Below, in pieces: positions 1 to 39,767 of a stretch of 39,767 bases of DNA (positions within the stretch are counted from its first letter, which is position 1; the number at the start of each line of letters is the position of its first letter). The position numbers were made by a program, and so were the translations under genes. The notes under the pieces are model-generated. The model was not told where the DNA came from. It ran no database searches and worked only from the letters and a program-made list of their open reading frames with translations. Source of the stretch: a phage. The stretch lies in sequence record PV935351.1. One strand, 5' to 3'.

Positions 1-204
1 TCTCACAGTTCAAGAACCTCAAGTCTCCCCCCCTAGGCCCTCTTTCAGTCCAGACCAAAGGCCCTACCCATTACTGCTCCTTGCAGTCACAGCCAGTCTA
101 TCATAAGGTTGGACCGATGGTCAAGACGTTAGGTCGACGATAGGTCTAGGCTATGGCTTAGGGAAGGACGATAGGTAGAGGCTATAGGTCTTCTTTGAGT
201 CTCT
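1..204. repeat. left direct terminal repeat (DTR)
   Basis: Bases 1-204 are identical to 39564-39767 by direct comparison; typical of T7-like genome ends. Confidence 0.95.
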
Positions 205-234
205 ATCTGTATAGTGTTATAGTATAACATTACG

Positions 235-325
235 TCCTACACCTACAGTCTCACTAACCTACAGTCTCACTAACCTACAGTCTCAACCATAAGACACCAA
301 CACCTACAGTCAGAGACCTACGGTT
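235..325. repeat. short direct-repeat array just inside left DTR
   Basis: CCTACAGTCTCACTAA in three tandem copies (242-289, 16-bp period, third copy degenerate), plus CCTACAGTC at 303-311 and CCTACGGTT at 317-325. Confidence 0.8.
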
Positions 326-435
326 AATAGACACAAAGGCTATAGACTTAAGGTCTAAGACATGTTAGTCAAAGACTATATCCTCTTACACCATGGGGCC
401 GACGATAGCTTAATCAATATTATTTAAATAACCTA

Positions 436-466
436 TTGACTATAGGTCCAGACTATGGCCTAATAG
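436..466 (+). promoter_or_regulatory. candidate host sigma70 early promoter (weak match)
   Basis: TTGACT at 436-441 followed about 19 nt later by TAATAG; poor -10 match; lies in the early leader. Confidence 0.3.
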
Positions 467-575
467 CTTCCGTCAACACGACACGGCAACAACCGGATAG
501 TGAAGACGCCGGTCCGGTCCGGTTAAGTAGTCAGCCTGTAAGACATACGAACAACAGGCAACCGACAGAAAGTAG

Positions 576-605
576 TTGACAAGATGTAACGATAAGATGT
601 AAGAT
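576..605 (+). promoter_or_regulatory. candidate host sigma70 early promoter (T7 A3-like)
   Basis: TTGACA (576-581), 18-nt spacer, TAAGAT (600-605); the same -35/-10 hexamers as recalled for T7 A3. Confidence 0.5.
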
Positions 606-728
606 GTACCACATCGAAACAACGGTGATGACCAACACTGAAATGGTCTACCTGAAGTCCTCTGACTGAAGGGAATGCTCTTTAACAATCTGGATAAACT
701 CTTAATGTGCGCCGATAGCGACTAACTA

Positions 729-760
729 CAGGGCCTTTGAGTCTACATCTGAAGGCCCTG
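729..760 (+). other. stem-loop in gene 0.3 leader (possible RNase III site)
   Basis: CAGGGCCTT (729-737) and AAGGCCCTG (752-760) form a perfect 9-bp inverted repeat with a 14-nt loop, about 35 nt upstream of the gene 0.3 start. Confidence 0.5.
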
Positions 761-794
761 ACTGATAGTCACTAACAACTGAGAGGATATAACT

Positions 795-1304
795 ATGGAA
801 CGTAACGCTAACGCATACTATGAGCTGCTGGCTGCAACCGTTGAGCTGTTCAATGAGCGTATTCAGTGCGACGAAATAGCTGAAGGCGATGACTACAGCG
901 ATGCGCTACATGAGGTCGTAGACGGTAATGTTCCGCACTATTACCACGAGATTTTCACGGTGATGGCTGCTGATGGTATTGACCATGAGTTCGAAGACTC
1001 TGGGCTGATGCCTGAGACCAAGGACGTAACGCGTATACTACAAGCTCGCATCTATGAGGCACTGTATAACGATGTGTCTAATAGCTCTGACGTGGTCTGG
1101 TTTGAGGCTGAAGAGGAGGACGAAAAGGCTGAATATTGGGTAGTTGACACTAGAACAGGCGAGATAATTGATACAGCTGTATCAATTTACGAGGCTATTG
1201 CATGTGCAAAAGAACTATATGAGGAAGGTTTTCACATGCAGGTCGAAGACATCAACGATAACGTAGTGTTCGATCCTGAGGCTGCTGAGGAGGACTGCGA
1301 GTGA
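795..1304 (+). CDS. 0.3: Ocr-like DNA-mimic anti-restriction protein with C-terminal extension
   Basis: 169 aa; core [43 protein letters not shown] closely matches recalled T7 Ocr; about 55 extra acidic residues at the C-terminus; GAGG RBS. Confidence 0.85.
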
Positions 1305-1465
1305 TGGTAACTTATGGTCTCTGCCAGCACCACGTCTCCATCGCCAGGCTTATGGTCTTGACCGGGCGATTAACCCACGAGGAGTCTATGCGTCTCCTGA
1401 AGGTGCTCTATGAGCGCCGCAAACGTATGCACGATAGTCTACACGCTGAGGATAAACCACAATGA
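1304..1465 (+). CDS. small early protein, gp0.4-like
   Basis: 53 aa, ATG overlaps the gene 0.3 stop (TGATGG); GAGGAGG RBS; YGL...LLKVLYE pattern resembles recalled T7 gp0.4. Shorter than 60 aa, so absent from the ORF track. Confidence 0.5.
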   Translation: MVTYGLCQHHVSIARLMVLTGRLTHEESMRLLKVLYERRKRMHDSLHAEDKPQ

Positions 1466-1611
1466 AACGATACGCTATACACATTCCGGGATGGTGTTAC
1501 ACAATGACTTGCTACGGATACAACGAGAGAGACGCAAGAGCCCGCTTCCGTGACCAGCAAGGATTCGGTAAACGTCTGCCAAATGGTACGGCTATCTGGG
1601 AGATTGACTAA
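1462..1611 (+). CDS. hypothetical small early protein
   Basis: 49 aa (MKRYAIHIPGWCYTMTCYGYNERDARARF...), ATGA overlap with the upstream ORF, GAGG RBS. Confidence 0.45.
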   Translation: MKRYAIHIPGWCYTMTCYGYNERDARARFRDQQGFGKRLPNGTAIWEID

Positions 1612-1612
1612 C

Positions 1613-1738
1613 ATGTACCAGATAACTTATAGCAGTGAACAGGCGTTCTATGATGGGTGTTACGAGATGATGAAGCGTGGTGCTTGCTTCGTGGCTAATC
1701 ACCATGCGCTAACCATAACACTGACAGGTGGATACTGA
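1613..1738 (+). CDS. hypothetical small early protein
   Basis: 41 aa from ATG 1613 (MYQITYSSEQAFYDGCYEMMKRGACF...), GGGAG RBS; the track ORF 1550-1738 probably starts here. Confidence 0.4.
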   Translation: MYQITYSSEQAFYDGCYEMMKRGACFVANHHALTITLTGGY

Positions 1739-1808
1739 GTGATAGACGAGAGGTCATCTACTGATAGGTGGCCTCAAAGATTACCACTTACATTGATAGG
1801 ATTTAACT

Positions 1809-1913
1809 ATGAGTACTGCAATCATCTGGACCATCTCTGGCTTCGTAGCGTGGGGAATGTTTACTCTAGTCTGCAAACTACCGGTCCTTACTCAACTGTT
1901 ATGGGGCTTATGA
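1809..1913 (+). CDS. hypothetical small hydrophobic peptide
   Basis: 34 aa MSTAIIWTISGFVAWGMFTLVCKLPVLTQLLWGL, one predicted TM helix, AGGA upstream. Confidence 0.3.
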   Translation: MSTAIIWTISGFVAWGMFTLVCKLPVLTQLLWGL

Positions 1914-2113
1914 CTATGATATCTGCACTATTGATAGCCATAGGCTATGGACTTATCGCCTACGTGCTGGTGAGTGACATTAAAAAGGCGCGTAAAGTCT
2001 ACAAATTCAACTATGTACGTCTGGGCCGCTGGACCGTACGTCAACCTAACGGACGATTCATGCGCAACTTAGCGAACGTCTGGGATATAGCAACTATTGG
2101 GAGCAAACTGTAA
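1901..2113 (+). CDS. hypothetical small membrane protein (alternative GTG start at 1739)
   Basis: In-frame ATG at 1901 gives about 70 aa with hydrophobic segment MISALLIAIGYGLIAYVLV; the track's 1739 start is a GTG. Confidence 0.4.
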   Translation: MGLMTMISALLIAIGYGLIAYVLVSDIKKARKVYKFNYVRLGRWTVRQPNGRFMRNLANVWDIATIGSKL

Positions 2114-2505
2114 TGAACAAGTCAAATCGGGTACACGCACTGGACCAAATCATAACGCAACGCACATTCACTGATAAGAACGGCGTAGAGTGGAAGTATG
2201 TTGGAATGGACTCGCGTGGTCGCAACTACTGGGAGAAGACCGGGAGAAAGAGCGCTTATGTGCATCGTCGCTCGTCACACACCGTACGTCAACAGCAGGA
2301 GCGAGAGCGTGTACTTGAGGCACGACTCCGTGCCGAGGGCCATAAGTCTGAGCTGATGTGGCTGGTGTATGGTGGACGCCCAATCACTGACGATGGTAAA
2401 CTTCTGGTCTCAGGCTGGACGGCGAGAGACCAACGGTCAACCATCAAGCACACGACCAAAGGTGACTTCAGTCATCTCCACGCTAACCCACTGATATGCA
2501 AGTGA
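2113..2505 (+). CDS. hypothetical early protein
   Basis: 130 aa, basic; ATG overlaps the upstream stop (TAATG); GGGAG RBS; no motif recognised. Confidence 0.6.
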   Translation: MNKSNRVHALDQIITQRTFTDKNGVEWKYVGMDSRGRNYWEKTGRKSAYVHRRSSHTVRQQQERERVLEARLRAEGHKSELMWLVYGGRPITDDGKLLVSGWTARDQRSTIKHTTKGDFSHLHANPLICK

Positions 2506-2510
2506 TTCTG

Positions 2511-2533
2511 ACTTAACTATCACTATAGGACTC
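2511..2533 (+). promoter_or_regulatory. phage RNAP promoter upstream of the RNAP gene
   Basis: CTTAACTATCACTATAGGA, +1 G at 2528; -8 to -1 (TCACTATA) identical to the T7 promoter. Confidence 0.7.
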
Positions 2534-2602
2534 AAGGTCTAAGACTACAAGTGAAAGACCAAAGAGACTCTAAGTGAAAGACTAATAACAAGGACTTTAA
2601 GT

Positions 2603-5284
2603 ATGAGCGTCATCTCTATTGATAAACACGACTTCTCTGATGTGTCGAACGCCATTGAGCCGTTTAACCTGCTGGCAGACCACTACGGGCAAGACCTTGC
2701 AGTCAAACAGCTTCAGCTTGAGCATGAGGCATACACAGAAGGCGAGCGACGTTTCATCAAAAACCTTGAGCGACAGACTGAGCGCGGGGAACTGGCAGAC
2801 AATCAGGTCGCCAAGCCTTTGATGCAGACTCTGGTGCCTAAGATTGCGCAAGCAGTCAAGGAGTGGCACGAAGGCCAAGACGGGAAGCTGTCAACCTCTC
2901 GTCCTAGCGTAGCGTTCACCATGTTAAGCACCGAAGAGAAGGCCGTCAAGGACCGCTCTCTGCGTATCTCTTGCGAGTCTGCTGCGGTCATCATACTGAA
3001 GGTCATACTCTCCAAGCTGGTAAAGCCTGAAGGGATACCGATTACACCGATGGCCTCAGCGTTAGGTCGCACACTTGAGGACGAAATCCGCTTCGGTCGC
3101 ATCCGTGACAAGGAGAAGGAGCACTTCAAGAAGGCGATAGCTGAGAACCTGAACAAGCGAGCTGGGGCATCCTACAAGAAAGCCTACATGCAAGCGGTAG
3201 AGGCATCCATGCTGGAGCAAGGCCAACTGGAAGATGCGTGGGGGACTTGGAGTCCGACCGAAGCGGTACACGTTGGCATCAAGATGCTAGAGATTGTCAT
3301 CCAGTCCACACAACTGGTCGAGCTTAAGCGTTATGGTGCTGGCAATGCGGCGGCTGACGTTGAGATGGTCCACCTGTCAGACTTCTGGGTCAAGAAGATG
3401 GCACAACGAGGATTCAGCCTTGCGGGTATAGCTCCAGTCTACCAGCCTTGCGTCGTTCCACCTAAGCCGTGGACTGGTGTCGTAGGTGGTGGGTACTGGG
3501 CCAAAGGTCGCAGACCGCTACCCCTGATTCGCTTAGGGTCTAAATCAGCGGTGGCACGTTATGAAGACGTATACATGCCTGAAGTCTATGACGCTGTGAA
3601 TATCATCCAGAATACACCTTGGAAAGTGAACAAGAAGGTACTGGACGTGGTGAACATGGTCGAGAAGTTGAACAACACGCCTATTGATGACATCCCTCAG
3701 ATGGAGCCACTGAAGCCTGAAGACTATGCGGGTGAGACTGAGGAGGAACTCAAGGCATGGAAGAAGGCTGCTGCTGGTATCTATCGCCGCGAGAAGGCCC
3801 GACAGTCACGCAGATTATCACTGAGCTTTATCGTTAACCAAGCAAACAAGTTCTCTCAGTTCAAGGCCATCTGGTTCCCGTACAACATGGATTGGCGAGG
3901 TCGTGTCTACGCTGTCCCGATGTTCAACCCTCAGGGTAACGACATGCAGAAGGGTCTACTGACTCTGGCAGTCGGCAAGCCTATTGGTGCTGACGGTTTC
4001 AAATGGCTGAAGGTCCACGGTGCGAACTGTGCGGGTGTCGATAAAGTCACCTTCGAGGAGCGCATCAAGTGGGTGGAAGACAACCACGAAAACATCATTG
4101 CTGCTGCTAAGGCACCGATGGATAGTATTGAGTGGTGGGGCAAGTTAGACTCTCCGTTCTGTTTCCTCGCGTTCTGCTTCGAGTATGCTGGCGTAATGCA
4201 CCACGGCCTGTCTTACTCCTGCTCGCTGCCGATAGCGTTCGATGGGTCCTGCTCTGGTATTCAGCACTTCAGTGCGATGCTTCGTGACCACATCGGTGGA
4301 CATGCAGTAAACCTGACGCCATCCGGTAAGGTACAAGACATCTACCGCATTGTGTCTGACCGCATTGAGGAGGAGCTTAAAGTCCTGCTGATTACAGGTA
4401 CTGACAACGAGATGGACACTCACGAGGACAAGAAAACTGGTGAGAGTACCGAACGTATCAAGCTGGGGACACGAGAGCTGGCCCGTCAGTGGCTGACATA
4501 CGGTATGTCACGCAAGGTCACTAAGCGTTCAGTCATGACTCTGGCCTATGGGTCGAAAGAGTACGGCTTCGCAGACCAAGTTTATGAGGACATCGTGATG
4601 CCAGCGATTGACTCAGGGTCTGGCGCTATGTTCACCGAGCCTAGCCAAGCGTCTCGCTTCATGGCTAAGATGATTTGGGAAGCTGTGAGTGTGACCGTAG
4701 TTGCTGCGGTTGACGCGATGAAGTGGCTTCAAGGTGCTGCCAAGCTGCTGGCTGCTGAGGTGAAGGACAAGAAGACTGGAGAAATCCTGAAGCCTTGCCT
4801 TCCGGTACACTGGGTAACACCTGATGGTTTCCCGGTCTGGCAGGAATACCGCAAGAAGGATACCACTCGTCTGAACCTGATGTTCTTAGGGTCATTCAAC
4901 CTTCAACCTACGGTCAACAAAGGTATGAAGAAGGAGTTGGATAAGCACAAGCAGGAGTCAGGAATTAGCCCGAACTTCGTCCACTCACAAGATGGTAGCC
5001 ATCTCCGCAAGACTGTAGTCCACACTCACCGCAAGTATGGCGTGATGTCATTCGCAGTGATTCACGATAGCTTCGGGACCATCCCGGCTGACGCTGAGTA
5101 TCTGTTCCGTGGCGTCCGTGAGACAATGGTCGAGACCTACCGCGACAACGATGTGCTGCTTGACTTCTACGAGCAGTTTGAATACCAGCTTCACGAGAGC
5201 CAGCGCGACAAGTTGCCTGAGCTTCCGAAGAAAGGTAAACTAAATATCGAGGACATCTTGTCTTCAGACTTTGCATTCGCTTAA
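2603..5284 (+). CDS. 1: T7-type single-subunit DNA-directed RNA polymerase
   Basis: 893 aa; collinear with recalled T7 RNAP, ending in the shared FAFA terminus and including WFPYNMDWRGRVYA, LPIAFDGSCSGIQHFSAMLRD and HDSFGT. Confidence 0.98.
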   Translation: MSVISIDKHDFSDVSNAIEPFNLLADHYGQDLAVKQLQLEHEAYTEGERRFIKNLERQTERGELADNQVAKPLMQTLVPKIAQAVKEWHEGQDGKLSTSRPSVAFTMLSTEEKAVKDRSLRISCESAAVIILKVILSKLVKPEGIPITPMASALGRTLEDEIRFGRIRDKEKEHFKKAIAENLNKRAGASYKKAYMQAVEASMLEQGQLEDAWGTWSPTEAVHVGIKMLEIVIQSTQLVELKRYGAGNAAADVEMVHLSDFWVKKMAQRGFSLAGIAPVYQPCVVPPKPWTGVVGGGYWAKGRRPLPLIRLGSKSAVARYEDVYMPEVYDAVNIIQNTPWKVNKKVLDVVNMVEKLNNTPIDDIPQMEPLKPEDYAGETEEELKAWKKAAAGIYRREKARQSRRLSLSFIVNQANKFSQFKAIWFPYNMDWRGRVYAVPMFNPQGNDMQKGLLTLAVGKPIGADGFKWLKVHGANCAGVDKVTFEERIKWVEDNHENIIAAAKAPMDSIEWWGKLDSPFCFLAFCFEYAGVMHHGLSYSCSLPIAFDGSCSGIQHFSAMLRDHIGGHAVNLTPSGKVQDIYRIVSDRIEEELKVLLITGTDNEMDTHEDKKTGESTERIKLGTRELARQWLTYGMSRKVTKRSVMTLAYGSKEYGFADQVYEDIVMPAIDSGSGAMFTEPSQASRFMAKMIWEAVSVTVVAAVDAMKWLQGAAKLLAAEVKDKKTGEILKPCLPVHWVTPDGFPVWQEYRKKDTTRLNLMFLGSFNLQPTVNKGMKKELDKHKQESGISPNFVHSQDGSHLRKTVVHTHRKYGVMSFAVIHDSFGTIPADAEYLFRGVRETMVETYRDNDVLLDFYEQFEYQLHESQRDKLPELPKKGKLNIEDILSSDFAFA

Positions 5285-5298
5285 CAGGAGAGAGAGTT

Positions 5299-5514
5299 AT
5301 GAAATTTGCACACAAGCAGGCTGGAGTTAATGGTGGGACTCAAATCGTGACCGTAACAGAACACAACGGAAAGGGTCTGGTGAAGACCACGGTCATTCCT
5401 ACCGAAATGTCAAAGCAGCTTAACGTCCCATTCAAGACCCTCGTCTATCTTGTGGAATCCAGCCACGAGAAATACCTGAAAGACGCAGTGACCAAGCTGG
5501 AGCAGACCAAATGA
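5299..5514 (+). CDS. hypothetical protein
   Basis: 71 aa with a strong RBS (AGGAGAGAG); no motif recognised. Confidence 0.55.
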   Translation: MKFAHKQAGVNGGTQIVTVTEHNGKGLVKTTVIPTEMSKQLNVPFKTLVYLVESSHEKYLKDAVTKLEQTK

Positions 5515-5589
5515 CAGACCTACAGTTACTGGCCTTGTGGCTTGGAGCACTAGCAGTATTCACTTTAATCCAACGCAGAAGAGGTTAAC

Positions 5590-5612
5590 CCTAAACTATC
5601 ACTATAGGATTA
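5590..5612 (+). promoter_or_regulatory. phage RNAP promoter
   Basis: CTAAACTATCACTATAGGA, +1 G at 5607. Confidence 0.8.
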
Positions 5613-5662
5613 GACTCAAGGTCATGACTCAAAGTCGTGGCCTTCATGATTAACCCTAACTC
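5611..5662 (+). ncRNA. conserved structured RNA element, copy A (candidate RNase III site)
   Basis: TAGACTCAAGGTCAT, 11 variable nt, GTGGCCTTCATGATTAACCCTAACT; the same element recurs at 12952 and 36562. Confidence 0.55.
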
Positions 5663-5682
5663 ATTCAATCAGGAGCTACACC

Positions 5683-5862
5683 ATGTATCAGAACACTATC
5701 AACTTCGAGCGAATCCGTGAACGTCAGCAGACTGAAGACTACATTCCGAAGGGACGCAAGCTGAACAAGACCAAGCGTGGCGGCGGTGTCAAGGGTGCTT
5801 TCCGTAACGCTGAAGGCAAAGACTCTATGGTAAACCAAGAGAAGTATTTCGTAGGAGCGTAA
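5683..5862 (+). CDS. 1.1: gp1.1-like small basic protein
   Basis: 59 aa; KGRKLNKTKR matches recalled T7 gp1.1; GGAG RBS. Not in the ORF track (under 60 aa). Confidence 0.7.
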   Translation: MYQNTINFERIRERQQTEDYIPKGRKLNKTKRGGGVKGAFRNAEGKDSMVNQEKYFVGA

Positions 5863-5865
5863 GAC

Positions 5866-6117
5866 ATGAGTAAACGTTGGCTATTCGACGCATCCACGAG
5901 CCAGTGGTCAGCGGTAGGCCGGACTCACCGCGCGATGAGTGAGGCAGGACTTGATGTCCTAATGGATTACTCGCCGTTCCCCGGAAAAATTCTGGTCAGA
6001 GTAATTGAAGCAGATGGTGGGAGGCTTCTGGTCTCCAGAGAATTTACCGAAGATGAAATCTTTAACTGTGAGCAATGGTGCTTACAACAATTGAACGCTT
6101 ATAGGAGCTGGAAATAA
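5866..6117 (+). CDS. 1.2: gp1.2-like protein (T7 gp1.2 inhibits host dGTPase)
   Basis: 83 aa, same size and position as T7 gp1.2, ends ...NAYRSWK (T7 ends ...DWK). Confidence 0.7.
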   Translation: MSKRWLFDASTSQWSAVGRTHRAMSEAGLDVLMDYSPFPGKILVRVIEADGGRLLVSREFTEDEIFNCEQWCLQQLNAYRSWK

Positions 6118-7169
6118 TGACAACGACTATCAAAACTAACCCGCACCGCGCTGTAGATTACTCTGAGTCTGGCGTTAAGAAGGCACTGGAAGCAGCCGGG
6201 TCGCTTGAAGCTGAAGTGAAGTACGATGGCGTCCGGTTGAATCTTCCGGTCTTCCCTACTGGTGAGACCCAATGGTTGAGCCGTGAGTCTAAACCTCTCC
6301 CAGCCCTTAGCTGGTTGAACACTTCCGGTCAGGACATAGGAGCTACCAAAGCGAGCGACTGGCGGTGGTTCCTGAAGCAAGCTGGCTATGAAGGGACTGG
6401 TCTGATGATTGATGGCGAGGTCATGGTGAAAGGGGTTGACTTCAACACGTCTTCGGGCCTCATCCGCACGAAGTATGTCAAGTCTAAAAACTACGACTTC
6501 CACGATGGCGATTGGGACCTCAAGTCCAAGACTACTCAGTTCCGGCTGGACCGAGACCATATCAAGGTGGTCGTCTACGGTGTAGTGGACCTTAACGTCA
6601 TCCTTGACCCGAAAGCCGAAGGTCCTATCCATAGCGTCACACGCCTGAAGGCCGAAGCTATCGTCCCTCTCCTCCAGAAATACTTCCCGGAAATCGACTG
6701 GGTTCTGTCTGAGTCACACACGGTCTATGACCTTGAGTCGCTCAGCTCCCTGTACGAAGAGAAGCGGCTGGAAGGACATGAGGGTCTGGTAGTCAAGGAC
6801 CCGCTTGGTAAATACAAGCGTGGCAAGAAGTCAGGCATGTGGAAAATGAAGCCTGAGGAGACCATCGACGGGACCGTGTGTGGCCTAGTGTGGGGGACTC
6901 CGGGCAAGGCTAACGAAGGTAAGGTGATTGGCTTTGAGGTGCTGCTTGAGGATGGCATGGTGGTTAACGCTTGTGGCCTGACTGAAGAACAGAAGGATGA
7001 GTTTACGGAAGCCTGTAACACTGATACATATATCCTCGGTGAAATCAATCCATACGAAGGCTGGCAGTGTGAAGTCCTTTTCATGGAGAGGTTCCCTGAT
7101 GGCTCACTCCGTCACCCTAGCTTCAAGTGCTGGCGCGGGACGGAAGACAACCCGACCGTTAAGAGTTAA
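6117..7169 (+). CDS. 1.3: ATP-dependent DNA ligase
   Basis: 350 aa; adenylation motif I KYDGVR at residues 35-40; T7 gene 1.3 position. Confidence 0.95.
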   Translation: MTTTIKTNPHRAVDYSESGVKKALEAAGSLEAEVKYDGVRLNLPVFPTGETQWLSRESKPLPALSWLNTSGQDIGATKASDWRWFLKQAGYEGTGLMIDGEVMVKGVDFNTSSGLIRTKYVKSKNYDFHDGDWDLKSKTTQFRLDRDHIKVVVYGVVDLNVILDPKAEGPIHSVTRLKAEAIVPLLQKYFPEIDWVLSESHTVYDLESLSSLYEEKRLEGHEGLVVKDPLGKYKRGKKSGMWKMKPEETIDGTVCGLVWGTPGKANEGKVIGFEVLLEDGMVVNACGLTEEQKDEFTEACNTDTYILGEINPYEGWQCEVLFMERFPDGSLRHPSFKCWRGTEDNPTVKS

Positions 7170-7178
7170 CTAAACGTC

Positions 7179-7212
7179 AACCCAGTGGTCTCCGGACTGC
7201 TGGGTTTCTTTG
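7179..7212 (+). terminator. intrinsic terminator after ligase (TE-like early terminator)
   Basis: CCCAGTGG / CTGCTGGG stem (two G-U pairs) with an 8-nt loop, followed by TTTCTTTG. Confidence 0.65.
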
Positions 7213-7231
7213 CGTCTAGACCGTAGATAGA

Positions 7232-7254
7232 CCTAAACTATCACTATAGGACAA
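7232..7254 (+). promoter_or_regulatory. phage RNAP promoter
   Basis: CCTAAACTATCACTATAGGAC, +1 G at 7249. Confidence 0.8.
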
Positions 7255-7281
7255 CCATAACTTCGACCTAAGGAGGCCGAC

Positions 7282-7542
7282 ATGTTTAAGAACTTAATGT
7301 TCAACCGTTATACCAGTACCTTCCACCTGTCCAACAACCCGTTCGCTTGCATTAAGCGCAACGAGAAGCTGGACTACTTCGGGAAGGTCGTTAAGCTGTC
7401 ACCTACAGTCTACGCTCTGATTACTCAGGGTAAAGCTGAAGAGGCTCGCCAAAAACGTGAGACCAACGTACCTGTAGTCTACACCAAGTGGCCTCGCGTT
7501 CGTCTGTTTATTGAGTTCGTGAAGGAGGTGATCAATGGTTAA
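7282..7542 (+). CDS. hypothetical protein (gene 1.6 position)
   Basis: 86 aa; AAGGAGG RBS. Confidence 0.65.
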   Translation: MFKNLMFNRYTSTFHLSNNPFACIKRNEKLDYFGKVVKLSPTVYALITQGKAEEARQKRETNVPVVYTKWPRVRLFIEFVKEVING

Positions 7543-7975
7543 GGTGGGGGATACAGTTAAATATGTTGGACCAATTGGAGCCCACATGGGACGCTCCTGT
7601 GGCAAGGTGATAATGGTTAAGAATGAGCATGTGGCTGTTGTTAAGTGGCCCCATTCATCTGAACCACTCACTCACTCCATTAGTTCCTTAAGTATTACCA
7701 AGCAGGCGCAGTCCGAGCCGATAACCATAGGTCAGGAAGATAGCGTCCGTAAGCCATCTCACTATCAGGTCTTTGACGGTGTGGAATCCATTGAGATTAT
7801 CGCTCGGTCAATGACTGTCAGCGAGTTCCGTGGCTTCTGCATGGGTAACGTCCTTAAGTATCGACTCCGGGCTGGTAAGAAGTCCGAGCTGGCTACTATG
7901 GAGAAGGACCTAAACAAAGCAGCCTTCTACCAGGAGCTGTTCGACCTGCATAAAGGTAAGTGTTATGACGTCTAG
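7535..7975 (+). CDS. 1.7: gp1.7-like protein (nucleotide kinase family, C-terminal homology only)
   Basis: 146 aa; the C-terminal 80 aa (KPSHYQVFDGVESIEIIARSMTV...LKYRLRAGKKSELA...KCY) match recalled T7 gp1.7; the N-terminal 65 aa differ and lack the Cys-rich motifs. Confidence 0.75.
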   Translation: MVKVGDTVKYVGPIGAHMGRSCGKVIMVKNEHVAVVKWPHSSEPLTHSISSLSITKQAQSEPITIGQEDSVRKPSHYQVFDGVESIEIIARSMTVSEFRGFCMGNVLKYRLRAGKKSELATMEKDLNKAAFYQELFDLHKGKCYDV

Positions 7976-8387
7976 TGATTGCATTGACCATGACTACAAC
8001 TGCAAGAGCTACGCAAATGTGTATTCCAAAGCTCATGGTAGAAACTTTGGTCTTCACCGAATAGTTCTAGCGGAGAAGTTAGGAGTCGATGTGGCTGAAA
8101 TGAAGGGAGTAGCGATGCACTCTTGTGACAATAAGAGATGTGTCAATCCTGAACACTTACAGTTAGGGACCCAGAGTCAGAACGTACTGGATGCACACTC
8201 AAGAGGACTGGTAAACGTGGTGTCTGGAGAAAAGCACCCAATGATCAAGCTCACAGACGAGCAGATTGCATATGTTCTGGGTAGTACGCTAGGCGCGAGA
8301 GCGATTGGCAGAGAGCTGGGAGTTTCACATTCGTTAATAAGCAGGTTGAGAAATGGAAAAGCAAGAGCTTCCCAGCGAGTGGGCTGA
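7965..8387 (+). CDS. HNH homing endonuclease
   Basis: 140 aa; HNH core HSCDNKRCVNPEHLQLGTQSQN; C-terminal HTH-like segment; AT-richer with AGA/AGG codons. Confidence 0.8.
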   Translation: MTSSDCIDHDYNCKSYANVYSKAHGRNFGLHRIVLAEKLGVDVAEMKGVAMHSCDNKRCVNPEHLQLGTQSQNVLDAHSRGLVNVVSGEKHPMIKLTDEQIAYVLGSTLGARAIGRELGVSHSLISRLRNGKARASQRVG

Positions 8388-8460
8388 GAGAAAATTTGAG
8401 GAGACAGGTAACGTCGATTACCTTCATCTCTACAACCAATGGAAGGAGCGTGGTCTATGA
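8353..8460 (+). CDS. hypothetical small ORF (gene 1.8 position)
   Basis: 35 aa, overlaps the HNH gene end and the gene 2 start; no clear RBS. Confidence 0.25.
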
Positions 8461-8615
8461 CTGACGTAGAAAAGAAATACATCGTGGAGCTTGAGGGTCG
8501 CGTTCAGTCATTCGATGTTCCGGTGTACGCAAAGTCTCTTGAAGAGGCTACCCTGAAGTCCCAAGAGTATGAGGACGCGGGGTTTGTGGTCGGACGGATT
8601 CGTCCTGAGACCTAA
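8457..8615 (+). CDS. 2: gp2-like inhibitor of host RNA polymerase
   Basis: 52 aa [31 protein letters not shown]...[11 protein letters not shown]; resembles recalled T7 gp2; GGAAGGAG RBS. Confidence 0.75.
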
Positions 8616-8633
8616 ACTATCACTGTAGGACAG
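8611..8633 (+). promoter_or_regulatory. phage RNAP promoter (variant, G at -3)
   Basis: CCTAAACTATCACTGTAGGAC; overlaps the gene 2 stop; precedes the SSB gene. Confidence 0.6.
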
Positions 8634-8673
8634 ACGTCCAGTTAGTAACTTTAAAAATAGGAGATTTACACCG

Positions 8674-9372
8674 ATGGCTAAAGAGCAACTGAAGACTTTC
8701 ACCACTCCGGTAGCTGGTATCGTTGAGCCTTACGCATGGCTGAACAAAGCAGACACCAAGTTTAATGATCGCGGTGAGCATAAGGTTAACCTGACTTTCG
8801 ACCTGAGCAACCCGAAGGTCCGTAAGATGATTGATGTCTTACAGAAGATTCACGACGATGCGTATGCGAAAGCACTCGCAGACCACGAGAAGAACCCACC
8901 TCAGGTTCAGCGTGGCAAGAAGCCTATTGAACCACGAGAAGGCGACATGCCGTGGATTGAGAATGGTGACGGTACTGTTACCCTGAAGTTTAAATGCTTT
9001 GCGTCTTACCTGAAGGATGGTAAGTCAGAGCCTATCGTATTACGGTTCTACGACACCGATGCTAAGTTAATCCGTGACGTCCCGAATATTGGCGCTGGCT
9101 CAAAGCTGAAGGTCAAGTTTAAAGTCCTGCCGTTCAAGTGGAACGCTGCGACTGGTGCAAGCGTTAAGCTCCAGCTTGAGTCCTGCCTTCTGGTAGAACT
9201 GAAGGAATGGAAAGGTGATGGTTCTGGTGGAGATGGTGGCTGGGGTGATGATGAAGACCTAGGCACTGGCTACAAAGCGTCAACCGATGGTGACTTCGGT
9301 GACGATGACTTCGGTGACGATGGTTCCGAAGGCGGTGACGACTCCAACTCTGGTGGCGATTACGACTTCTAA
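8674..9372 (+). CDS. 2.5: single-stranded DNA-binding protein
   Basis: 232 aa; GKKP...EGDMPW and GASVKLQLES match recalled T7 gp2.5; acidic C-tail ending in Phe (GGDYDF). Confidence 0.95.
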   Translation: MAKEQLKTFTTPVAGIVEPYAWLNKADTKFNDRGEHKVNLTFDLSNPKVRKMIDVLQKIHDDAYAKALADHEKNPPQVQRGKKPIEPREGDMPWIENGDGTVTLKFKCFASYLKDGKSEPIVLRFYDTDAKLIRDVPNIGAGSKLKVKFKVLPFKWNAATGASVKLQLESCLLVELKEWKGDGSGGDGGWGDDEDLGTGYKASTDGDFGDDDFGDDGSEGGDDSNSGGDYDF

Positions 9373-9824
9373 TGGCCCAATGGTCTGCAAAACGGGGGCA
9401 CTCTGTGGGTGCCTACCGCTCTGGACTTGAAGCCAAGAACCAGCAGTGGCTGGAACAGAACGGCGTCAAAGCGGAGTACGAAAGCCATTATATCAACTAT
9501 GTGATTCCGGCTTCCGACCACAAGTACACACCAGATTTTATCCTTCCTAACGGTATTATCGTGGAGACCAAAGGTATCTTCGATAGTGATGACCGTAAGA
9601 AGCACCTTCTGGTACGAGAACAGCACCCAGAGTTAGACATTCGGTTCGTGTTCTCAAGTTCCCGCTCCAAGTTATACAAAGGGTCTCCGACCACGTATGG
9701 CGCATGGTGCGAAAAGAACGGCTATAAGTATGCCGACAAGTTTATCCCGGTTGAGTGGCTGAAAGAGGCGACTGTACGTCTTCCTTCCGGCATCCTCATC
9801 CCTAAGAAGAAAGGAGTTAAGTGA
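9372..9824 (+). CDS. 3: endonuclease I (Holliday junction resolvase)
   Basis: 150 aa; YVIPASDHKYTPDF...GIIVETKG...DDRKKHLLVREQHPELDIRFVFSSSRSKLYKGSPT matches recalled T7 gp3. Confidence 0.95.
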   Translation: MAQWSAKRGHSVGAYRSGLEAKNQQWLEQNGVKAEYESHYINYVIPASDHKYTPDFILPNGIIVETKGIFDSDDRKKHLLVREQHPELDIRFVFSSSRSKLYKGSPTTYGAWCEKNGYKYADKFIPVEWLKEATVRLPSGILIPKKKGVK

Positions 9825-10315
9825 TGACTCAGAAATATAGACTTAAAGTTAGCCGCTACGGGTGGCCTGAAGGTACTATCGTTACGAAATGTGCGAAAGA
9901 CCCGTACCCAACGCCATTATCGACTCTGGTAGAAACCTCCGAGCGTGGCACCTACAAGCACGGAGCAGAAGGGCATAACACGCAGCCTGATGGTATGTGG
10001 GGGGCATGGGTCTGTGATCATGAACTTGAGGAAATCAAGCCGGAAGAGAAACTCACTGGTGTACAGACCACTCAAGTCCTGCCAGCCTCAAGTGTCCCTC
10101 CTGTCACCGTTAAGCGTGAAGTCCTGACCATCGACAAGATTGGTGTAGGCCAGACGTTCATCGTCCACGGAAAGCCTGAAGAAGTTTATGTGAAGATTAG
10201 CAACTCACACGTCTTCAACCATAAGCGTCTCCAGATGCACACCACGGACGCACAACGCTTCACCCAGCACCTGAATCTAGTGGTCGTAGAAGTGGTGGTG
10301 TACAATGGTAAGTAA
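9824..10315 (+). CDS. hypothetical protein with no T7 counterpart at this position
   Basis: 163 aa from ATG 9824 (AAGGAG RBS; the track start at 9821 is a GTG); no motif recognised. Confidence 0.7.
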   Translation: MTQKYRLKVSRYGWPEGTIVTKCAKDPYPTPLSTLVETSERGTYKHGAEGHNTQPDGMWGAWVCDHELEEIKPEEKLTGVQTTQVLPASSVPPVTVKREVLTIDKIGVGQTFIVHGKPEEVYVKISNSHVFNHKRLQMHTTDAQRFTQHLNLVVVEVVVYNGK

Positions 10316-10763
10316 GGTACAGTTCAACCCACGGTCCCGTACTGACGCTATCTTCGTTCACTGTTCGGCTACCAAGCCAGATATGGACATCGGGGTAGAT
10401 ACCATCCGTATGTGGCACAAGCAGCAAGGCTGGCTGGACGTAGGCTACCACTTTATCATCAAGCGTGATGGCACTGTAGAAGAGGGTCGCCCGGTCAATG
10501 TCGTAGGGTCACACGTTAAGGATTGGAACTCCCGGTCCGTAGGAGTCTGCCTTGTAGGGGGAATTGACGCTAAGGGTCAGTTTGAAGCTAACTTCACTCC
10601 AGCCCAGATGAACTCCCTGCGCAACAAGCTGGCTGACCTGAAGTCCATGTATCCTCAGGCAGAAATCAAAGCACACCATGACGTAGCACCTAAGGCGTGT
10701 CCAAGTTTCGACTTGCAACGCTGGCTGTCTACTAATGAACTGGTCACTTCAGACCGTGGTTAG
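10305..10763 (+). CDS. 3.5: N-acetylmuramoyl-L-alanine amidase (T7 lysozyme)
   Basis: 152 aa; TDAIFVHCSATKP...WLDVGYHFIIKRDGTVEEGR...HHDVAPKACPSFDL...NELVTSDRG nearly identical to recalled T7 gp3.5. Confidence 0.97.
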   Translation: MVSKVQFNPRSRTDAIFVHCSATKPDMDIGVDTIRMWHKQQGWLDVGYHFIIKRDGTVEEGRPVNVVGSHVKDWNSRSVGVCLVGGIDAKGQFEANFTPAQMNSLRNKLADLKSMYPQAEIKAHHDVAPKACPSFDLQRWLSTNELVTSDRG

Positions 10764-10787
10764 TAAACTCTAAAGGAGAATAACTCG

Positions 10788-11003
10788 ATGATTAAACTTA
10801 TTGAATTTCTTGGTCGTCTGGTGGTGCGTGGTTATCGTCGTGCTGCGATACTGGAACGAAAGGTAGAAAAGAAGACTGCTGACAGTGCGGCTGATGCTGC
10901 TGCTCTGGCCGACAAGCTGACCATCGAGTCACTGGAAGCTGGCATGAAGGCTCGTCAGGCTGATACCAAAGCTGACCAATTGGCTCAGTTCTTCAAAGCC
11001 TAA
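10788..11003 (+). CDS. hypothetical protein
   Basis: 71 aa, hydrophobic N-terminus then Ala/Lys-rich helix; AAGGAGA RBS. Confidence 0.6.
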   Translation: MIKLIEFLGRLVVRGYRRAAILERKVEKKTADSAADAAALADKLTIESLEAGMKARQADTKADQLAQFFKA

Positions 11004-11021
11004 ACTATCACCTTAGGGATG
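10999..11021 (+). promoter_or_regulatory. degenerate phage-promoter-like sequence upstream of gene 4
   Basis: CTAAACTATCACCTTAGGGA; two changes at -4/-3 relative to the other promoters. Confidence 0.35.
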
Positions 11022-11041
11022 GGACCGCTAGTCCTGTCCCT
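11015..11041 (+). other. stable hairpin in the gene 4 leader
   Basis: AGGGATGGGA / TCCTGTCCCT 10-bp stem (two G-U pairs), 7-nt loop, followed by TTGTT. Confidence 0.5.
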
Positions 11042-11068
11042 TTGTTCGCATTTGTGATTAAGGAGTGA

Positions 11069-12948
<1,880 letters not shown>

Positions 12949-12951
12949 GTC

Positions 12952-12998
12952 TAGACTCAAGGTCATTCACATCGAGTGGCCTTTATGATTAGACTAAA
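12952..12998 (+). ncRNA. conserved structured RNA element, copy B (candidate RNase III site)
   Basis: TAGACTCAAGGTCAT, 9 variable nt, GTGGCCTTTATGATTAGACTAAAC. Confidence 0.55.
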
Positions 12999-13011
12999 CG
13001 GAGGATTAACC

Positions 13012-13413
13012 ATGTTTGATTGCATTGAGTGGACCGGGTGTCGAGATAGTTTCGGCTATGGTATGCGAAAGGTCAACGGGAAGGTCCGTAGACTACATCT
13101 GATAGCCTTCGAGGAGGCGAATGGTCCGATACCAGAGGGAATGGTCGTGAGGCACAAATGTGACAACCCTGCGTGCTACAATCCAGAACACTTGGAGCTG
13201 GGGACAAGGGCTGAGAACAATCACGATAGAGACGTTAGAGGTCGAACCGCTAAAGGCGTGCGACATGGAAGCTCTAAGCTTACACCTGAAATAGTACAAG
13301 AGGCCAAGGCTCTTTACGCAGTAGGTGGCTGGACTCACCGCTCATTAGGTAAGAAGTATGGAGTGGGTCACCGCACACTGGCTAGAGCAATTGGAGGAAA
13401 AACATGGACTTAA
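13012..13413 (+). CDS. HNH homing endonuclease
   Basis: 134 aa from ATG 13012 (GGAGG RBS); HKCDNPACYNPEHLELGTRAENNHD core; C-terminal HTH-like segment; AGA/AGG codons. Confidence 0.8.
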   Translation: MFDCIEWTGCRDSFGYGMRKVNGKVRRLHLIAFEEANGPIPEGMVVRHKCDNPACYNPEHLELGTRAENNHDRDVRGRTAKGVRHGSSKLTPEIVQEAKALYAVGGWTHRSLGKKYGVGHRTLARAIGGKTWT

Positions 13414-15572
13414 GTAACGTATATGGGTCTGACATCGAGACCAACGGTCTCCTTGATACAGTCTCCCAGTTTCACTGTGGGGTCCTGATTAACGCCGAGT
13501 CGAATGAGACCCTTAAGTATGGGGTAGCTCCGATGGTCGGTATCGTCGGTGGCTTCAAAGAGTATGTACAGAAGGTGGAAGAGATTGCCGCATCACCTGA
13601 TGGTATGCTGGTATTCCACAACGGTATCAACTATGACGTCCCGGCTATTGACAAGCTGAAGCGTCTGTACTTTGGGAAACGCTTTAACTTCCCGAAACAC
13701 AAGATGATTGATACCTTGGTGCTTGGGCGCTTGATGTATCCAAACATTAAGTTCTCAGACATGGGCGCAGTGAAAGCTGGTCGTCTGCCACCTAAGATGA
13801 TGGGACGCCAGTCTCTTGAGGCTTGGGGCTATCGTCTCGGTGAGATGAAAGGTGAGTACAAACACGATTACGTTGCCAAGTGCAAGGCTGAAGGTATCGA
13901 ATATAAGGCTGGGGACGAATGGTTGTTCCCATCTCAGGAGATGCTAGACTATAACGTTCAAGACGTTGTGGTCACACTGGCGTTGTTCAAGAAGTTCCTG
14001 ACTGACAAGTATTACTTCCAGTCTGAACAGTTCGCTTTCGACCAGATTTATGCGTTGCGTCTGGAACATGATGCTGCGTGGACCTGTGCGAAGATGGAAC
14101 GTAACGGCTATCCGATGAACACCGAGATGGTCGAAGGCTTATATCGTGAACTCACCGTCAAACGTGCAGAGTTGTTGGACAAGCTGCGTTCGACTTTCGG
14201 TAGCTGGTATGCACCAAAGGGAGGCAAGGAGTTCTTCAAGCACCCACGGACAGGCAAGGACCTTCCGAAGTATCCGCGAGTCGTGTATCCTAAGGTCGGG
14301 TCAGTATTCAAGAAGCCGAAGAACAAAGCTCAACGCTTAGGTCTGGAACCTTGCGAGTTCGACTCACGAGACACGATGGAGGGAGCGCCGTTCACACCTA
14401 TCACTTACGTTGAGTTTAATCCGGGAAGCGGGGACCACTTAGCGAAAGTCCTGATGGAGCGTGGCTGGGAGCCTGTGGACTTCACTGACACCGGGAAACC
14501 TGTAGTCGATGACGAGACGTTAGAACACGTTAAGTTACCAGACGAAGAGGCTCAGGCTTGCGTAGAGCTGGTCCGTGAGTACCTGGTAGTCCAGAAGCGC
14601 ATCGGTCAGGCTGCTGAAGGTAAGAACGCATGGTTGAAACTTGTAGGTCCAGACGGACGTATGCACGGTTCAATCAACCCATGCGGTGCAGTAACAGGAC
14701 GTGCGACTCATAGTTCACCAAACATGGCTCAGGTCCCTGCTAACGGTGCTCCGTATGGTGAGATTTGCCGGGGTGCTTTCGGTGCAGCTTGGAACAAGAC
14801 GGATGGTAAGCCAGACCCTTGGATTCAAGTGGGTGTGGATGCTTCAGGTCTTGAGCTTCGTTGTCTGGGGAACCGAGCGGCTCCGTTTGATGGTGGTGCC
14901 TATGCGAAGACTGTGGTAGAAGGCGACATCCACTGGGCCAACGCAGTAAACGCTGGGTTAGCACCTAACGTCCCACGCGATAAGGCGAACCACGACCATG
15001 ATGCTTTCCGTAACAACGCTAAGACGTTCATCTATGCGTTCCTGTATGGTGCAGGGGCCGCTAAGATTGGACTGATAGTAGGCGGTGGTAAGAAGGAAGG
15101 TTCAGCTCTCATGAAGAAATTCATTGAGGGTACACCAGCCATCAAAGACCTCAGGGAAGCTGTGAGTAGTACGTTAATCTCAGACTCTAAGTGGGTGGAC
15201 GGAGAGAACATCGTCAAGTGGAAACGCCGTTGGTTGCGTGGACTTGATGGTCGCCGTATCCACATCCGGTCGCCACACTCAGCACTGAACGCCTTACTTC
15301 AAGGCGATGGTGCGGTAGTCTGTAAGCACTGGATTGTCGAGACTGAACGTATGCTTGAAGAGGCAGGGTATGTTCACGGCTGGGAAGGAGACTTTGCGTA
15401 CATGGCATGGGTTCACGACGAATTGCAGATTGCGTGCCGTACTCAGGAGATTGCCGAAGAAGTAGTCAAGATTGCTCAACTTGCTATGCGTAAGGTGGGT
15501 GAGTTCTATAACTTTAAATGTGTCCTTGATACCGAAGGTAAGATTGGACCAACGTGGAAGGAGTGTCACTAA
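13404..15572 (+). CDS. 5: DNA polymerase (family A, T7 gp5 type)
   Basis: 722 aa; N-terminal exonuclease motif SDIETNGL; LEAWGYRLGEMKGEY, KTFIYAFLYGAG and YMAWVHDE match recalled T7 gp5. Confidence 0.98.
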   Translation: MDLSNVYGSDIETNGLLDTVSQFHCGVLINAESNETLKYGVAPMVGIVGGFKEYVQKVEEIAASPDGMLVFHNGINYDVPAIDKLKRLYFGKRFNFPKHKMIDTLVLGRLMYPNIKFSDMGAVKAGRLPPKMMGRQSLEAWGYRLGEMKGEYKHDYVAKCKAEGIEYKAGDEWLFPSQEMLDYNVQDVVVTLALFKKFLTDKYYFQSEQFAFDQIYALRLEHDAAWTCAKMERNGYPMNTEMVEGLYRELTVKRAELLDKLRSTFGSWYAPKGGKEFFKHPRTGKDLPKYPRVVYPKVGSVFKKPKNKAQRLGLEPCEFDSRDTMEGAPFTPITYVEFNPGSGDHLAKVLMERGWEPVDFTDTGKPVVDDETLEHVKLPDEEAQACVELVREYLVVQKRIGQAAEGKNAWLKLVGPDGRMHGSINPCGAVTGRATHSSPNMAQVPANGAPYGEICRGAFGAAWNKTDGKPDPWIQVGVDASGLELRCLGNRAAPFDGGAYAKTVVEGDIHWANAVNAGLAPNVPRDKANHDHDAFRNNAKTFIYAFLYGAGAAKIGLIVGGGKKEGSALMKKFIEGTPAIKDLREAVSSTLISDSKWVDGENIVKWKRRWLRGLDGRRIHIRSPHSALNALLQGDGAVVCKHWIVETERMLEEAGYVHGWEGDFAYMAWVHDELQIACRTQEIAEEVVKIAQLAMRKVGEFYNFKCVLDTEGKIGPTWKECH

Positions 15573-15730
15573 TGGCTAAAACTTATAGCGAGCAGGAGGT
15601 CAAAGACCTGATGCGGTCAGCTTGGTGGTGTGGACACGAGGAGTCTCGTTATAGTCCAAACCTCAGTGGACAGTGCAGTCGAGACATTCGTGAAATTCTG
15701 AAAGAACATAACGAAGAAGGAGAAGACTAA
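15572..15730 (+). CDS. hypothetical small protein
   Basis: 52 aa, ATG overlaps the gene 5 stop (TAATG), translationally coupled. Confidence 0.5.
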   Translation: MAKTYSEQEVKDLMRSAWWCGHEESRYSPNLSGQCSRDIREILKEHNEEGED

Positions 15731-16014
15731 TGGCTATTACTAAACGTATTCGTGTGAGTTTTGACCTGAAGATGGTTGTTAGCTCAAAGAGAGAAGATAC
15801 AGTGTGTCGCCAACTGGCTGAGATGACTAAAGCCTACGCTGATGGTGAGAAGCTGGATGGGCTTCAGATGGCTTTGGTCAAAGCAGCAATAGAGTCAGGC
15901 CCTGAGTCTGCCATTGAAATTGTCACCAAGAAGATCATCAAGGAGGAGCTGGTAGACGCCTTTGGTGAGGGTCAGTCCGGTGTGTCCAACCTGCGATTCG
16001 AGGTCAAGCAATGA
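15730..16014 (+). CDS. 5.5: gp5.5-like protein (T7 gp5.5 binds host H-NS)
   Basis: 94 aa; MAITKRIRVSFDL resembles the recalled T7 gp5.5 N-terminus (MAMTKRFKVSFDV). Confidence 0.75.
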   Translation: MAITKRIRVSFDLKMVVSSKREDTVCRQLAEMTKAYADGEKLDGLQMALVKAAIESGPESAIEIVTKKIIKEELVDAFGEGQSGVSNLRFEVKQ

Positions 16015-16220
16015 GTGAATACTTACGGGTCCTAGCGGCCCTTAAGTCCTGCCCGAAGACCTTCCAGTCCAACTATGTGCGCAACAATGCAGCACTGGTG
16101 GCTGAGGCTGCGAGTCGTGGACATCTGAGCTGTCTGTCTATGGACGGGCGTAACAACGGTGCGTGGGAGATTACCGCTGCCGGCACCAAGTTCCTGAACC
16201 AACACGGAGGCTGCCTGTGA
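16011..16220 (+). CDS. 5.7: gp5.7-like protein
   Basis: 69 aa; MSEYLRVLAALKSCPKTFQSNYVRNNAALVAEAASRGH near-identical to recalled T7 gp5.7. Confidence 0.9.
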   Translation: MSEYLRVLAALKSCPKTFQSNYVRNNAALVAEAASRGHLSCLSMDGRNNGAWEITAAGTKFLNQHGGCL

Positions 16221-17083
16221 GCGAAAAGAAAATAGCTCTTGTGTTAGATGGTGACTACTTAGTGTTTTCATCTATGGCTGCTGCTGAGGACGAGACTGAC
16301 TGGGGTGATGATATTTATACCCTTATCTGCGACCACGCCAAGGCTCGTCGTATCCTTGAGAACACCATCGCTGAAATCGTTAAGAAGCGCAAGGCGTGGA
16401 AAGACGCTAAGATTGTGATGTGCTTTACTGACGATAACAACTGGCGTAAGGACATTCTGCCTACCTATAAGGCCAACCGTAAAGGTTCTCGCAAGCCTGT
16501 AGGTTACAAGAAGTTCGTAGCCGAAGTGATGGCTGACCCACGGTTCAACAGCTTCCTGCGTCCTACGCTTGAAGGTGATGACTGTATGGGTATCATCGGG
16601 ACCCGACCTCAGATTGTCGGATGCGACCATGCGGTGCTGGTGTCCTGTGATAAGGACTTCAAGACAATCCCGAACTGTGAGTTCTTCTGGTTAACCACTG
16701 GTGAAATCCTGAGTCATACGACTGCTGAGGCAGACTACTGGCACATGGAGCAGACCATCAAGGGTGACACTACAGATGGCTACGGAGGTATTCCGGGGAT
16801 GGGTGAGGACACCACTCGCGCGTTCCTTTACGAGCCGTACTACTTCGTGCAGGAGAGCCGTGAGCTTAAGACTGGTAAGAACAAAGGCCAGATTAAGACT
16901 GAGTGGAAGAAGTATCCGAAGCGTGAAGACATGACGCTGTGGGACTGCATGGTTACACTGGCTGCTAAGGCCGGAATGACCGAGGAGGAACTTCTGGTCC
17001 AAGCTCAGGTCGCTCGTATTTGTCGAGCCTCTGACTATGACCCTAAGTACAAGGAGGTCATCCTATGGACACCATCCATGTAA
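16217..17083 (+). CDS. 6: 5'-3' exonuclease
   Basis: About 288 aa from GTG 16217 (GGAGG RBS 6 nt upstream); CDHAKARRILE, VSCDKDFKTIPNC, WDC...AKAGMTEEE match recalled T7 gp6. The track start at 16163 overlaps gene 5.7. Confidence 0.93.
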   Translation: MSEKKIALVLDGDYLVFSSMAAAEDETDWGDDIYTLICDHAKARRILENTIAEIVKKRKAWKDAKIVMCFTDDNNWRKDILPTYKANRKGSRKPVGYKKFVAEVMADPRFNSFLRPTLEGDDCMGIIGTRPQIVGCDHAVLVSCDKDFKTIPNCEFFWLTTGEILSHTTAEADYWHMEQTIKGDTTDGYGGIPGMGEDTTRAFLYEPYYFVQESRELKTGKNKGQIKTEWKKYPKREDMTLWDCMVTLAAKAGMTEEELLVQAQVARICRASDYDPKYKEVILWTPSM

Positions 17084-17157
17084 TTTACTGGGTCGGACTT
17101 CTGGCCCTTTACTGCATGTACAAGTGGTTCGGGTCGAACAACCGTCCTAAACACTGA
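17065..17157 (+). CDS. hypothetical small hydrophobic peptide (gene 6.3 position)
   Basis: 30 aa MDTIHVIYWVGLLALYCMYKWFGSNNRPKH; AAGGAGG RBS 8 nt upstream. Confidence 0.4.
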   Translation: MDTIHVIYWVGLLALYCMYKWFGSNNRPKH

Positions 17158-17209
17158 GTCTAACCGATAGTCATATCCTATCAATCCAACAGTCATCCAT
17201 AGGTGGAAC

Positions 17210-17232
17210 ACTAAACTATCACTATAGGGACT
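17210..17232 (+). promoter_or_regulatory. phage RNAP promoter
   Basis: CTAAACTATCACTATAGGGAC, +1 G at 17227; flanked by a 9-bp inverted repeat (17169-17177 / 17244-17252). Confidence 0.8.
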
Positions 17233-17293
17233 TTAGGACCTAAGATATGACTATAAGATAGACTTTAGTCTTAACTTAAAGAGGAGATTCAAG

Positions 17294-17566
17294 ATGGCTC
17301 TTAATGCTATTGAAAACGTTGTTAAGCAGTTACAGGAAGAAAGACTCGATGTCCCTAACATCTCCCAGTCTGCCATCCAGTTCCTGCACGTATTGTTCAA
17401 CGCAAGCTATGCTGAGAAGATGGGAGTTATCAGTCTCCTCAAGCAGCAAGGCTACAGCGATGCGTTCATTGCCGGGTTCATCAAGGGTCTCCAGTATTGT
17501 TCTGACACTCTCGACTCTGCGATTGCTATGCGTCGTGAGCTGAAAGATACCGTTCAGTTCGATTAA
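17294..17566 (+). CDS. 6.5: gp6.5-like hypothetical protein
   Basis: 90 aa; AGAGGAGA RBS; assigned by position after the promoter. Confidence 0.7.
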   Translation: MALNAIENVVKQLQEERLDVPNISQSAIQFLHVLFNASYAEKMGVISLLKQQGYSDAFIAGFIKGLQYCSDTLDSAIAMRRELKDTVQFD

Positions 17567-17580
17567 CTGTAGGAGGGACT

Positions 17581-17805
17581 ATGTGTTTCAGTCCAAAGAT
17601 TAGCACTCCGAAGCCTTCGGTCCAAGCGCCTGAACCAGCACCTCTGAGTGAGGAAGTTGCGTCAGTTGACATCGGGGCTGAATCGGATGTGGGCACCAAC
17701 GAGACCAAAGGTATCAAAGACCTGAAGGTCAAGAAGGAGTCTGCACCTAAAGATAAATCGTCAGTAAGTCGCGCTATGCGTAACTCTGGCGTCAACATGG
17801 GGTAA
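17581..17805 (+). CDS. 6.7: gp6.7-like virion protein
   Basis: 74 aa; MCFSPKI...EPAPL matches the recalled T7 gp6.7 N-terminus. Confidence 0.8.
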   Translation: MCFSPKISTPKPSVQAPEPAPLSEEVASVDIGAESDVGTNETKGIKDLKVKKESAPKDKSSVSRAMRNSGVNMG

Positions 17806-17809
17806 GACA

Positions 17810-18214
17810 ATGCTACCATATCTCAACTCACGCGAAGGTCGCCACATGTGCGCTTGTCGCCTCTGGGAAGACGGGCAGTCTAACTTCAAGTCATTCGAGG
17901 ACTTCAAGGCTCATACTTACCGTATGGCTGACGAGTTCGACGGTGAAGAATACACAATCTACGATGTATCAGGTCAACCAGTAGCGTATCTCTACATGCT
18001 GGCTACCGCATCTTGGCACAGACCGACTCCCGGTCTTGACCTTTCAATCGTCGCTATTCGTCGTGACTCGCAGTCCTCCCGCAAGGTTCTTGAGACTGTC
18101 AGACACATCATAGACGAAGAGTGCAAGCGTTGGGGTCTTGGCTGGTATTCTCGTGTCAAGCATGTTTCTGGGTCGGTAGACATCTTAACAACTAAGGAGA
18201 TTAACCGTGGGTAA
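17810..18214 (+). CDS. 7: gp7-like protein
   Basis: 134 aa; assigned by size and position (T7 gene 7 is 133 aa). Confidence 0.65.
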   Translation: MLPYLNSREGRHMCACRLWEDGQSNFKSFEDFKAHTYRMADEFDGEEYTIYDVSGQPVAYLYMLATASWHRPTPGLDLSIVAIRRDSQSSRKVLETVRHIIDEECKRWGLGWYSRVKHVSGSVDILTTKEINRG

Positions 18215-18455
18215 ATCAATCAGTAAGGCTTTCAAGAAAGTGGTTAAAAGTACGTTAGGGACAGTAGGTCTTGGCTCTGACGATGCACCTAAGGTTGTTG
18301 AGGCCCAGACCCCAGCAGCACCAGTGGAAGTACCGAACGATAAAGTGGAAGATGTGGATACCGAAGCAACCGCATCTGACGAGAAGAAAGTGAAGCGTTC
18401 AGGTAAGCGTAGCCTTCAGGTCTCTCGCACCTCTGGTGGCGGTATTTCTATTTAA
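18207..18455 (+). CDS. 7.3: gp7.3-like tail/adsorption protein
   Basis: 82 aa from GTG 18207 (AAGGAGA RBS); N-terminal MGK and C-terminal SGKRSLQVSRTSGGGISI match recalled T7 gp7.3 (...KKSLSVARSSGGGINI). Confidence 0.8.
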   Translation: MGKSISKAFKKVVKSTLGTVGLGSDDAPKVVEAQTPAAPVEVPNDKVEDVDTEATASDEKKVKRSGKRSLQVSRTSGGGISI

Positions 18456-18466
18456 GGAGGTGACTA

Positions 18467-20035
18467 ATGGCTGAACGTGAAGGGTTCGCTGCTGAAGGAG
18501 CCAAAGCGGTCTATGACCGCCTGAAGAACGGTAGACAGCCATATGAGACACGCGCTCAGAATTGTGCTGCTGTCACTATCCCGTCACTGTTTCCTAAGGA
18601 GTCCGACAACTCGTCTACTGAGTACACCACTCCGTGGCAAGCTGTAGGTGCTCGCTGTTTGAACAACTTGGCTGCAAAGCTGATGTTGGCGTTATTCCCT
18701 CAGTCACCGTGGATGCGACTTACAGTCTCCGAATATGAGGCTAAGACCTTGAGTCAGGACTCAGAGGCTGCTGCTCGTGTTGACGAGGGGCTTGCTATGG
18801 TCGAGCGTGTGTTGATGGCCTACATGGAGACAAACAGTTTCCGTGTGCCATTGTTCGAAGCTCTGAAACAGCTTATAGTCTCCGGTAACTGTCTGCTCTA
18901 CATTCCAGAGCCTGAACAGGGAACCTACAGTCCCATGCGAATGTACCGCTTAGTGTCTTACGTTGTTCAACGTGATGCGTTCGGTAACATCTTGCAGATT
19001 GTGACTCTCGACAAGGTAGCGTTTAGTGCTCTACCGGAAGACGTGAAGTCTCAACTCAACGCAGACGACTATGAGCCTGACACCGAGCTGGAAGTGTATA
19101 CGCACATTTACCGTCAGGACGACGAATATCTACGCTACGAGGAAGTGGAAGGCATTGAGGTAGCAGGGACCGATGGTTCTTACCCACTGACTGCCTGTCC
19201 ATACATCCCGGTACGAATGGTTCGACTGGACGGTGAAGACTATGGTCGCTCTTATTGCGAGGAGTATCTGGGAGACCTGAACTCGCTGGAGACGATTACA
19301 GAAGCTATCACCAAAATGGCTAAGGTAGCCTCCAAGGTGGTGGGCCTCGTTAACCCGAACGGTATCACGCAACCTCGTCGTCTGAACAAGGCGGCTACAG
19401 GTGAGTTCGTGGCTGGTCGCGTTGAGGACATCAACTTCCTGCAACTGACGAAAGGTCAGGACTTTACGATTGCCAAGTCGGTGGCTGATGCTATCGAGCA
19501 ACGTTTAGGCTGGGCCTTCCTTCTTAATAGTGCTGTTCAGCGTAATGCCGAGCGAGTCACTGCTGAAGAGATTCGTTACGTTGCTGGTGAACTGGAGGCG
19601 ACCTTAGGTGGCGTGTACTCTGTACAGTCACAAGAGCTTCAGTTACCTATCGTCCGTGTGCTGATGAACCAACTTCAGTCTGCTGGCATGATTCCTGACC
19701 TTCCGAAAGAAGCGGTTGAGCCTACGGTATCCACTGGTCTGGAAGCGTTAGGTCGTGGTCAGGACTTGGAGAAGCTAACTCAGGCAGTCAACATGATGAC
19801 CGGGCTACAGCCTCTGCAACAGGACCCAGACATTAACTTGCCCACCCTTAAGCTGCGACTGCTGAATGCCTTAGGCATTGATACTGCTGGTCTTCTGCTG
19901 ACTCAGGACGAAAAGATGCAACGTATTGCTGAACAATCCGCTCAAGGAGCTGTGGTCAACGGTGCGTCTGCTGCTGGTGCTAATATGGGCGCTGCTGTAG
20001 GTCAGGGAGCTGGTGAGGACATGGCTCAAGCCTAA
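18467..20035 (+). CDS. 8: head-to-tail connector (portal) protein
   Basis: 522 aa; PYETRAQNCA, TPWQAVGAR, YRLVSYVVQRDAFGN, ACPYIPVRMVRLDGEDYGRSY match recalled T7 gp8. Confidence 0.97.
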   Translation: MAEREGFAAEGAKAVYDRLKNGRQPYETRAQNCAAVTIPSLFPKESDNSSTEYTTPWQAVGARCLNNLAAKLMLALFPQSPWMRLTVSEYEAKTLSQDSEAAARVDEGLAMVERVLMAYMETNSFRVPLFEALKQLIVSGNCLLYIPEPEQGTYSPMRMYRLVSYVVQRDAFGNILQIVTLDKVAFSALPEDVKSQLNADDYEPDTELEVYTHIYRQDDEYLRYEEVEGIEVAGTDGSYPLTACPYIPVRMVRLDGEDYGRSYCEEYLGDLNSLETITEAITKMAKVASKVVGLVNPNGITQPRRLNKAATGEFVAGRVEDINFLQLTKGQDFTIAKSVADAIEQRLGWAFLLNSAVQRNAERVTAEEIRYVAGELEATLGGVYSVQSQELQLPIVRVLMNQLQSAGMIPDLPKEAVEPTVSTGLEALGRGQDLEKLTQAVNMMTGLQPLQQDPDINLPTLKLRLLNALGIDTAGLLLTQDEKMQRIAEQSAQGAVVNGASAAGANMGAAVGQGAGEDMAQA

Positions 20036-20053
20036 ACTATCACTATAGGAACT
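20031..20053 (+). promoter_or_regulatory. phage RNAP promoter
   Basis: CCTAAACTATCACTATAGGAAC, +1 G at 20048; the transcript 5' end (ATAGGAAC) can pair with GTTCCTAT at 20097-20104. Confidence 0.8.
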
Positions 20054-20131
20054 TAGACAAGATTCGCAAAGCATTAGGCCGGGTGAGACTCCCGGTCGGT
20101 TCCTATCATCAACTTAAAGGAGAATGACTCA

Positions 20132-21016
20132 ATGTCTCAATCAGTTTATGCCGAGTTCGGCGTTAGCTCTAATGCAATCACTGGTTCCGTTGAGGACCTG
20201 AACGAACACCAGAAGTCTATGCTTGAACAGGACGTAGCTGTTCGTGATGGCGATGACGCTATTACCTTCAAGCAACTGGAAGCCGAAAACGAAGAGGCGA
20301 CCGAAGAAGACGAGAACGTCGAAGAGACTGAGGGTGCTGAAGACAACGAGTCCGATGACGAAGAGTCTGAGACCGATGGTGAGCAGCCTGAGTTCATCGA
20401 ACTAGGTGATGCACCGAAAGAGCTTACCGAAAGTGTCACCGCTCTGGATGAAAACGAAGCTGCATTTGACGACATGGTGTCTTCTGCTGTAGAAGCTGGC
20501 AAGGTCACTGCTGATGAAATTACCGCTATCAAGGCTGAATACGCCAAGGACGGTAAGCTGTCTGACGCATCCTACGCTAAGTTGCAGGAAGCAGGTTACA
20601 CCAAGCGTTTCGTAGATTCGTTTGTCCGTGGTCAGGAAGCTCTTGCTGAACAGTATGCTGCTGGTGTGGTTCGCTACGCTGGTGGTGCTGAACAGTTTAA
20701 TCGCATCCTGTCACACCTTGAGTCCAACGACCCGTCAACTCGTGAAGCACTGGAAGCTGCTATCGTTCGTAAGGACATTGCGACTACCAAAGCTCTGCTG
20801 AATCTGGCTGGCAAGACTCTGGGTAAAGCTGTGGGTGTTAAACCTCAGCGTACCATCACCACTCAGGCTAAACCTGTGGTCGCACCTAAGGCTCCTCAGA
20901 CCGAAGCATTCAGCTCCAAGGCTGACATGATTAAGGCTATGAGTGACCCGCGATACCTGCGTGACGCTAAGTACACGATGGAAGTTCGCGCTAAGGTAGC
21001 TGCCTCAAGCCTGTAG
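20132..21016 (+). CDS. 9: capsid assembly (scaffolding) protein
   Basis: 294 aa, highly acidic; FGV, VAVRDGDDAI, GYTKRFVDSFVRGQEAL, KAMSDPRY match recalled T7 gp9. Confidence 0.95.
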   Translation: MSQSVYAEFGVSSNAITGSVEDLNEHQKSMLEQDVAVRDGDDAITFKQLEAENEEATEEDENVEETEGAEDNESDDEESETDGEQPEFIELGDAPKELTESVTALDENEAAFDDMVSSAVEAGKVTADEITAIKAEYAKDGKLSDASYAKLQEAGYTKRFVDSFVRGQEALAEQYAAGVVRYAGGAEQFNRILSHLESNDPSTREALEAAIVRKDIATTKALLNLAGKTLGKAVGVKPQRTITTQAKPVVAPKAPQTEAFSSKADMIKAMSDPRYLRDAKYTMEVRAKVAASSL

Positions 21017-21017
21017 G

Positions 21018-21040
21018 ACTAAACTATCACTATAGGGAGA
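21018..21040 (+). promoter_or_regulatory. phage RNAP promoter for the major capsid gene (phi10-like)
   Basis: CTAAACTATCACTATAGGGAGACC; +1 to +8 GGGAGACC as in T7 phi10; leader stem GGGAGACC / GGTTCCCC; RBS AGGAGA...CATATG. Confidence 0.9.
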
Positions 21041-21142
21041 CCAAGAGAAAGACTCAAGGTTCCCCTATTACTTCAGTCCATACGGATTGGGCGTACAGTA
21101 AGTAATATACTTTATCTTTCAATTGAATAGGAGAATTATCAT

Positions 21143-22186
21143 ATGGCAAACGTTCCGGGTCAGAAAGTAGGTACAGACCAAGGCAAAGGTAAATCTGGTT
21201 CCGACGCTCTGGCGTTGTTCCTGAAGGTCTTTGCTGGCGAAGTCCTGACCGCATTCACTCGCCGCTCTGTAACTGCTGACAAGCATATTGTCCGTACCAT
21301 TCAGAACGGTAAGTCTGCTCAGTTCCCGGTCATGGGTCGCACCTCTGGTGTGTATCTGGCTCCGGGTGAGCGACTGTCCGATAAGCGTAAAGGTATCAAA
21401 CATACCGAGAAAAATATTACCATTGATGGTCTGCTGACTGCCGATGTGATGATTTTCGACATTGAAGACGCGATGAACCACTACGACGTGGCTGGCGAGT
21501 ATTCCAACCAGTTGGGTGAAGCTCTGGCTATCGCTGCTGATGGTGCGGTGCTGGCTGAAATGGCGATCCTGTGTAACCTCCCGGCTGCATCCAACGAGAA
21601 CATCGCTGGTCTGGGCACTGCGTCCGTACTGGAAGTTGGTAAGAAAGCTAACCTCGGCACCCCGGCTAAACTGGGTGAAGCAATCATTGGTCAACTGACC
21701 ATTGCTCGTGCGAAGCTGACCTCCAACTACGTTCCTGCTGGCGACCGTTACTTCTACACCACGCCTGACAACTACTCTGCGATCCTCGCTGCTCTGATGC
21801 CGAACGCTGCTAACTATGCTGCGCTGATTGACCCAGAGACTGGTAACATCCGTAACGTGATGGGCTTCGTTGTTGTTGAAGTTCCGCATCTGGTACAGGG
21901 TGGTGCAGGTGAGACCCGTGGTGAAGATGGTATCACTATCGCTTCCGGTCAGAAACACGCATTCCCGGCGACTGCTGCTGGCGACGTTAAAGTTGCTATG
22001 GACAACGTTGTTGGCCTGTTCTCTCACCGTTCTGCTGTGGGTACTGTGAAGCTGCGTGACTTGGCGCTGGAACGTGACCGTGACGTCGATGCTCAGGGCG
22101 ACCTGATTGTTGGTAAATACGCTATGGGTCACGGCGGTCTGCGTCCTGAAGCGGCTGGCGCACTGGTTTTCAGTCCAGCGTCGTAA
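21143..22186 (+). CDS. 10: major capsid protein 10A
   Basis: 347 aa; DALALFLKVFAGEVLTAF, KSAQFPV, YLAPGE, KHTEKNITIDGLLTADV, DIEDAMNHYDV, LMPNAANYAALIDPE, HRSAVGTVKLRDLALER, KYAMGHGGLRPEAAGA match recalled T7 gp10A. Confidence 0.98.
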   Translation: MANVPGQKVGTDQGKGKSGSDALALFLKVFAGEVLTAFTRRSVTADKHIVRTIQNGKSAQFPVMGRTSGVYLAPGERLSDKRKGIKHTEKNITIDGLLTADVMIFDIEDAMNHYDVAGEYSNQLGEALAIAADGAVLAEMAILCNLPAASNENIAGLGTASVLEVGKKANLGTPAKLGEAIIGQLTIARAKLTSNYVPAGDRYFYTTPDNYSAILAALMPNAANYAALIDPETGNIRNVMGFVVVEVPHLVQGGAGETRGEDGITIASGQKHAFPATAAGDVKVAMDNVVGLFSHRSAVGTVKLRDLALERDRDVDAQGDLIVGKYAMGHGGLRPEAAGALVFSPAS

Positions 22187-22317
22187 GCACCTTTAGCCAA
22201 CCTAACGTCGCTACAGTAGCGGCTGTACCTGAAGAGGAGACTCTAACTCCTCAACAGAAAGCTGCGCGTACTCGTGCTGCGAACAGGGCCGCTAAACTGG
22301 CTGAGTCCAACAACTAA
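22165..22317 (+). CDS. 10: C-terminal extension of minor capsid protein 10B, reached by programmed -1 frameshift
   Basis: GGTTTTC (22165-22171), 5 codons before the 10A stop; the -1 frame stays open for 48 codons to TAA at 22315-22317. Confidence 0.6.
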   Translation, partial: GFQSSVVSTFSQPNVATVAAVPEEETLTPQQKAARTRAANRAAKLAESNN

Positions 22318-22321
22318 TTGA

Positions 22322-22361
22322 AACCCCTTGGGTGCCTTCGGGTGCTTGAGGGGTTTTTTTG
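22322..22361 (+). terminator. late terminator (Tphi-like)
   Basis: AACCCCTTGGG...CTTGAGGGGTTTTTTTG; GC-rich hairpin plus U7 tract, close to recalled T7 Tphi. Confidence 0.85.
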
Positions 22362-22373
22362 CTTAAAGTGAGG

Positions 22374-22469
22374 ATGATTATGTTTTACTTACTTACAGCC
22401 TTGGGACTATTTGTTAGTTTCTGGGCGATTATATTATTAACCGGACCATGCAGTCCTTACGACAGATAG
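22374..22469 (+). CDS. hypothetical small hydrophobic peptide between Tphi and gene 11
   Basis: 31 aa MIMFYLLTALGLFVSFWAIILLTGPCSPYDR; GTGAGGATG RBS; one predicted TM helix. Confidence 0.35.
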   Translation: MIMFYLLTALGLFVSFWAIILLTGPCSPYDR

Positions 22470-22477
22470 GAGGGAGT

Positions 22478-23044
22478 ATGGCTCAATACATTCCACTGAA
22501 TGCTAACGATGACTTAGACGCTATCAACGATATGTTAGCTGCTATCGGTGAACCGGCAGTCCTACAGCTTGACGAGGGGAACGCTGACGTCTCGAACGCC
22601 CAACGTATCCTGCATCGTGTCAATCGTCAGGTCCAAGCTAAAGGCTGGAACTTTAACATCAACGAAGCTGCTGTCCTGACACCTGATGTCCAAGACAATA
22701 GGATTCGATTCTTGCCGTCATACCTTCGTGTAATGACCGCTGGGGCCACCAGCTACTACAGCAACATGGGTGGATACCTGTACGACCTGTCCACTCAGTC
22801 GACCACTTTCACCGACCCTATCACGGTAGAGCTTGTGGAGATGAAGCCATTCTCAGAGATGCCTGTGGTCTTCAGGGACTACATCGTCACTAAAGCTAGC
22901 CGTGAGTTCAACGCTAAGTTCTTCGGTAGCCCAGAGTCTGAACTGTACCTTCGTGAGCAGGAAGCAGAACTCTATCAGCAGGTCATGGAATACGAGATGG
23001 ATACTGGTCGCTACAACATGATGTCCGACATTGGGAGAGACTAA
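22478..23044 (+). CDS. 11: tail tubular protein A
   Basis: 188 aa from ATG 22478 (AGGAGGGAG RBS); GEP, VMTAGATSYYSNMGGYLYD, IVTKASREFNAKFFG, EYEMD match recalled T7 gp11. Confidence 0.93.
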   Translation: MAQYIPLNANDDLDAINDMLAAIGEPAVLQLDEGNADVSNAQRILHRVNRQVQAKGWNFNINEAAVLTPDVQDNRIRFLPSYLRVMTAGATSYYSNMGGYLYDLSTQSTTFTDPITVELVEMKPFSEMPVVFRDYIVTKASREFNAKFFGSPESELYLREQEAELYQQVMEYEMDTGRYNMMSDIGRD

Positions 23045-25401
23045 TGCCACTAATTACTCAATCAATCAAGAACCTTAAGGGTGGCATTAGCCAACAGCCT
23101 GACATACTGAGGTTCTCAGACCAAGGCGAGTCACAGGTTAACTGCTGGTCATCAGAGAGTGATGGCCTCCAGAAGCGTCCACCTACAGTCTTCAAGCGAC
23201 GTCTTAACATCGACGTTGGGAGCAACCCTAAGTTCCACCTGATTAACCGTGATGAGCATGAGCAGTATTACATCGTGTTCAATGGGTCCAACATTCAGGT
23301 AGTTGACTTGAGTGGTAATCAATACTCAGTGTCAGGTGCGGTAGATTACGTTAAGTCCTCCAACCCACGAGATGACATCCGTGTCGTTACCGTGGCAGAC
23401 TATACGTTCGTCGTTAACCGTAAGGTTGTCGTCAAAGGTGGAAGCGAGAAGTCACACTCTGGTTATAACCGCAAAGCACGAGCTTTAATTAACCTGCGTG
23501 GTGGACAGTATGGTCGAACCCTTAAGGTGGGAATCAACGGTGGCGTTAAGGTATCGCATAAGCTACCAGCAGGTAATGATGCCGAGAATGACCCGCCTAA
23601 GGTGGACGCTCAAGCCATTGGTGCAGCTCTGAGAGACCTTCTTGTTACTGCCTACCCTACCTTCACGTTTGGCCTTGGGTCTGGATTCCTGCTAATCACA
23701 GCTCCTTCAGGGACCGATATTAACTCAGTGGAGACGGAGGATGGCTACGCTAACCAGCTAATAAGCCCAGTCCTAGACACTGTGCAGACAATCTCTAAGC
23801 TGCCTCTTGCGGCTCCAAATGGATACATCATTAAGATTCAAGGTGAGACCAACAGTAGCGCCGATGAATACTACGTGATGTATGACTCCAACACTAAGAC
23901 GTGGAAGGAGACAGTGGAGCCGGGAGTTGTCACTGGGTTCGATAACACCACAATGCCACACGCTCTGGTACGACAAGCTGATGGCTCCTTTGAGTTCAAG
24001 ACTCTGGATTGGTCCAAGCGTGGTTCTGGTAACGATGACACAAACCCTATGCCTAGCTTCGTGGATGCTGCGATTAATGATGTGTTCTTCTACAGGAACA
24101 GACTTGGGTTCTTGTCGGGTGAGAACGTAATCATGAGCCGTTCAGCCAGCTACTTTTCGTTCTTCCCTAAGAGTGTGGCGACACTGAGTGATGATGACCC
24201 TATTGATGTAGCTGTAAGTCACCCTCGAATCTCAATCCTTAAGTATGCCGTTCCGTTTAGCGAGCAGCTGCTACTTTGGTCGGATGAGGTTCAGTTCGTG
24301 ATGACAAGCTCTGGGGTCCTTACCTCGAAGTCTATCCAGCTTGATGTAGGCTCAGAGTTTGCCTTAGGCGACAATGCCAGACCGTTCGCTGTAGGACGCT
24401 CAGTCTTCTTCTCGGCTCCTCGTGGGTCATTCACCAGCATTAAGCGATACTTCGCTGTAGCTGATGTGTCTGATGTGAAGGATGCTGATGATACAACCGG
24501 TCACGTATTGTCCTACATCCCTAACGGGGTGTTTGATATTCAAGGTACAGGGACTGAGAACTACATCTGCGTCAACTCTACAGGTGCATACAACCGTATC
24601 TACATCTACAAGTTCTTGTTTAAGGATGGCGTACAACTTCAAGCCTCTTGGTCACACTGGGAGTTCCCTAAAGATGATAAGATTCTGGCGTCTGCCTCTA
24701 TTGGCTCTACCATGTTCATCGTTCGTCAGCATCAAGGAGGGGTAGACATTGAGCACCTTAAGTTCATCAAGGAGGCAACTGACTTCCCGTCAGAGCCATA
24801 TAGACTACACATTGACTCCAAGGTGTCTATGGTAATTCCAATTGGCTCATATAATGCTGACACCTATAAGACTACGGTTGACATTGGTGCTGCTTATGGT
24901 GGCAACGCTCCGTCTCCCGGTCGGTACTATCTGATTGACAGTCAGGGTGCTTATGTGGACCTTGGGGACTTGACCAGTATCTCTACTGTGATTACCCTCA
25001 ACGGCGATTGGTCAGGACGTACAGTGTTCATCGGACGGCCCTATCTGATGTCCTACAAGTTCTCACGGTTCCTGATTAAGATTGAAGATGATAGTGGCAC
25101 TCAGTCTGAAGACACTGGTCGTCTACAGCTTCGTCGGGCCTGGGTCAACTACAAGGACACTGGCGCTCTGAGACTCATTGTCAGAAACGGTGAGCGAGAG
25201 TTCGTTAACACCTTTAATGGGTACACCCTTGGTCAGCAAACCATAGGGACTACTAACATTGGTGACGGGCAGTATCGCTTCGCTATGAATGGTAACGCAT
25301 TAACCACGAGTCTAACCTTAGAGTCGGATTATCCTACCCCAGTGTCCATCGTTGGGTGTGGCTGGGAGGCGTCATACGCTAAGAAAGCTCGTTCCGTCTA
25401 A
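23044..25401 (+). CDS. 12: tail tubular protein B
   Basis: 785 aa; QSIKNLKGGISQQPDILR, HLINRDEHEQYY, VTVADYTFVVNR, RLQLRRAWVNY, GCGWE match recalled T7 gp12. Confidence 0.97.
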   Translation: MPLITQSIKNLKGGISQQPDILRFSDQGESQVNCWSSESDGLQKRPPTVFKRRLNIDVGSNPKFHLINRDEHEQYYIVFNGSNIQVVDLSGNQYSVSGAVDYVKSSNPRDDIRVVTVADYTFVVNRKVVVKGGSEKSHSGYNRKARALINLRGGQYGRTLKVGINGGVKVSHKLPAGNDAENDPPKVDAQAIGAALRDLLVTAYPTFTFGLGSGFLLITAPSGTDINSVETEDGYANQLISPVLDTVQTISKLPLAAPNGYIIKIQGETNSSADEYYVMYDSNTKTWKETVEPGVVTGFDNTTMPHALVRQADGSFEFKTLDWSKRGSGNDDTNPMPSFVDAAINDVFFYRNRLGFLSGENVIMSRSASYFSFFPKSVATLSDDDPIDVAVSHPRISILKYAVPFSEQLLLWSDEVQFVMTSSGVLTSKSIQLDVGSEFALGDNARPFAVGRSVFFSAPRGSFTSIKRYFAVADVSDVKDADDTTGHVLSYIPNGVFDIQGTGTENYICVNSTGAYNRIYIYKFLFKDGVQLQASWSHWEFPKDDKILASASIGSTMFIVRQHQGGVDIEHLKFIKEATDFPSEPYRLHIDSKVSMVIPIGSYNADTYKTTVDIGAAYGGNAPSPGRYYLIDSQGAYVDLGDLTSISTVITLNGDWSGRTVFIGRPYLMSYKFSRFLIKIEDDSGTQSEDTGRLQLRRAWVNYKDTGALRLIVRNGEREFVNTFNGYTLGQQTIGTTNIGDGQYRFAMNGNALTTSLTLESDYPTPVSIVGCGWEASYAKKARSV

Positions 25402-25408
25402 CTTATTG

Positions 25409-25458
25409 AAGGGCCTATAGATTTACCTTAACTATCACTATAGGGACTATAGGCCCTT
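25409..25458 (+). other. 12-bp perfect inverted repeat enclosing the gene 13 promoter (candidate RNase III site)
   Basis: AAGGGCCTATAG (25409-25420) / CTATAGGCCCTT (25447-25458), 26-nt loop containing promoter positions -17 to +3. Confidence 0.6.
25426..25448 (+). promoter_or_regulatory. phage RNAP promoter
   Basis: CCTTAACTATCACTATAGGGAC, +1 G at 25443. Confidence 0.8.
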
Positions 25459-25477
25459 AAGGTTATAAGGAGACTTT

Positions 25478-25954
25478 ATGTATATTCGCAAGGCTACGGA
25501 ACCAGATGTCCACTACTTTCTGCGGCATCTTTCAGCAGATGATGTTAATGAGTGCAAAGCAAACTACGGGTCAACCGTTGGTCTCTCTGAAAGACTGCTT
25601 AAGCACCTATCTCCGTCATCTGTGGTTTTAACGAACGGTGTAGGCGAAGTGTTTGCCTATGGTGGAAACCAAGGGGATAACGTATGGTTCTTGACTTCTG
25701 GTCTTGTCTATAAGCTGAGACCTAAAGAGAAGCGAGAGTTCATAAAGCGTATCTCTGAGTACAGGGACTTAATGTTAGACCAATACGGGACCATCTGGAA
25801 CTACGTGTGGTCAGGCACTAAGTCTCACATTAAATTCTTGAAGTTGCTTGGGGCTAAGTTCCATGATGATTGGACTGTAAGTCCGGTAACTGGTGAGCGT
25901 TTTCAACTATTCACTATCTCTAAGGAGGACGTATGTGCGAGCCAATTAGCATAG
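25478..25954 (+). CDS. 13: internal virion protein, gp13 position
   Basis: 158 aa; assigned by synteny between genes 12 and 14; GGAG RBS. No motif matched from memory. Confidence 0.7.
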   Translation: MYIRKATEPDVHYFLRHLSADDVNECKANYGSTVGLSERLLKHLSPSSVVLTNGVGEVFAYGGNQGDNVWFLTSGLVYKLRPKEKREFIKRISEYRDLMLDQYGTIWNYVWSGTKSHIKFLKLLGAKFHDDWTVSPVTGERFQLFTISKEDVCASQLA

Positions 25955-26520
25955 GCATGGGTGTACTGTCTGTAGCCGGGGCCACTATGTCCGCATCCCA
26001 GCAGGCCAAGGCCGAAGGTGCAGCAATTGACGCTCAGAACCGACAGGCTCAGGAAATGGTTAAGCAGATGAACTACTCTGACGCCAACCTGAAGATGCAG
26101 GAGCGAGACCTGAAGGAGCAGCAGATGGCTGAACTGACAGAGACAACGCTCAACGGTATCCGCAATCAGGGTATGGTCAGAGCTGCGGTGGCTGAGTCCG
26201 GTCTGGAAGGTAACTCTATGGACAGGATTGAACGTCAGGTAGAAGGAGATACCGTCAAAGAGCGGGCAGGGATTACCGAAAGTTACAACCGCGACTATGC
26301 GGCTATCTTCGGGAACCGTATCGCCAACATTGAGAACACCAAGTCTGCTATCCGTGGTCAAGGTAAAATCATCAAGACCAGCCCACTGGCCCATGCACTT
26401 AATGTTGCTAACGCCGGGATGCAAGGTTACGCCGCTGGTAAGTCAATCTCTGGAGCGTCCAGCTCTGGTGGTGCTGCACCAATTAGTGCTGCTAAAGGCA
26501 CACCTACAGGTCATAGCTAA
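25933..26520 (+). CDS. 14: internal virion protein B
   Basis: 195 aa; MC start, LEGNSMDRIERQVEG, NYNRDYAAIF, ISAAKGT resemble recalled T7 gp14. Confidence 0.9.
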   Translation: MCEPISIGMGVLSVAGATMSASQQAKAEGAAIDAQNRQAQEMVKQMNYSDANLKMQERDLKEQQMAELTETTLNGIRNQGMVRAAVAESGLEGNSMDRIERQVEGDTVKERAGITESYNRDYAAIFGNRIANIENTKSAIRGQGKIIKTSPLAHALNVANAGMQGYAAGKSISGASSSGGAAPISAAKGTPTGHS

Positions 26521-26531
26521 GAGGAGGACTA

Positions 26532-28814
26532 ATGGCTAGTAATATTGAATCAGCTCTGGCTAATCGTACTATGGGTCGTGGCAGAGCGCCGGGTAAAGCT
26601 ATCGCCGTAAACTATCAAGCAGCCAGCGTTCAGGCTCCGACTGGGGACTCCGGTCTGGCTCGTGCGTTAACCAACTTCGTTGAGTCCGGGACTGGATTGT
26701 ACAAGCAGTTCAAGGACGAGGAGAAGACCAGAGCTGACGAGCGGTCTAACGAGATTATCCGTAAACTGACACCTCAGCAAAGACGTGAGGCTATCCAGAA
26801 CGGAACACTGCTGTATCAGGACGACCCTTACGCTATGGAAGCACTTCGAGTCAAGACAGGTCGTAACGCTGCCTTTGCGGTGGATGACGAGATTAACGTT
26901 AAGATTCAGAACGGTGAGTTCCGTACACGTCAGGACATGGAAGAGTATCGCCACCAGCGACTTCAGGACGCCGCTAAGTCCTATGCTGAAGAGGCGGGTA
27001 TCAACCCTACAGACGAGTTCTTCCAGCGTGGGTTCAACGATAACATCACAGACCGCAACATCGCTATCTATGGGTCTTTCAATAAGTATTTCAGCAAGCA
27101 GTCTGAAGAGACAGCAATGTTGAACACTCGTATTGAGATGAACTCATTCCTGAACGATGGCGACCTGATGCGTTCACCTGAGTCTGGCAAGACATTCACG
27201 GCCTACCTTCGTGATGGACTGACTACTGCTGCTATACCCTCGGACCAGCGAGCGCGGGAGGTCATTACCCAGACGGTCCGTGACGCAATCCAGAAGTCAG
27301 GCGGCTCAAACTTCCTACAGCAAGTCCGTGGCGAGCGTATCACCCTTAACGGTGTTGACGCTACCATCGAAGAGATTGTAGGACCTGACGTCTTCAATGC
27401 TGCTATGGTTGAGGCCCAAGGTACTGAGTATAAACTGGTGGCTAAGTATCAGGAAGACTTGTCGTTAGGTGTTCAGTCTGCAATTCTTCAGGATGACCCA
27501 ACCATCGGTCTGGCCCAGATTCAGAAACTCAAGGAGCAGAACAACCTGCTTCAGCCGGGTGAAGAACTAACGCCTCAGCGTCAGATGCTTATTAATGCCG
27601 AAGCCAGCTTACTGGAAGCGGTCAAGCGTAAGTCCGCTGAACAGGCTAAGGAGAACACTAAGTTAATCCAGACCCAGAACAAGCAACTTGTCATCGACCA
27701 AGTGTATCAGCGACGTCTGGCTGGAGACAACGTGTCCACCAACTATGAGGACCTTCCGGTCTCTGAAGCCACAGGAGAGTTCAAGCGTTCAGACATGAAC
27801 AACTATGCGTCTTCTAAGCTACAGCAGATTGACCAGATGGACATCCCTGAGGCTGCTAAGGACGCCCAGAAGGTGGCATTGTTAAGAGCTGACACTAACA
27901 ACGGTCCGTTCCGTAATGCCTTCCAGACGCTTACTCAGGACGCCGCTGGTGAGTGGCAAGCTGCTGTCATCCGTGGACAGTACGACCCAGACAAGATGAA
28001 ACGCTTCGAGTCTCTTCGTCGTGCCTACACTCAGGACCCTTCAAGTTTCGCTGCTCTGTATCCTGACCAAGCTCAGTTGTTCTCTACGTTCGACCAGATG
28101 GACAAGATGGGTCTGGACCCTCAGACGATGATTGAAGCTGATAAGCAAGCTGCAAGTCAAAGCCGCGAGATGCGCATGGAGTCAGACAAGGCGTGGCAGG
28201 AGTTGAAGAACGACTCCAAGAACACCCAGTTGTCTCGCCTCCCAACGTCTCTGGACTCAAGTGCTCGTAAGGTCTGGGACTCATGGTACTATCGTACAGG
28301 TAACGCTGACGCTGCAACGCAGCAGACTCAACGCTGGCTGAATGAGAACACCGTAACGTTCCAGTCTGAAGGTTCTGATGGTAAGTCAATCGGCATGGTG
28401 TCCAAGCACCAGCTTATGGTCGGGGATAACCCAGAGTCGTGGCAGGTTGGTCGAGACATTATAGACACCGCCCGTAAGCAGCTCATTAAGACCAACCCTT
28501 GGGTAGTGAACTCTCAGTTGTCCGTTGTTGAACAGAACGGATCTATCTTCCTCCAAGACGCTACAGGGACTATTCGTATTCGCTACGATAAAGAACTTGT
28601 AGGTAAACTCTACCGCGAACAACAGCAGAAGGCACAAGATGCCGCATACGCTCAGGCAGAACGTGACGCTAACAAGCGAGCGCGTATCGTCGGGACTAAA
28701 GCTGCCGGTGACAAACGTCGAGCTGACCGAGAGGCCAACATCGAGAAGCGCGGAGGGATGTACAATGACGTCTCATTGGAGGGTATCGCAAACGTACTAA
28801 TCGGTAAGGAGTAA
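26532..28814 (+). CDS. 15: internal virion protein C
   Basis: 760 aa; size and position of T7 gp15 (747 aa); GAGGAGG RBS. Confidence 0.9.
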   Translation: MASNIESALANRTMGRGRAPGKAIAVNYQAASVQAPTGDSGLARALTNFVESGTGLYKQFKDEEKTRADERSNEIIRKLTPQQRREAIQNGTLLYQDDPYAMEALRVKTGRNAAFAVDDEINVKIQNGEFRTRQDMEEYRHQRLQDAAKSYAEEAGINPTDEFFQRGFNDNITDRNIAIYGSFNKYFSKQSEETAMLNTRIEMNSFLNDGDLMRSPESGKTFTAYLRDGLTTAAIPSDQRAREVITQTVRDAIQKSGGSNFLQQVRGERITLNGVDATIEEIVGPDVFNAAMVEAQGTEYKLVAKYQEDLSLGVQSAILQDDPTIGLAQIQKLKEQNNLLQPGEELTPQRQMLINAEASLLEAVKRKSAEQAKENTKLIQTQNKQLVIDQVYQRRLAGDNVSTNYEDLPVSEATGEFKRSDMNNYASSKLQQIDQMDIPEAAKDAQKVALLRADTNNGPFRNAFQTLTQDAAGEWQAAVIRGQYDPDKMKRFESLRRAYTQDPSSFAALYPDQAQLFSTFDQMDKMGLDPQTMIEADKQAASQSREMRMESDKAWQELKNDSKNTQLSRLPTSLDSSARKVWDSWYYRTGNADAATQQTQRWLNENTVTFQSEGSDGKSIGMVSKHQLMVGDNPESWQVGRDIIDTARKQLIKTNPWVVNSQLSVVEQNGSIFLQDATGTIRIRYDKELVGKLYREQQQKAQDAAYAQAERDANKRARIVGTKAAGDKRRADREANIEKRGGMYNDVSLEGIANVLIGKE

Positions 28815-28818
28815 CATA

Positions 28819-31800
28819 ATGGCGACTCGTGGTATTCGCAATAACAATCCTGGTAATATACGGGTAAGTAAGGACCAATGGGAAGGAATGACTGGAGATG
28901 ATGGCGCCTTCGTCACCTTCGATAGTCCAGAGTCTGGCGTCCGAGCTTTAGGTAAAAACCTGCTGTCCTACGGTCGCCAAGGTTATGACTCCATCGAGAA
29001 GATTATCAACCGATGGGCACCTCCTAACGAGAACGAAACTAAGGCTTATATTGACTCAGTGGTGGCTGCAACTGGTATTCCAGCTACCCAGAGTCTCGAC
29101 CTATCGAACCCGGACACCCTGTCTTCTCTGGCTCAAGCTATCAGCTTCCATGAGACAGGCTCCCGGTACGACCCTGAAGTCTATCAGAAGGGAGTCGCAC
29201 GAGCACTCAATGGCATTAGCCCAAAGACTCCACCAGTAAGCGCTAACGTATTTGACGCACTCACGGAAGGACTCAAGGCTAAACCTAAAGTAGCTCTTGG
29301 CGAGAACCTTCCGACCGCTGCTGGTCTAAACATTGAGGGTCAAGCACCTGAAGCTCCCAACGAATCGTTCGGTGAGATGTTCTATAAGTCTACTGGCGAG
29401 ACCATGCAGGAACGAGAGGATCGCTCTACGTGGTTCGGTTTCGGCTCGGCTACAGAAGCTGAAGTGAAGAACTCTATGGTCGGCGTGGCTATCCGCGCTG
29501 GTCAGACCGAGGACTCACTTGATGTCATTGGCGATGTGTTCAACCCTACCCGCTGGAACAACCATAAGTGGTCTCGTGAGGAGCTGGACCAGATTCGTAA
29601 CGCTGGAGTTCTCCCTCAGTATTACGGTGTCATTACTGGTGGCTCCCCTCAGAACCTGACCGAGCTTATTAACTTAGCGCTTGAGAACCAGAAGTTGGAC
29701 CAAGAGAAGGCCAAGGCTGGGACTGGTGCTCAGTTAGCTGCTGGTGTGATTGGCGCTGGTGTGGACCCTCTGACCTACGTTCCTATCGCTGGACAGATTG
29801 GTAAGGGTGGCAAGCTGGTCAACAAGATGTTCACCGTGGCTGCTCAATCTGGAGCACTTGCTGGTGTATCAGAGATGGCCCGTACCTCAGTGGCTGGTGG
29901 TGATGCTCATGTGGCTGAGGCTATCCTTGGCGGTGCTCTCTTCGGTGGCGGTATGACTGCTATCGCTGATGGCTTAGGCAGAGCCTTAGGCCGTAACACT
30001 AACGAGTTCGCTGGACCAGCCACACGTCTGGAAGCTCGTGAGACAGCCCGTAACGTTGATGGTCAGGACCTGTCTCGTCTACCTATTCAAGAAGGTGAGG
30101 AGACCTTTAGTTATCAAGGCGTTAAGTTCGCTGACGTTCCGAATGAGCCGGGTAGTGTACGACTGGAAGATGGTTCAATCCTGATTGGTGAAAACCCTCT
30201 GAACCCTAAGACACGTCAAGTCTTTGACGAAGTGATTGAGCCTGAACGGGCCGCTGCGGGTGTGAACCTTGGTGGTCTGACTGAGATTGGCCTGAAGCTG
30301 CTTCGGTCTGAGAACCCTGAGATTCGTGGAGTAGCTTCTGACTTAGTGCGTTCACCAACTGGTATGCAGTCTGGGGCCTCAGGTAAAATCGGGACCACTG
30401 CGTCTGACGTATTCGAGAGACTTCGTGCTGTTGACCATCGGTTCTACAACGACATCGACGATGCGGTTACTGAGGCACTGAAGGACCCGTACTTCCAGAC
30501 AGCATTCTGGCGAGACTCTGGAGCATTCCGTCAGGACATCTACCAGCGCGTGTCTATGGCTATCGAAGATGGCAGCGGAAACCTGAAGGCTGAACTGACT
30601 CCGGGAGAACTGAAAGTCTATGACCTGCTGAAGAACCAGTTTGACGCCAAGCGTGAGATGATGGAGAACCCGGCGATGTTTGGTCGTCCAGACGCTCAGT
30701 CTATCTTTCCGGGTAGCCGCTTCAAGGGAACCTACGTCCCTCATGTGTATAGCAAACAGATGAAGGAGCTGTACACCAAGGAGCTTGGGAGTCCAGAGGC
30801 GTTGCAGGAGGCCATCAAGAAGTCATGGTTGACCAGCTATGCGTCTCGACCTGAAGTCAAGAAACGCGTGGACGAGGCACTCTTAGAGTCTGACCCTACG
30901 TTGACTCCAGAGGGACTTGCTGCTGCGGTCGATAAGTACGCCAACGATAAGGCTTACGGTATCTCCCACACCGAGCAGTTCGAACGTTCATCCGTAATGG
31001 AAGAGAACATCAACGGTCTGGTTGGTCTGGAGAACAACAGCTTCCTTGAGGCTCGTAACCTGTTCGATAGCGATATGTCAATCGTCCTACCTAACGGTCA
31101 GACCTTCAGTGTCAACAACCTGCGTGAGTGGGACATGGACAAGATTGTCCCGGCCTACAACCGTCGAGTTAATGGCGATATTGCTATCATGGCTGGTACA
31201 GGCAAAACCACGAAGGACATGAAGGACTTGGTTGAGACCATGATGAACAAGGCTGGGGATGACGGTAAGTTGAAAGGTGAAGTATCTACCTTACGTGACA
31301 CCTTGAAGATTCTAACTGGTCGTGCTCGACGTGATGGTGCTGACGATGCAGCCTTCGCTACCGTGATGCGCACAATGACAGACCTATCGTTCTTCGCTAA
31401 GAATGCCTACATGGGTGTTCAGAACTTAACGGAGATTGGTGGTATGCTGGCTCGTGGCAACGTTCGTGCAATGCTGCATGGAGTCCCGATTTTCCGTGAC
31501 CTAGCCTTCCGTAACAAGAAGGTTGGGGCCTCAGAGATTAAGGACCTGCACAATGTTATCTTCGGTAAGGAACTGGATGACTCAATCCGTCCGTCTAAAC
31601 AGGATGTCATTGACCGTCTGCGATCTTACAGTGACCTCGGTCGTGGTACAGCTACAGCTCTGGGGACTGCCAAGTATTACACTGGCGAACTTGCAGTACG
31701 CTCTCCGTTCACTAAAGTCCTCAACGGTACGACCAACTACCTGTTAGATGCTGGACGTCAAGGCTTCCTGTCTGACATCGTTGAGCATAGCCTGACTGGT

Positions 31801-32706
31801 AGTAAGCGTAAGTTCGATGACCGCTGGCTGAAGACCGCTGGTATATCTGACGAGCAGTGGAATGGCATTAAGTCCCTAATCCGTGAGTCAGTGACTCGTG
31901 GTCCAGACGGGAAGTACACCATCAAGGATAAGAAGGCGTTCAGTCAGGACCCAAGGGCTATGGACCTATGGCGTATGGGTGATACCATCGCTGACGAAAC
32001 GTTACTACGTCCTCATAAGCTGTCCAACATGGACGCAAAGGCTTATGGTCCTATCGCTAAGACTGTCCTTCAGTTTAAGAACTTCGTCATCAAGTCCATC
32101 AATGGGCGAACCATGCGTACCTTCTATAACGCCACGAAGAACAACCGAGCGATTGACGCTGCACTATCGACCGTGATGTCTATGGGTCTGGCTGGTATCT
32201 ACTACATGGCTCAGGCGCACGTCAAGGCTTATGCTATGCAGGATGGTCGAGACCGTGACTACCTTAAGCAAGCTCTGGACCCGACGATGATTGGTTATGC
32301 GGCTCTGTCCCGTAGTTCACATCTGGGTGGACCACTTGGGGTAGCTAACATTCTGGGTGGCATCGCTGGGTATGAGGACACTAAGATGCTCCGTTCGTCT
32401 ATCCTACCTCGTTCGCCCACAGAGAAGCCTGAACGTGCCATCGCGTATGGTGCAGCTACAAGTGACCCTGTGATGAATGTTGTTGGTAACTTCTTGGAGC
32501 AGGTTCCAGCTTTCGGATATGCTGCTAACGTTGGTGCTTCGGCTTATAACTTGGCTGGCTACCTGAAGGCCGACACTCGGGTAAACGAGCGAGACTACAT
32601 GACCGGGATGTATAACACCTTCCGTGAACTGGTTCCGAACGACCCGATTACTCAGAAGTTGCTACTGGGAACGTTTGAGGAGCAAGGTATCCACATCAAG
32701 GACTAA
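28819..32706 (+). CDS. 16: internal virion protein D (ejection core) with a non-T7-type N-terminal domain
   Basis: 1295 aa; from about residue 200 collinear with recalled T7 gp16 (TWFGFG, VRSPTGMQSGASGK, RPEVKKRVDE, MPAYDRRVNGDIAIMG, LSRSS); the N-terminal 130 aa lack the T7 transglycosylase TESRF motif. Confidence 0.93.
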   Translation: MATRGIRNNNPGNIRVSKDQWEGMTGDDGAFVTFDSPESGVRALGKNLLSYGRQGYDSIEKIINRWAPPNENETKAYIDSVVAATGIPATQSLDLSNPDTLSSLAQAISFHETGSRYDPEVYQKGVARALNGISPKTPPVSANVFDALTEGLKAKPKVALGENLPTAAGLNIEGQAPEAPNESFGEMFYKSTGETMQEREDRSTWFGFGSATEAEVKNSMVGVAIRAGQTEDSLDVIGDVFNPTRWNNHKWSREELDQIRNAGVLPQYYGVITGGSPQNLTELINLALENQKLDQEKAKAGTGAQLAAGVIGAGVDPLTYVPIAGQIGKGGKLVNKMFTVAAQSGALAGVSEMARTSVAGGDAHVAEAILGGALFGGGMTAIADGLGRALGRNTNEFAGPATRLEARETARNVDGQDLSRLPIQEGEETFSYQGVKFADVPNEPGSVRLEDGSILIGENPLNPKTRQVFDEVIEPERAAAGVNLGGLTEIGLKLLRSENPEIRGVASDLVRSPTGMQSGASGKIGTTASDVFERLRAVDHRFYNDIDDAVTEALKDPYFQTAFWRDSGAFRQDIYQRVSMAIEDGSGNLKAELTPGELKVYDLLKNQFDAKREMMENPAMFGRPDAQSIFPGSRFKGTYVPHVYSKQMKELYTKELGSPEALQEAIKKSWLTSYASRPEVKKRVDEALLESDPTLTPEGLAAAVDKYANDKAYGISHTEQFERSSVMEENINGLVGLENNSFLEARNLFDSDMSIVLPNGQTFSVNNLREWDMDKIVPAYNRRVNGDIAIMAGTGKTTKDMKDLVETMMNKAGDDGKLKGEVSTLRDTLKILTGRARRDGADDAAFATVMRTMTDLSFFAKNAYMGVQNLTEIGGMLARGNVRAMLHGVPIFRDLAFRNKKVGASEIKDLHNVIFGKELDDSIRPSKQDVIDRLRSYSDLGRGTATALGTAKYYTGELAVRSPFTKVLNGTTNYLLDAGRQGFLSDIVEHSLTGSKRKFDDRWLKTAGISDEQWNGIKSLIRESVTRGPDGKYTIKDKKAFSQDPRAMDLWRMGDTIADETLLRPHKLSNMDAKAYGPIAKTVLQFKNFVIKSINGRTMRTFYNATKNNRAIDAALSTVMSMGLAGIYYMAQAHVKAYAMQDGRDRDYLKQALDPTMIGYAALSRSSHLGGPLGVANILGGIAGYEDTKMLRSSILPRSPTEKPERAIAYGAATSDPVMNVVGNFLEQVPAFGYAANVGASAYNLAGYLKADTRVNERDYMTGMYNTFRELVPNDPITQKLLLGTFEEQGIHIKD

Positions 32707-32724
32707 ACTATCACTATAGGAAAC
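32702..32724 (+). promoter_or_regulatory. phage RNAP promoter for the tail fibre gene
   Basis: CTAAACTATCACTATAGGAAAC, +1 G at 32719; overlaps the gene 16 stop. Confidence 0.8.
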
Positions 32725-32771
32725 TGGAGGCGCTACCATAGGTCTCCTTTTAATTCATAACAGGAGGCATA

Positions 32772-35700
32772 ATGTCCACGATTACACAATTCCCTTCAGG
32801 AAACACTCAGTACAGGATTGAGTTCGACTACCTAGCCAGAACGTTTGTGGTTGTTACGCTGGTGAATAGCTCTAACCCTACCATGAACCGTGTACTGGAA
32901 GTTGGTCGAGATTACCGATTCCTTAATCCAACGATGATTGAGATGTTGGTTGACCAATCAGGTTTCGACATCGTTCGTATTCACCGTCAGACTGGAACTG
33001 ACTTAGTGGTAGACTTCAGGAATGGCTCAGTGTTGACAGCTAGTGACCTGACCAATTCAGAGCTTCAGGCTATCCATATTGCAGAAGAAGGTCGAGACCA
33101 AACGGTTGACTTAGCGAAGGAATATGCCGATGCTGCTAGTAGCTCTGCTGGCAACGCTAAGGATAGCGAGGACGAAGCACGACGAATCGCTGAGAGTATC
33201 AGGGAAGCTGGTCTAATTGGCTATATTACCCGTCGCTCCTTCGAGAAAGGCTACAACGTTACAACATGGAGCGAGGTCCTGCTATGGGAAGAGGATGGTG
33301 ATTATTACCGCTGGGATGGTACGCTTCCAAAGAACGTTCCTGCTGGTTCAACTCCTGAAACTTCCGGTGGGATTGGATTAGGTGCGTGGGTTAGTGTTGG
33401 TGATGCTGCTTTAAGAAGTCAGATTTCAAACCCGGAGGGGGCAATACTCTACCCTGAATTACATAGAGCACGCTGGCTTGATGAAAAAGATGTGCGTGGT
33501 TGGGGTGCTAAAGGGGATGGTGTCACTGATGATACAGCAGCGTTAACGAGCGCATTAAGCGCCACACCTGTTGGACAAAAGGTTAATGGCAATGGGAAGA
33601 CATATAAGGTCACATCACTTCCTGACATTAGTCGCTTCATCAACACTCGTTTCGTTTATGAGCGCATTCCCGGACAACCTCTTTATTATGCCTCTGAAGA
33701 ATTTGTTCAGGGTGAGCTATTCAAAATAACTGACACCCCTTATTACAATGCGTGGCCTCAGGATAAAGCGTTCGTATATGAGAATGTGATATATGCACCT
33801 TACATGGGTAGCGATCGTCATGGTGTTAGTCGTCTGCATGTATCATGGGTTAAGTCTGGTGATGACGGTCAAACATGGTCTACTCCAGAGTGGTTAACTG
33901 ATCTGCATCCAGATTACCCTACAGTGAACTATCATTGTATGAGTATGGGTGTATGTCGCAACCGTCTGTTTGCCATGATTGAAACACGTACTTTAGCCAA
34001 GAACGCATTAACCAATTGTGCATTGTGGGATCGCCCCATGTCTCGTAGCCTGCATCTTACTGGTGGTATCACTAAAGCTGCAAATCAGCAATATGCAACA
34101 ATACATGTACCAGACCACGGACTATTCGTTGGTGATTTTGTTAACTTCTCTAATTCTGCGGTAACAGGTGTCTCCGGTGACATGACTGTTGCAACCGTAA
34201 TAGATAAGGACAACTTCACGGTTCTTACACCCAACCAGCAGACTTCAGATTTGAATAACGCTGGAAAGAATTGGCACATGGGTACTTCTTTCCATAAGTC
34301 GCCATGGCGTAAGACAGACCTTGGTCTAATCCCTCGTGTCACAGAGGTGCATAGCTTTGCTACTATTGATAACAATGGCTTTGTTATGGGTTATCATCAA
34401 GGCGATGTAGCTCCATGCGAAGTTGGACTTTTCTATTTCCCTGACGCTTTCAATAGCCCATCTAGTTATGTTCGTCGTCAGATACCATCTGAGTATGAAC
34501 CAGATGCGTCAGAGCCGTGCATCAAGTACTATGACGGTGTATTATACCTTATCACTCGTGGCACTCGTGGGGATAGACTGGGTAGCTCTTTGCATCGTAG
34601 TAGAGACATAGGTCAGACTTGGGAGTCGCTGAGATTTCCACATAATGTTCATCATACTACATTACCTTTTGCTAAAGTAGGGGATGACCTTATTATGTTT
34701 GGTTCAGAACGTGCAGAAAATGAATGGGAAGAAGGTGCGCAAGATGATCGTTACAAGGCATCTTATCCTCGCACCTTCTATGCACGCTTGAATGTAAACA
34801 ATTGGAATGCAGACGATATTGAATGGGTTAACATCACTGACCAGATTTATCAGGGCGGAATAGTTAACTCAGGTGTAGGCGTTGGTTCGGTAGTTGTGAA
34901 GGATAGTTACATCTACTACATGTTTGGTGGAGAGGACCATTTTAACCCATGGTCATATGGAGATAACTCAGCGAAGGATCCATTCAAAGCAGATGGTCAT
35001 CCCTCAGATTTGTATTGCTACAAAATGAAGATTGGCCCAGACAATCGTGTTTCAAGGGATTTCAGGTATGGTGCTGTACCTAACAGAGCTGTTCCCGTGT
35101 TTTTTGATACGAATGGGATTCGCACTGTTCCTGCGCCAATTGAATTTACAGGGGATTTAGGTTTAGGTCATGTGACCATTAGAGCCAGCACCAGTAGTAA
35201 CATTCGCTCTGAAGTTTTAATGGAAGGTGAATATGGGTTTATCGGAAAATCTATACCGACTGATAACCCGGCAGGGCAGCGCACTATATTTTGCGGAGGC
35301 GACAGTACCAGTTCTTCTTCTGGTGCACAGATTACGCTTTATGGTGCAAATAACACCGACTCAAAGCGAATAGTTTACAATGGTGCTGAGCATCTGTTCC
35401 AGACTGCTGACGTTAAGCCTTATAACGATAACGTCACTGCGCTTGGTGGGCCTAGCAACCGTTTCACCACTGCATACCTCGGAAGCAACCCTATTGTTAC
35501 TTCTAACGGGGAGAGGAAAACAGAGCCGGTAGTTTTTGATGATGCTTTCCTTGATGCCTGGGGTGATGTTCACTACATCATGTACCAGTGGTTGGATGCT
35601 GTTCAACTGAAAGGCAATGATGCTCGTATTCACTTCGGTGTTATTGCTCAGCAAATTCGTGATGTATTCATTGCGCATGGTCTGATGGACGAAAACAGTA

Positions 35701-35966
35701 CGAATTGTCGTTATGCTGTTCTGTGCTATGACAAGTATCCACGGATGACCGATACGGTATTTTCGCACAATGAAATCATTGAACACACTGACGAGGAGGG
35801 TAATGTCACTACTACGGAAGAACCTGTATACACCGAGGTGGTTATTCACGAAGAGGGTGAGGAGTGGGGTGTTCGGCCTGACGGAATTTTCTTTGCTGAA
35901 GCCGCTTATCAGAGAAGAAAACTGGAAAGAATCGAAGCCAGACTTTCTGCTCTTGAACAGAAGTAA
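32772..35966 (+). CDS. 17: tailspike endosialidase (endo-N-acetylneuraminidase) with gp17-like N-terminal adaptor and C-terminal chaperone domain
   Basis: 1064 aa; N-terminus MSTITQFPSGNTQYRIEFDYLARTF... is gp17-like; two Asp-boxes SGDDGQTW and SRDIGQTW; matches the endoNF precursor of phage K1F as I recall it; AT-richer from about 33420. Confidence 0.92.
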   Translation: MSTITQFPSGNTQYRIEFDYLARTFVVVTLVNSSNPTMNRVLEVGRDYRFLNPTMIEMLVDQSGFDIVRIHRQTGTDLVVDFRNGSVLTASDLTNSELQAIHIAEEGRDQTVDLAKEYADAASSSAGNAKDSEDEARRIAESIREAGLIGYITRRSFEKGYNVTTWSEVLLWEEDGDYYRWDGTLPKNVPAGSTPETSGGIGLGAWVSVGDAALRSQISNPEGAILYPELHRARWLDEKDVRGWGAKGDGVTDDTAALTSALSATPVGQKVNGNGKTYKVTSLPDISRFINTRFVYERIPGQPLYYASEEFVQGELFKITDTPYYNAWPQDKAFVYENVIYAPYMGSDRHGVSRLHVSWVKSGDDGQTWSTPEWLTDLHPDYPTVNYHCMSMGVCRNRLFAMIETRTLAKNALTNCALWDRPMSRSLHLTGGITKAANQQYATIHVPDHGLFVGDFVNFSNSAVTGVSGDMTVATVIDKDNFTVLTPNQQTSDLNNAGKNWHMGTSFHKSPWRKTDLGLIPRVTEVHSFATIDNNGFVMGYHQGDVAPCEVGLFYFPDAFNSPSSYVRRQIPSEYEPDASEPCIKYYDGVLYLITRGTRGDRLGSSLHRSRDIGQTWESLRFPHNVHHTTLPFAKVGDDLIMFGSERAENEWEEGAQDDRYKASYPRTFYARLNVNNWNADDIEWVNITDQIYQGGIVNSGVGVGSVVVKDSYIYYMFGGEDHFNPWSYGDNSAKDPFKADGHPSDLYCYKMKIGPDNRVSRDFRYGAVPNRAVPVFFDTNGIRTVPAPIEFTGDLGLGHVTIRASTSSNIRSEVLMEGEYGFIGKSIPTDNPAGQRTIFCGGDSTSSSSGAQITLYGANNTDSKRIVYNGAEHLFQTADVKPYNDNVTALGGPSNRFTTAYLGSNPIVTSNGERKTEPVVFDDAFLDAWGDVHYIMYQWLDAVQLKGNDARIHFGVIAQQIRDVFIAHGLMDENSTNCRYAVLCYDKYPRMTDTVFSHNEIIEHTDEEGNVTTTEEPVYTEVVIHEEGEEWGVRPDGIFFAEAAYQRRKLERIEARLSALEQK

Positions 35967-36099
35967 TAAACAAACCCTTTTGCCCTTAAGTTGGTTGGGT
36001 AGATGTTAGAAGGTTGGGGGAGGTAGAGGCTAACTACACACTAACCAACGTATGTAACAACTTTGGGTCATGGACGACCCGCTTTAAACTGGAGGTTTT

Positions 36100-36297
36100 A
36101 TGATTGAGTTAGACTTCAAGAATGAGGTCCTTAAAGCCTCTCCTATCGTCGGGACCGCTGCGGCTGATGGTGCCAGTCGGTTCTTCTTCGGACTTACGCT
36201 GAACGAATGGTTCTACGTTGCAGCTATCGCGTACACCGTTGTCCAGATTGGTGTGCTAGTCTACAAAACGATTAAAGGAGGCGGTGGTAAAACATGA
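36100..36297 (+). CDS. 17.5: holin
   Basis: 65 aa; FFFGLTLNEWFYVAAIAYTVVQIG nearly identical to recalled T7 gp17.5. Confidence 0.93.
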   Translation: MIELDFKNEVLKASPIVGTAAADGASRFFFGLTLNEWFYVAAIAYTVVQIGVLVYKTIKGGGGKT

Positions 36298-36557
36298 CGC
36301 AGATGGACTTAGAGAAGTTCCTCTTAATGCTAGATACTGAACGTGCTCGACTCATGCTGCAAGACCTGCGGGATGACACTAAGCGTTCACCTCAGCTCTA
36401 CAACGCCATTGAGAAGCTGCTTGCTCGTCACAACTTTGTGTTAAGCAAGGTGTCTGTTGACGAGAAGACGCTCGCTGATATGGAGGCCCTTAACGCAGAG
36501 TACGATAAGGTGCTCTCCGCTACGGAAGATAATGACACCGGGTATGGTGTTCAATAA
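36294..36557 (+). CDS. 18: terminase small subunit
   Basis: 87 aa; size and position of T7 gp18. Confidence 0.85.
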   Translation: MTQMDLEKFLLMLDTERARLMLQDLRDDTKRSPQLYNAIEKLLARHNFVLSKVSVDEKTLADMEALNAEYDKVLSATEDNDTGYGVQ

Positions 36558-36561
36558 GTGT

Positions 36562-36611
36562 TAGACTCAAGGTCATTACTATATGTAGTGGCCTTTATGG
36601 TTAACACTAAC
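36562..36611 (+). ncRNA. conserved structured RNA element, copy C (candidate RNase III site)
   Basis: TAGACTCAAGGTCAT, 11 variable nt, GTGGCCTTTATGGTTAACACTAACT; sits where T7 has the R18.5 site. Confidence 0.6.
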
Positions 36612-36658
36612 TAGTGGAGGCGACTCTACGTGAAATCTGATAAACCGGGAGGGCAACT

Positions 36659-37108
36659 ATGCTCGAATTTTTAAAGAGAGCGGCTCCGTGGTTACTTGCA
36701 GCAGTGATGTTTGCTGGTGGCTACCACACCGCTAACAATAAGTGGGAGGCTAAGGTCAATGCAGAATACACCTCGAATCTTAAGGCATCGGAAGATACAA
36801 GGCTTGCTGTCCAAGCTGAAGTCAACAAAGTGTCCAAACGGTTTCAGGACGAAATGTCCTCGCTGGAAGGCAGCACTGATAGGATTATTGCTGACCTTAA
36901 GTCTGACAATAAGCGGCTGCTCATCCGAGTCAAACCTACGAGTGGAACCACGCAAAGTGACGGTCGATGCTTCATTGATGGTTACGCCGAACTTGACGAA
37001 CGAGATGCTAAACGTCTTATCACCATCGGAGTGAAAGGAGACAAGTGGATTAAGGCCCTTCAAGACACTGTGATAGCCTTACAGCAAGAGAAGGAGGTGA
37101 CGCATTGA
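36659..37108 (+). CDS. 18.5: i-spanin (Rz-like)
   Basis: 149 aa; N-terminal TM helix ([14 protein letters not shown]), coiled-coil periplasmic region. Confidence 0.9.
36759..37034 (+). CDS. 18.7: o-spanin (Rz1-like lipoprotein) embedded in the +1 frame of gene 18.5
   Basis: About 91 aa; lipobox LTISGC; PRWKAALIG...SGC..SES...VDASLMV.PNLT.EMLNV matches recalled T7 gp18.7. Confidence 0.85.
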   Translation: MQNTPRILRHRKIQGLLSKLKSTKCPNGFRTKCPRWKAALIGLLLTLSLTISGCSSESNLRVEPRKVTVDASLMVTPNLTNEMLNVLSPSE

Positions 37109-38868
37109 GTAAAGACTTAGTGGCGCGTCAGGCGCTAATGACTACCCGTATGAAGGCAGACTTCGTGTTCTTCCTGTTCGTCCTGTGGAAAGCTCTTAGC
37201 CTACCAGTACCAACCAGATGCCAGATAGATATGGCCCGCAAGCTATCGGCTGGGGACAACAGGCGTTTCATCCTACAGGCGTTCCGTGGTATCGGGAAGT
37301 CCTTCATTACGTGTGCATTCGTAGTCTGGAAACTATGGAACAACCCAGACTTGAAGTTCATGATTGTGTCGGCCTCAAAGGAACGAGCCGATGCGAACTC
37401 CATCTTCATCAAGCGAATCATCGACCTCATGCCTCAGCTTCGGGAACTCAAACCTAAGCAGGGGCAGCGAGATGCGGTTATCAGCTTCGACGTTGGACCA
37501 GCCAAGCCAGACCACTCACCTTCGGTTAAGTCCGTTGGTATCACTGGTCAGTTGACTGGTAGTCGTGCTGACCTCCTGATTGCCGATGACGTGGAGGTTC
37601 CAAACAACTCGGCGACTCAGGCTGCACGAGACCGTCTGTCAGAGCTTGTAAAAGAGTTCGACGCTATCCTGAAGCCGGGAGGTACAATCATCTATCTGGG
37701 TACTCCTCAGAACGAGATGACCTTATATCGTGAGCTGGAAGGCCGTGGATACACCACTACCATCTGGCCCGCTCGCTACCCACGCGATAAGAAGGACTGG
37801 CAGTCTTACGGCGACCGTCTGGCACCGATGCTTCAGGCAGAGCTTGAAGAGGACCCTGAGTCCTTCTACTGGCGTCCGACAGATGAAGTACGATTCGATG
37901 ATACGGACCTGAAGGAACGTGAGCTGTCCTATGGTAAAGCTGGCTTCGCTCTACAGTTCATGCTTAACCCGAACCTGAGTGATGCTGAGAAGTACCCTCT
38001 GAAGCTCCGTGACCTTATCGTAGCCGACTTGGACCCAGCGTCTAGCCCAATGGTATACCAATGGCTTCCTAACCCTCAGAACAAGCGTGAGGACGTTCCT
38101 AACGTTGGACTCATGGGTGACTCATACCACACGTATCAGACTGTAGGTTCTGCCTTCAGTTCGTACACCCAGAAGATTCTGGTCATTGACCCTAGTGGTC
38201 GTGGTAAGGATGAAACTGGCTATGCGGTACTATATCAGCTCAACGGCTACATCTTCGCTATGGAAGTTGGAGGTATGCGTGGTGGTTATGAGGACTCTAC
38301 GCTGGAAGCCTTGGCTAAGATTGGTCGTAAGTGGAAGGTCAACGAATACGTCATTGAGGGTAACTTCGGTGATGGTATGTACCTTGAGCTATTCAAGCCT
38401 GTAGCTGCCCGTATCCATCCTGCGGCTGTAACTGAAGTGAAGAGTAAGGGTCAGAAAGAACTCCGCATCTGTGACGTTCTGGAGCCTATCATGGGGTCTC
38501 ACCGACTTATCGTCAACGCTGCTGCTATCGTCCAAGACTACCAGACAGCCTCTGACAAGGATGGTGTGCGTAACCCTATCTACTCTCTCTTCTACCAGAT
38601 GACCCGTATCTCTCGTGAACGTGGAGCCTTGGCACACGATGACCGACTTGATGCGCTGGCTATCGGTGTACAGTTCTTCGTTGAGTCTATGGCTAAGGAT
38701 GCCAACAAAGGCGAACGTGAAGTCACTGAGGAGTGGCTGGAGGAACAGATGGAGAATCCACGGAAAGGCTTCGAGTCCATCCACACTGAGTTCTGGGACA
38801 ATGGGGTCCGGGTAACTCACGATACGGACGACGAGCTGGGACTAGGGTCCTACGTTACGTTCCACTAG
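37105..38868 (+). CDS. 19: terminase large subunit
   Basis: 587 aa from TTG 37105 (AAGGAGG RBS); [82 protein letters not shown] match recalled T7 gp19. Confidence 0.97.
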
Positions 38869-38877
38869 CTGAATGAA

Positions 38878-38926
38878 TAACTATAGGCGAAAGCTGCATG
38901 AATAAGCAGTTAGTAACCTATAGTTA
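38878..38926 (+). other. 10-bp perfect inverted repeat downstream of gene 19
   Basis: TAACTATAGG (38878-38887) / CCTATAGTTA (38917-38926), 29-nt spacer; the arms resemble the promoter 3' half (ACTATAGG). Confidence 0.5.
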
Positions 38927-38962
38927 CTACCAGTCTAACCTACTGTTTTATAAGGAGTTTGG

Positions 38963-38985
38963 ACTTAACTATCACTATAGGGAAG
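38963..38985 (+). promoter_or_regulatory. phage RNAP promoter near the right end (phiOR-like)
   Basis: CTTAACTATCACTATAGGGAAG, +1 G at 38980. Confidence 0.8.
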
Positions 38986-39165
38986 ACCCCCGGTTACTTA
39001 TAGTATTACTGTAGTGAATATACATATGCAGACTTTATGCAAGACCTTAGGAGGCAGACTCCGAGTTCTTACCTAAGGCTTGCACCGATGGAAGGAGGGT
39101 GATATTAATCATAATCCCTCCAATACAGATAGTCACCGACCATAGATACAGGAGGTATGTAGCAT

Positions 39166-39324
39166 ATGGCAAAGACCAAAGCTGTACTTAAAGCTCTGGC
39201 GACCAATCGAGCTACATACAGGTTTCTTGCTGCTGTTCTACTTGCTGCTGGCGTTACTGCTGGAAGTCAGTGGGTCGGGTGGGTCGAGACTCTCGTATGT
39301 TCTCTGGTGTCTCAGTGTAATTAA
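39166..39324 (+). CDS. 19.5: gp19.5-like small membrane protein
   Basis: 52 aa; TYRFLAAVLLAAG...SLVSQCN resembles recalled T7 gp19.5; AGGAGG RBS. Confidence 0.7.
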   Translation: MAKTKAVLKALATNRATYRFLAAVLLAAGVTAGSQWVGWVETLVCSLVSQCN

Positions 39325-39357
39325 CGCAATCATGGTAACGATTCATGAGCGGAAGAC

Positions 39358-39399
39358 CTAAGGTCAGTACGTGGATACAGACCCACTCTACTGACCTTA
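39358..39399 (+). other. 12-bp perfect inverted repeat near the right end
   Basis: CTAAGGTCAGTA (39358-39369) / TACTGACCTTAG (39388-39399), 18-nt spacer; about 165 bp left of the right DTR. Confidence 0.6.
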
Positions 39400-39486
39400 G
39401 CTACTGTAGTCAAGGACTTTAGGTAACACCTTAAGAGAAGCTCACTTAGGGTCATCCTACTTATTGGTCTATCCTAGTGTCGCCTG

Positions 39487-39526
39487 ACCTACGGTCCTTG
39501 ACCTACAGTGGCTGAGGCCTACAGTA
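39487..39526. repeat. short repeat array just inside right DTR
   Basis: ACCTACGGTC (39487-39496), ACCTACAGTG (39501-39510), CCTACAGTA (39518-39526); same motif and orientation as the left-end array. Confidence 0.75.
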
Positions 39527-39563
39527 GTGACGATGAGTTTTGGACCAAAAGTTTGAGACCACA

Positions 39564-39767
39564 TCTCACAGTTCAAGAACCTCAAGTCTCCCCCCCTAGG
39601 CCCTCTTTCAGTCCAGACCAAAGGCCCTACCCATTACTGCTCCTTGCAGTCACAGCCAGTCTATCATAAGGTTGGACCGATGGTCAAGACGTTAGGTCGA
39701 CGATAGGTCTAGGCTATGGCTTAGGGAAGGACGATAGGTAGAGGCTATAGGTCTTCTTTGAGTCTCT
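39564..39767. repeat. right direct terminal repeat (DTR)
   Basis: Identical to bases 1-204. Confidence 0.95.

Follow-up and report, generated by a model that had tools for sequence, protein, structure and literature searches.

Gene 1.7 of a T7-like Kayfunavirus joins a conserved DUF3310 domain to a predicted SH3/KOW-like barrel that appears to be an exchangeable N-terminal module

The gp1.7-family gene of the T7-like phage analysed here (genus Kayfunavirus; record PV935351.1, a stretch of 39,767 nucleotides hereafter called the window) encodes a protein of 146 residues in which a conserved C-terminal DUF3310 domain follows a small N-terminal domain, predicted to be a five-strand β-barrel, that replaces the cysteine-rich N-terminal region of T7 gp1.7. 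The protein is probably a member of the gp1.7-type dGMP/dTMP kinase family, for which we infer kinase activity, with an exchangeable and fast-evolving accessory barrel. The gene, its parts and its immediate upstream context are as follows.

7236–7251, + strand: AACTATCACTATAGGA, core of a promoter for the phage RNA polymerase, preceding genes 1.6 and 1.7
7282–7542, + strand: gene 1.6 homologue, 86 aa (phrog_1777, E 2e-33), in the same position as T7 gene 1.6
7522–7529, + strand: ribosome-binding site AAGGAGGT, ending 5 nt before the gene 1.7 ATG
7535–7975, + strand: gp1.7-family gene, 146 aa (ATG at 7535, TAG at 7973–7975)
7535–7708, + strand: SH3/KOW-like five-strand β-barrel as predicted by AlphaFold2 (pLDDT 87–90), residues 1–58
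7538–7735, + strand: putative exchangeable cassette, codons 2–67, with no nucleotide homology to Salmonella phage ST63 or phage 101118UKE1 (UKE1) and with flanks of 83–93% identity
7709–7738, + strand: variable linker, residues 59–68, differing in length and sequence among relatives
7739–7966, + strand: conserved C-terminal gp1.7/DUF3310 domain, residues 69–144, consisting of the DSVRKPSHYQVFDG segment followed by three helices

The 4-kb neighbourhood of the gene shares 90–96% nucleotide identity with Escherichia phages HC12, phiHAO2-2, vB_EcoP_F and others, and the order of open reading frames and sites, read against T7 and Kayfunavirus annotations, matches that of T7 (ligase, terminator, promoter, 1.6, 1.7, 1.8, 2, 2.5). 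As in T7, the gene lies in the slot between gene 1.6 and genes 1.8/2. It is preceded by the DNA ligase gene, by a hairpin resembling a terminator and by a phage promoter, and translational coupling links its start to the stop codon of the gene 1.6 homologue, which overlaps its ATG. The hairpin, at approximately 7183–7213 after the ligase gene, corresponds in position to the T7 TE terminator. The promoter core occurs 12 times in the window, always on the + strand (at 2515, 5594, 7236, 8615, 11003, 17214, 20035, 21022, 25430, 32706, 33927 and 38967), against 0.23 copies expected by chance at ≤3 mismatches.

BLASTP comparison with T7 gp1.7 (196 aa, L001:1144-1731) aligned residues 69–144 with T7 residues 120–195 only, without gaps and with 53/76 identical positions (70%, E 4e-40), so that the original prediction, which had placed the T7 match at residues 66–146, was right to within three residues. 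Its further statements that the N-terminal part is unrelated to T7 and lacks the T7 cysteine-rich motifs were borne out as well: residues 1–68 gave no BLASTP alignment, and the N-terminal part contains a single cysteine (C22), not conserved among relatives, against seven in T7. The two proteins therefore differ in length (146 versus 196 aa) and in what precedes the shared 76 residues, which in T7 is a region of 119 residues with cysteines at C21, C24, C35, C67, C71, C76 and C79, arranged in CxxC-type and C-x3-C-x4-C-x2-C patterns, and in the window protein a 58-residue barrel with a 10-residue linker. Pfam assigned residues 71–133 to DUF3310 (PF11753) with a score of 76.4 bits (cutoff 24) over profile positions 1–59 of 60, and found no other domain in the 146-aa protein at E ≤0.1.

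The C-terminal domain is predicted by AlphaFold2 to form three helices (residues 83–91, 95–115 and 119–142; pLDDT ~90). The preceding DSVRKPSHYQVFDG segment (residues 69–82, positions 7739–7780) is among the most conserved segments of the family, T7 included, and is predicted to be disordered in the monomer model, with pLDDT <50; it may be a substrate-binding or oligomer-interface stretch that becomes ordered only in a complex. When modelled alone (pLDDT 71.5), the domain had no fold match in the PDB, the best hits being generic helical hairpins (E 1.2), and a PDB profile search found no solved-structure relative of it. A HisE/MazG-like hit reached only E 4.9, and matches in BFVD to the N-terminal domain of a dATP/dGTP diphosphohydrolase and to an Nmad-type protein (E ~4e-4) were set aside as too poor, with rmsd values of 14–18 Å. 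To our knowledge, gp1.7 has neither a solved structure nor recognisable kinase motifs.

For the N-terminal part, AlphaFold2, run on an input alignment of 41 sequences, predicted a compact barrel with strands at residues 7–10, 23–29, 33–37, 45–48 and 52–56, followed by an unstructured stretch at residues 60–83 (pLDDT <50) that includes the DSVRKPSHYQVFDG segment. Foldseek searches of the PDB with this barrel retrieved the KOW domains of Spt5/NusG and kin17, NdhS and PWWP domains with rmsd values of 1.1–1.9 Å over 51–62 columns at a probability of 1.00; the E-values were marginal (4e-3 to 5e-2) because the domain is small. Nine residues (V8, Y10, G12, G19, G23, V25, W38, P39 and H47) are invariant in 35 diverse sequences, and the pattern GD-V-Y-GP...G...GKV..V looks like a KOW motif when the sequence is read by eye. 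Profile searches of the PDB with two family alignments gave nothing significant (best E 0.12), with a weak alignment to NusG over KVGDMVKIISGPFEDFAGV at E 0.72, and in Pfam, PDB profile and phmmer searches no KOW or SH3 family reached significance by sequence. The module is thus SH3/KOW-like by its predicted fold and is not assigned to the KOW family, and the likeness of the model to NusG/Spt5 and ribosomal-protein KOW domains, kin17, NdhS and PWWP domains is one of fold rather than of membership. A phmmer search with residues 1–62 against 1.84 billion representative sequences retrieved only the gp1.7-slot proteins P0121 and P0049, together with repetitive junk (P0122), and hence no barrel outside the gp1.7 slot. 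In Escherichia phage PSK1 (L023, gene 401-835), residues 13–15 (GPV) are deleted from the most variable loop of the barrel, which evidently accommodates a change of length there.

Comparison of closely related genomes at the DNA level located the edges of the N-terminal module. Relative to Salmonella phage ST63, which carries a different N-terminal type, homology extends from the ligase gene to the ATG (6114–7537, 83%), is absent at 7538–7735 and returns at 7736–7967 (93%), giving breakpoints at 7537/7538 and 7735/7736; relative to UKE1, homology resumes at 7739. In the comparison with HC12, which has the same N-terminal type, homology is unbroken over 6004–7981. The ribosome-binding site AAGGAGGT, invariant in the alignment, and the ATG on one side, and the junction GAYGRYGTNCGYAAGCC (coding for DDGVRKP, in the protein DDGVRKPSHY) on the other, are conserved in the window, HC12, ST63, UKE1 and T7, and a cassette lying between two such anchors could be exchanged by homologous recombination. 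These comparisons support separate inheritance of the first ~66 codons as a module. Base composition adds nothing to this picture as a sign of foreign origin: the N-terminal part, which had been described as AT-richer, has a GC content of 47.8% (7535–7735) against 49.6% for the remainder of the gene (7736–7975) and 49.9% over the entire window. A GC content no higher than that of the N-terminal part occurs in 28% of the 201-nt windows, so the contrast is insignificant.

The barrel-plus-DUF3310 architecture is widespread. The protein matches PHROG 4943 from end to end (E 3.9e-52; residues 1–146 on profile positions 1–165 of 166), while phrog_2585, the T7-type family, matches residues 60–145 only, and the window gene is therefore an ordinary member of an already catalogued gp1.7 subfamily. 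A tblastn search with residues 1–68 alone retrieved 43 phage records, all of them ~40-kb genomes, at 39–91% identity, and the barrel N-terminus is found in ~83 of the best-matching 120 protein clusters (clustered at 90% identity), which cover 99–100% of the query at 53–98% identity. Other members of PHROG 4943 from Kayfunavirus (HC12 URY99448.1, GA2A ALP47782.1 and Kc166A QVV96855.1), annotated in their records as 'nucleotide kinase' or 'hypothetical protein', have the same domain order and length and 65–98% full-length identity, and the differences of the window protein from them are allelic only (loop residues I14 G15 A16 H17 M18 and H40 S41, and the KCYDV tail). No description of the barrel-type N-terminal variant was found in the literature searched. 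The suggestion that the N-terminal domain had been replaced consequently survives in one part: the ST63 breakpoints and the variety of N-termini described below argue for a separate module, but the number and full-length coverage of these relatives argue against an unusual chimera, and alignment to other family members over the full length shows the N-terminus to be a common variant that is not peculiar to this phage.

Sorting the best 120 homologues by what precedes the KPSHY segment gave the following classes of N-terminus.

SH3/KOW-like barrel, the type found in the window
Long T7-like
Short C..CxC (MxKHKEWCRSVLSFGSCDCGA)
CxxC..CxC (MAHYCTECQEDHTNCTCH)
Helical-plus-C4 (LLALNVNVRDEASCG..C.G.SC.QCP)
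Tandem two-module hybrids, for example P0082, P0108 and P0014

Members of every class have a 72-residue core, from KPSHY to KCY, that is 100% identical to that of the window protein, so at least five unrelated N-termini occur on one identical core, and the T7-type cysteine-rich N-terminus consequently does not define the family. Some natural homologues of 104–116 aa have only ~30 N-terminal residues. Taken together, the identical core on varied N-termini and these short homologues favour the C-terminal domain as the seat of the core function, and residues 69–144 most likely carry the function of the family.

Among the hybrids, P0082 has the barrel, then a Cys motif and then a T7-like DUF3310 domain; P0108 has the short C..CxC motif followed by the helical C4 module, with the GTxSEDDGV junction duplicated; and P0014 combines the barrel with a T7-like proline/acidic linker. 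All three look like footprints of recombination at the junction. A further protein, P0121, from a metagenomic T7-like phage (L005:6001-6507, L006:1534-2040), has a barrel 53% identical to that of the window joined to another C-terminal half, which matches phrog_35442, has no Pfam DUF3310 match and is similar to the C-terminal portion of a PHROG of polynucleotide kinases. Its gene lies between gene 1.6 and gene 2, as does the window gene, and this architecture indicates that both halves of gene 1.7 are exchangeable. Another homologue, P0086, starts at MTEREQEVIIKL (MTEREQE), which we take to correspond to the internal Met-42 start from which, we assume, the shorter form of T7 gp1.7 is made; this start suggests that T7-type N-termini can, in nature, do without their first Cys cluster.

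The two halves of the protein also evolve at very different rates. Codon alignment of 22 barrel-type genes (the window and 21 phage records), with changes counted by parsimony on neighbour-joining trees, gave the following values.

16 closest genomes, barrel (codons 2–58): 11 synonymous and 32 nonsynonymous changes, dN/dS 0.93
16 closest genomes, C-terminal domain (codons 69–143): 55 synonymous and 7 nonsynonymous changes, dN/dS 0.04
18 genomes, barrel: 16.5 synonymous and 62.5 nonsynonymous changes, dN/dS 1.19
18 genomes, C-terminal domain: 66 synonymous and 11 nonsynonymous changes, dN/dS 0.05
All 22 genes, barrel: 100.3 synonymous and 196.7 nonsynonymous changes, dN/dS 0.62
All 22 genes, C-terminal domain: 121 synonymous and 23 nonsynonymous changes, dN/dS 0.05

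The contrast between barrel and C-terminal domain is strong (Fisher P 3e-11 with the 16-genome set, 7e-17 with the 18-genome set), and at the protein level the barrel evolves ~20 times faster than the C-terminal half. Per site, the barrel shows ~4-fold less synonymous change (11 changes at 41 sites) than the C-terminal domain (55 at 49) in the same genomes, so that barrel and C-terminal domain differ in their history even where the barrel is shared. Replacements in the barrel cluster at residues 9, 15, 18, 27, 40 and 45–46. The barrel dN/dS is not significantly above 1 (binomial P 0.36–0.66), and positive selection on the whole barrel is not significant; relaxed constraint would produce such a pattern, as would diversifying selection acting on the loops. 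A dN/dS of ~1 could also mean that the barrel is of little functional importance, despite its nine invariant core residues.

T7 gp1.7 phosphorylates dGMP and dTMP early in infection, according to Tran et al. (2008, 2012, 2014) as cited in PMC9339283. In the explanation that we favour, the C-terminal domain of the window protein would perform this nucleotide-kinase function, and a flexible linker would connect it to the small SH3/KOW-like barrel of 58 residues, which would occupy the place of the cysteine-rich, probably zinc-binding, motifs of T7 and many relatives. The ribosome-binding site with the ATG, and the DDGVRKPSHY-coding junction, conserved throughout the group, would serve as anchors at which co-infecting phages could swap the N-terminal cassette by homologous recombination. 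The barrel itself is probably an accessory module that binds a protein or nucleic-acid partner and would not be needed for catalysis.

Several other readings bear on the origin and purpose of the module. The barrel-plus-DUF3310 arrangement may be the older one in T7-like phages, with the cysteine-rich N-termini, including that of T7, as later replacements, a possibility to be taken seriously though we think it doubtful. In its favour, a KVGD-type segment precedes DUF3310 in distant Autographiviridae, namely gp30 of Drulisvirus KpV475 and the putative kinase of Erwinia phage Zoomie, where the order is Cys motif, barrel-like segment and DUF3310. It is also consistent with the phrog_1689 profile (Drulisvirus-type kinases), which aligns from residue 24, inside the barrel, and with full-length BFVD matches to the kinases of Pectobacterium PP81, Aeromonas PS and Klebsiella F19. 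In tblastn comparisons, the Drulisvirus-type and Zoomie proteins covered 98% of the query at 34–42% identity; they differ from the window protein in that their gene adjoins endonuclease VII and the RNA polymerase gene and, for Zoomie, in the extra Cys motif. However, hhalign of the N-terminal domain gave a probability of 20% over 9 columns against KpV475 and 67% over 27 columns against Zoomie, and SH3-like barrels often arise and are often recruited. The T7 cysteine-rich region is not necessarily the ancestral state that was replaced.

Another view of the T7 relationship, that the N-terminal regions of the window protein and of T7 are homologous but far diverged, with no exchange of a module, is highly improbable. 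The two regions do occupy the same position, and in each protein a linker of variable sequence leads on to the conserved KPSHY segment, but they share no sequence similarity, a five-strand barrel without conserved cysteines stands against the seven cysteines and their motifs in T7, the DNA breakpoints in close relatives are abrupt between flanks of 83–93% identity, and two types of module stand side by side in the hybrids P0082 and P0108. That the reading frame is an artefact, whether two genes fused through a mistake in sequencing or assembly or a misassigned start codon, is hardly conceivable given an uninterrupted frame of 144–152 aa with the same ribosome-binding site and ATG in 21 independently sequenced phage genomes and the ~83 protein clusters with barrel architecture.

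Conflict with the host offers a further explanation, compatible with the one we favour, in which the N-terminal module would serve as a surface in an arms race, being diversified and exchanged so that gp1.7 evades the host sensors that recognise it or is directed to different host factors. The Avs5 defence protein of E. fergusonii has been reported to be activated by T7 gp1.7 (PMC11897194), making an immune-evasion role of N-terminal diversity conceivable. The overall dN/dS of ~1 in a barrel with an invariant core, the position of the nonsynonymous changes in predicted loops or at strand edges, the three-residue loop deletion in PSK1 and the number of unrelated modules on one identical core all point the same way, but relaxed constraint explains a dN/dS not significantly above 1 equally well, and we consider an arms race rather unlikely as the explanation. 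The bolder form of this idea, which we hold to be about as unlikely, is that the gp1.7 N-terminus of Kayfunavirus-like phages is a hypervariable, cassette-exchanged recognition module, with the barrel as one allele among zinc-motif alleles, driven either by conflict with sensors such as Avs5 or by the docking of the kinase onto different host or phage partners. If it were true, loop residues 9, 14–18, 40–41 and 45–46 would form a contact surface under diversifying selection.

In itself the window gene matters little, but it illustrates frequent swapping at the N-terminal end of gp1.7. The value lies at the level of the family, in which a near-invariant DUF3310 core (dN/dS 0.04) occurs with five or more unrelated modules at its N-terminal side, the barrel among them at dN/dS ~1. 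Variants from nature with different N-terminal modules and otherwise no difference are ready-made reagents for finding the catalytic part of gp1.7, the part sensed by immune systems and the partners of the modules.

The 3′ end of the gene runs into an insertion, around which the following features lie.

7965–8387, + strand: HNH homing-endonuclease gene (Pfam HNH_3, phrog_59)
8353–8460, + strand: gene 1.8 homologue, re-started 3′ of the HNH insertion with a new N-terminus, as compared with UKE1

The gene 1.8 ATG overlaps the 3′ end of gene 1.7, and the insertion (399 nt, 7968–8366) directly follows this ATG, which the HNH reading frame uses. The KCYDV tail of the window protein, where UKE1 and HC12 have KCYAAE, goes with the insertion, which changes the final residues of the protein. 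Three relatives aligned over the whole region (L002-L004) lack the insertion, and in another 20 relatives the ~160 nt that follow gene 1.7 contained nothing matching it; at the same site it occurs in only two phage records, Salmonella CHRF_10022 and CHRF_20120, at 94.9% identity.

Follow-up and report, generated by a model that had tools for sequence, protein, structure and literature searches.

The open reading frame (ORF) at 7965-8387 of the window, by which we mean the whole phage sequence analysed here (PV935351.1; 39,767 nucleotides), is very probably a free-standing HNH homing endonuclease gene of the T7 gp2.8/gp7.7 family, carried by a selfish 400-bp cassette at the overlap of genes 1.7 and 1.8. 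Four traits of homing endonuclease genes are seen at this locus, namely an empty-site polymorphism, a fixed site across diverged genomes, the lack of an intron or intein, and a degenerate copy. The window, a genome of the T7 type, stands close to Kayfunavirus, and 225 phage records, most of them from Escherichia or Salmonella Kayfunavirus, match the 2.4 kb around the HNH ORF at 80-99% identity. The features on which the analysis draws are as follows.

6117-7169: ligase, upstream of the HNH ORF in the local gene order
7236-7253, + strand: phage RNA polymerase promoter-like site upstream of gene 1.6, of the AACTATCACTATAGGA family; next such site at 8615-8632
7282-7542: gene 1.6
7535-7975, + strand: gene 1.7 (DUF3310/nucleotide kinase; 76 bits), upstream flank of the HNH ORF
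7952-7967, + strand: shared ribosome-binding site (AAAGGTAAG) and ATG within the 3' end of gene 1.7; start of the HNH gene in the window and of gene 1.8 in phages that lack it
7965-8387, + strand: putative HNH homing endonuclease ORF, 140 aa, ATG start, T7 gp2.8/gp7.7 family (ORF list, Pfam, PHROG, BLASTP)
7968-8367, + strand: 400-bp insertion relative to the empty-site allele (...TGCTATG/CTTCCGAGTGAGTGG..., slash at the insertion point), from alignments with HNH-less relatives
8118-8183, + strand: predicted catalytic His-Me/HNH core, residues 52-73 (H52 as general base, N61, N73)
8256-8351, + strand: predicted C-terminal three-helix HTH DNA-binding domain, residues ~98-129 (AlphaFold2 helices 98-106, 111-118 and 122-129)
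8353-8460, + strand: gene 1.8 homologue, 35 aa (phrog_1312, E 1.2e-11; 48% identity to T7 gp1.8)
8368-8395, + strand: gene 1.8 tract that differs from HNH-less relatives and is common to HNH carriers (CCC AGC GAG TGG GCT GAG AGA), from alignments
8439-8615: gene 2, RNA polymerase inhibitor (PF16857)
8674-9372: gene 2.5, SSB
12976-13413, + strand: second HNH gene, 145 aa, gp7.7-like, between primase/helicase and DNA polymerase (Pfam HNH_3, 63 bits)

An initial annotation made from the letters of the window had already called an HNH-family ORF at these coordinates, and both the coordinates and the motif that it quoted are confirmed, with Pfam and PHROG in agreement. The overlaps that it described with the end of gene 1.7 and with the start of a small downstream ORF are also real and measure 11 nt and 35 nt, respectively. 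Since that small ORF is gene 1.8 (whose relatives match Pfam DUF8272), the HNH gene sits between genes 1.7 and 1.8, such that the earlier placement between genes 1.7 and 2 was right about the upstream neighbour but not about the downstream one.

The description of the ORF as AT-rich and AGA-using was likewise borne out in part. Arginine is encoded by 7 AGA and 1 AGG among 10 codons, compared with 54 AGA/AGG among 532 in 24 other genes of the window (~10%; Fisher p 7e-7), and the codon usage of the cassette is foreign. AT-richness, in contrast, is only mild, with a GC content of 0.470 in the ORF and 0.463 in the insert as against 0.489 and 0.498 in the 1-kb flanks and 0.499 in the window, and with a GC3 of 0.47 as against mostly 0.52-0.63 in other genes.

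In the 1064-aa ORF at 32772-35966, GC is lower than in any other large gene (0.454, GC3 0.39) and 18 of 63 arginine codons are AGA/AGG. By position only, we take it to be the T7-type tail-fibre/tailspike gene, and its low GC and many AGA/AGG codons suggest horizontal exchange of the receptor-binding gene.

Protein family and predicted architecture

Judged by sequence comparison, the assignment of the protein to the HNH family is secure and far beyond chance. The Pfam HNH_3 profile (PF13392) matches residues 30-74 by a small margin (27.4 bits against a cut-off of 24.8), whereas the PHROG profile phrog_59, 'HNH endonuclease', matches at E 1.5e-23, phage homologues reach E values down to 1e-85, and tblastn finds matches in more than 1000 phage records. 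Loss of the HNH residues on alignment was named in the initial annotation as evidence that would count against it, and the residues proved to be conserved: H31, H52, C54, C59, H64 and N73 are invariant in an alignment of 27 sequences, C6, D55 and N61 are at least 90% conserved, and P62 is nearly invariant. The peptide HSCDNKRCVNPEHLQLGTQSQN forms residues 52-73 of the protein (nt 8118-8183), and C54, C59 and H64 are probable zinc ligands.

The AlphaFold2 model of the protein (pLDDT 86.5, with block means of 90-96 over residues 11-70) predicts a ββα core of the ββα-metal fold followed by three C-terminal helices. Matches of the C-terminal part to Pfam HTH_38, HTH_3 and HTH_31 are sub-threshold, and a structural search with the C-terminal tail gave as its best matches the HTH domains of Tc3, Hin and AcrIIA15. 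A PDB sequence search with the HNH protein returned noise only (the HTH of AcrIIA15 at E 0.08, and histones), and NCBIfam holds no model for either HNH protein of the window or for gp1.8. An N-terminal His-Me-finger nuclease followed by a C-terminal HTH makes this, as predicted, an I-HmuI-type architecture. Among close copies of the gene dN/dS is 0.09-0.17, across the nuclease domain, which points to purifying selection maintaining the protein where it is intact.

A six-frame search of the window revealed exactly two members of the HNH family. The second, at 12976-13413, is 48% identical to T7 gp7.7 (E 2e-37), and a homologue of it is annotated as '7.7B predicted homing endonuclease' in Citrobacter phage CR44b. 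The two proteins of the window had been thought to share the core motif alone, which the alignment contradicts: they are 36% identical over 137 residues that include the C-terminal HTH (E 3e-19), and thus belong to one family, with a common architecture but diverged sequences. They are nonetheless far from the near-identical paralogues that the initial annotation had set against its proposal of separate acquisitions, and the presence/absence survey that it suggested favours that proposal. Both genes are sporadic among relatives: 3 of 225 records have the first and 13 of 247 the second, with no record shared between the 3 and the 13 carriers listed. Given these different distributions, separate acquisition is the better reading.

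The T7 proteins relevant to the first HNH are gp2.8 (33% identity over 134 aa, E 6e-19) and gp7.7 (35% over 126 aa, E 3e-16), the HTH being included in both alignments, rather than gp3.8 and gp5.3, with which the initial annotation had proposed to compare it. BLASTP of the first HNH against gp3.8 and gp5.3 gave no match at E ≤ 10, and gp3.8 matches only the second HNH of the window, weakly (E 2e-7). A 2025 preprint counts three homing endonucleases in T7, the products of genes 2.8, 3.8 and 7.7 (10.1101/2025.09.07.674715).

The gene 1.7/1.8 junction with and without the cassette

Comparison with HNH-less relatives defines a clean insertion. From anchor to anchor the window measures 492 nt, whereas the eight loci that lack the HNH, those of phiHAO2-2 and of seven IMG/VR contigs, measure 92 nt, and the insertion point lies directly 3' of the ATG that normally starts gene 1.8. 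In empty-site genomes this ATG lies within the final codons of gene 1.7 (...AAAGGTAAGTGCTATG/CTTCCGAGTGAGTGGTGC..., slash at the insertion point), and it is used by gene 1.8 in phiHAO2-2, Klebsiella K5 and T7 but by the HNH gene in seven carrier backgrounds. The new ATG of gene 1.8 (8353) lies within the last 35 nt of the HNH ORF and adds four residues to gp1.8 (M-EKQE, from the 3' end of the cassette). As the cassette thereby gives gene 1.8 a start codon, the flanking genes would still be expressed. The insertion also altered the final codons and the stop of gene 1.7, whose product ends in CYDV in the window and in CYASE in phiHAO2-2.

Just 3' of the insert, five substitutions common to carriers change CCG AGT GAG TGG TGC to CCC AGC GAG TGG GCT, and the stop codon of the HNH ORF (8385-8387) falls within the tract at 8368-8395. 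This tract is a candidate co-converted or immunity tract, although it could equally represent hitch-hiking variation or dual-coding constraint rather than target immunity. We rejected the idea that the TGC-to-GCT change was needed to end the HNH ORF, since the unaltered sequence already has an in-frame TGA, as in the Klebsiella version. At the other end of the ORF, the N-terminal MTPSD of the HNH protein recurs in gp1.8 of Klebsiella K5, a resemblance that is only suggestive of capture from gene 1.8; two members of the junction clade, L028 and L030, start with MTDC and MSEC and are without MTPSD.

The 18-mer family AACTATCACTATAGGA has 7 sites in the window as against 0.05 expected, and none lies within 7254-8614. 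The corresponding promoter-like motif, AACTATCACT(A/G)TAGGA, occurs on the + strand at 2515, 5594, 7236, 8615, 20035, 32706 and 38967, mostly just 5' of genes. By analogy with T7-type organisation, the site at 7236-7253 is likely the promoter of a 1.6-1.7-HNH-1.8-2 unit, and, with no phage-type promoter inside the unit, the cassette would be transcribed together with genes 1.6, 1.7, 1.8 and 2; the HNH gene is probably translationally coupled to gene 1.7. Scans for sigma-70 promoters and terminators did no better than on shuffled sequence. An Rfam search of 7000-9000 gave no intron or other RNA at E ≤ 1, and the HNH gene reads from its own start codon to its own stop codon as an ORF apart, inside neither an intron nor an intein.

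Among relatives the cassette is rare. It is present in 3 of the 225 flank-matching phage records, one of these an internally deleted remnant, and is absent from 17 of 17 IMG/VR relatives. The intact carriers are Salmonella phages CHRF_10022 and CHRF_20120 (94.6% nucleotide and 95.7% amino acid identity), in which the gene is annotated 'HNH endonuclease'. The remnant in CHRF_10023.2 (L003:1526-1660) keeps both ends of the cassette and the cassette-derived start of gene 1.8 but has lost 257 bp including the catalytic core, in a deletion bounded by two TGACCA repeats. A 95-aa protein entry (P0006, 95% identical) was considered as a second truncated copy and rejected, as the DNA of L026 has an intact 140-codon ORF and the short form is a gene-calling artefact.

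Beyond these close relatives, Klebsiella Przondovirus genomes carry a 52-55% identical homologue at the 1.7/1.8 junction in 38 of 391 flank-matching records (~10%), and the protein database holds further members at 64-74% identity, every one of which, where context was fetched, showed the order gp1.7-HNH-gp1.8-gp2 in other T7-like backgrounds. Kayfunavirus, Przondovirus and three metagenomic T7-like backgrounds thus share both this order and the ATG in use, while one 49% identical relative is located away from the junction. Across diverged backgrounds the HNH protein is 54-74% identical to that of the window, compared with 38-58% for ligase, gp2 and gp2.5, and on these sequences its divergence between genera is not far from that of the backbone. 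The upstream flank of the window (7000-7700) is 89-96% identical to HNH-less phiHAO2-2 as against 46-96% to other carriers; because it matches an HNH-less phage and not the other carriers, the cassette sits on different haplotypes.

Several further observations concern this region. Within gene 1.7, the 5' half (7500-7750) is 90-96% identical to phiHAO2-2 but only 46-75% to carriers L026 and L001, whereas from ~7800 onwards all exceed 90%, and this sharp shift points to a recombination breakpoint 200-400 nt upstream of the cassette. In relatives, at least three further small ORFs, all unrelated, occupy the 1.7/1.8 spot, either at the gene 1.8 ATG or directly behind it, and each brings gene 1.8 another start ATG. 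Phage 216Ecol046PP has one of 75 aa, of which L012 carries a truncated version; two IMG/VR contigs have a hydrophobic one of ~30 aa (MLNDILYFGLICAGVGALL...); and that of Klebsiella K5-2 is acidic and ~45 aa long (loci L004:1184-1411, L012, L017 and L020 at ~2733-2880, and L024:~560-690). From these sequences the junction looks like an insertion hot spot. The metagenomic T7-like contig L028 carries, besides its junction HNH (2173-2592, 64% identical to that of the window), a second HNH_3 gene (3612-4025) between SSB and endonuclease I, where T7 has its gene 2.8. Further downstream in the window, a 164-aa GTG-start ORF without a Pfam match lies between endonuclease I and amidase (9821-10315); alignments to most relatives break at ~9831-10123, which marks another variable slot, and the slot holds a 163-aa ORF in L026 and a 74-aa gene in CHRF_10022.

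Homing and other readings of the gene

Free-standing homing endonucleases spread by a cut-and-repair scheme, and we propose that the HNH gene of the window does the same. In a mixed infection the HTH would bind the HNH-less allele and the nuclease would nick or cut it at or near the 1.7/1.8 junction, the candidate region in empty alleles being near ...TGCTATGCTTCCGAGTGAGTGGTGC...; recombinational repair off the HNH-carrying genome would then give the cut genome a copy of the cassette along with short stretches of its flanks. The carrier genome would itself be protected, its site being interrupted by the cassette and/or altered by the downstream substitutions. For the junction clade we found no report of cleavage, target site or super-Mendelian inheritance for any member. 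A more far-reaching version, which we hold to be unlikely, would make the 1.7/1.8 overlap a dedicated cassette-exchange point of T7-like phages, with accessory-gene turnover and the upstream mosaic boundary in gene 1.7 driven by cleavage by the junction HNH, and with the HNH perhaps also acting as an anti-defence or competitor-exclusion factor. This version counts at least four unrelated small ORFs, besides the HNH gene, at precisely this spot in different genomes, each re-creating a start codon for gene 1.8.

Other readings differ in what they take the protein to do and how long it has been there. It may mainly benefit the phage, by cutting co-infecting relatives or by blunting a break-sensing host defence of the GAPS4 type, perhaps without catalysis. 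This would be compatible with homing and is possible, if on the unlikely side: HNH homing endonucleases, including a catalytically dead T7 gp3.8, are reported to attenuate GAPS4, and in the presence of GAPS4 wild-type T7 is reported to outcompete a mutant without genes 2.8, 3.8 and 7.7 (10.1101/2025.09.07.674715). The ORF of the window is a gp2.8/gp7.7 homologue under purifying selection, which fits such a role, but the protein tested, gp3.8, has no significant similarity to it, nothing in the sequence bears on defence, and a strong general benefit would sit badly with so rare a gene (3 of 225 close relatives) and with the decayed copy. The decayed copy (CHRF_10023.2) and the marginal Pfam HNH_3 score (27.4 against 24.8) could also be taken to mean that the ORF of the window is a catalytically dead relic, either non-functional or with a DNA-binding or regulatory role through its HTH only. 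We regard this as very improbable, as the protein lacks none of the catalytic and Cys/His residues that are invariant in the family, the nuclease domain has a dN/dS of 0.09-0.17, and the model of that domain is confident (block-mean pLDDT 90-96 over residues 11-70).

The occupation of one site in several genera, together with an HNH divergence (54-74% amino acid identity) broadly like that of some backbone proteins (gp3, the gp1.7 C-terminus), would suit an old vertical resident of the junction that was lost repeatedly, the empty site being restored by recombination. Such a history is decidedly improbable given that the empty site is uniform and organised as in T7, where the end of gene 1.7 contains the 1.8 ATG, that codon usage is foreign, that ligase, gp2 and gp2.5 vary more across backgrounds than the HNH does, and that carriers lie on different upstream haplotypes and are very sparse in each genus. 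An HNH that assists the terminase in packaging, as in HK97-like cos phages, would share with this one that it is a small phage HNH protein and nothing more, and is scarcely credible here. The HNH gene has its place in the class II DNA-metabolism region, and ~29 kb separate it from the downstream gene at 37105-38868 that, by position and size only, we take to be the terminase gene; the protein has an HTH domain and belongs to the gp2.8/gp7.7 family; and nearly all relatives are without the gene yet package normally. Position and presence/absence pattern thus effectively refute a packaging role.

With homing as the preferred reading, the HNH gene of the window is an ordinary free-standing homing endonuclease gene, in that near-identical and distant same-site relatives are already annotated as such in public genomes. 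For annotation, the ORF would become a free-standing HNH homing endonuclease of the gp2.8/gp7.7 family at the 1.7/1.8 junction, and the start of gene 1.8 moves to 8353. The locus is a compact example of how a presumably selfish gene can enter a region without intergenic space, taking one start codon and giving another such that its neighbours are unharmed, and carrier, empty and decayed alleles are all on hand at one site conserved across genera. To our knowledge, neither T7 gp2.8 nor gp7.7 has a defined target, and the junction clade offers a well-delimited candidate for defining the targets of this family.

Comparison with known systems

The T4 seg and mob genes, free-standing genes whose spread is by intron-less homing, resemble the HNH gene in being small nuclease genes that are wedged between conserved genes and sporadic in distribution, in their expected co-conversion of flanks, and in having start and stop codons that overlap their neighbours (general knowledge and PMC10448857). 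The seg genes differ in encoding GIY-YIG nucleases where that of the window is HNH, and T4 genes often have their own promoters, whereas no promoter for the HNH gene lies between those of the phage type at 7236 and 8615. The domain order is that of I-HmuI of Bacillus phage SPO1 (PDB 1U3E), in which an N-terminal HNH precedes a C-terminal HTH DNA-binding domain. In sequence the two are only remotely related, with no PDB sequence match below E 0.08, and I-HmuI is an intron-encoded nicking homing endonuclease, whereas the gene of the window is free-standing, without intron RNA, and its product may either nick or make double-strand breaks.

T7 gp2.8 and gp7.7, themselves putative HNH homing endonucleases, share the HNH_3 core and C-terminal HTH and are likewise encoded by small free-standing genes between conserved T7-type genes, but their sites are between genes 2.5 and 3, or 7.3 and 8, rather than at 1.7/1.8, and they are about as distant from the first HNH as is the second HNH of the window. 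The nearest counterparts are the junction genes of CHRF_10022 and CHRF_20120 and of Klebsiella Przondovirus, such as phi1_146042 and Poteet, in the latter of which the gene is annotated 'putative homing endonuclease'. The window departs from these carriers in joining the cassette to another upstream haplotype and in having a second, gp7.7-like HNH, and its protein has a C-terminal tail 4-7 residues longer than the Klebsiella version, owing to the loss of one TGA. In position, start-codon arrangement and architecture, the HNH gene of the window and these counterparts are alike.

Follow-up and report, generated by a model that had tools for sequence, protein, structure and literature searches.

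A Kayfunavirus gene that joins a near-invariant core domain to exchangeable N-terminal modules

Gene 3.2 of the K1F-like phages encodes a small protein in which a near-invariant C-terminal core domain follows one of several alternative N-terminal modules, and the DNA for these modules behaves as a cassette that is exchanged between otherwise closely similar genomes. The copy described here lies at positions 9824-10315 on the plus strand of a 39,767-nt stretch of phage DNA, hereafter the window, and by homology and position it is the gene 3.2 of Kayfunavirus, which is already catalogued and uncharacterised. We propose, with a probability of about 40%, that the product is a non-enzymatic binding adaptor which would pair a constant docking domain with a swappable targeting domain.

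Exact direct terminal repeats of 204 bp occupy positions 1-204 and 39564-39767 and show that the window holds an entire linear genome of T7-like type, which belongs to the K1F-like group (Kayfunavirus). Its relatives are classified as Kayfunavirus, and the closest genome overall is that of Escherichia phage phiYIO1-1, which shows 95.3% identity across 92% of the first 25 kb. The 1064-aa tailspike encoded at 32772-35966 is a full K1F-type endosialidase with a T7 tail-fibre N-domain, an End_N_terminal domain, a beta-propeller, an End_tail_spike domain and an S74 chaperone, which makes K1-capsulated E. coli the probable host. Transcription units are defined by about 11-12 copies of the K1F-type phage RNA polymerase promoter consensus CTAAACTATCACTATAGG, with members of this repeat family at 2507-2536, 5586-5615, 7228-7257, 8607-8636, 10993-11017, 17206-17235, 20027-20056, 21014-21043, 25422-25451, 32698-32727 and 38959-38988. 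A separate set of three related repeats of 45-52 nt (5610-5661, 12946-12991 and 36561-36612; TTAGACTCAAGGTCAT...GTGGCCTT(C/T)ATG(A/G)TTAAC) holds an inverted repeat and is intergenic, following gene 1, preceding the HNH gene at 12985 and following position 36557; these elements resemble sites of RNase III processing or terminators of the hairpin type. Genes for HNH_3 homing endonucleases are inserted between core genes at 7965-8387 and 12985-13413 (140 and 142 aa). The frame at 7535-7975 encodes a 146-aa protein with a C-terminal DUF3310 domain, like members of the gp1.7 nucleotide kinase family of T7, and over its N-terminal ~70 residues (MVKVGDTVKYVG...VIMVKNEHVAVVKW) the sequence alternates in the manner of a further small beta-barrel.

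The initial annotation had described a 163-aa open reading frame between the genes for endonuclease I and the amidase, preceded by an AAGGAG ribosome binding site and overlap-coupled to both neighbours, and each of these points is upheld at 9824-10315 on the plus strand. The frame is uninterrupted from the ATG at 9824-9826 to the TAA at 10313-10315 and encodes 163 aa plus stop. A mechanical listing opens it at the GTG at 9821; the start is placed at ATG 9824 because every homologue begins with MTQKY or MSKKF. The Shine-Dalgarno sequence, read directly from the DNA as AAAGGAG at 9810-9816 (+), stands 7 nt before this codon. Upstream, gene 3 (9372-9824, +; Pfam Phage_endo_I, E 2.4e-81) ends in a TGA at 9822-9824 whose final A is also the first base of the gene 3.2 start (TGATG). 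Downstream, the ATG of gene 3.5, the amidase/lysozyme gene (10305-10763, +; Pfam Amidase_2, E 1.3e-16), falls 11 nt within the 3' end of gene 3.2, and the resulting overlap at 10305-10315 (+) reads as a site of translational coupling. The frame is kept in more than 200 phage genomes and is under purifying selection, and by these comparisons gene 3.2 is a real gene. The claim that T7 has no counterpart also held, because in T7 (NC_001604) nucleotide 10706 is both the last of gene 3 and the first of gene 3.5.

The phage promoter CTAAACTATCACTGTAGG at 8607-8636 (+), a member of the K1F-type repeat family upstream of gene 2.5, probably drives a transcription unit comprising genes 2.5-3-3.2-3.5-3.7. 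The next phage promoter, at 10993-11017 (+) and upstream of gene 4, belongs to repeat family D3, and both this element (CCTTAGG) and the one at 8607 (CTGTAGG) depart from the K1F-type consensus. No further phage promoter copy was found between 8607-8636 and 10993, and the interval 8400-11200 contained no sigma-70-like promoter, intrinsic terminator or Rfam element. Gene 3.2 is accordingly placed inside this class II unit, as nothing that would start or end a transcript was detected between phi2.5 and phi4, and its genomic context would assign it to class II (middle) expression. The arrangement suggests that gene 3.2 is co-transcribed and translationally coupled with the genes for the ssDNA-binding protein, endonuclease I and the amidase.

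Membership of the family is well defined. The full product (residues 1-163) aligns with positions 1-157 of the 157 in PHROG 16385, a family of unknown function, at E 5.2e-93. It is 83% identical to gp3.2 of EcoDS1 (EU734172) and 75% identical to both gp3.2 of K1F (AM084414) and the 3.01 product of Citrobacter phage CR44b, which are annotated merely as gp3.2 or hypothetical protein, and the closest database protein is a metagenomic one (P0001, 93% identical). These three homologues lie at the same locus between genes 3 and 3.5, a syntenic position that recurs across the window and its relatives, and have the same organisation of module A, linker and core within a length class of 156-163 aa; the window protein differs from them mainly at hypervariable loop positions of the N-module and in a longer linker variant with a 7-aa KLTGVQT segment. 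The family was found in 221 phage records by tblastn. As the gene 3-3.5 region was matched by 232 records (megablast) and only the 11 most distant of these, at 60-80% identity, lie beyond the 221, gene 3.2 appears effectively universal in Kayfunavirus. In Providencia phage PSTCR2 the locus is occupied by a diverged copy. Of the phages proposed for comparison, T7 and T3 are without gene 3.2 and K1F carries an annotated gp3.2.

Searches for a function in the libraries were uniformly empty, which agrees with the initial statement that the product has no recognisable motif. The product matched no family in Pfam (E up to 10), NCBIfam or PADLOC and nothing in the PDB, either by sequence or with profiles of both domains; the Pfam models for SH3, SH3b, KOW, Tudor and FeoA gave no significant match. 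Nor did any Pfam HNH (HNH/His-Me finger) model match gene 3.2, in contrast to the HNH_3 matches at 7965-8387 and 12985-13413. An exhaustive phmmer search of 1.84 billion cluster representatives recovered only 15 clusters, and as all of them belong to the same phage family, gp3.2 shows no distant annotated relative. A homologue search with the 67-aa C-domain returned only seven short proteins, and one seeded with the two members that diverge most recovered the diversity of the family. No homologue of known routine function emerged from these libraries, and no function for the family is recorded in the libraries or the literature searched, which covered Kayfunavirus anti-defence, accessory-gene screens and a gp3.2 peptide motif. 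In the literature searched, gp3.2 appears only as a table entry, in which the short-form orthologue of an SH phage is listed with a pI of 9.7 (PMC4925675).

The organisation of the protein was established from reading frames reconstructed at 26 loci together with about 200 database proteins. The C-terminal core domain (aa 97-163; 10112-10312, +) is near-invariant, with the consensus ...VLTIDKIGVGQTFIVHGKPxEVYVKISNSHVFNHKxLQMHTTxxxRFxxHLNLVVVELVVYNGK, and its motifs VYVKISNSHVFN, QMHTT and RF, which mark the short gp3.2 core (PHROG 15211), are invariant in the alignments; at 47% identity the PSTCR2 homologue still retains SNSHVFN, QMHTT and RF. The 74-aa family PHROG 15211 aligns with residues 94-163 and no others (E 3.6e-39), and of the 221 records only 56 span 80% or more of the protein, the remaining 165 matching the C-terminal part alone. 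The core occurs either alone, as a protein of 74-76 aa that is the commonest form, or behind the Pro/Ser-rich linker ...QVLPASSVPPVTV (aa 73-96; 10040-10111, +), which is predicted to be disordered (pLDDT 42-51). The short proteins of 74-75 aa from Cronobacter phage Dev2, the Citrobacter SH phages and most Kayfunavirus are homologous to aa 94-163 at 73-79% identity and share the locus and the gene 3.5 overlap, but they are without N-terminal module and linker, and the window protein amounts to this core plus a 5' extension of 290 bp. One such bare 74-aa form is carried by IMGVR_UViG_2974585782_000001, which is on this account a different phage.

At least six N-terminal modules (A to F) precede the linker, each fused in frame to the core. 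The window carries module A (aa 1-72; 9824-10039, +), with the pattern GWPxGTIVTKC ... LVE ... YKHGxxGxNTQPDGMWGAWV. The linker keeps a conserved 3' half whichever of modules A-D precedes it, and an indel of 7 aa within the linker separates A-type proteins, the window having the longer variant. Comparisons with hhalign revealed no detectable relationship among modules A-E or between any of these and the core, and the idea that the N-modules are diverged duplicates of the core was rejected on this result; the alternative modules also matched no known family in Pfam or the PHROGs. Tandem forms (A+B and D+B) were found as well. Tandem modules (A+B, D+B, and an unknown module with a B-like one) precede the same core in P0120/P0121 (226-227 aa), P0162 (222 aa) and P0141 (227 aa), and the modules are therefore stackable. 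The type of module shows no obvious correlation with host genus.

At the DNA level, the boundaries of the N-terminal part are sharp. A blastn comparison with Vec13, which has module B, gives 96.5% identity as far as position 9829 and 94% identity from 10066, with no similarity between these points; relative to PRF-SP1 (module C) the alignment breaks at 9830 and 10074, and relative to loci with the bare form similarity resumes at 10123. A-type phages, on the other hand, are ~90-93% identical across the whole interval, and the overall closest genome, that of phiYIO1-1, has module C in a backbone that is near-identical elsewhere. Because homology to phages with other modules breaks so sharply at 9830-10065 (+) while the flanks match at 94-96%, the 5' ~240 bp of gene 3.2 is, on these alignments, a recombinationally exchangeable cassette set between the end of gene 3 and the linker and core. 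The initial view of the frame as an insertion is thus only partly sustained: the gene as a whole is no novelty, being the genus-wide gene 3.2 of K1F, EcoDS1 and the 221 records, and it is the N-terminal ~240 bp that behaves as inserted and exchangeable. The gene 3-3.5 interval is more generally an insertion hot spot. In some relatives (PH1061 and PRF-SP1) HNH homing endonuclease genes stand directly beside gene 3.2, at 1745-2116 of locus L002 and 1757-2206 of locus L003. In PSTCR2 (locus L028, 1746-2778) the interval contains three frames: one encodes a 152-aa diverged homologue of gp3.2 whose N-module is of yet another type, one an acidic protein of 117 aa, and one a 79-aa protein that resembles gp3.7. 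The interval is therefore a hot spot for accessory genes beyond Kayfunavirus as well.

Structure prediction gave a confident model for the N-terminal module and a moderately confident one for the C-domain. In an AlphaFold2 run with 121 sequences, residues 1-72 form a five-stranded barrel with pLDDT 89-96, and the topology of this small barrel superposes on SH3 domains. The C-domain was left unmodelled in the full-length run (pLDDT 37-57); a second run with a more diverse alignment produced a small beta-barrel with a short helix at pLDDT 73 (76-88 in the core). Fold matches for this moderately confident model are weak, and the best of them include the metal-associated SH3-like domains of FeoA and DtxR. 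A Foldseek search of viral predicted structures (BFVD) yielded no match below E 0.09. Both domains thus look, as modelled, like generic small binding barrels, and the fold specifies no partner. SH3-like barrels are mostly binding modules; the fold is very common and its likeness to gp3.2 carries little functional information, and the known examples (eukaryotic SH3, KOW, Tudor, KorB-C, FeoA/DtxR) have no sequence-level relationship to gp3.2.

Constraint is distributed very unevenly along the protein. Pairwise Nei-Gojobori estimates from six A-type genes gave dN/dS values of 0.28 for the N-module, 0.29 for the linker and 0.12 for the core, and parsimony counts over 24 A-type coding sequences gave 0.09 for the core, 0.54 for the N-module overall and 0.20 for its 53 scaffold positions. 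About 19 loop positions of the N-module (9-12, 16, 24, 28, 30-33, 39, 43, 49, 51 and 64-67) are hypervariable: across 114 proteins whose identity is otherwise 70-93%, a single position can hold as many as 17 residue types. The pooled dN/dS of these 19 positions in the same 24 sequences is 1.35, a value biased upward because the positions were picked for their variability, and the best single-site p-values (0.03-0.07, uncorrected, at positions 9, 11 and 64) do not survive multiple-test correction. Relaxed constraint on the loops explains the pooled value equally well for the same reasons; the variability is suggestive at best, and we do not claim diversifying selection. The localised hypervariability also disposes of the Cys/His pair that had been singled out in WVCDHELEE, since positions 64 and 66 belong to the hypervariable set, with 17 residue types at C64 and 14 at H66 among the 114 homologues. 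A zinc- or metal-binding Cys-His motif in the N-module was rejected on these grounds, and the conserved Cys and His residues of the module are only the single C23 and H46, with no CxxC or HxxH pattern.

We infer a binding action and a division of labour between the domains from the fusion of module and core through an in-frame linker in all forms, the conserved core set against a swapped and hypervariable N-terminal part, the lack of catalytic signatures and the class II position. Under the adaptor model, gp3.2 would consist of two beta-barrels joined by a flexible Pro/Ser linker and without a recognisable catalytic motif. The invariant C-domain would dock on a conserved partner, which could be a component of phage replication, recombination or the lysozyme-RNAP system, a conserved host machine, or nucleic acid, and the tethered N-module would add affinity for a second, fast-changing partner, probably encoded by the host. 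Binding of this second partner would tune host takeover or evade strain-specific immunity. The gene is a plausible candidate for a host-interaction protein, which the initial annotation had raised for insertions in this region, and module swapping together with the hypervariable loops is consistent with that role. Several observations count against the adaptor model: the invariant polar motifs of the core (His, Ser, Thr and Arg) could equally mark an active or metal-binding site, the module type does not obviously follow host genus, the C-domain model is moderate with weak fold matches, and the loop dN/dS of 1.35 is inflated by site choice and fits relaxed constraint equally.

A more specific version of the adaptor model, which we consider unlikely, would make gp3.2 a plug-and-play scaffold for counter-defence or host takeover, in which the constant C-barrel, as effector or docking unit, is retargeted by at least six unrelated and exchangeable N-barrels with fast-diversifying loops to strain-specific host proteins such as immune sensors. 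If this were true, a swap of the 240-bp cassette would change which hosts the phage overcomes. A comparison can be made with the small T7 proteins of class I/II that serve host takeover or anti-defence, such as gp0.3 Ocr, gp2, gp5.5, gp5.7 and gp5.9. Like these, gp3.2 is small, non-essential-looking, lineage-restricted, placed among early or middle genes and likely to act by binding, but it is homologous to none of them and the window has its own homologue of the DNA mimic Ocr at 795-1304. To our knowledge none of these T7 proteins has a constant core with swappable modules. The Ocr homologue has 169 aa and is ~50 residues longer than the matched Pfam ocr domain, which covers residues 7-96 and leaves the rest as a C-terminal extension.

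Among the alternatives, the one that survives best is a phage-internal accessory factor, to which we give a limited but serious chance: the C-domain would perform a Kayfunavirus-specific housekeeping task in DNA metabolism or lysozyme/RNAP regulation, for example by modulating endonuclease I, gp2.5 or gp3.5, to which gene 3.2 is translationally coupled, and the N-modules would be dispensable decorations. Such a task would fit a core that is present in essentially every Kayfunavirus record matching the locus (221/232, the other 11 being only 60-80% identical) and is under very strong purifying selection, as well as a gene that lies among the class II DNA-metabolism genes and overlaps both neighbours. 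Most relatives, moreover, manage with the bare 74-aa form, and the short form is basic, the pI of 9.7 for the SH-phage orthologue (PMC4925675) being compatible with nucleic-acid binding. This reading has to contend with T7, T3 and other Studiervirinae, which lack gene 3.2, so that the gene is not needed for the common replication scheme. It also sits poorly with the N-modules themselves, which are argued to matter because they are always in frame, have scaffold positions under purifying selection (dN/dS 0.20) and are exchanged between near-identical genomes.

That gp3.2 is instead a small enzyme or metal-binding protein, with SNSH...QMHTT...RF forming a site for catalysis or metal binding that a dimer might share, and the N-modules providing targeting, seems to us improbable. 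The invariant residues are indeed polar (Ser, Asn, His, Gln, Thr and Arg) and conserved as far as PSTCR2, and FeoA and DtxR domains are among the best fold matches of the C-domain; against this, ~67 residues would be very small for an enzyme, no catalytic family is matched by sequence, and barrels of this type more commonly bind than catalyse. We give slightly less credence still to the possibility that the N-modules are selfish or hitch-hiking cassettes, spread by homing-endonuclease-promoted recombination and persisting without benefit to the phage. The HNH genes adjoining gene 3.2 in PH1061 and PRF-SP1, the two HNH genes elsewhere in the window and the sharp cassette boundaries are what such a process would leave behind, but in the window no HNH gene is adjacent to gene 3.2, the N-module has no nuclease motif, its scaffold residues are under purifying selection, and fusion through the conserved linker is kept in all forms. 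A spurious frame, or a non-coding element misread as a gene, can be dismissed given the frame conservation in more than 200 genomes, dN/dS well below 1, the strong ribosome binding site, the confident N-domain fold prediction and zero Rfam hits.

Gene 3.2 itself was known as a standard and uncharacterised gene family of K1F-like phages. As far as we can tell from the libraries searched, the architecture of a constant core with exchangeable modules, the sharp limits of the cassette, the SH3-like fold predicted for the N-module and the hypervariability of its loops are new, and together they make gene 3.2 a sensible candidate for a host-specific function. K1F-like phages find use in therapy, and are engineered for it, against pathogenic E. 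coli, K1-capsulated strains among them, and we know of no function for several of their genus-specific middle genes. Gene 3.2 probably matters to the phage, because it is conserved across the genus, and module exchange between genomes that are ~95% identical is typical of genes that set strain-level success after adsorption. If the module sets intracellular host range or counters defence, it would be a compact and engineerable determinant, and the family would provide, ready-made for comparison, at least six alternative modules on a single constant scaffold; if it does not, gene 3.2 would be an ordinary orphan accessory gene of a T7-like phage.

Follow-up and report, generated by a model that had tools for sequence, protein, structure and literature searches.

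The window analysed here is the whole stretch of 39,767 nucleotides of phage DNA in sequence record PV935351.1, which comes from a K1F-like Kayfunavirus (T7 group, Studiervirinae); for its segment 10500-11600 there are matches in 221 phage records (80-97% identity), mainly Kayfunavirus with Escherichia and Salmonella as hosts. The local gene order begins with the amidase gene 3.5 (10305-10763) and continues with a small open reading frame of 71 aa on the + strand (10788-11003, from the ORF list, annotated as "hypothetical protein" in ASO2B, Pipis and K1F), a promoter-hairpin element and gene 4, which according to the ORF list and the annotation of relatives encodes a primase-helicase of 566 aa (11072-12772, + strand). 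An earlier reading made from the sequence alone (the sequence-only reading) had placed the element ahead of the primase-helicase gene, and gene 4 does come next, preceded by a directly readable Shine-Dalgarno sequence AAGGAG (11060-11065, + strand) for which a ribosome-binding site is annotated at the matching place in Pipis.

In some close relatives the hairpin tail and gene 4 are separated by an insert, which is a 60-aa ORF with a single transmembrane segment in Pipis-like phages (L002, phage Pipis, 1073-1252) and a predicted tRNA-Thr(CGT) in ST31-like phages (L006, 1108-1186). The ribosome-binding sequence TAAGGAGTGACC is duplicated and flanks the Pipis ORF insert, which makes this spot an insertion hotspot, as for T7 gene 3.8.

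Promoter-like sequence and hairpin ahead of gene 4

The phage RNA polymerase promoter-like sequence CCTAAACTATCACCTTA occupies positions 10999-11015 of the + strand (-17 to -1) and was recognised with a consensus, CCTAAACTATCACTATAGG(G/A)A, derived from ten other clean sites in the window. With up to three mismatches allowed, this 17-mer occurs 12 times in the window against 0.06 expected. From -17 to -5 the gene 4 site agrees with the consensus of the ten promoters at 13 of 13 bases, and the stop codon TAA of the 71-aa ORF (11001-11003) sits within it at -15 to -13. The two changes at -4/-3 that the sequence-only reading had described are present at 11012-11013 (+ strand), with C for the consensus T at -4 and T for the consensus A at -3, and the site therefore has CTTA in place of the TATA melting region at -4 to -1. 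The predicted transcription start is G11016 (+ strand), from alignment with the other window promoters and with the annotated start of T7 phi3.8 (11180); it is the first G of a GGGA start (11016-11019), of the GGGA/GGA type, and also the first base of the hairpin.

The change occurs in every Kayfunavirus-type copy found. Among 17 distinct Kayfunavirus-type versions of the site in IMG/VR, positions -4 to -1 read CTTA in 16 and CTAA in one, with TATA in none; K1F itself has CTTA, and -17 to -5 is perfectly conserved across the K1F clade. The identical CT variant, TAATACGACTCACCTTAGG, is part of the barcoded T7 promoter library of Komura et al. (PMC5937735), where it gave 3.63 RNA/DNA reads and the wild type a mean of 169 ± 19, hence about 2% activity, a figure that comes from one barcode, in vitro, on a linear template and with T7 rather than K1F polymerase, and so serves as an analogy and not as a measurement of the gene 4 site. 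Other variants in that library reached 138-161 (-2A) and 57 (-3T/-2A). By this analogy the strength of the gene 4 copy is probably some 50-fold below that of the consensus, and the earlier description of a weakened promoter thus receives indirect support, both from the library and from the presence of CT in all Kayfunavirus-type copies.

Two other explanations of the CT change were rejected. Selection to lengthen the RNA stem does not account for it, as the consensus TATA pairs with UUUG at least as well, and neither does an overlapping coding constraint, since the upstream ORF ends at 11003 and -4/-3 are non-coding. Two further sites in the window also depart from the consensus: the promoter before gene 2.5 (8615-8631) has G at -3 (CACTGTAGG), a change shared by K1F, and a promoter-like sequence with three mismatches, AACAATCACGATAGAGA, lies at 13216-13232 inside an HNH endonuclease ORF (12976-13413), just 5' of the DNA polymerase gene (13404), where it may be a degenerate promoter or a chance match.

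The hairpin spans 11016-11040 of the + strand, with a 5' arm GGGAUGGGAC (11016-11025), a loop CGCUA (11026-11030) and a 3' arm GUCCUGUCCC (11031-11040); in DNA letters it reads GGGATGGGAC CGCTA GTCCTGTCCC, and TTTGTTCGCATTTGTG comes next. Read-through RNA gains an 11th pair, A11015-U11041. The 10-bp stem AGGGATGGGA/TCCTGTCCCT proposed earlier (11015-11024 / 11032-11041) is real and, counted in that frame, C11025-G11031 is its 11th pair. Two of the stem pairs are G.U wobbles, which identifies an RNA helix of the + strand: this strand folds at -17.0 kcal/mol (z -4.1; none of 200 shuffles as good) and the complement at -13.0. Of all local hairpins in the 39.7 kb window, that of gene 4 ranks among the five strongest, a group that also includes an early-terminator-like hairpin (7176) and a Tphi-like one (22323). 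An Rfam covariance-model scan of 10700-11400 returned no match on the element and two chance-level hits elsewhere (E 3 and 7). The stem end and the single-stranded tail behind it form the sequence CCCTTTGTTCGC (11038-11049, + strand), which is found once in the window and contains the invariant alignment columns described below.

Counterparts in T7, T3 and other phages

By position and sequence, the element is the Kayfunavirus ortholog of T7 phi3.8 together with the possible RNase III site R3.8. The T7 promoter phi3.8 is annotated at 11180, and the unit (T7 11180-11212) reads TAATTGAACTCACTAAA-GGGAGACC-ACAGC-GGTTTCCC-TTTGTTCGCATT. In both phages it lies between gene 3.5 (amidase) with a small ORF and gene 4, and in both an off-consensus class II promoter is followed by a hairpin from +1 (GGGA...UCCC) and then by CCCTTTGTTCGCATT, the 15 nt after the stem being identical in T7 and the window (11038-11052). 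The two differ in the off-consensus positions (-13, -12, -11 and -2 in T7, -4 and -3 in the window) and in the stem, which has 8 bp in T7 (GGGAGACC), extended by AAA/UUU, and 10-11 bp in the window (GGGAUGGGAC). T7 also has a lower stem, UGAAC/GUUCG plus AAU/AUU, without counterpart in the window phage, and it carries the homing-endonuclease gene 3.8 between tail and gene 4; in T7 relatives without gene 3.8 the tail runs straight into ...ATTGTTGATTAAGGAATAACCATATG of gene 4, as it does in the window. The T7 class II pause signal, which we take to be ATCTGTT, is partly matched by CCTTTGTT in the window and CCTCTGTT in K1F, and we make no claim from this match.

The gene 4 upstream regions of relatives, the comparison that the sequence-only reading had proposed, keep the promoter-hairpin unit across genera of the Studiervirinae: besides T7 it is found in T3, 285P-like phages, fPS-59 (where the promoter is annotated), Klebsiella Przondovirus-like contigs and others. 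The T3 unit 5' of gene 4 (NC_047864, about 10601-10674) reads AATTAACACTCACTAAAGGGAGAC-TTAAC-GTTTCCCTTTGTTC and is built like that of the window; its promoter has T3 specificity and is off the T3-type consensus at -10, and it differs from the window in a 7 bp stem and in its tail, UUUGUUCUCGC. The fusion of promoter and hairpin is ancestral, occurring as it does in T7, T3 and other genera, and is no product of recent decay; the wording that the region of a weakened promoter "now serves" as an attenuator or processing site is not borne out.

In lineage after lineage the gene 4 site is off its own lineage's consensus, at differing positions: -13/-12/-11/-2 in T7-like phages, -10 in T3-like phages, two substitutions with a one-base shortening in 285P-like phages, and the changes described above in the K1F type. 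Only the L110 phage has a near-consensus gene 4 promoter. A weak promoter at this position is thus the rule, the hairpin and tail being the constant part. In a third Kayfunavirus subgroup the gene 4 site carries a T3-like AACACTCACTAAAGGGA, off at -10/-9, among promoters otherwise of the AACTATCAC type; compared with the window, the promoter segment of this subgroup is 65% identical, less than the roughly 83% of the coding background, and the segment from tail to ATG is 94% identical, so that hairpin and tail are kept despite the off-specificity promoter. The T3-like sequence among otherwise K1F-type promoters can be seen in L019 (1125-1203) and L125 (10383). This mixture of promoter types suggests that the unit in this subgroup was exchanged by recombination with a phage of other promoter specificity. 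As judged from these sequence comparisons, the promoter is the expendable part of the unit.

Hairpins that begin with the transcript are not confined to gene 4. The 5' stem-loop of the T7 phi10 leader, presumably GGGAGACCACAACGGTTTCCC, likewise starts at +1 of a phage promoter and has almost the sequence of the T7 phi3.8 hairpin; phi10 differs in being a strong consensus class III promoter and in having no UUUGUUCGC tail. In the window itself, the phi10-type promoter (21022) has a hairpin at its start as well, and in 285P-like contigs (L089, L098, L088) several other class II promoters have hairpins from +1, for example GGGAGAC-ACUAAC-GUUUCCC and GGGACAG...CUGUUCCC, which indicates that promoter-hairpin fusions recur in the T7 group.

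The stem sequences at gene 4 vary by lineage, yet pairing is kept. The arms (5'/3') are GGGAUGGGAC/GUCCUGUCCC in the window type, GGGAUGAGAC/GUCUUGUCCC in the L013/L015 subgroup, GGGAUGACC/GGUUGUCCC in the third Kayfunavirus subgroup, GGGAGACC/GGUUUCCC in T7 and GGGAGAGCC/GGUUUCUCCC in 285P-like phages. G.U pairs are retained, the L013/L015 stem, compared with that of the window, has G-C replaced by A-U through compensatory change, and the loops (CGCUA, CAUGA, CAAUU and others) are unconstrained. RNAalifold recovers the helix, with both sides changed in four of eight pairs. An alignment of 39 sequences has 92.6% of its cells paired, where shuffles give 78.6% (none of 500 as high) and slid controls 45-64%, figures that lean towards the structure because the alignment was fitted to it by the model. 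Folding of the + strand RNA is favoured over that of the - strand by 3.6-4.5 kcal/mol in four lineages, so that selection acts on the transcript: the hairpin is under selection as + strand RNA. In every lineage it begins exactly at +1.

Using a covariance model built from 22 representatives, we found exactly one copy of the unit per genome across genera, the window copy lying at 10995-11074. The sequence C-CU-UGUUC after the stem is invariant in 22 representatives, which come from at least five genera, and is as conserved as the promoter core TCAC. It stays constant between genera even though the identity of their gene 4 proteins is only about 55-60%, and is as conserved even where the T7 pairing partner (promoter -13 to -9) is absent, as in K1F-type phages. 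A search with the pattern GGGAN{8,26}CCCTTTGTTCGC matched mostly unrelated contigs, and hits were used only if a T7-type promoter preceded them.

Readings of the hairpin and its tail

The account that we favour, and hold to be somewhat probable, is that the unit combines a processing or decay boundary in read-through RNA with a weak promoter that adds hairpin-led gene 4 transcripts. Its parts would be a deliberately weak promoter for the phage polymerase, the conserved hairpin formed by the first 25 bases of its transcript, and the invariant UUUGUUCGC tail, 20-30 nt before the gene 4 ribosome-binding site. The bulk of the RNA crossing the site would come from upstream class II promoters (e.g. 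that at 8615), and in this RNA the hairpin would mark the boundary: an endonuclease (RNase III in T7) would cut in or beside the conserved tail, leaving a gene 2.5-3.5 message with a protective 3' hairpin and exposing the 5' end of the gene 4 message. Gene 4 transcripts that start at the weak promoter, a minority, would begin with the hairpin and so be 5'-protected. The expected outcome would be a step down in the mRNA of the replication genes (genes 4-6), like that downstream of R3.8 in T7. Published T7 work describes R3.8 and phi3.8 as paired, with the phi3.8 start just 5' of the R3.8 cut, and reports a sustained drop in read coverage downstream of R3.8, genes 3.8-6.5 being expressed at a lower level (PMC6938266). 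The constant position of the hairpin at +1 counts against this account, as it implies that protection of the promoter's own transcripts matters too. A literature search for Kayfunavirus transcriptome data found nothing relevant. The earlier suggestion of a processing site tuning gene 4 agrees with the phi3.8/R3.8 annotation of the T7 ortholog and with the coverage drop there; the T7-type lower stem that a classical RNase III substrate needs was not detected in the window phage.

The missing lower stem counts against the favoured account and also against the stricter possibility, which we regard as tentative, that the element is a true RNase III site, fully equivalent to R3.8, at which the host enzyme would cut read-through RNA at the 3' base of the hairpin (about 11041-11044). 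The record of the refactored T7.1 annotates "T7 promoter phi3.8", "possible RNase III site R3.8" and a stem-loop, RSL_R3.8 (-16 to +33), in which the promoter forms the 5' arm and UGAAC (-13 to -9) pairs with the tail GUUCG; an ortholog so annotated speaks for a cut in the window as well, although R3.8 itself is only "possible/putative" in that record. The arrangement of a promoter followed by an RNase site, described as common in T7 (PMC6938266), points the same way. In Kayfunavirus, however, pairing of the flanks is no better than in shuffled flanks (z +0.46 in the window, against -1.4 in T7), and the possible flank pairs are only AAC/GUU or AUCAC/GUGAU, neither of which is conserved. The roughly two helical turns of an upper and a lower stem around an internal loop were thus not detected, only the upper stem of 11 bp being found, and by itself a helix of that length makes a marginal substrate for RNase III. 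The tail of the window is nevertheless identical to that of T7 at position 11203, within the tail, which we take to be the R3.8 cut.

The gene 4 hairpin also lacks the ACUCAAGGUC...GGCCUU motif of the other RNase III-like hairpins of the window. Two of these (5614-5645 and 36565-36596) are near-identical, ACTCAAGGTCAT...GTGGCCTT, with -16.1 and -14.4 kcal/mol, and a third begins with GGACTCAAGGTC at 2528-2540; all three share the motif and follow promoters, at positions matching the T7 RNase III sites R1.1, R18.5 and R1. Two candidate features were tried and dropped. A lower stem AUCAC (11007-11011)/GUGAU (11054-11058) plus CCU/AGG, from the minimum-energy fold of -30 to +70, was discarded because its pairs are lost in the L013/L015 subgroup and the flank duplex energies match those of shuffles, and an RNase E motif was discarded because GC/AUU fits RN/WUU in the window and T7 and fails in 285P-like phages.

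Equally tentative is the possibility that the promoter is adequately active in vivo and that the hairpin is mainly a 5'-terminal stem-loop stabilising its own gene 4 mRNA, like the phi10 leader. The start of the hairpin exactly at +1 in all lineages, the hairpins at the phi10-type promoter of the window and at the 285P-like class II promoters, and the perfect conservation of -17 to -5 in the K1F clade are all consistent with it. Against it stand the roughly 2% activity left by the CT change in the T7 system (PMC5937735) and the Kayfunavirus subgroup that has an off-specificity promoter yet retains hairpin and tail, and it would leave the invariant tail after the hairpin unexplained.

We consider it unlikely that the element is a partial intrinsic (class I) terminator, at which some read-through phage polymerases would stop at UUUG and lower the transcription of genes 4-6. 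The hairpin is stable (-17 kcal/mol) with a G+C-rich GGG/CCC base and is followed by UUUGUU, the ASO2B record annotates it as a rho-independent terminator (TransTermHP, WebGeSTer), and the coverage drop past T7 R3.8 fits termination as well as decay. The Tphi-like hairpin after the capsid gene (22323-22354, tail U7G) and the early-terminator-like hairpin after the ligase gene (7176-7207, tail UUUCUUUG) likewise end in ...UUUG, and T7 Tphi stops mostly at the G following the U run. The Tphi-like site has, however, a 14 bp stem of -20.7 kcal/mol and seven U, against three consecutive U at the gene 4 element. Judged by a U run of at least five in eight residues directly after the stem, its tail UUUGUUCG does not qualify, and the element was not called by a scan for sigma-70 promoters and intrinsic terminators, which found zero terminator-like sites in 8000-14000, and published descriptions give T7 a single terminator, Tphi. 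Termination could in any case not be strong, as the essential replication genes further downstream have no promoter ahead of them but this weak one. Of the "U-rich run" in the sequence-only reading there remains the fact that U residues follow the stem, too few of them for a simple terminator, and the sequence gives no support to its attenuator. RNase III cleavage, partial termination and 5' stabilisation are compatible and do not exclude one another.

Still less probable, in our view, is that the promoter-like sequence is no longer a promoter and that the hairpin and the invariant UGUUC tail form a promoter-independent RNA operator, shared by the Studiervirinae, which would set the dosage of the primase-helicase. 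It would be recognised by a specific factor, for which ribosomal protein S1 or a standby ribosome, a phage protein and some nuclease distinct from RNase III are candidates. If true, this would account for a tail that equals the promoter core in conservation, also in phages without the T7 pairing partner. A chance resemblance or a neutral relic without function is hardly credible, given a promoter match far above chance, the hairpin z of -4.1, the covariation across genera and a tail that is invariant while the gene 4 proteins diverge.

Place of the unit in the T7 group

The element is a real conserved unit, the Kayfunavirus member of the kind described for T7 in 1983, and it is ordinary rather than a novel attenuator; a T7 specialist would find nothing surprising in it. 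Its annotation nevertheless differs between records, as the K1F RefSeq record leaves it unannotated and ASO2B makes it a terminator, where by the comparison above it is the counterpart of T7 phi3.8/R3.8. For the engineering of K1F-type phages or the reuse of K1F promoters, the gene 4 copy is probably weak, and the conserved parts are the hairpin and the tail, not the promoter. The broad conservation of the unit points to a long-standing step by which the replication genes come to be expressed below the level of the class II genes upstream.

What the first reader, a model, noticed from the sequence alone, without database searches (positions are those of the whole stretch)
12952..13413. HNH homing endonuclease inserted between primase-helicase and DNA polymerase
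The ORF at 13012-13413 has a canonical HNH core (HKCDNPACYNPEHLELGTRAENNHD) plus a C-terminal HTH-like segment. It uses AGA/AGG arginine codons that are rare in the flanking replication genes and overlaps the DNA polymerase start. This is typical of a selfish mobile endonuclease inserted next to an essential gene.
Basis: partly seen in the sequence, partly recalled or inferred. Interest (0 to 1): 0.5.

Follow-up and report, generated by a model that had tools for sequence, protein, structure and literature searches.

The report
Mobile HNH endonuclease at polymerase gene start
A small selfish nuclease gene of a well-known kind has inserted into the first codons of this T7-like phage's DNA polymerase gene; it is ordinary in kind, but related phages show the uninvaded, invaded and nuclease-lost forms of the site side by side.

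Summary
The window is a Kayfunavirus (K1F/T7-like) genome. ORF 13012-13413 encodes a 133-aa HNH_3 nuclease (Pfam E 1.5e-17) with a C-terminal helix-turn-helix, an I-HmuI-like predicted fold and 48% identity to T7 gp7.7. AGA/AGG make up 6 of its 13 Arg codons, against 4 of 60 in genes 4 and 5. It overlaps the gene 5 start by 10 nt.

The element is not simply intergenic. It sits inside codon 3 of gene 5, uses gene 5's own ribosome-binding site and ATG, and carries a replacement Shine-Dalgarno sequence, ATG and recoded N-terminus for the polymerase in its 3' end.

Only 13 of 222 related GenBank records carry it. About 200 have an empty allele (MFDLKSIWGS). Three have no HNH but keep the recoded polymerase start (MDLSNVYGS).

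The flanks show no fixed differences, and the window's flanks resemble empty-site phages more than other carriers. HNH alleles diverge to dS>2 with dN/dS 0.03-0.09.

Best reading: an active free-standing homing endonuclease cassette of a known kind, already annotated "predicted homing endonuclease" in phage CR44b. Cleavage and homing are untested. Interest is low to moderate.

The parts
12959..12983 (+). Conserved hairpin (AAGGTCATTCACATCGAGTGGCCTT) upstream of the gene 5 ribosome-binding site. It is context only and not part of the insertion.
   Evidence: Present in both empty and occupied alleles. RNA fold of 12945-13030 gives -21.9 kcal/mol, z -1.7. The 12940-13019 stretch that contains it overlaps a feature annotated 'terminator' in MZ726794.
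13000..13014 (+). Original gene 5 translation start (SD GGAGGA 13000-13005, spacer TTAACC, ATG 13012), now used by the HNH ORF.
   Evidence: In empty-site phages (pO2, CY1, YZ1, LM33_P1, ST1749) the identical sequence starts the DNA polymerase CDS.
13012..13413 (+). HNH endonuclease ORF (133 aa), T7 gp7.7 family.
   Evidence: Pfam HNH_3 E 1.5e-17. 48% identity over the full length to T7 gp7.7, E 7e-38. Intact in all 11 carrier phages compared, dN/dS 0.03-0.09 on divergent pairs.
13153..13227 (+). HNH catalytic core (H48...N69...D72; motif HKCDNPACYNPEHLELGTRAENNHD).
13276..13398 (+). C-terminal three-helix HTH DNA-binding domain.
13020..13427 (+). Element-specific cassette: 408 nt that replace 19 nt (CCTTAAGAGTATCTGGGGT) of the empty allele, a net gain of 389 nt.
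   Evidence: Junction comparison of 11 occupied and 6 empty alleles.
13393..13406 (+). Replacement Shine-Dalgarno (GGAGGA) and ATG for the polymerase, embedded in the last HNH codons (IGGKTWT*).
   Evidence: GGAGG is kept in all carrier alleles although synonymous sites elsewhere are saturated. A 72%-identical variant keeps an SD (GAGGAG) through different amino acids, LRSETWI.
13410..13427 (+). Recoded polymerase codons 3-8 (pol N-terminus MDLSNVYGS instead of MFDLKSIWGS). This is the presumed immunity block.
   Evidence: 11 of 18 positions differ, fixed between all occupied or HNH-lost alleles and all empty alleles. About 4 kb of flanks show no fixed differences.
13404..15572 (+). Gene 5 DNA polymerase (722 aa), uninterrupted, restarted from inside the HNH 3' end.
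   Evidence: Pfam DNA_pol_A 5.4e-36. 13404 is the first start codon after an in-frame stop. D10/E12 fall in the SDIE motif, which aligns with SDIE at residues 4-7 of T7 gp5.

Best explanation
This is a free-standing HNH homing endonuclease cassette of the T7 gp7.7 family with an I-HmuI-like architecture: an N-terminal beta region, an HNH core and a C-terminal HTH. [quoted passage not shown] It has no promoter of its own. It is read from the gene 4 transcript and translated from the polymerase's original ribosome-binding site and ATG. Its last codons encode a new Shine-Dalgarno sequence and ATG, followed by a recoded polymerase N-terminus, so the essential polymerase is still made. Inferred mechanism: in a mixed infection with a relative carrying the empty allele (ATGTTTGACCTTAAGAGTATCTGGGGTTCT), the enzyme nicks or cuts at or near that sequence. 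Phage recombination then repairs the break from the carrier genome and copies in the 408-nt cassette with almost no flanking DNA. The carrier is protected because the site is split and 11 of its 18 downstream bases are changed. The HNH can later be lost by recombination between the two similar start regions (GGAGGAttAACcATG and GGAGGAgaAAC-ATG). That leaves an HNH-less allele with the recoded, presumably resistant polymerase start. Shown here: domain identity, catalytic residues, the junctions, the three alleles, sporadic distribution, decoupled phylogeny, purifying selection and codon bias. Inferred: cleavage, its site, strand specificity, homing and immunity.
Against: No cleavage or homing data exist for this protein or for T7 gp7.7; none was found in 5 literature searches. 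Free-standing endonucleases often cut hundreds of bp from their gene (PMC2988022), so the recoded block need not be the target. I-HmuI-type enzymes can nick both carrier and empty DNA, so sequence-based immunity is an assumption. T7-like phages recombine so freely that the mosaic distribution could arise without endonuclease drive. Only 6% of GenBank relatives carry the element, which is low for a strongly driving element. The direction HNH-lost from occupied, rather than occupied from a pre-existing MDLSNVYGS allele, is not proven.
Confidence: 0.72

Rival explanations
1. The protein is kept mainly because it benefits the phage, for example as a DNA-end-binding anti-defence factor or a weapon against co-infecting relatives. 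It spreads by ordinary homologous recombination rather than by self-promoted homing.
For: Strong purifying selection persists over deep divergence (dS>2, dN/dS 0.03-0.09), which a purely selfish element maintains only if it keeps moving. T7 HNH endonucleases, tested directly for gp3.8 with 7.7 among the three genes deleted, attenuate the GAPS4 defence independently of nuclease activity (bioRxiv 10.1101/2025.09.07.674715). The flanks are mosaic throughout.
Against: Only 13 of 222 relatives keep it and it has been lost cleanly at least twice. The tight association with one site and with a recoded junction block is what homing predicts and what a trans-acting benefit does not require. The catalytic residues are invariant.
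Confidence: 0.15
2. The ORF is an old, vertically inherited accessory gene of the genus that most lineages have lost. There is no current mobility.
For: The same junction is shared by alleles as divergent as 72-75% nucleotide identity, so the association with this site is old. Clean deletion products exist.
Against: A simple deletion of the cassette gives the MDLSNVYGS allele (3 records), not the common MFDLKSIWGS allele (about 200 records), which differs at 11 of 18 bases. The window's flanks are closer to empty-site phages than to other carriers, and a carrier and a non-carrier belong to the same species. Codon usage is foreign.
Confidence: 0.08
3. The ORF is a decaying, inactive remnant of a homing endonuclease that persists only because deleting it would remove the polymerase start signals.
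For: The polymerase SD and ATG lie inside the ORF, so imprecise deletions would be lethal. This retention logic is described for T4 segG and gene 32 (PMC2988022).
Against: The ORF is intact in all 11 carriers compared. dN/dS is 0.03-0.09 over its whole length, not only at the 3' end, and all catalytic and zinc-ligand-like residues are kept.
Confidence: 0.03

Closest known systems
T7 gene 7.7 protein (HNH endonuclease, uncharacterised; NP_041994)
   Same: 48% identity over the whole 130-133 aa (E 7e-38). Same HNH_3 plus C-terminal HTH layout, same ...TW... C-terminus, and it abuts or overlaps the start of the next essential gene.
   Different: It occupies a different genomic site: in T7 it lies between gene 7.3 and gene 8, here inside the start of gene 5. 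T7 gp7.7 has no demonstrated target either. The gene is dispensable in T7.
I-HmuI (group I intron-encoded HNH nicking homing endonuclease of Bacillus phage SPO1 DNA polymerase gene; PDB 1u3e)
   Different: Identity is only 15-20% and there is no sequence-level PDB hit. I-HmuI lies inside a self-splicing intron, whereas here there is no intron and the gene is free-standing. That I-HmuI nicks one strand and cuts both intron-plus and intron-minus DNA is recalled from the literature and was not tested here.
T4 free-standing homing endonucleases (mobE, segG and others; 'intronless homing')
   Same: They are promoter-less cassettes inserted next to essential DNA-metabolism genes and read from host-gene transcripts. 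They are sporadically distributed among relatives, and some carry expression signals for the downstream essential gene inside the endonuclease gene (PMC2988022, PMC2790892).
   Different: Those sit in intergenic regions and embed promoters. This one sits inside the first codons of the target gene, takes its translation start, and embeds a replacement SD, ATG and N-terminal codons. Any co-conversion here looks extremely short, within 3 nt of the cassette.
Kayfunavirus HEG between the lysis gene and terL (Hafnia phage Ca ORF48, CR44b homologue)
   Same: Same genus, similar size (a 397-bp cassette), overlaps the start of the downstream essential gene, and spontaneous precise-deletion variants are observed (PMC8861465).
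   Different: It occupies a different site, and the window has no copy there. Its relationship to the window HNH was not compared.
CR44b gene '7.7B' (CDM21552, 'predicted homing endonuclease')
   Same: It is the same gene at the same site, 90% nucleotide identity over 12940-13420, so the basic annotation already exists in GenBank.
   Different: It is only an annotation. The genome announcement does not discuss it. The junction structure, the three alleles and the embedded translation start are not described in anything I found.

Membership tests
HNH / His-Me finger nucleases (Pfam HNH_3, PF13392) | Sequence match to the beta-beta-alpha-metal core, with the catalytic His and the metal-positioning Asn | tested here: met
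   Pfam HNH_3 E 1.5e-17, 63.4 bits against a cutoff of 24.8, residues 27-70. H48, D51 and N69 are invariant in 35 homologues.
HNH / His-Me finger nucleases (Pfam HNH_3, PF13392) | Fold resembles a solved HNH homing endonuclease | tested here: met
HNH / His-Me finger nucleases (Pfam HNH_3, PF13392) | Metal-dependent DNA cleavage | not testable with these tools
   This needs purified protein.
Free-standing homing endonuclease gene (intronless homing) | Sporadic presence or absence at one fixed site among close relatives | tested here: met
   13 of 222 records carry it, all at the gene 5 start. A carrier and a non-carrier occur within one species.
Free-standing homing endonuclease gene (intronless homing) | Not embedded in an intron or intein | tested here: met
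   No Rfam intron hit in 12500-15800 at E<=1. The ORF is in a different frame from pol and ends in a stop codon, and pol is a continuous 722-aa ORF.
Free-standing homing endonuclease gene (intronless homing) | Element history is decoupled from that of the flanking genes | tested here: met
   The window's flanks are 98.7-99.7% identical to empty-site phages and 93-97% to other carriers. HNH alleles run from 72% to 98% identity while the flanks stay at 92-100%.
Free-standing homing endonuclease gene (intronless homing) | The carrier allele differs from the empty allele at the presumed target, giving self-immunity | tested here: inconclusive
   A fixed block of 11 differences in 18 nt at 13410-13427, together with the split site, is the only fixed difference in about 4 kb. 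Whether this is the recognition site is unknown.
Free-standing homing endonuclease gene (intronless homing) | Site-specific cleavage of the empty allele and super-Mendelian inheritance in mixed infection | not testable with these tools
   This needs in vitro cleavage and phage crosses.
T7 gp7.7 family | Full-length sequence similarity | tested here: met
   BLASTP gives 47.7% identity over 130 aa, E 7e-38.
T7 gp7.7 family | Same genomic position (between gene 7.3 and gene 8) | tested here: not met
   Here it lies at the gene 5 start. A 46%-identical metagenomic homologue does sit before gene 8.
Intron-encoded HNH endonucleases (I-HmuI, I-PfoP3I type) | The ORF is located within a self-splicing group I intron | tested here: not met
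   No group I intron model matches. The boundaries are a translation start and a stop/start overlap.
Terminase-associated HNH packaging factors (HK97 gp74 type) | Adjacent to terminase genes and conserved in all relatives | tested here: not met
   It is located at the polymerase gene, about 24 kb from terL (37105-38868), and is absent from about 94% of relatives.

The most novel reading that the evidence does not exclude
The cassette may be a self-contained 'gene-start replacement' module. On this reading it invades the 5' end of an essential gene without an intron or intein by swapping in its own SD, ATG and N-terminal codons for that gene. This HNH clade would then specifically track the 5' end of family-A polymerase genes, next to the Exo I (DxE) motif, across unrelated podophages: a 45%-identical homologue overlaps the polymerase start in a different 41-kb phage. 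The naive, occupied and resistant-empty alleles co-circulating in culturable E. coli phages would then give a complete, experimentally tractable homing-endonuclease life cycle.
Probability: 0.35. Interest if true: 0.5.

Novelty: new member of a known kind. Interest (0 to 1): 0.3.

Why it matters
This adds little conceptually. Free-standing HNH homing endonucleases next to replication genes are routine in T7- and T4-like phages, and this gene is already labelled as one in phage CR44b.

The useful part is practical. Public genomes of easily grown coliphages contain all three predicted states of one homing site: susceptible, occupied and endonuclease-lost but recoded. The boundaries are defined to the base pair, and translation of an essential gene depends on the element. 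That makes a clean system for measuring homing, immunity, loss rates and the cost or benefit of such elements in T7-like phages.

It also matters for annotating and engineering therapeutic Kayfunavirus phages. The polymerase start differs between alleles, and deleting the HNH carelessly would remove the polymerase ribosome-binding site.

Tried and rejected
- **PDB sequence search:** the HNH gave no hit at E<=1, so I used structure prediction and fold search instead.
- **NCBIfam:** no match.
- **Intron test:** an Rfam scan of 12500-15800 found only a chance snoRNA hit (E 0.79), so the element is not intron-encoded.
- **Own promoter or terminator:** there is no phage promoter between gene 4 and the HNH. 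The promoter consensus ACTATCACNNTAGG matches exactly at 11 other sites. The 2-mismatch match inside the HNH at 13217 is within chance expectation. The sigma-70 and terminator scans were at background level.
- **Long co-conversion tract:** I looked for polymorphisms linked to HNH presence in 1.95 kb upstream and 2.15 kb downstream and found none.
- **IMG/VR scans for the three junctions:** these gave too few Kayfunavirus contigs (7 empty, 2 occupied, 0 HNH-lost) to improve the frequencies.
- **First MAFFT alignment of the junction:** it misplaced the gap, so I defined the junctions by anchored motif extraction instead.
- **Terminase-associated HNH role:** considered and rejected on position and distribution.
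- **Pseudogene:** considered and rejected on dN/dS.
- **CR44b genome announcement:** it does not mention the gene.

Full report
**What the window is**

Megablast of 11000-16000 and of 1-25000 finds hundreds of Kayfunavirus (K1F-like, T7-family) podophage genomes at 92-97% identity, and none is identical. The gene order is the T7 one:
- Primase-helicase (gene 4) at 11072-12772, with Pfam Helic-prim_T7_N, Toprim and DnaB_C domains.
- A small gene-4.3-like ORF at 12784-12948 (PHROG 13039).
- The ORF in question at 13012-13413.
- Family-A DNA polymerase (gene 5) at 13404-15572.

Exact matches to the phage promoter consensus ACTATCACNNTAGG occur at 11 places, including 11004 upstream of gene 4. None lies between gene 4 and the ORF. 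The ORF is therefore read from the gene 4 transcript.

**Checking the observation**

- **The ORF and its domains.** The ORF exists and encodes 133 aa with the quoted motif. It matches Pfam HNH_3 at E 1.5e-17, well above the curated cutoff, and several PHROG HNH families at about 1e-29.
- **Conserved residues.** In an alignment with 34 homologues of 35-89% identity, C4, H48, C50, D51, C55, H60 and N69 are invariant.
- **Predicted structure.** An AlphaFold2 model built on that alignment has mean pLDDT 87.7. It shows a beta-rich N-terminal part, the HNH core, and three C-terminal helices at residues 92-127.
- **Codon usage.** AGA/AGG make up 6 of 13 Arg codons. The figure is 4 of 60 in genes 4+5 (Fisher p=0.0014) and 47 of 492 in 17 other genes. 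The ORF's CAI-like value (0.57) is second-lowest of the 19 genes scored, after the other HNH ORF (0.55), and its GC3 (0.47) is among the lowest.
- **Overlap with the polymerase.** The polymerase ATG at 13404 lies 10 nt before the end of the HNH stop codon at 13413, in another frame.

All parts of the observation are confirmed.

**Where exactly the element sits**

In phages without the ORF (pO2, CY1, YZ1, LM33_P1, ST1749), the polymerase CDS starts at the very ATG that starts the HNH here, behind the identical ribosome-binding site.

Three alleles can be written out:
- **Empty allele:** GGAGGATTAACC ATG TTT GAC CTT AAG AGT ATC TGG GGT TCT GAC ATC GAG. The polymerase starts MFDLKSIWGSDIE.
- **Occupied allele** (the window and ten other phages): GGAGGATTAACC ATG TTT GA|T TGC ... 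ATT GGA GGA RAA ACA TGG ACT TAA| GT AAC GTA TAT GGG TCT GAC ATC GAG. The polymerase restarts at the ATG inside ACA TGG and begins MDLSNVYGSDIE.
- **HNH-lost allele:** described further below.

So the insertion lies inside codon 3 of gene 5, not between genes. Element-specific DNA spans 13020-13427 (408 nt). It replaces 19 nt of the empty allele, a net gain of 389 nt.

The HNH has taken over the polymerase's translation start. It supplies a substitute in its own last codons: GGAGGA at 13393-13398, five bases before the ATG at 13404.

That Shine-Dalgarno sequence is kept in every carrier allele, although synonymous sites elsewhere in the gene are saturated. In a 72%-identical metagenomic variant it is kept as GAGGAG through different amino acids, LRSETWI instead of IGGETWT. 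This points to selection on the embedded start signal itself.

The residues just after the recoded stretch, SDIE, align with SDIE at residues 4-7 of T7 gp5. These are the Exo I active-site residues D5 and E7 of T7 gp5, which I recall from the literature. The element therefore sits in a short, tolerant N-terminal extension right next to a highly constrained motif.

**Distribution and history**

A blastn search with 12940-13420 hits 222 phage records. Only 13 of them, representing 10 distinct phages, contain the HNH. The others match only the first 80 nt. Carriers infect E. coli, Citrobacter rodentium, Providencia rettgeri and Salmonella Typhi. One carrier (101118UKE1) belongs to the same ICTV species as a non-carrier (LM33_P1).

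I aligned 1.95 kb upstream and 2.15 kb downstream for 10 carriers and 5 empties:
- No position in the flanks is fixed between the two groups.
- The window's flanks next to the junction are 98.7-99.7% identical to the empties but 93-97% identical to the other carriers.
- Along the region, HNH identity to the window falls from 98% (CLB_P1) to 72% (Bas105, BDX03P1). The adjoining polymerase sequence of the same phages stays at 92-100%.

The only fixed carrier-versus-empty differences are the cassette itself and 11 of the 18 bases at 13410-13427.

The ORF is intact in all 11 carrier phages compared. One (phiYIO1-1) has an in-frame 11-aa duplication in the HTH. Pairwise dN/dS is 0.03-0.09 for divergent pairs, with dS from 0.5 to more than 2. 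The protein is therefore under strong purifying selection, and its alleles are much older than the flanks they now sit in.

**The third allele**

A search with 13390-13480 turned up three records that lack the HNH but have the recoded polymerase start directly behind the original ribosome-binding site:
- EcoIv39_Milel: GGAGGATTAACC ATG GAC TTA AGT AAC GTA TAC GGG TCT. EcoIv41_Bia gave the same hit statistics as Milel (query 4-91, 95.5%), but I did not read its sequence.
- TM1 (MT808983): the same, but with GGAGGATTAAC, one C fewer.

This is what recombination between the two similar start regions of the occupied allele would leave (GGAGGAttAACcATG and GGAGGAgaAAC-ATG). The TM1 and Milel junctions differ by one base, and their recoded blocks match different carrier subtypes (GTATAT versus GTATAC). 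This suggests independent losses. The reverse order cannot be excluded: an old MDLSNVYGS allele may later have received the HNH.

A simple deletion of the cassette cannot produce the common empty allele. Repeated loss from a universal ancestor therefore does not explain the roughly 200 empty-allele records.

Spontaneous precise loss of a comparable 397-bp HEG cassette that overlaps terL has been seen in another Kayfunavirus, Hafnia phage Ca (PMC8861465).

**Left junction in a second lineage**

In the Ro45lw lineage, the empty polymerase starts ATG ATT GAC (MIDLQNIWGS). The HNH variants found in that background (Bas105, BDX03P1) start ATG ATT GAC TGT. The first two or three codons thus follow the local polymerase allele. 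This is expected if the left crossover lies at or just after codon 3.

**Family context**

The closest named relative is T7 gp7.7: 48% identity over the full length, E 7e-38. T7 gp3.8 matches only the core.

The protein database holds 265 homologues at E<=1e-3, nearly all with HNH_3 and 130-220 aa long. Sampling their contigs gave these positions:
- The 72% variant is at the same polymerase site.
- A 45% homologue overlaps the start of a family-A polymerase in an unrelated 41-kb podophage.
- Others sit before an ERF recombinase gene, before T7-type gene 8 (the T7 7.7 position), or elsewhere. They usually abut or overlap the next gene's start.

The window itself has a second family member at 7965-8387, which is also sporadic among relatives. 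No intron model matches the region, so the element is free-standing.

**Mechanism and how sure it is**

The best-supported reading is a free-standing HNH homing endonuclease cassette. It cuts or nicks the empty gene 5 start of co-infecting relatives and is copied in by recombinational repair. Self-protection would come from the split and recoded site. Occasional loss would occur through the duplicated start regions.

- **Shown:** the anatomy, distribution, selection and decoupled history.
- **Inferred:** cleavage, its position and strand specificity, immunity and drive.

Three caveats apply. T4 free-standing endonucleases often cut far from their genes (PMC2988022). As I recall from the literature, I-HmuI-type enzymes can nick both alleles. 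T7-like phages recombine freely.

An argument for a junction-proximal target is that nothing else within about 2 kb on either side distinguishes carriers from empties.

The main rival is that the protein is retained for a benefit to the phage. A 2025 preprint reports that T7 HNH endonucleases attenuate the GAPS4 defence without needing nuclease activity. This could coexist with homing.

**Comparison with what is known, and verdict**

Free-standing HNH and GIY-YIG endonuclease genes next to replication genes are textbook features of T4- and T7-like phages. They are read from host-gene transcripts and sometimes carry expression signals for the downstream gene (PMC2988022, PMC2790892). Papers on T7-like phages routinely list HNH genes as the variable elements (PMC4925675).

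This very gene is annotated "predicted homing endonuclease (7.7B)" in Citrobacter phage CR44b, though the announcement paper does not discuss it.

The finding is therefore a correct identification of a known kind of element. The modest additions are these:
- The insertion is inside the polymerase's first codons.
- The element embeds the replacement translation start and N-terminus.
- The susceptible, occupied and endonuclease-lost alleles all circulate in sequenced, culturable phages.

I found no experimental work on this enzyme or on T7 gp7.7 as a nuclease.

Noticed in passing
window 7965-8387 (+): There is a second HNH_3 plus HTH ORF (140 aa, 36% identical to the one studied). Its start overlaps the end of the DUF3310 ORF at 7535-7975. 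AGA/AGG are 8 of its 10 Arg codons, and its CAI-like value is the lowest of the 19 genes scored. Only 2 of the 219 related records matched (Salmonella phages CHRF_10022 and CHRF_20120) were seen to cover it, so it looks like another sporadic homing-type cassette.
   Followed up: partly
window 12959-12983 (+): A conserved hairpin (AAGGTCATTCACATCGAGTGGCCTT) lies just upstream of the gene 5 ribosome-binding site, in both empty and occupied alleles. The 12940-13019 stretch that contains it overlaps a feature annotated 'terminator' in one relative. It may be a T7-type RNase III or processing site. The fold z-score is only -1.7.
   Followed up: partly
L005 (Providencia phage EPr2) 1265-1630, 3574-3975, 6166-6447: This relative carries three HNH_3 ORFs around the replication genes. 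One overlaps the start of gene 4 (as T7 gene 3.8 does), one is the element studied here, and one lies just after gene 5.
   Followed up: no
L003 (CLB_P1) 3965-6731; L021 (Ro45lw) 3498-6267; L008 (CHX131) 3966-6456: In these relatives the polymerase gene is additionally split near its 3' end by the K1F-type gp5.3 HNH gene (a putative group I intron). The window's polymerase is uninterrupted at 722 aa. One polymerase gene can therefore host two different endonuclease insertions (PMC4925675).
   Followed up: no
L007 (phiYIO1-1) 3574-4008: The HNH orthologue has an in-frame 33-nt tandem duplication (GEKYGVGHRTI twice) inside the HTH recognition region, giving 144 aa.
   Followed up: no
L021 (Ro45lw) about 3420-3445; L010/L011 upstream of the HNH: The Ro45lw, Bas105 and BDX03P1 lineage has an extra 12 nt that creates a phage-promoter-like sequence (CTATCACTGTAGGATAGA) just upstream of the hairpin. 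The window lacks this, so transcription input to gene 5 and the HNH differs between lineages.
   Followed up: no
L032 3001-3417 and 3414-5918: A 45%-identical homologue (P0025) overlaps, by ATGA, the start of an 834-aa family-A polymerase in an unrelated 41-kb podophage contig, five codons before its Exo I motif (IDLET). This hints that the HNH clade repeatedly targets polymerase 5' ends.
   Followed up: partly
L031 2840-3402: In the metagenomic contig with the 72%-identical HNH variant, the 63-nt intergenic hairpin and ribosome-binding-site region is missing. The HNH start overlaps the stop of the gene-4.3-like ORF (ATGA), so the left context of the element is not the same in all lineages.
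   Followed up: no
window 2516, 5595, 7237, 8616, 11004, 17215, 20036, 21023, 25431, 32707, 38968 (+): There are eleven exact matches to the phage RNA polymerase promoter core ACTATCACNNTAGG, all on the + strand. At up to 2 mismatches there are 16 matches, against 3.2 expected by chance.
   Followed up: no

Follow-up and report, generated by a model that had tools for sequence, protein, structure and literature searches.

In its gene for the major capsid protein (gene 10), the phage considered in this study very probably carries a functional programmed -1 ribosomal frameshift of the T7 type, yielding 10B as a minor, C-terminally extended companion of the capsid protein 10A. The feature has already been described for T7, K1F and their relatives, and the case presented here is one more instance of it, with nothing biologically new. 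The sequence examined, PV935351.1 (39,767 bp, referred to in its entirety as the window), belongs to a T7-family podophage of the genus Kayfunavirus. Compared over a central piece of 24 kb, it is 95-97% identical to many K1F-like phages (to K1F itself at 95.2%, with 96% of the query covered), and no record identical to the window was found in the collection that was searched.

Gene 10A and its upstream signals

The following features mark the beginning of the gene and its extent in the zero frame:

21021..21040, + strand: promoter for the phage RNA polymerase (equivalent of phi10), upstream of gene 10, AAACTATCACTATAGGGAGA
21129..21133, + strand: Shine-Dalgarno sequence AGGAG, 9 nt 5' of the ATG of gene 10, by direct reading of the sequence
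21143..22186, + strand: gene 10A, major capsid protein, 347 aa, in the zero frame with stop codon TAA at 22184-22186, from the list of open reading frames

The product of gene 10A matches the Pfam family PF21703 (Gp10A-like) with an E-value of 8e-103, which identifies it as a major capsid protein of the T7 type (HK97 fold). Comparison with protein structures gave E-values of 7e-218 for the chain of a solved Kayfunavirus capsid (9vvq) and 3e-145 for 10A of T7 (2xvr). The 20-nt promoter sequence occurs eight times in the window at no more than three mismatches, always on the + strand, as compared to 0.01 occurrences expected, and a promoter is annotated at the homologous place in the genomes of EcoDS1 and CR44b.

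The slip site and the overlap between frames

Two features near the end of gene 10A bear on where a shift of frame could take place:

22150..22186, + strand: overlap of the zero and -1 frames, 37 nt, bounded by TGA at 22147-22149 in the -1 frame and by TAA at 22184-22186 in the zero frame
22165..22171, + strand: slippery heptamer G GUU UUC (Val342, Phe343), the same in sequence and register as that of T7

A first-pass annotation of the window had proposed the heptamer G GTT TTC as the site of a frameshift, lying five codons before the stop of 10A. The heptamer is indeed present at 22165-22171 and in the correct register: the frame of 10A reads G GTT (V342) TTC (F343), and after TTC come four sense codons (S P A S) and then, as the fifth codon, TAA. 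Since the -1 frame contains TGA at 22147-22149 and the zero frame ends with TAA at 22184-22186, a productive shift is confined to the region from 22150 to 22186. When this overlap is read codon by codon, TTC proves to be the sole codon whose tRNA is able to re-pair fully one base back.

The frame might conceivably change at the level of the RNA rather than on the ribosome, if the phage RNA polymerase slipped on the run of T's within the site. That run consists of four T's, but efficient slippage by polymerases is known from considerably longer homopolymers, and the requirement for the register of TTC fits the re-pairing of tRNA. Frames are known to be changed by transcriptional slippage as well, yet the review that describes it treats gene 10 of T7 as a case of ribosomal frameshifting (PMC5009743). 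I consider slippage by the polymerase to be extremely improbable as the basis of 10B in this phage, and ribosomal frameshifting is the reading pursued below.

The -1 frame and the predicted 10B protein

Three further features describe what a ribosome would meet after the shift:

22168..22317, + strand: region specific to 10B in the -1 frame, TTT (F343) followed by 48 codons and TAA, encoding the peptide FQSSVVSTFSQPNVATVAAVPEEETLTPQQKAARTRAANRAAKLAESNN
22243..22302, + strand: basic-helix block of the 10B tail, 20 codons, conserved in 14 distinct sequences, LTPQQKAARTRAANRAAKLA
22320..22360, + strand: Tphi-like intrinsic terminator, with a 17-bp stem, a UUCG loop and a run of U's, from folding; annotated as phiTE in EcoDS1

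Past its TGA, the -1 frame is open from 22150 to the TAA at 22315-22317. The slip codon TTT occupies 22168-22170 and is followed in the -1 frame by exactly 48 sense codons, the number claimed earlier, and the open frame extends 43 codons beyond the stop of 10A. The stop codon of 10B lies 2 nt 5' of the terminator hairpin, which agrees with the claim that the open frame ends just before a Tphi-like terminator. The protein predicted from the joined frames has 391 aa and a mass of 40.87 kDa, so that it is 44 residues longer than 10A (predicted mass 36.19 kDa). The predicted difference in mass is 4.7 kDa.

Alternatively, the -1 open reading frame might give rise to a small protein of its own, not fused to 10A by a frameshift. 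Annotators have taken this view in several GenBank records (those of 285P, SFP20, P15_PC2B6 and pEp_SNUABM_11), where a stand-alone gp10b or "minor capsid protein" open reading frame is given downstream of 10A. The frame in the window (22150-22314), however, has no ATG, GTG or TTG, and no ribosome-binding site is evident for it; the one near-cognate start within it is a single CTG, six codons before the stop. Independent initiation would also leave unexplained the linkage between the heptamer and the extension (described below), and in K1F a GFP joined to the end of the -1 open reading frame labels the virions (PMC6277420). A separate protein is, in my estimation, hardly credible, as compared to a fusion to 10A by frameshifting.

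The mechanism I propose is the following. Most ribosomes would pass G GUU UUC without leaving the zero frame and terminate five codons on, releasing the 347-aa 10A protein. In a minority of ribosomes, the peptidyl-tRNA-Val on GUU and the tRNA-Phe on UUC would both slip one base in the 5' direction, onto GGU and UUU, where the tRNA-Phe (anticodon GAA) would re-pair fully and the tRNA-Val only partly. The shifted ribosome would then read the 48 codons in the -1 frame and stop at 22315-22317, giving a 10B protein of 391 aa and 40.9 kDa. Such a protein would retain the complete capsid fold and add to it a C-terminal tail, made up of a flexible linker of about 30 residues and a basic helix of about 20 residues, and it would co-assemble with 10A as a minor subunit of the shell, with its tail on the outer surface. 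By analogy with T7, K1F and Kvp1, I infer that the frameshift occurs, that its efficiency may be about 10% and that 10B would be incorporated into virions.

The plain -1 open reading frame was modelled by AF2 from the single sequence, and the model consists of a flexible stretch followed by one helix, comprising residues 34-53 (pLDDT 80-87). As modelled, the 10B tail fits a linker and a basic helix exposed on the surface of the capsid.

Chance or selection

Judged from the sequence, the window by itself does not exclude that the arrangement arose by chance; the comparison with relatives does. GGTTTTC occurs three times in the window as compared to 3.9 expected, and the count, showing no enrichment, is uninformative. 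Nor is it remarkable for a gene to be followed by 43 or more open codons in the -1 frame: gene 10 ranks 15th amongst the 32 genes of the window in this respect, and the probability that 43 codons contain no stop is about 0.11. The significance of the site derives instead from three properties, namely the position and register of the heptamer within the 37-nt overlap, the conservation of the tail as protein, and the tendency of the heptamer and a long -1 open reading frame to be found together in relatives.

The last of these was assessed with a set of 84 distinct 3' ends of gene 10, taken from IMG/VR and GenBank. A -1 open reading frame of at least 40 codons is found in 37 of the 38 ends with GGTTTTC in register, as compared to 20 of the 46 ends without it (Fisher p = 5e-8), and the +1 frame is mostly closed after about 3 codons in these ends. 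The association extends to the choice of codons. The codon pair GTT TTC was seen in 41 distinct relatives, all of which have a long -1 open reading frame save one that carries an indel, whereas the -1 frames of those relatives in which x-Val-Phe is encoded by GTC TTC or GTA TTC are mostly short and unrelated. The amino acid pair Val-Phe is itself kept in 10A even in phages that do not have the extension.

The single exception among the 38 ends with the heptamer in register is Escherichia phage vB_EcoP_F (L011). Just past the stop of 10A, this genome has a deletion of 1 nt (gcggcgtagcacc against gcggcgtaagcacc in all relatives), by which the 43-codon tail of 10B is moved to the +1 frame and the -1 open reading frame is cut to 10 codons. 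The deletion represents either a sequencing error or a natural phage that makes no 10B. If it is not a sequencing error, then 10B may be dispensable.

The conservation of the tail as protein is seen over a wider range of phages. The tail predicted from the window is homologous to that of 10B in T7, and the motif EETLTPxQxAARTRAAN is common to both. A search by tblastn with the tail peptide, a short query of low complexity, recovered only tails of the Kayfunavirus type, and the wider family was reached through matches at the level of DNA. The pattern of substitutions was examined in the 20-codon block at 22243-22302, using 14 distinct sequences from Kayfunavirus, Teseptimavirus (T7), Berlinvirus, Unyawovirus, Minipunavirus, Teetrevirus and an Erwinia phage. 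Over these sequences the pN/pS ratio of the block is 0.21 for the -1 frame and 2.56 and 1.77 for the remaining frames, and the variable positions comprise 19 of the 20 third positions of codons, nine first positions and seven second positions. By this measure, the 20-codon block of the tail is under purifying selection in the -1 frame only.

These results bear on the possibility that the open -1 frame is never translated, being either a relic or a stretch conserved at the level of RNA (as 3' UTR or as the context of the terminator), with the heptamer doing nothing more than encoding a conserved Val-Phe. Such a view accommodates the ordinary length of the open frame and the lack of enrichment of the heptamer, along with the persistence of Val-Phe in the 10A proteins of phages that have no extension and the high conservation of the terminator. 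It does not accommodate substitutions that are protein-like in the -1 frame, with a low pN/pS and variability concentrated in third positions, nor a synonymous choice, GTT TTC, that tracks the presence of the extension, and there is in addition experimental support for the frameshift in T7, Kvp1 and K1F (PMC6277420, PMC5009743, PMC1635266, PMC2579914). I judge an untranslated -1 frame to be very improbable, and a tail translated as part of 10B is the reading that I retain. The first-pass annotation, which compared the arrangement to that of 10A and 10B in T7, is thus supported by a capsid gene of the T7 type, the same heptamer in the same register, a homologous tail that has no start of its own and a Tphi-like terminator.

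Comparison with known systems

The frameshift in gene 10 was first characterised in T7, in 1991. In T7 the homologous Val-Phe codons are read from G GUU UUC and lie 4-5 codons short of the 10A stop; the -1 tail of T7 ends just 5' of Tphi; and the stem of its terminator contains CCCC, all as in the window. The T7 site, written G_GU U_UUC, has been described by Atkins and colleagues in a review as intermediate between a hexanucleotide site and a full heptanucleotide site (PMC5009743), and about 10% of translations give 10B (PMC1635266). The two phages differ in the length of the tail past the 10A stop (52 codons in T7, 43 in the window), in the linker, which in T7 is unrelated in sequence, in the distance from the slip site to the terminator, which is longer in T7, and in the sequence upstream of the heptamer (GGUG in T7, GGCG in the window).

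The resemblance to K1F is much more detailed. Møller-Olsen et al. (2018) reported that gene 10 of K1F undergoes a -1 frameshift that adds 44 triplets (PMC6277420), and K1F has the identical heptamer and register, the same net extension of 44 codons and the same terminator as the window. Over the 49 residues counted from the slip codon, K1F differs from the window at three positions in the record AM084414 and at four in DQ111067. The C-terminus of 10A and the beginning of the tail read SPAS and QSSVV in the window, SPAE and QPSGV in K1F. The TGA at 22147 in the -1 frame of the window makes the overlap of the zero and -1 frames shorter there (37 nt) than in K1F (70 nt). Finally, the window has an additional 100 nt or so between the terminator and gene 11.

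The extension had also been put forward as usable for display, and this is already being practised on 10B of K1F: phages carrying g10b::gfp are stable and fluorescent (PMC6277420), and a study from 2026 displayed Ig-like adhesins on the protein (PMC13370021). The C-terminus of 10B is an established site for low-copy display in both T7 and K1F, and it would be a safe place for a tag in the present phage.

Outside these two phages, the same kind of -1 shift is known from the Kluyvera phage Kvp1, which belongs to a different genus from that of the window. Its 10B protein was identified by peptides in mass spectrometry and appeared as a minor band above the capsid protein, and the shift was placed at a poly-U/Phe site, TTTTCA (PMC2579914). 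In T3 and phiYeO3-12 the shift in gene 10 has been reported to take place at Lys codons and not at Phe (PMC2579914). Phages of this type share with the window the gene and the -1 direction of the shift, and the Teetrevirus 536_P3 has in its tail the motif LTPxQKAAxTRAxNKA. The latter phage has CCA AAG and no GGTTTTC, consistent with a shift of the T3 type at Lys codons.

A bacterial parallel is offered by dnaX of E. coli, where, as proposed for the window, tandem slippage of tRNAs by one base takes place on a heptamer in bacterial ribosomes. The heptamer of the dnaX cassette, A AAA AAG, is flanked by a Shine-Dalgarno sequence on its upstream side and by a hairpin on its downstream side, and the shift attains an efficiency of about 50% (PMC1635266); neither of the two flanking elements has a convincing counterpart in the window.

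Annotations of 10B in sequence records are uneven. A joined coding sequence for 10B is annotated in CR44b and in T7, and the record of EcoDS1 states that 10A "may be translated via slippery sequence" and marks a "region of similarity to gp10B". The stretch encoding 10B is unannotated or mislabelled in most relatives: in many Kayfunavirus records either the tail is unannotated or 10A is named "minor capsid protein", and both GenBank records of K1F are without an annotation of 10B. For the phage considered here, I recommend that the record contain a joined 10B coding sequence, consisting of 21143..22168 in the zero frame and continuing, with nucleotide 22168 read again, to 22317.

The terminator and possible stimulators of frameshifting

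Phages of several genera share the terminator hairpin, which together with its U run occupies 22320-22357 in the window and in which six pairs have changed on both sides (covariation). Its bases at 22324-22327 are CCCC. This element of Tphi has been reported to affect frameshifting in T7, a long-range effect that is unexplained (PMC5009743), and by analogy the region of the terminator may contribute to frameshifting in the present phage as well. A 49-nt region that includes the terminator (22312-22360 in the window) is 100% identical across phages assigned to several hosts and genera, amongst them phages of Pectobacterium, Klebsiella, Enterobacter and Salmonella, and the identity persists where the neighbouring tail is a different one.

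No convincing stimulatory structure was found close to the slip site. The 89 nt downstream fold weakly (-23.4 kcal/mol, z = -1.8), their hairpin closing a large loop, no conserved helix adjoins the slip site in a consensus fold computed from 11 relatives, and the interval 5-9 nt downstream of the heptamer, where cassettes of the dnaX and IS type have a stable structure, holds no stable conserved structure here. A search of Rfam gave no match above threshold. Upstream of the heptamer, where cassettes of that type can have a Shine-Dalgarno-like element at about 10 nt, the window has GGCG, as compared to GGTG in T7 and Berlinviruses; the difference falls at a synonymous position of a Gly codon, one that varies among relatives. 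Since there is no convincing proximal stimulator, the efficiency of the shift is not predictable from the sequence and could be low.

Two candidate elements were rejected. The terminator hairpin matched the Rfam family NsiR1 at 19 bits, below the gathering score of 39, and the match is attributed to chance. RNAalifold, applied to 11 sequences, proposed that the heptamer pairs with CAGAAAGCU, about 90 nt downstream in codons for Gln-Lys-Ala, and this too I regard as a coincidence. Both sides of the pairing are fixed by coding and neither shows any compensatory change, and the partners (of the form GRRRRYY) lie at variable positions and are absent in the relatives L091 and L023. Moreover, while the ribosome sits on the slip site and slips, that stretch of RNA is not free to pair.

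Possibly exchangeable extensions

Extensions of other kinds occupy the same place in related phages. In some sister Kayfunaviruses, an identical slip site (G GTT TTC) and terminator enclose an unlike -1 extension, about 87 residues long (...LSTEGPTLETYSSTVGTSLKVDFPELSDVTDWSLLEVTTPDGVSYSRRTNSLYFKATSG...). This extension, for which Pfam gave no match, is found at positions 1023-1313 of L004 (Shigella phage SFP20) and also in L012, L016-L025, L072, L076 and L077. The DNA of the sister phages with this type of extension resembles the window only in two flanks, appearing as matches in two pieces, a pattern suggestive of exchange of a cassette that lies between slip site and terminator.

Elsewhere among the Studiervirinae there are -1 extensions, 85-176 codons long, made of bacterial Ig-like domains of the Big_2 family (PF02368). 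These are seen in T7-like contigs from IMG/VR (L035, L040, L047, L051-L053, L055, L056, L063, L067 and L030); a Pfam scan gave E-values of 4e-15 for the extension of L035 and 1e-8 for that of L030, with the others assigned by resemblance in sequence. Most ends of the Big_2 type do not have GGTTTTC and therefore need another slip site. Variants of the site itself were also encountered, C GTT TTC in L028 and L029 and A GTT TTC in an Erwinia phage (L090).

The segment from the slip site to Tphi might, as a tentative suggestion that I hold to be somewhat doubtful, be a natural exchange slot, in which modules for low-copy display are swapped by recombination between conserved flanks. The conserved basic helix in tails of the T7 type could have a specific function.

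The region between the terminator and gene 11

The window contains, 3' of the terminator and ahead of gene 11, the segment of about 100 nt mentioned above (22362-22477), which is absent from K1F, EcoDS1 and CR44b. It occurs at 99% identity or more in 15 phage records only, most of which have no feature annotated within it. A small open reading frame overlaps the segment (22359-22469); read from the ATG at 22380, which is preceded by GAGGA, it would encode MFYLLTALGLFVSFWAIILLTGPCSPYDR, with one hydrophobic helix.

In the list of open reading frames, gene 11 begins with the ATG at 22448 (22448-23044, 198 aa). The true start of gene 11 is probably the ATG at 22478, because its homologues have 189 aa (567 nt) and because GGAGGGAG precedes that codon.

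Follow-up and report, generated by a model that had tools for sequence, protein, structure and literature searches.

A K1F-like T7-type phage carries, between its late terminator and gene 11, an optional small gene that probably encodes a 29-residue single-helix membrane peptide

Positions 22380-22469 of the phage genome analyzed here almost certainly form a real, optional phage gene encoding a membrane peptide of 29 residues with one predicted helix, a conclusion drawn from comparison of related sequences. The window, by which we mean the whole stretch of DNA analyzed (sequence record PV935351.1, 39,767 nt), is a complete T7-type phage genome with terminal repeats of 204 bp. In our best explanation, which we consider probable, the ORF is an optional gene of K1F-like phages that is expressed late by read-through of a terminator, and its product is an accessory inner-membrane peptide that interacts with the host.

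Genomic setting

Based on nucleotide similarity, the window belongs to Kayfunavirus (K1F/EcoDS1 group), and its region 22150-22650 has 97-99% identity to phages phiYIO1-1, vB_EcoP_F, LNA3, BUCT788, and KM02. A 1064-aa tail spike ORF (32772-35966, + strand) presumably resembles a K1F-type endosialidase, and such a tail spike suggests a phage specific for the K1 capsule. The features that surround the small ORF, together with the lysis genes, are listed in Table 1; a gp19.5-like membrane protein is also encoded elsewhere in the window.

Copies of the phage promoter consensus occur at 20027 (before gene 9), 21014 (before gene 10), and 25422-25451 (after gene 12). Near the end of gene 10A, a T7-type -1 slippery heptamer, GGTTTTC, occupies 22165-22171, and frameshifting at this heptamer likely produces a 10B minor capsid form; the EcoDS1 record labels the stretch matching the 10B-like extension as "region of similarity to gp10B." The terminator matching 22320-22360 is annotated in both EcoDS1 and ASO2B.

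Among close relatives (L009-L034, from IMG/VR), the stretch from the 10A stop to the terminator is a swap site, at which some relatives have a 10B-like tail and others have a different ORF ending in ...SFNVSFTN. One relative (L015) has an HNH-like ORF and lacks a terminator upstream of gene 11.

A second small hydrophobic ORF lies in the early region of the window (1809-1913, + strand; 34 aa, MSTAIIWTISGFVAWGMFTLVCKLPVLTQLLWGL). It is kept in ~37 Kayfunavirus-type records, with identity down to 47% for the copy in Citrobacter phage CR8, which bears the annotation "gene 0.705."

Table 1. Features of the window around the small ORF, and the lysis genes.
Feature	Position	Strand	Basis
Phage-RNAP promoter copy, consensus CTAAACTATCACTATAGG, 5' of capsid gene	21014-21043	+	Direct-repeat family D1
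Gene 10A, major capsid protein, 347 aa	21143-22186	+	ORF list; phrog_267 major head protein, E 1.6e-101
10B-like extension, -1 frame, ~50 codons to TAA 22315-22317	22165-22317	+	Translation
Tphi-like intrinsic terminator, 17-pair hairpin and 7-T run	22320-22360	+	Terminator scan, RNA fold
Shine-Dalgarno GAGG of small ORF, 6 nt 5' of ATG 22380	22370-22373	+	Sequence; homologues
ATG ATT, two extra in-frame codons counted in the earlier note	22374-22379	+	
Small ORF, 29 codons and TAG, MFYLLTALGLFVSFWAIILLTGPCSPYDR	22380-22469	+	
Shine-Dalgarno AGGAGG of gene 11, overlapping small-ORF TAG 22467-22469	22468-22473	+	Sequence
Gene 11, tail tubular protein A / tail adaptor, 188 aa	22478-23044	+	phrog_446 tail protein, E 7.9e-68; relatives' annotation
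Gene 12	23044-25401		
Holin, 65 aa	36100-36297		phrog_920
Spanins, Rz-like	36659-37108		

Start codon and position of the small ORF

An earlier note on this DNA had described a 31-aa ORF with a GAGG ribosome-binding site. The frame, which is ATG-initiated and runs to the TAG at 22467-22469, stands, as does the GAGG; the start probably moves to 22380, which would make the ORF 29 aa long. The GAGG abuts the ATG at 22374 (spacer 0 nt) but precedes the ATG at 22380 by 6 nt, which makes the latter the likelier start; judging from the sequence, ATG 22374 is probably not used. Every homologue elsewhere begins at the position equivalent to 22380, with GGAGG 5-7 nt upstream of that ATG, and in a close variant (L019, GAGGAGACTTATG) there is no ATG upstream of it. 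A product of 29 aa, rather than 31, is therefore the most likely.

The same note was right to place the ORF directly after a Tphi-like terminator, as the ORF begins ~20 nt past the hairpin and its run of seven T residues. It was also right that T7 has no annotated gene here: in T7-like and other Studiervirinae loci, 15-40 nt separate the terminator from gene 11, and they contain no ORF.

A family of four sequence types

Using tblastn, we identified the small ORF in 81 phage records. Representatives of these records were compared, and the family comprises 19 distinct nucleotide sequences of four types. Type A (the window group, Kayfunavirus) has the sequence MFYLLTALGLFVSFWAIILLTGPCSPYDR, with variants that include MCYLLIALGLFVSFWVTMLLTGPCSPYDR; type B, found in other Kayfunavirus, is MFLIYTGLALFVLFWAYLLPSSPSSPYDR; type P, found in six Przondovirus Klebsiella phages, is MFIVLSAVSLAVATMLYVVVTGPCSPYDK; and type M, found in 17 Klebsiella/Proteus Molineuxvirinae with genomes of 44-46 kb, is MYYLLCVTLLLFASFWCYVLATGPVSVAERRDNANSK. 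All four types share a layout in which a terminator-like hairpin is followed by a Shine-Dalgarno (SD) sequence, the ORF, a second SD sequence, and the tail tubular A gene. The order terminator, ORF, gene 11 was seen in the window and in loci L001-L008 and L035-L043.

Several members of the family have features of their own. In ZG49 (L009), a type A ORF lies behind a different hairpin. Phage 22664UKE3-2 (L038, 701-796) has a type B ORF with a frameshifted tail (...SPSSPMTAKE vs. ...SPSSPYDR), in which the helix is kept and the conserved tail is lost. In Klebsiella phage cmc355D (L007, 701-814; type P), the cassette is flanked by the direct repeat GGAGGCTTTATG, and the SD-ATG of the ORF is identical to the SD-ATG of gene 11; the repeat may have been left by an insertion, or it could readily serve as a substrate for precise deletion. 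Two records, PV615262.1 (Acinetobacter phage vB_Aba_01KA) and MT350292.1 (Enterococcus phage EFA-1), are Kayfunavirus in the ORF region, with 89-97% identity; on this sequence evidence, their host labels look doubtful.

Searches beyond these phages returned little else. In a collection of 5.8 billion proteins, a search whose alignment was led by a 46-aa annotated form returned five entries only, all from these phages, and an exhaustive HMM scan of 1.84 billion protein representatives gave only three matches and no relative outside these phages. Pfam gave no significant family for the small ORF, and none of five variants representing types A, B, P, and M had a match in PHROGs. We found no match to the small ORF in 5,426 E. 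coli genomes and none in plasmids. When a degenerate DNA pattern was run against the genomes of 185,579 bacterial and archaeal species, all five matches proved on translation to be out-of-frame chance matches; the same pattern identified three more Kayfunavirus-type contigs from metagenomes. A relationship to a type I toxin or a host small membrane protein was considered and rejected, as no recognizable relatives turned up in the bacterial genomes and plasmids scanned.

A few GenBank records name the ORF "hypothetical protein," and the record of phage Pipis notes a single TMD for it; most carriers leave it unannotated. In the literature, we found no paper on a gene at this position and no relevant Ribo-seq of T7-type phages. 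On the strength of these searches, we regard the ORF as a previously uncharacterized, lineage-restricted phage microprotein gene that is in no described family.

Predicted features of the peptide

The predicted product has a transmembrane helix at residues 2-20, a helix break at T-G-P, and the polar tail CSPYDR. Its hydrophobic stretch has a KD mean of 2.3 over 19 residues, and residues 2-20 sum to -2.5 kcal/mol on the Hessa scale. AF2, run with a small alignment of the ORF family, modeled residues 2-22 of the 31-aa form as one helix (mean pLDDT 83), followed by a non-helical or disordered tail. A single strongly hydrophobic stretch on both scales, together with the AF2 helix, agrees with the earlier prediction of one transmembrane helix.

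Hessa sums of -1.3 to -3.0 predict membrane insertion for all four types, which follow a common pattern: M and an aromatic or aliphatic residue, a hydrophobic helix of ~19 residues, T/S-G/S-P, x-S, and a short polar tail, which in Studiervirinae is SPYD[RK]. Based on alignments and profile matches (E 4e-15 to 5e-11), the window ORF fits this pattern. The membrane orientation is ambiguous because the tail holds one D and one R/K. A periodicity test of helix conservation, based on few sequences, gave no clear peak near 100 degrees that would mark a binding face.

In types A and P, a Cys follows the hydrophobic stretch by a few residues, which would suit a lipoprotein or a peptide of the o-spanin kind, with processing at the Cys in ...LLTGPC.... 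We give this reading next to no credence. The lipobox [LVI][ASTVI][GAS]C does not match the LTGPC of the window, which has Pro at -1, where G, A, or S is needed; the Cys is replaced by Ser in type B and by Val in type M; the mature part would be just five residues long; and the window has a spanin pair of its own.

Conservation of the peptide

Between types A and B, 39-41 of 87-90 ORF nucleotides differ, and the 29 codons are kept exactly. These differences fall mainly on third codon positions (19, vs. 10 and 10 at the other two); pS is 0.84-0.96, so that silent sites are saturated, and pN is 0.31-0.35. The codons for SPYDR illustrate the pattern, reading AGT CCT TAC GAC AGA in type A and AGC CCC TAT GAC CGT/CGC in type B, with the arginine codon family switched between the two. 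The other two frames of the ORF are interrupted by stops. Across all types, 39-46 of 87 nucleotides differ (~45%), with pS of 0.56-0.96 vs. pN of 0.31-0.52, and frame, length, start, and stop are kept. An excess of silent over replacement changes, with frame and length kept, is the pattern of purifying selection.

Within types, dN/dS was 0.25 for A2 vs. A and 0.28 for the P variants; within-type values scatter from 0.1 to 1.6, resting on 1-6 changes, and type B pairs are too similar to be informative. We also compared peptide similarity with composition-preserving shuffles. The z score was 16 for A-B, 16 for A-P, and 13 for A-M, and in each of these comparisons none of 5,000 shuffles reached the observed score; across types, similarity was 9-16 SD above that of the shuffles.

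These comparisons bear on whether the ORF is a chance reading frame in a spacer, conserved through a nucleic-acid function (RNA structure, processing site, or relic promoter) or through recent common descent. The ORF is very short and unannotated in most records, and the T-rich tail of the upstream terminator favors hydrophobic codons, all of which speaks for a chance frame. The peptide features are kept, however, while the nucleotides are poorly conserved. Divergence between A and B phages is greatest in the ORF, and the flanks (terminator and gene 11 start) are nearly identical; a nucleic-acid element would be expected to show the reverse. Rfam matches were all sub-threshold and driven by the terminator, and RNA folding predicted nothing stable besides the terminator. 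A relic phage promoter was also considered and rejected: the sequence TACGACAGATAGGAGGGAG is vaguely T7-promoter-like, but the phage consensus has no copy there.

The earlier note had allowed that the ORF either encodes a small membrane peptide or arose by chance, and had proposed conservation of the ORF, rather than of the nucleotides alone, as a check. Such conservation was found. Frame, 29-codon length, helix, and polar tail are kept across two virus subfamilies with synonymous sites saturated, which supports the membrane peptide; the same peptide-level conservation across types largely refutes chance, which we consider very improbable.

Presence and absence among relatives

The region matches 221 phage records. 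About 60 Kayfunavirus-type records hold the ORF, and about three quarters of Kayfunavirus-type records lack it; among IMG/VR relatives found through gp11, it is present in 4 of 26. Further out in Studiervirinae, 56 loci (T7-, T3-, Berlin-like, and others) were examined, and none has a small hydrophobic ORF between the terminator and gene 11. In T3-like and Berlin-like loci (L106, L112, L118, L095, and L096), a phage-promoter-like AACCCTCACTAACAGGAGG or TAATAGACTCACTAATGGGAGG lies ~40 nt 5' of gene 11, which indicates that the junction between terminator and gene 11 is used differently across genera.

In relatives without the ORF, exactly 98 nt are missing, from the ATG of the ORF to the ATG of gene 11, so the SD sequence of the ORF then serves gene 11. 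This indel occurs in two SD contexts, AAAGTGAGAGGAGACTT-ATG (type A/L019) and TTAAGGAGGGCCT-ATG (type B), which implies at least two gain or loss events, or recombination. Phage ST31 (L013), for example, has a gp11 100% identical to that of the window and flanks that are ~98% identical, and it lacks the ORF. Because close relatives have lost or never gained the ORF via the 98-nt indel, it is dispensable in most hosts, and its absence from most relatives indicates that any benefit is conditional.

A more far-reaching reading, possible although we doubt it, is that the ORF and the second SD-ATG form a mobile micro-gene cassette that has been repeatedly gained, swapped, and lost in T7-type phages of Enterobacteriaceae, and that its product represents a new class of microprotein binding a conserved enterobacterial inner-membrane machine via the helix and SPYD(R/K) tail. 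Under such a reading, the T-rich tail of the terminator may have given rise to the gene de novo, and the peptide might, for example, reset the lysis clock or disarm a membrane-bound effector of abortive infection that capsid production triggers.

Expression and linkage to gene 11

We found no sigma-70-like site on the + strand and no phage promoter copy between the terminator and the ORF. With no promoter between that of gene 10 and the one after gene 12, the ORF would be transcribed solely by terminator read-through. Transcription would be late, on the fraction of transcripts that pass the Tphi-like terminator, and the ORF would share an mRNA with tail genes 11 and 12. In T7, read-through of Tphi is the sole route to expression of genes 11 and 12, and translational coupling between genes 10 and 11 has been proposed (PMC5592923).

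At its 3' end, the ORF stops within the ribosome-binding site of gene 11 (Table 1). Types B and P have an equivalent overlap of stop and SD sequence (TAAGGAG), and the type M ORF reaches into gene 11, with an overlap of 17 nt at its start. The ORF's own SD sequence and the overlap of its stop with that of gene 11 argue for efficient translation coupled to gene 11, and the two genes are probably translationally linked.

This arrangement is also the position expected of a leader or relay ORF, and a translation relay is the main rival to the peptide-based explanation. In a relay, translating a short ORF that ends in the SD sequence of gene 11 would set gp11/gp12 output, by termination-reinitiation or by melting of RNA structure on read-through transcripts, and the peptide would be a by-product. 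The overlaps in all four types, the direct joining of the same SD sequence to gene 11 in relatives without the ORF, and the coupling proposed for T7 genes 10 and 11 (PMC5592923) are all consistent with this. However, a relay needs no particular peptide and would leave it free to drift, whereas the length, helix, T/S-G/S-P, and SPYD(R/K) have been kept through saturated silent sites and across subfamilies, even with the arginine codon family switched. In addition, most relatives express gene 11 without the ORF. We therefore consider a relay quite unlikely.

Proposed role of the peptide

We favor an accessory inner-membrane peptide. The product would have three parts: a helix from residue 2, a helix-breaking T/S-G/S-P, and an 8-residue polar tail ending in SPYD(R/K). 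It would insert into the host inner membrane late in infection, where the helix and conserved tail may act on a membrane component common to Enterobacteriaceae. The favored mechanism is that helix and tail bind a membrane protein of the host or phage. The patchy presence of the gene, its exchange among phage genera that infect Enterobacteriaceae, the strongly constrained, short Pro-rich tail, and the late timing fit an accessory inner-membrane factor rather than a virion or assembly part. Its role would thus lie in host interaction, such as tuning lysis timing or membrane energization or countering a membrane-bound defense, and not in virion building. Of the specific roles, tuning of the lysis clock and blocking of a membrane-bound defense effector seem the most plausible.

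As a specific version of this model, the peptide could build up in the inner membrane late in infection and either lower the proton-motive force or bind the gp17.5-type holin, thereby shifting the time at which the holin triggers. A single-helix membrane peptide expressed late, alongside morphogenesis genes, is compatible with such a function, and optional presence suits a tuning role. On the other hand, the ORF lies outside the lysis cassette of the window, which has its holin and spanins far downstream (Table 1), and it has no similarity to any lysis family; taken alone, this version is unlikely. The window has holin, spanin, and gp19.5-like genes elsewhere, so the ORF comes in addition to these and is not a lysis gene that has moved.

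The evolutionary support is unusually good for a gene of this length. Genes are gained and lost in the slot after the T7-type late terminator, which is usually deemed a fixed spacer. Natural near-isogenic pairs with and without the ORF (the window phage vs. ST31-type phages) allow direct tests of what the ORF does. Small membrane proteins of phages are overlooked systematically, and this ORF is absent from both Pfam and PHROGs; pipelines that annotate therapeutic K1F-like and Klebsiella phages should include it.

Comparison with known systems

Type I toxins and other small hydrophobic toxic peptides include TisB (29 aa), ShoB, Ibs, and DinQ. The ORF product is similar to these in length and hydrophobicity; however, it has no counterpart in the E. 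coli chromosome or plasmids and no evident antisense partner, and its conserved Pro-rich polar tail differs from those toxins.

The single-gene lysis proteins phiX174 E, MS2 L, and LysM (phage M, 37 aa) have one transmembrane helix, and the helix or tail blocks a host inner-membrane enzyme; phages with such proteins have no other lysis system. The ORF product is likewise a very short phage peptide with one transmembrane helix, but it has no homology to these proteins, the window phage has a holin and spanins, and the ORF is dispensable. It also resembles the class II holin of the T7 gp17.5 type (phrog_920) as a small late membrane protein of a T7-type phage. Assignment to this group was rejected, given that the ORF has no PHROG match, one helix rather than two, and a position outside the lysis cassette.

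Morons and other accessory membrane genes occur inside structural operons, as in HK97 (gp15) and in lambda-family phages. The small ORF is similar in being an extra, sporadic gene with a membrane product, located between two genes that are adjacent in relatives; as for a moron in the sense of Hendrix, relatives without it join the terminator and SD sequence straight to gene 11. Unlike morons, it occurs in a strictly lytic phage and is part of a late read-through transcript, and rather than having its own promoter and terminator, it has only the shared Tphi-like terminator upstream.

Bacteria have small single-helix membrane regulators of comparable size, namely MgtS (31 aa), MgtR (30 aa), PmrR (29 aa), KdpF (29 aa), and AcrZ (49 aa). 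The ORF product has no sequence similarity to these regulators and, unlike them, is encoded by a phage and expressed late in the lytic cycle. It is like them in its length of ~30 aa, in having one helix with a few polar residues at one of the ends, and in lacking enzymatic potential, and, as for those regulators, its presumed action would be to bind a larger membrane protein.

Follow-up and report, generated by a model that had tools for sequence, protein, structure and literature searches.

A probable K1F-lineage form of the T7-group RNase III site R13 around the late promoter phi13 of a Kayfunavirus genome

The DNA analyzed here (sequence record PV935351.1; the whole stretch of 39,767 nt is called the window) belongs to a K1F-like phage of the genus Kayfunavirus (Studiervirinae, the T7 subfamily), and from the RNA polymerase gene through the terminase gene the 39.8-kb window had its genes in the T7-type order. 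Around the hairpin described below, the window shared 97-98.6% identity with Escherichia phages vB_EcoP_F, K1F and many other Kayfunavirus. The locus of interest is the spacer between genes 12 and 13, which holds the phage RNA polymerase promoter phi13 and, further downstream, the ribosome-binding site of gene 13 (Table 1). The promoter showed one mismatch to TAAACTATCACTATAGGRA, and its full match to the K1F promoter consensus extended over 25428-25446; this consensus was matched 11 times on the + strand of the window against 0.02 matches expected. The same site was annotated as a promoter or as "phi13" in the records of ASO2B, CR44b and EcoDS1, which mark the promoter only, and no hairpin annotation was present in 60 sampled K1F-like records or in that of K1F.

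Table 1. Positions of the features at and around the gene 12-13 spacer, with the related hairpins of the window
Feature	Position	Strand	Remark
Terminator Tphi	22320-22357		Terminator scan
Gene 12 stop codon	25399-25401	+	
Candidate lower stem, 5' strand UAACUU	25399-25404	+	Includes gene 12 stop UAA; pairs with 25460-25465
Gene 12-13 spacer	25402-25477		76 nt
Left (5') arm AAGGGCCUAUAG	25409-25420	+	Promoter positions -34 to -23; missing from phi13-started transcripts
Loop, 26 nt, promoter positions -22 to +4	25421-25446	+	
Promoter phi13 (-17 to +6)	25426-25448	+	Phage RNA polymerase promoter; +1 = 25443
phi13 promoter core CACTATAGGGA	25436-25446	+	
Right (3') arm CUAUAGGCCCUU	25447-25458	+	Promoter positions +5 to +16; in read-through and phi13-initiated RNA
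Predicted RNase III cleavage zone	25459-25463	+	By analogy with T7 stem ends and reported cleavage coordinates
Candidate lower stem, 3' strand AGGUUA	25460-25465	+	
Gene 13 ribosome-binding site AAGGAG	25467-25472	+	Downstream of hairpin, context
Gene 13 start codon	25478-25480	+	Downstream of hairpin, context
AAGG...CCUU hairpins of the window	5618-5644, 12959-12983, 36569-36595, 39360-39398, 25409-25458	Transcribed strand	

The promoter scan of the window detected no phage promoter between Tphi and 25443, and because of this every transcript of gene 12 stems from read-through and runs on into the hairpin. Likewise, genes 11 and 12 of T7 are expressed solely via read-through of Tphi (PMC5592923, after Dunn and Studier 1983). 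Between Tphi and gene 11, an ORF of 29 codons (22380-22469) was also observed, with GAGGA as its Shine-Dalgarno-like sequence, and its product was, by our own reading, the hydrophobic peptide MFYLLTALGLFVSFWAIILLTGPCSPYDR. The mechanical ORF start of gene 11 at 22448 overlaps this small ORF, and the true gene 11 start is probably the ATG at 22478.

A previous sequence-only reading of this DNA had described a perfect 12-bp hairpin at 25409-25458 whose loop contains promoter positions -17 to +3. The hairpin was confirmed, with arms AAGGGCCTATAG and CTATAGGCCCTT complementary at 12 of 12 positions and 26 nt between them, and the placement of the promoter was essentially right, the loop covering -22 to +4; the promoter by its usual definition (-17 to +6) reaches 2 nt into the right arm. 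It was also correctly stated that transcripts started at 25443 are without the left arm, as only the right arm (+5 to +16) is included in them. The left arm lies outside the -17 to +6 promoter, and therefore its conservation is not explained by promoter function. The sequence ACTATAGG occurs twice in direct orientation, once in the promoter core (25437-25444) and again at the right arm (25446-25453). The loop was weakly structured, with a 5-bp CCUUA/UAGGG pairing that was not conserved.

The RNA from 25395 to 25475 was predicted to fold with -27.8 kcal/mol (z = -3.7), and 0 of 200 shuffles were equally stable. When the whole window was shuffled with dinucleotides preserved, perfect 12-bp inverted repeats with a loop of 3-60 nt appeared at 0.19 per shuffle, and 14% of the shuffles contained at least one, while the count expected in this 76-nt spacer was about 4e-4 by our own arithmetic. 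Given 0.19 repeats per shuffled genome, one that brackets the promoter in a 76-nt spacer is therefore not a product of chance. An enclosing clean helix was found at none of the other 10 promoters of the window, which leaves phi13 alone among the 11. No Rfam family reached its gathering score in a scan of the whole window.

Below the 12-bp stem, a candidate lower stem UAACUU/AGGUUA of 5-6 bp contributed -1.4 kcal/mol. The corresponding columns of alignment A2 (1-5 with 63-67) were paired in 96% of cells, with a U-A/U-G alternation at one pair and 0 double changes, and RNAfold proposed CUUAU/AUAAG as an alternative lower stem. The asymmetry of the internal loop in the window, with the 5' side larger than the 3' side, was opposite to that of classical sites. 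General features of RNase III substrates are about two helical turns, coaxial stacking of short helices, and internal loops that confine the cutting to one strand (PMC1540722). The short lower helix may extend the 12-bp stem to roughly two helical turns. An effect of the structure on gene 13 translation was considered as well, in which the ribosome-binding site would be masked in read-through RNA and set free by cutting or by initiation at the promoter. Its predicted unpaired probability was 0.47-0.60 in all RNAs compared (read-through, phi13-initiated and cut RNA), the masking helix was not conserved in relatives, and control of gene 13 translation was rejected.

The inverted repeat was maintained in relatives, one of the points on which the sequence-only reading had been prepared to give up its proposal. 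Among 23 viral contigs found through gp13, 22 retained the core GGCCTATAG...CTATAGGCC, and the conserved unit consisted of the 9-bp core GGCCUAUAG/CUAUAGGCC plus flanking pairs. The 82-nt spacer was present in 221 phage records, 109 of these at an identity of at least 99%. The same arms enclosed a loop promoter with a different specificity region in L019, L025, L049 and L177, and single-side mismatches in the stem were found in L162 and L031. In the divergent members L177 and L178 the stem was lengthened inward to 15 bp and so took in -3 to +4 of the promoter. The outer G-C pair (25411:25456; A2 columns 13 and 58) was broken in 13 of 20 distinct related spacers, and AAGG was interrupted by a U.C mismatch (AAUGG or AUUGG) in 13 of the 20 distinct K1F-type variants; pairing at all 12 positions is a feature of the K1F subtype. 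For the 20 distinct K1F-type spacers, 93% of cells were paired, the same as in shuffles, and compensatory double changes in the stem numbered 0. The K1F-group stem is thus conserved as sequence, the covariation test is uninformative within the group, and the conservation of the stem could have causes other than pairing.

Elsewhere in viral contigs, the arm pair was found only in K1F-like spacers and in unrelated chance matches, e.g. collagen-like repeats. The metagenome scan, which combined the promoter with the start of the right arm, gave a few extra K1F-like variants and many unrelated repeats, with 0 compensatory changes. Two metagenome contigs (L143 and L157) contained tandem 9-mer arrays that resemble the promoter core (CACTATAGG/GACTATAGG/AACTATAGG, many copies); these arrays are unrelated to phage promoters and were retrieved through the search pattern alone. 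Spacers of Kayfunavirus type at 87-100% identity were also noticed in PV615262.1, OR786095.1, PV904160.1 and LC799501.1, whose labels name Acinetobacter, Staphylococcus, Klebsiella and Morganella as the phage hosts. For genomes of K1F-like coliphages, the first two of these hosts seem questionable.

The comparison was extended across Studiervirinae with 80 contigs collected via the conserved gp12 C-terminus together with T7, T3, phiYeO3-12 and the window, which gave 49 distinct gene 12-13 spacers. In the minimum-energy folds of 47 of these 49, an upstream arm paired with the promoter or with the first transcribed bases. The 3' arm was the promoter itself (about -12 or -7 to +7) in most lineages, including T7, T3-like, K11-like and others, and arms flanking the promoter were seen in the K1F group and, as an independent case, in L061. 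Pairing at -12 to -8 involved 2-5 canonical types, which tracked the promoter of the lineage. When arms and promoters of 12 lineages were swapped, the mean energy changed from -22.7 kcal/mol for native combinations to -13.6 kcal/mol for swapped ones, and 0 of 20,000 permutations were as good as the native arrangement. RNAalifold predicted 13 consensus pairs for the T7-type subset, 4 of them with compensatory changes. G-U pairs were frequent in the arm-promoter helices, one of them invariant in 12 of 12 sequences, and the helix therefore exists on the transcribed strand only, which suggests an RNA structure rather than a DNA cruciform.

Two further arrangements were seen in these spacers. In L061 and L062 (IMGVR_UViG_2974581333 and 2974510153), a phi13-type promoter lay in the loop of a hairpin (-22.3 kcal/mol) with the unrelated arms ACCCUAUG...CAUAGGGU. 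The spacers of L087, L101 and L105 were without arm-promoter pairing, and immediately past the gene 12 stop, ahead of the promoter, they carried a G+C-rich hairpin, GGCCCUUCGGGGCC, followed by UCUU, which has a terminator-like look.

The base of the window hairpin was compared with that of known RNase III sites by a scan for hairpins whose stem starts with AAGG and ends with CCUU. In T7, the scan recovered hairpins at 866-887, 1441-1465, 5861-5884, 6421-6445, 11178-11202, 13867-13889 and 18515-18560, and the AAGG...CCUU base was common to R0.3, R0.5, R1.1, R1.3, R3.8, R4.7 and R6.5. The T7 cleavage coordinates reportedly given by Dunn and Studier in 1983 are 890, 1468, 5887, 6448, 11203, 13892 and 18563, and they fall 1-3 nt 3' of the AAGG...CCUU stem ends (R0.3-R6.5). 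Six of the 10 T3 stem-loops annotated as RNase III sites were recovered by the same scan. On the transcribed strand of the window, 5 hairpins of this kind had stems of 10 bp or more, where 0.08 would be expected.

Compared to the classical sites (R0.3, R0.5, R1.1, R1.3, R4.7 and R18.5), the window hairpin was likewise intergenic, on the transcribed strand and provided with an AAGG...CCUU upper stem of 8-12 bp. Differently, small loops of 3-6 nt, conserved flanks and a lower stem of greater length characterize the classical sites, and they adjoin promoters or overlap promoter edges without enclosing them, whereas the window hairpin encloses phi13. The classical flanks (ACUC before AAGG and UAUGAUUA after CCUU) were absent at the window hairpin, where UUAUUG preceded AAGG and AAGGUUAU followed CCUU.

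Among the other hairpins of the window, those at 5618-5644, 12959-12983 and 36569-36595 were of the classical RNase III type with the common sequence AGACUCAAGGUCAU...GUGGCCUUYAUGRUUA. The first followed the RNA polymerase gene, just downstream of the promoter with +1 = 5607, the second followed the primase/helicase gene and the third preceded the Rz-like gene; they are likely the counterparts of T7 R1.1, R4.7 and R18.5. A second perfect 12-bp inverted repeat, CTAAGGTCAGTA/TACTGACCTTAG with a 19-nt loop, was located at 39358-39400, past the last promoter (+1 = 38980) and close to the right end; it bears the AAGG...CCUU signature of T7-group RNase III sites and folds with about -29 kcal/mol when its flanks are included. 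In addition, a perfect 10-bp inverted repeat, TAACTATAGG/CCTATAGTTA with a 29-nt loop, was found at 38878-38926 just upstream of the rightmost promoter, and each of its arms holds a promoter-core-like AACTATAGG, in opposite orientations.

Two annotated elements of the T7 group resembled the window hairpin, one in position and one in architecture. In the curated T3 record, the stem_loop 25443..25480, "RNase III recognition site R13", overlaps promoter phi13 (25457..25479), and in the phiYeO3-12 record a "putative RNase III site R13" (26209..26246) lies over the promoter at 26223..26245. For T7, the T7 RefSeq and V01146 feature tables list promoters and no RNase III sites; according to PMC5592923 (after Dunn and Studier 1983), RNase cleavage is weak at R13, an accepted site, and strong at R6.5. 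R13/phi13 of T7, T3 and phiYeO3-12 share with the window the gene 12-13 spacer, the promoter, a 5' arm upstream of it and a full hairpin that is formed in read-through RNA only. The geometry differed, as the upstream arm pairs with -12 to +7 in T7, with -7 to +7 in T3 and with +5 to +16 in the window, so that the promoter itself is the 3' arm in T7 and T3 but lies in the loop in the window. Moreover, the AAGG...CCUU base of the window is absent from T7/T3 R13, and the arms are without sequence similarity. L177 and L178, with the stem reaching inward to -3, are intermediates between the two geometries.

The architecture of the window hairpin was closer to that of R6.5. In T7, R6.5 consists of AAGGUCCCUA, a 26-nt loop with phi6.5, UAGGGGCCUU and a 9-bp lower stem, and the window site of AAGGGCCUAUAG, a loop of equal length with phi13, CUAUAGGCCCUU and a candidate lower stem of 5-6 bp. 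Common to T7/T3 R6.5 and the window were the AAGG start and CCUU end, a loop of about 25-26 nt that carries a complete promoter, a right arm starting a few nt past +1, and promoter-initiated RNA without the left arm; a lower stem lies beyond an internal loop in R6.5, and a candidate for one in the window. The upper stem has 10 bp in T7/T3 R6.5 and 12 bp in the window, and the classical ACUC / UAYGAUUA flanks of R6.5 are missing in the window. R6.5 precedes gene 6.5 whereas the window site precedes gene 13, which makes it an analogue and not a positional counterpart. Since R6.5 is strong, a large loop that holds a promoter, on a stem of about 10 bp, would by analogy make a workable substrate. 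In the T3 record, R6.5 (17135..17206) wholly contains phi6.5 (17160..17182), and R1.1/phi1.1, R1.3/phi1.3, R3.8/phi3.8 and R13/phi13 overlap; overlap of promoter and RNase III site is therefore routine in the T7 group. At the phi6.5 position of the window (17180-17265), a promoter with +1 = 17227 followed the exonuclease gene without an AAGG...CCUU hairpin, and only a weak interrupted helix, AGUCAU-UAGGU...ACCUA-AUGACU (-12 kcal/mol), was present. The K1F type seems to be without the classical R6.5 of T7 and T3.

Taking together the sequence, the predicted fold, its conservation, the matching of arm and promoter, and the positional and architectural match to annotated sites, the hairpin is probably the K1F-lineage form of the T7-group RNase III site R13 around the late promoter phi13. 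The earlier suggestion of a candidate RNase III site on read-through RNA was thus strengthened, as far as sequence comparison goes, by the R13 annotation of T3 and phiYeO3-12, the AAGG...CCUU base and the R6.5 layout. Genes 11 and 12, with no promoter of their own, would be transcribed only by polymerases reading through Tphi, and each read-through transcript would enter the gene 12-13 spacer and fold into the 12-bp helix AAGGGCCUAUAG/CUAUAGGCCCUU, whose 26-nt loop is phi13 in RNA form. Host RNase III would then cut the 3' side at the base of the upper stem, at about 25459-25463. The cut would leave the gene 11-12 message with a protective hairpin at its 3' end and set free a second message, from gene 13 onward; a 3' hairpin is known to protect upstream RNA (PMC1540722). 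Transcripts started at phi13, with the right arm only, would be unable to form the site and would not be processed. We infer the cleavage, the cut position and the effect on mRNA stability from the analogy with T7 and T3. T7 grows without RNase III (PMC6938266), and therefore the fitness effect of the site may be small.

The main alternative, which we consider unlikely, is a hairpin that acts on read-through RNA without being cleaved, either as a barrier to 3' exonucleases after some other end-forming event or by binding RNase III only. The stable and conserved stem agrees with such a role, and so do the lower stem, internal loop and flanks, which are unlike those of classical cleaved sites. 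G-C pairs are present near the stem base in the window, and G-C pairs beside the scissile bond, as well as certain motifs, permit binding and suppress cleavage (PMC1540722); the R13 of T7 itself is weakly cut (PMC5592923). However, efficiently cut sites of T7 have the same AAGG...CCUU base and the R6.5 layout that the window hairpin resembles, and at this place the terminator scan offered no other end-forming signal such as a terminator. A role in the DNA is less probable still: a cruciform or protein-binding palindrome might modulate phi13, or the right arm might be initially transcribed sequence plus a leftover core duplication with incidental complementarity. Such a role would fit arms that are conserved as sequence in the K1F group with 0 compensatory changes, a right arm (+5 to +16) with a second copy of the promoter core ACTATAGG, in a region whose sequence can influence promoter escape, and a single-stranded DNA fold of the element (-11.5 kcal/mol) better than that of shuffles (z = -3.5). 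It is opposed by the left arm (-34 to -23), which is outside the known promoter, and by the upstream arm that changes with the promoter across lineages while pairing is kept. Moreover, the G-U pairs of the helix are A-C mismatches on the other strand, a 26-nt spacer disfavours cruciform extrusion, and the other 10 promoters of the window have no comparable repeat.

The sequence-only reading had also offered a pause site as an alternative, and this part did not hold. A signal at which the phage RNA polymerase pauses or terminates, ending gene 11-12 transcription just before phi13, would suit a stable hairpin at the end of a transcription unit, but the stem is followed by CCCUUAAGGUUAUAAGG without a U-run or any terminator-like feature. 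The scan that detected Tphi (22320-22357) gave nothing at 25409-25458, no class II pause motif of the ATCTGTT type was visible in the local sequence, and the homologous elements of T3 and phiYeO3-12 are annotated as RNase III sites and not as terminators, which makes this reading very improbable. A class I intrinsic terminator, i.e. a G+C-rich hairpin followed by a U run, was rejected in view of AAGGUUAUAAGG after the stem. Least credible is a functionless inverted repeat that arose by chance and was carried along with the conserved promoter and ribosome-binding site. Although a perfect 12-bp inverted repeat does occur somewhere in 14% of shuffled genomes, the low count expected in this spacer, its retention in 22 of 23 relatives, including those with another promoter in the loop, and like pairing at the same place in nearly all Studiervirinae lineages speak against it, and judged by these sequence comparisons a chance origin is effectively refuted.

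For the K1F-type R13 favored here, a tentative and rather doubtful evolutionary history may be proposed. An ancestral weak site of the T7 R13 type, with the promoter as 3' arm, might have been rebuilt in the K1F lineage into a classical, probably efficient site of the R6.5 type through duplication of the ACTATAGG core, which provided a new downstream arm, while the classical phi6.5 hairpin was lost. If true, RNase III sites around T7-group promoters would be evolutionarily mobile modules, the main point of late-mRNA processing would differ between K1F-like phages and T7, and the promoter-in-loop version of L061 (ACCCUAUG/CAUAGGGU) would be convergent.

A promoter within or overlapping an RNase III hairpin, with processing of read-through RNA only, is long known for T7 and T3. 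The literature searched contained no cleavage data for K1F-like phages, and what is new is modest, namely an unannotated K1F-group site at the R13 position with R6.5-type geometry. Its significance beyond annotation is small, and no new question is opened by it. With the finding, more than 200 K1F-like genomes, several of which are used in phage therapy and engineering, gain a regulatory element that had not been annotated, and in refactoring or cargo insertion between genes 12 and 13 it should be considered that phi13 lies within a probable processing signal. The comparison across lineages is also an example of selection for an upstream arm complementary to the promoter of each lineage, and this matching of arm and promoter supports the long-standing view that promoter-initiated RNAs are deliberately spared from processing in T7-group phages.
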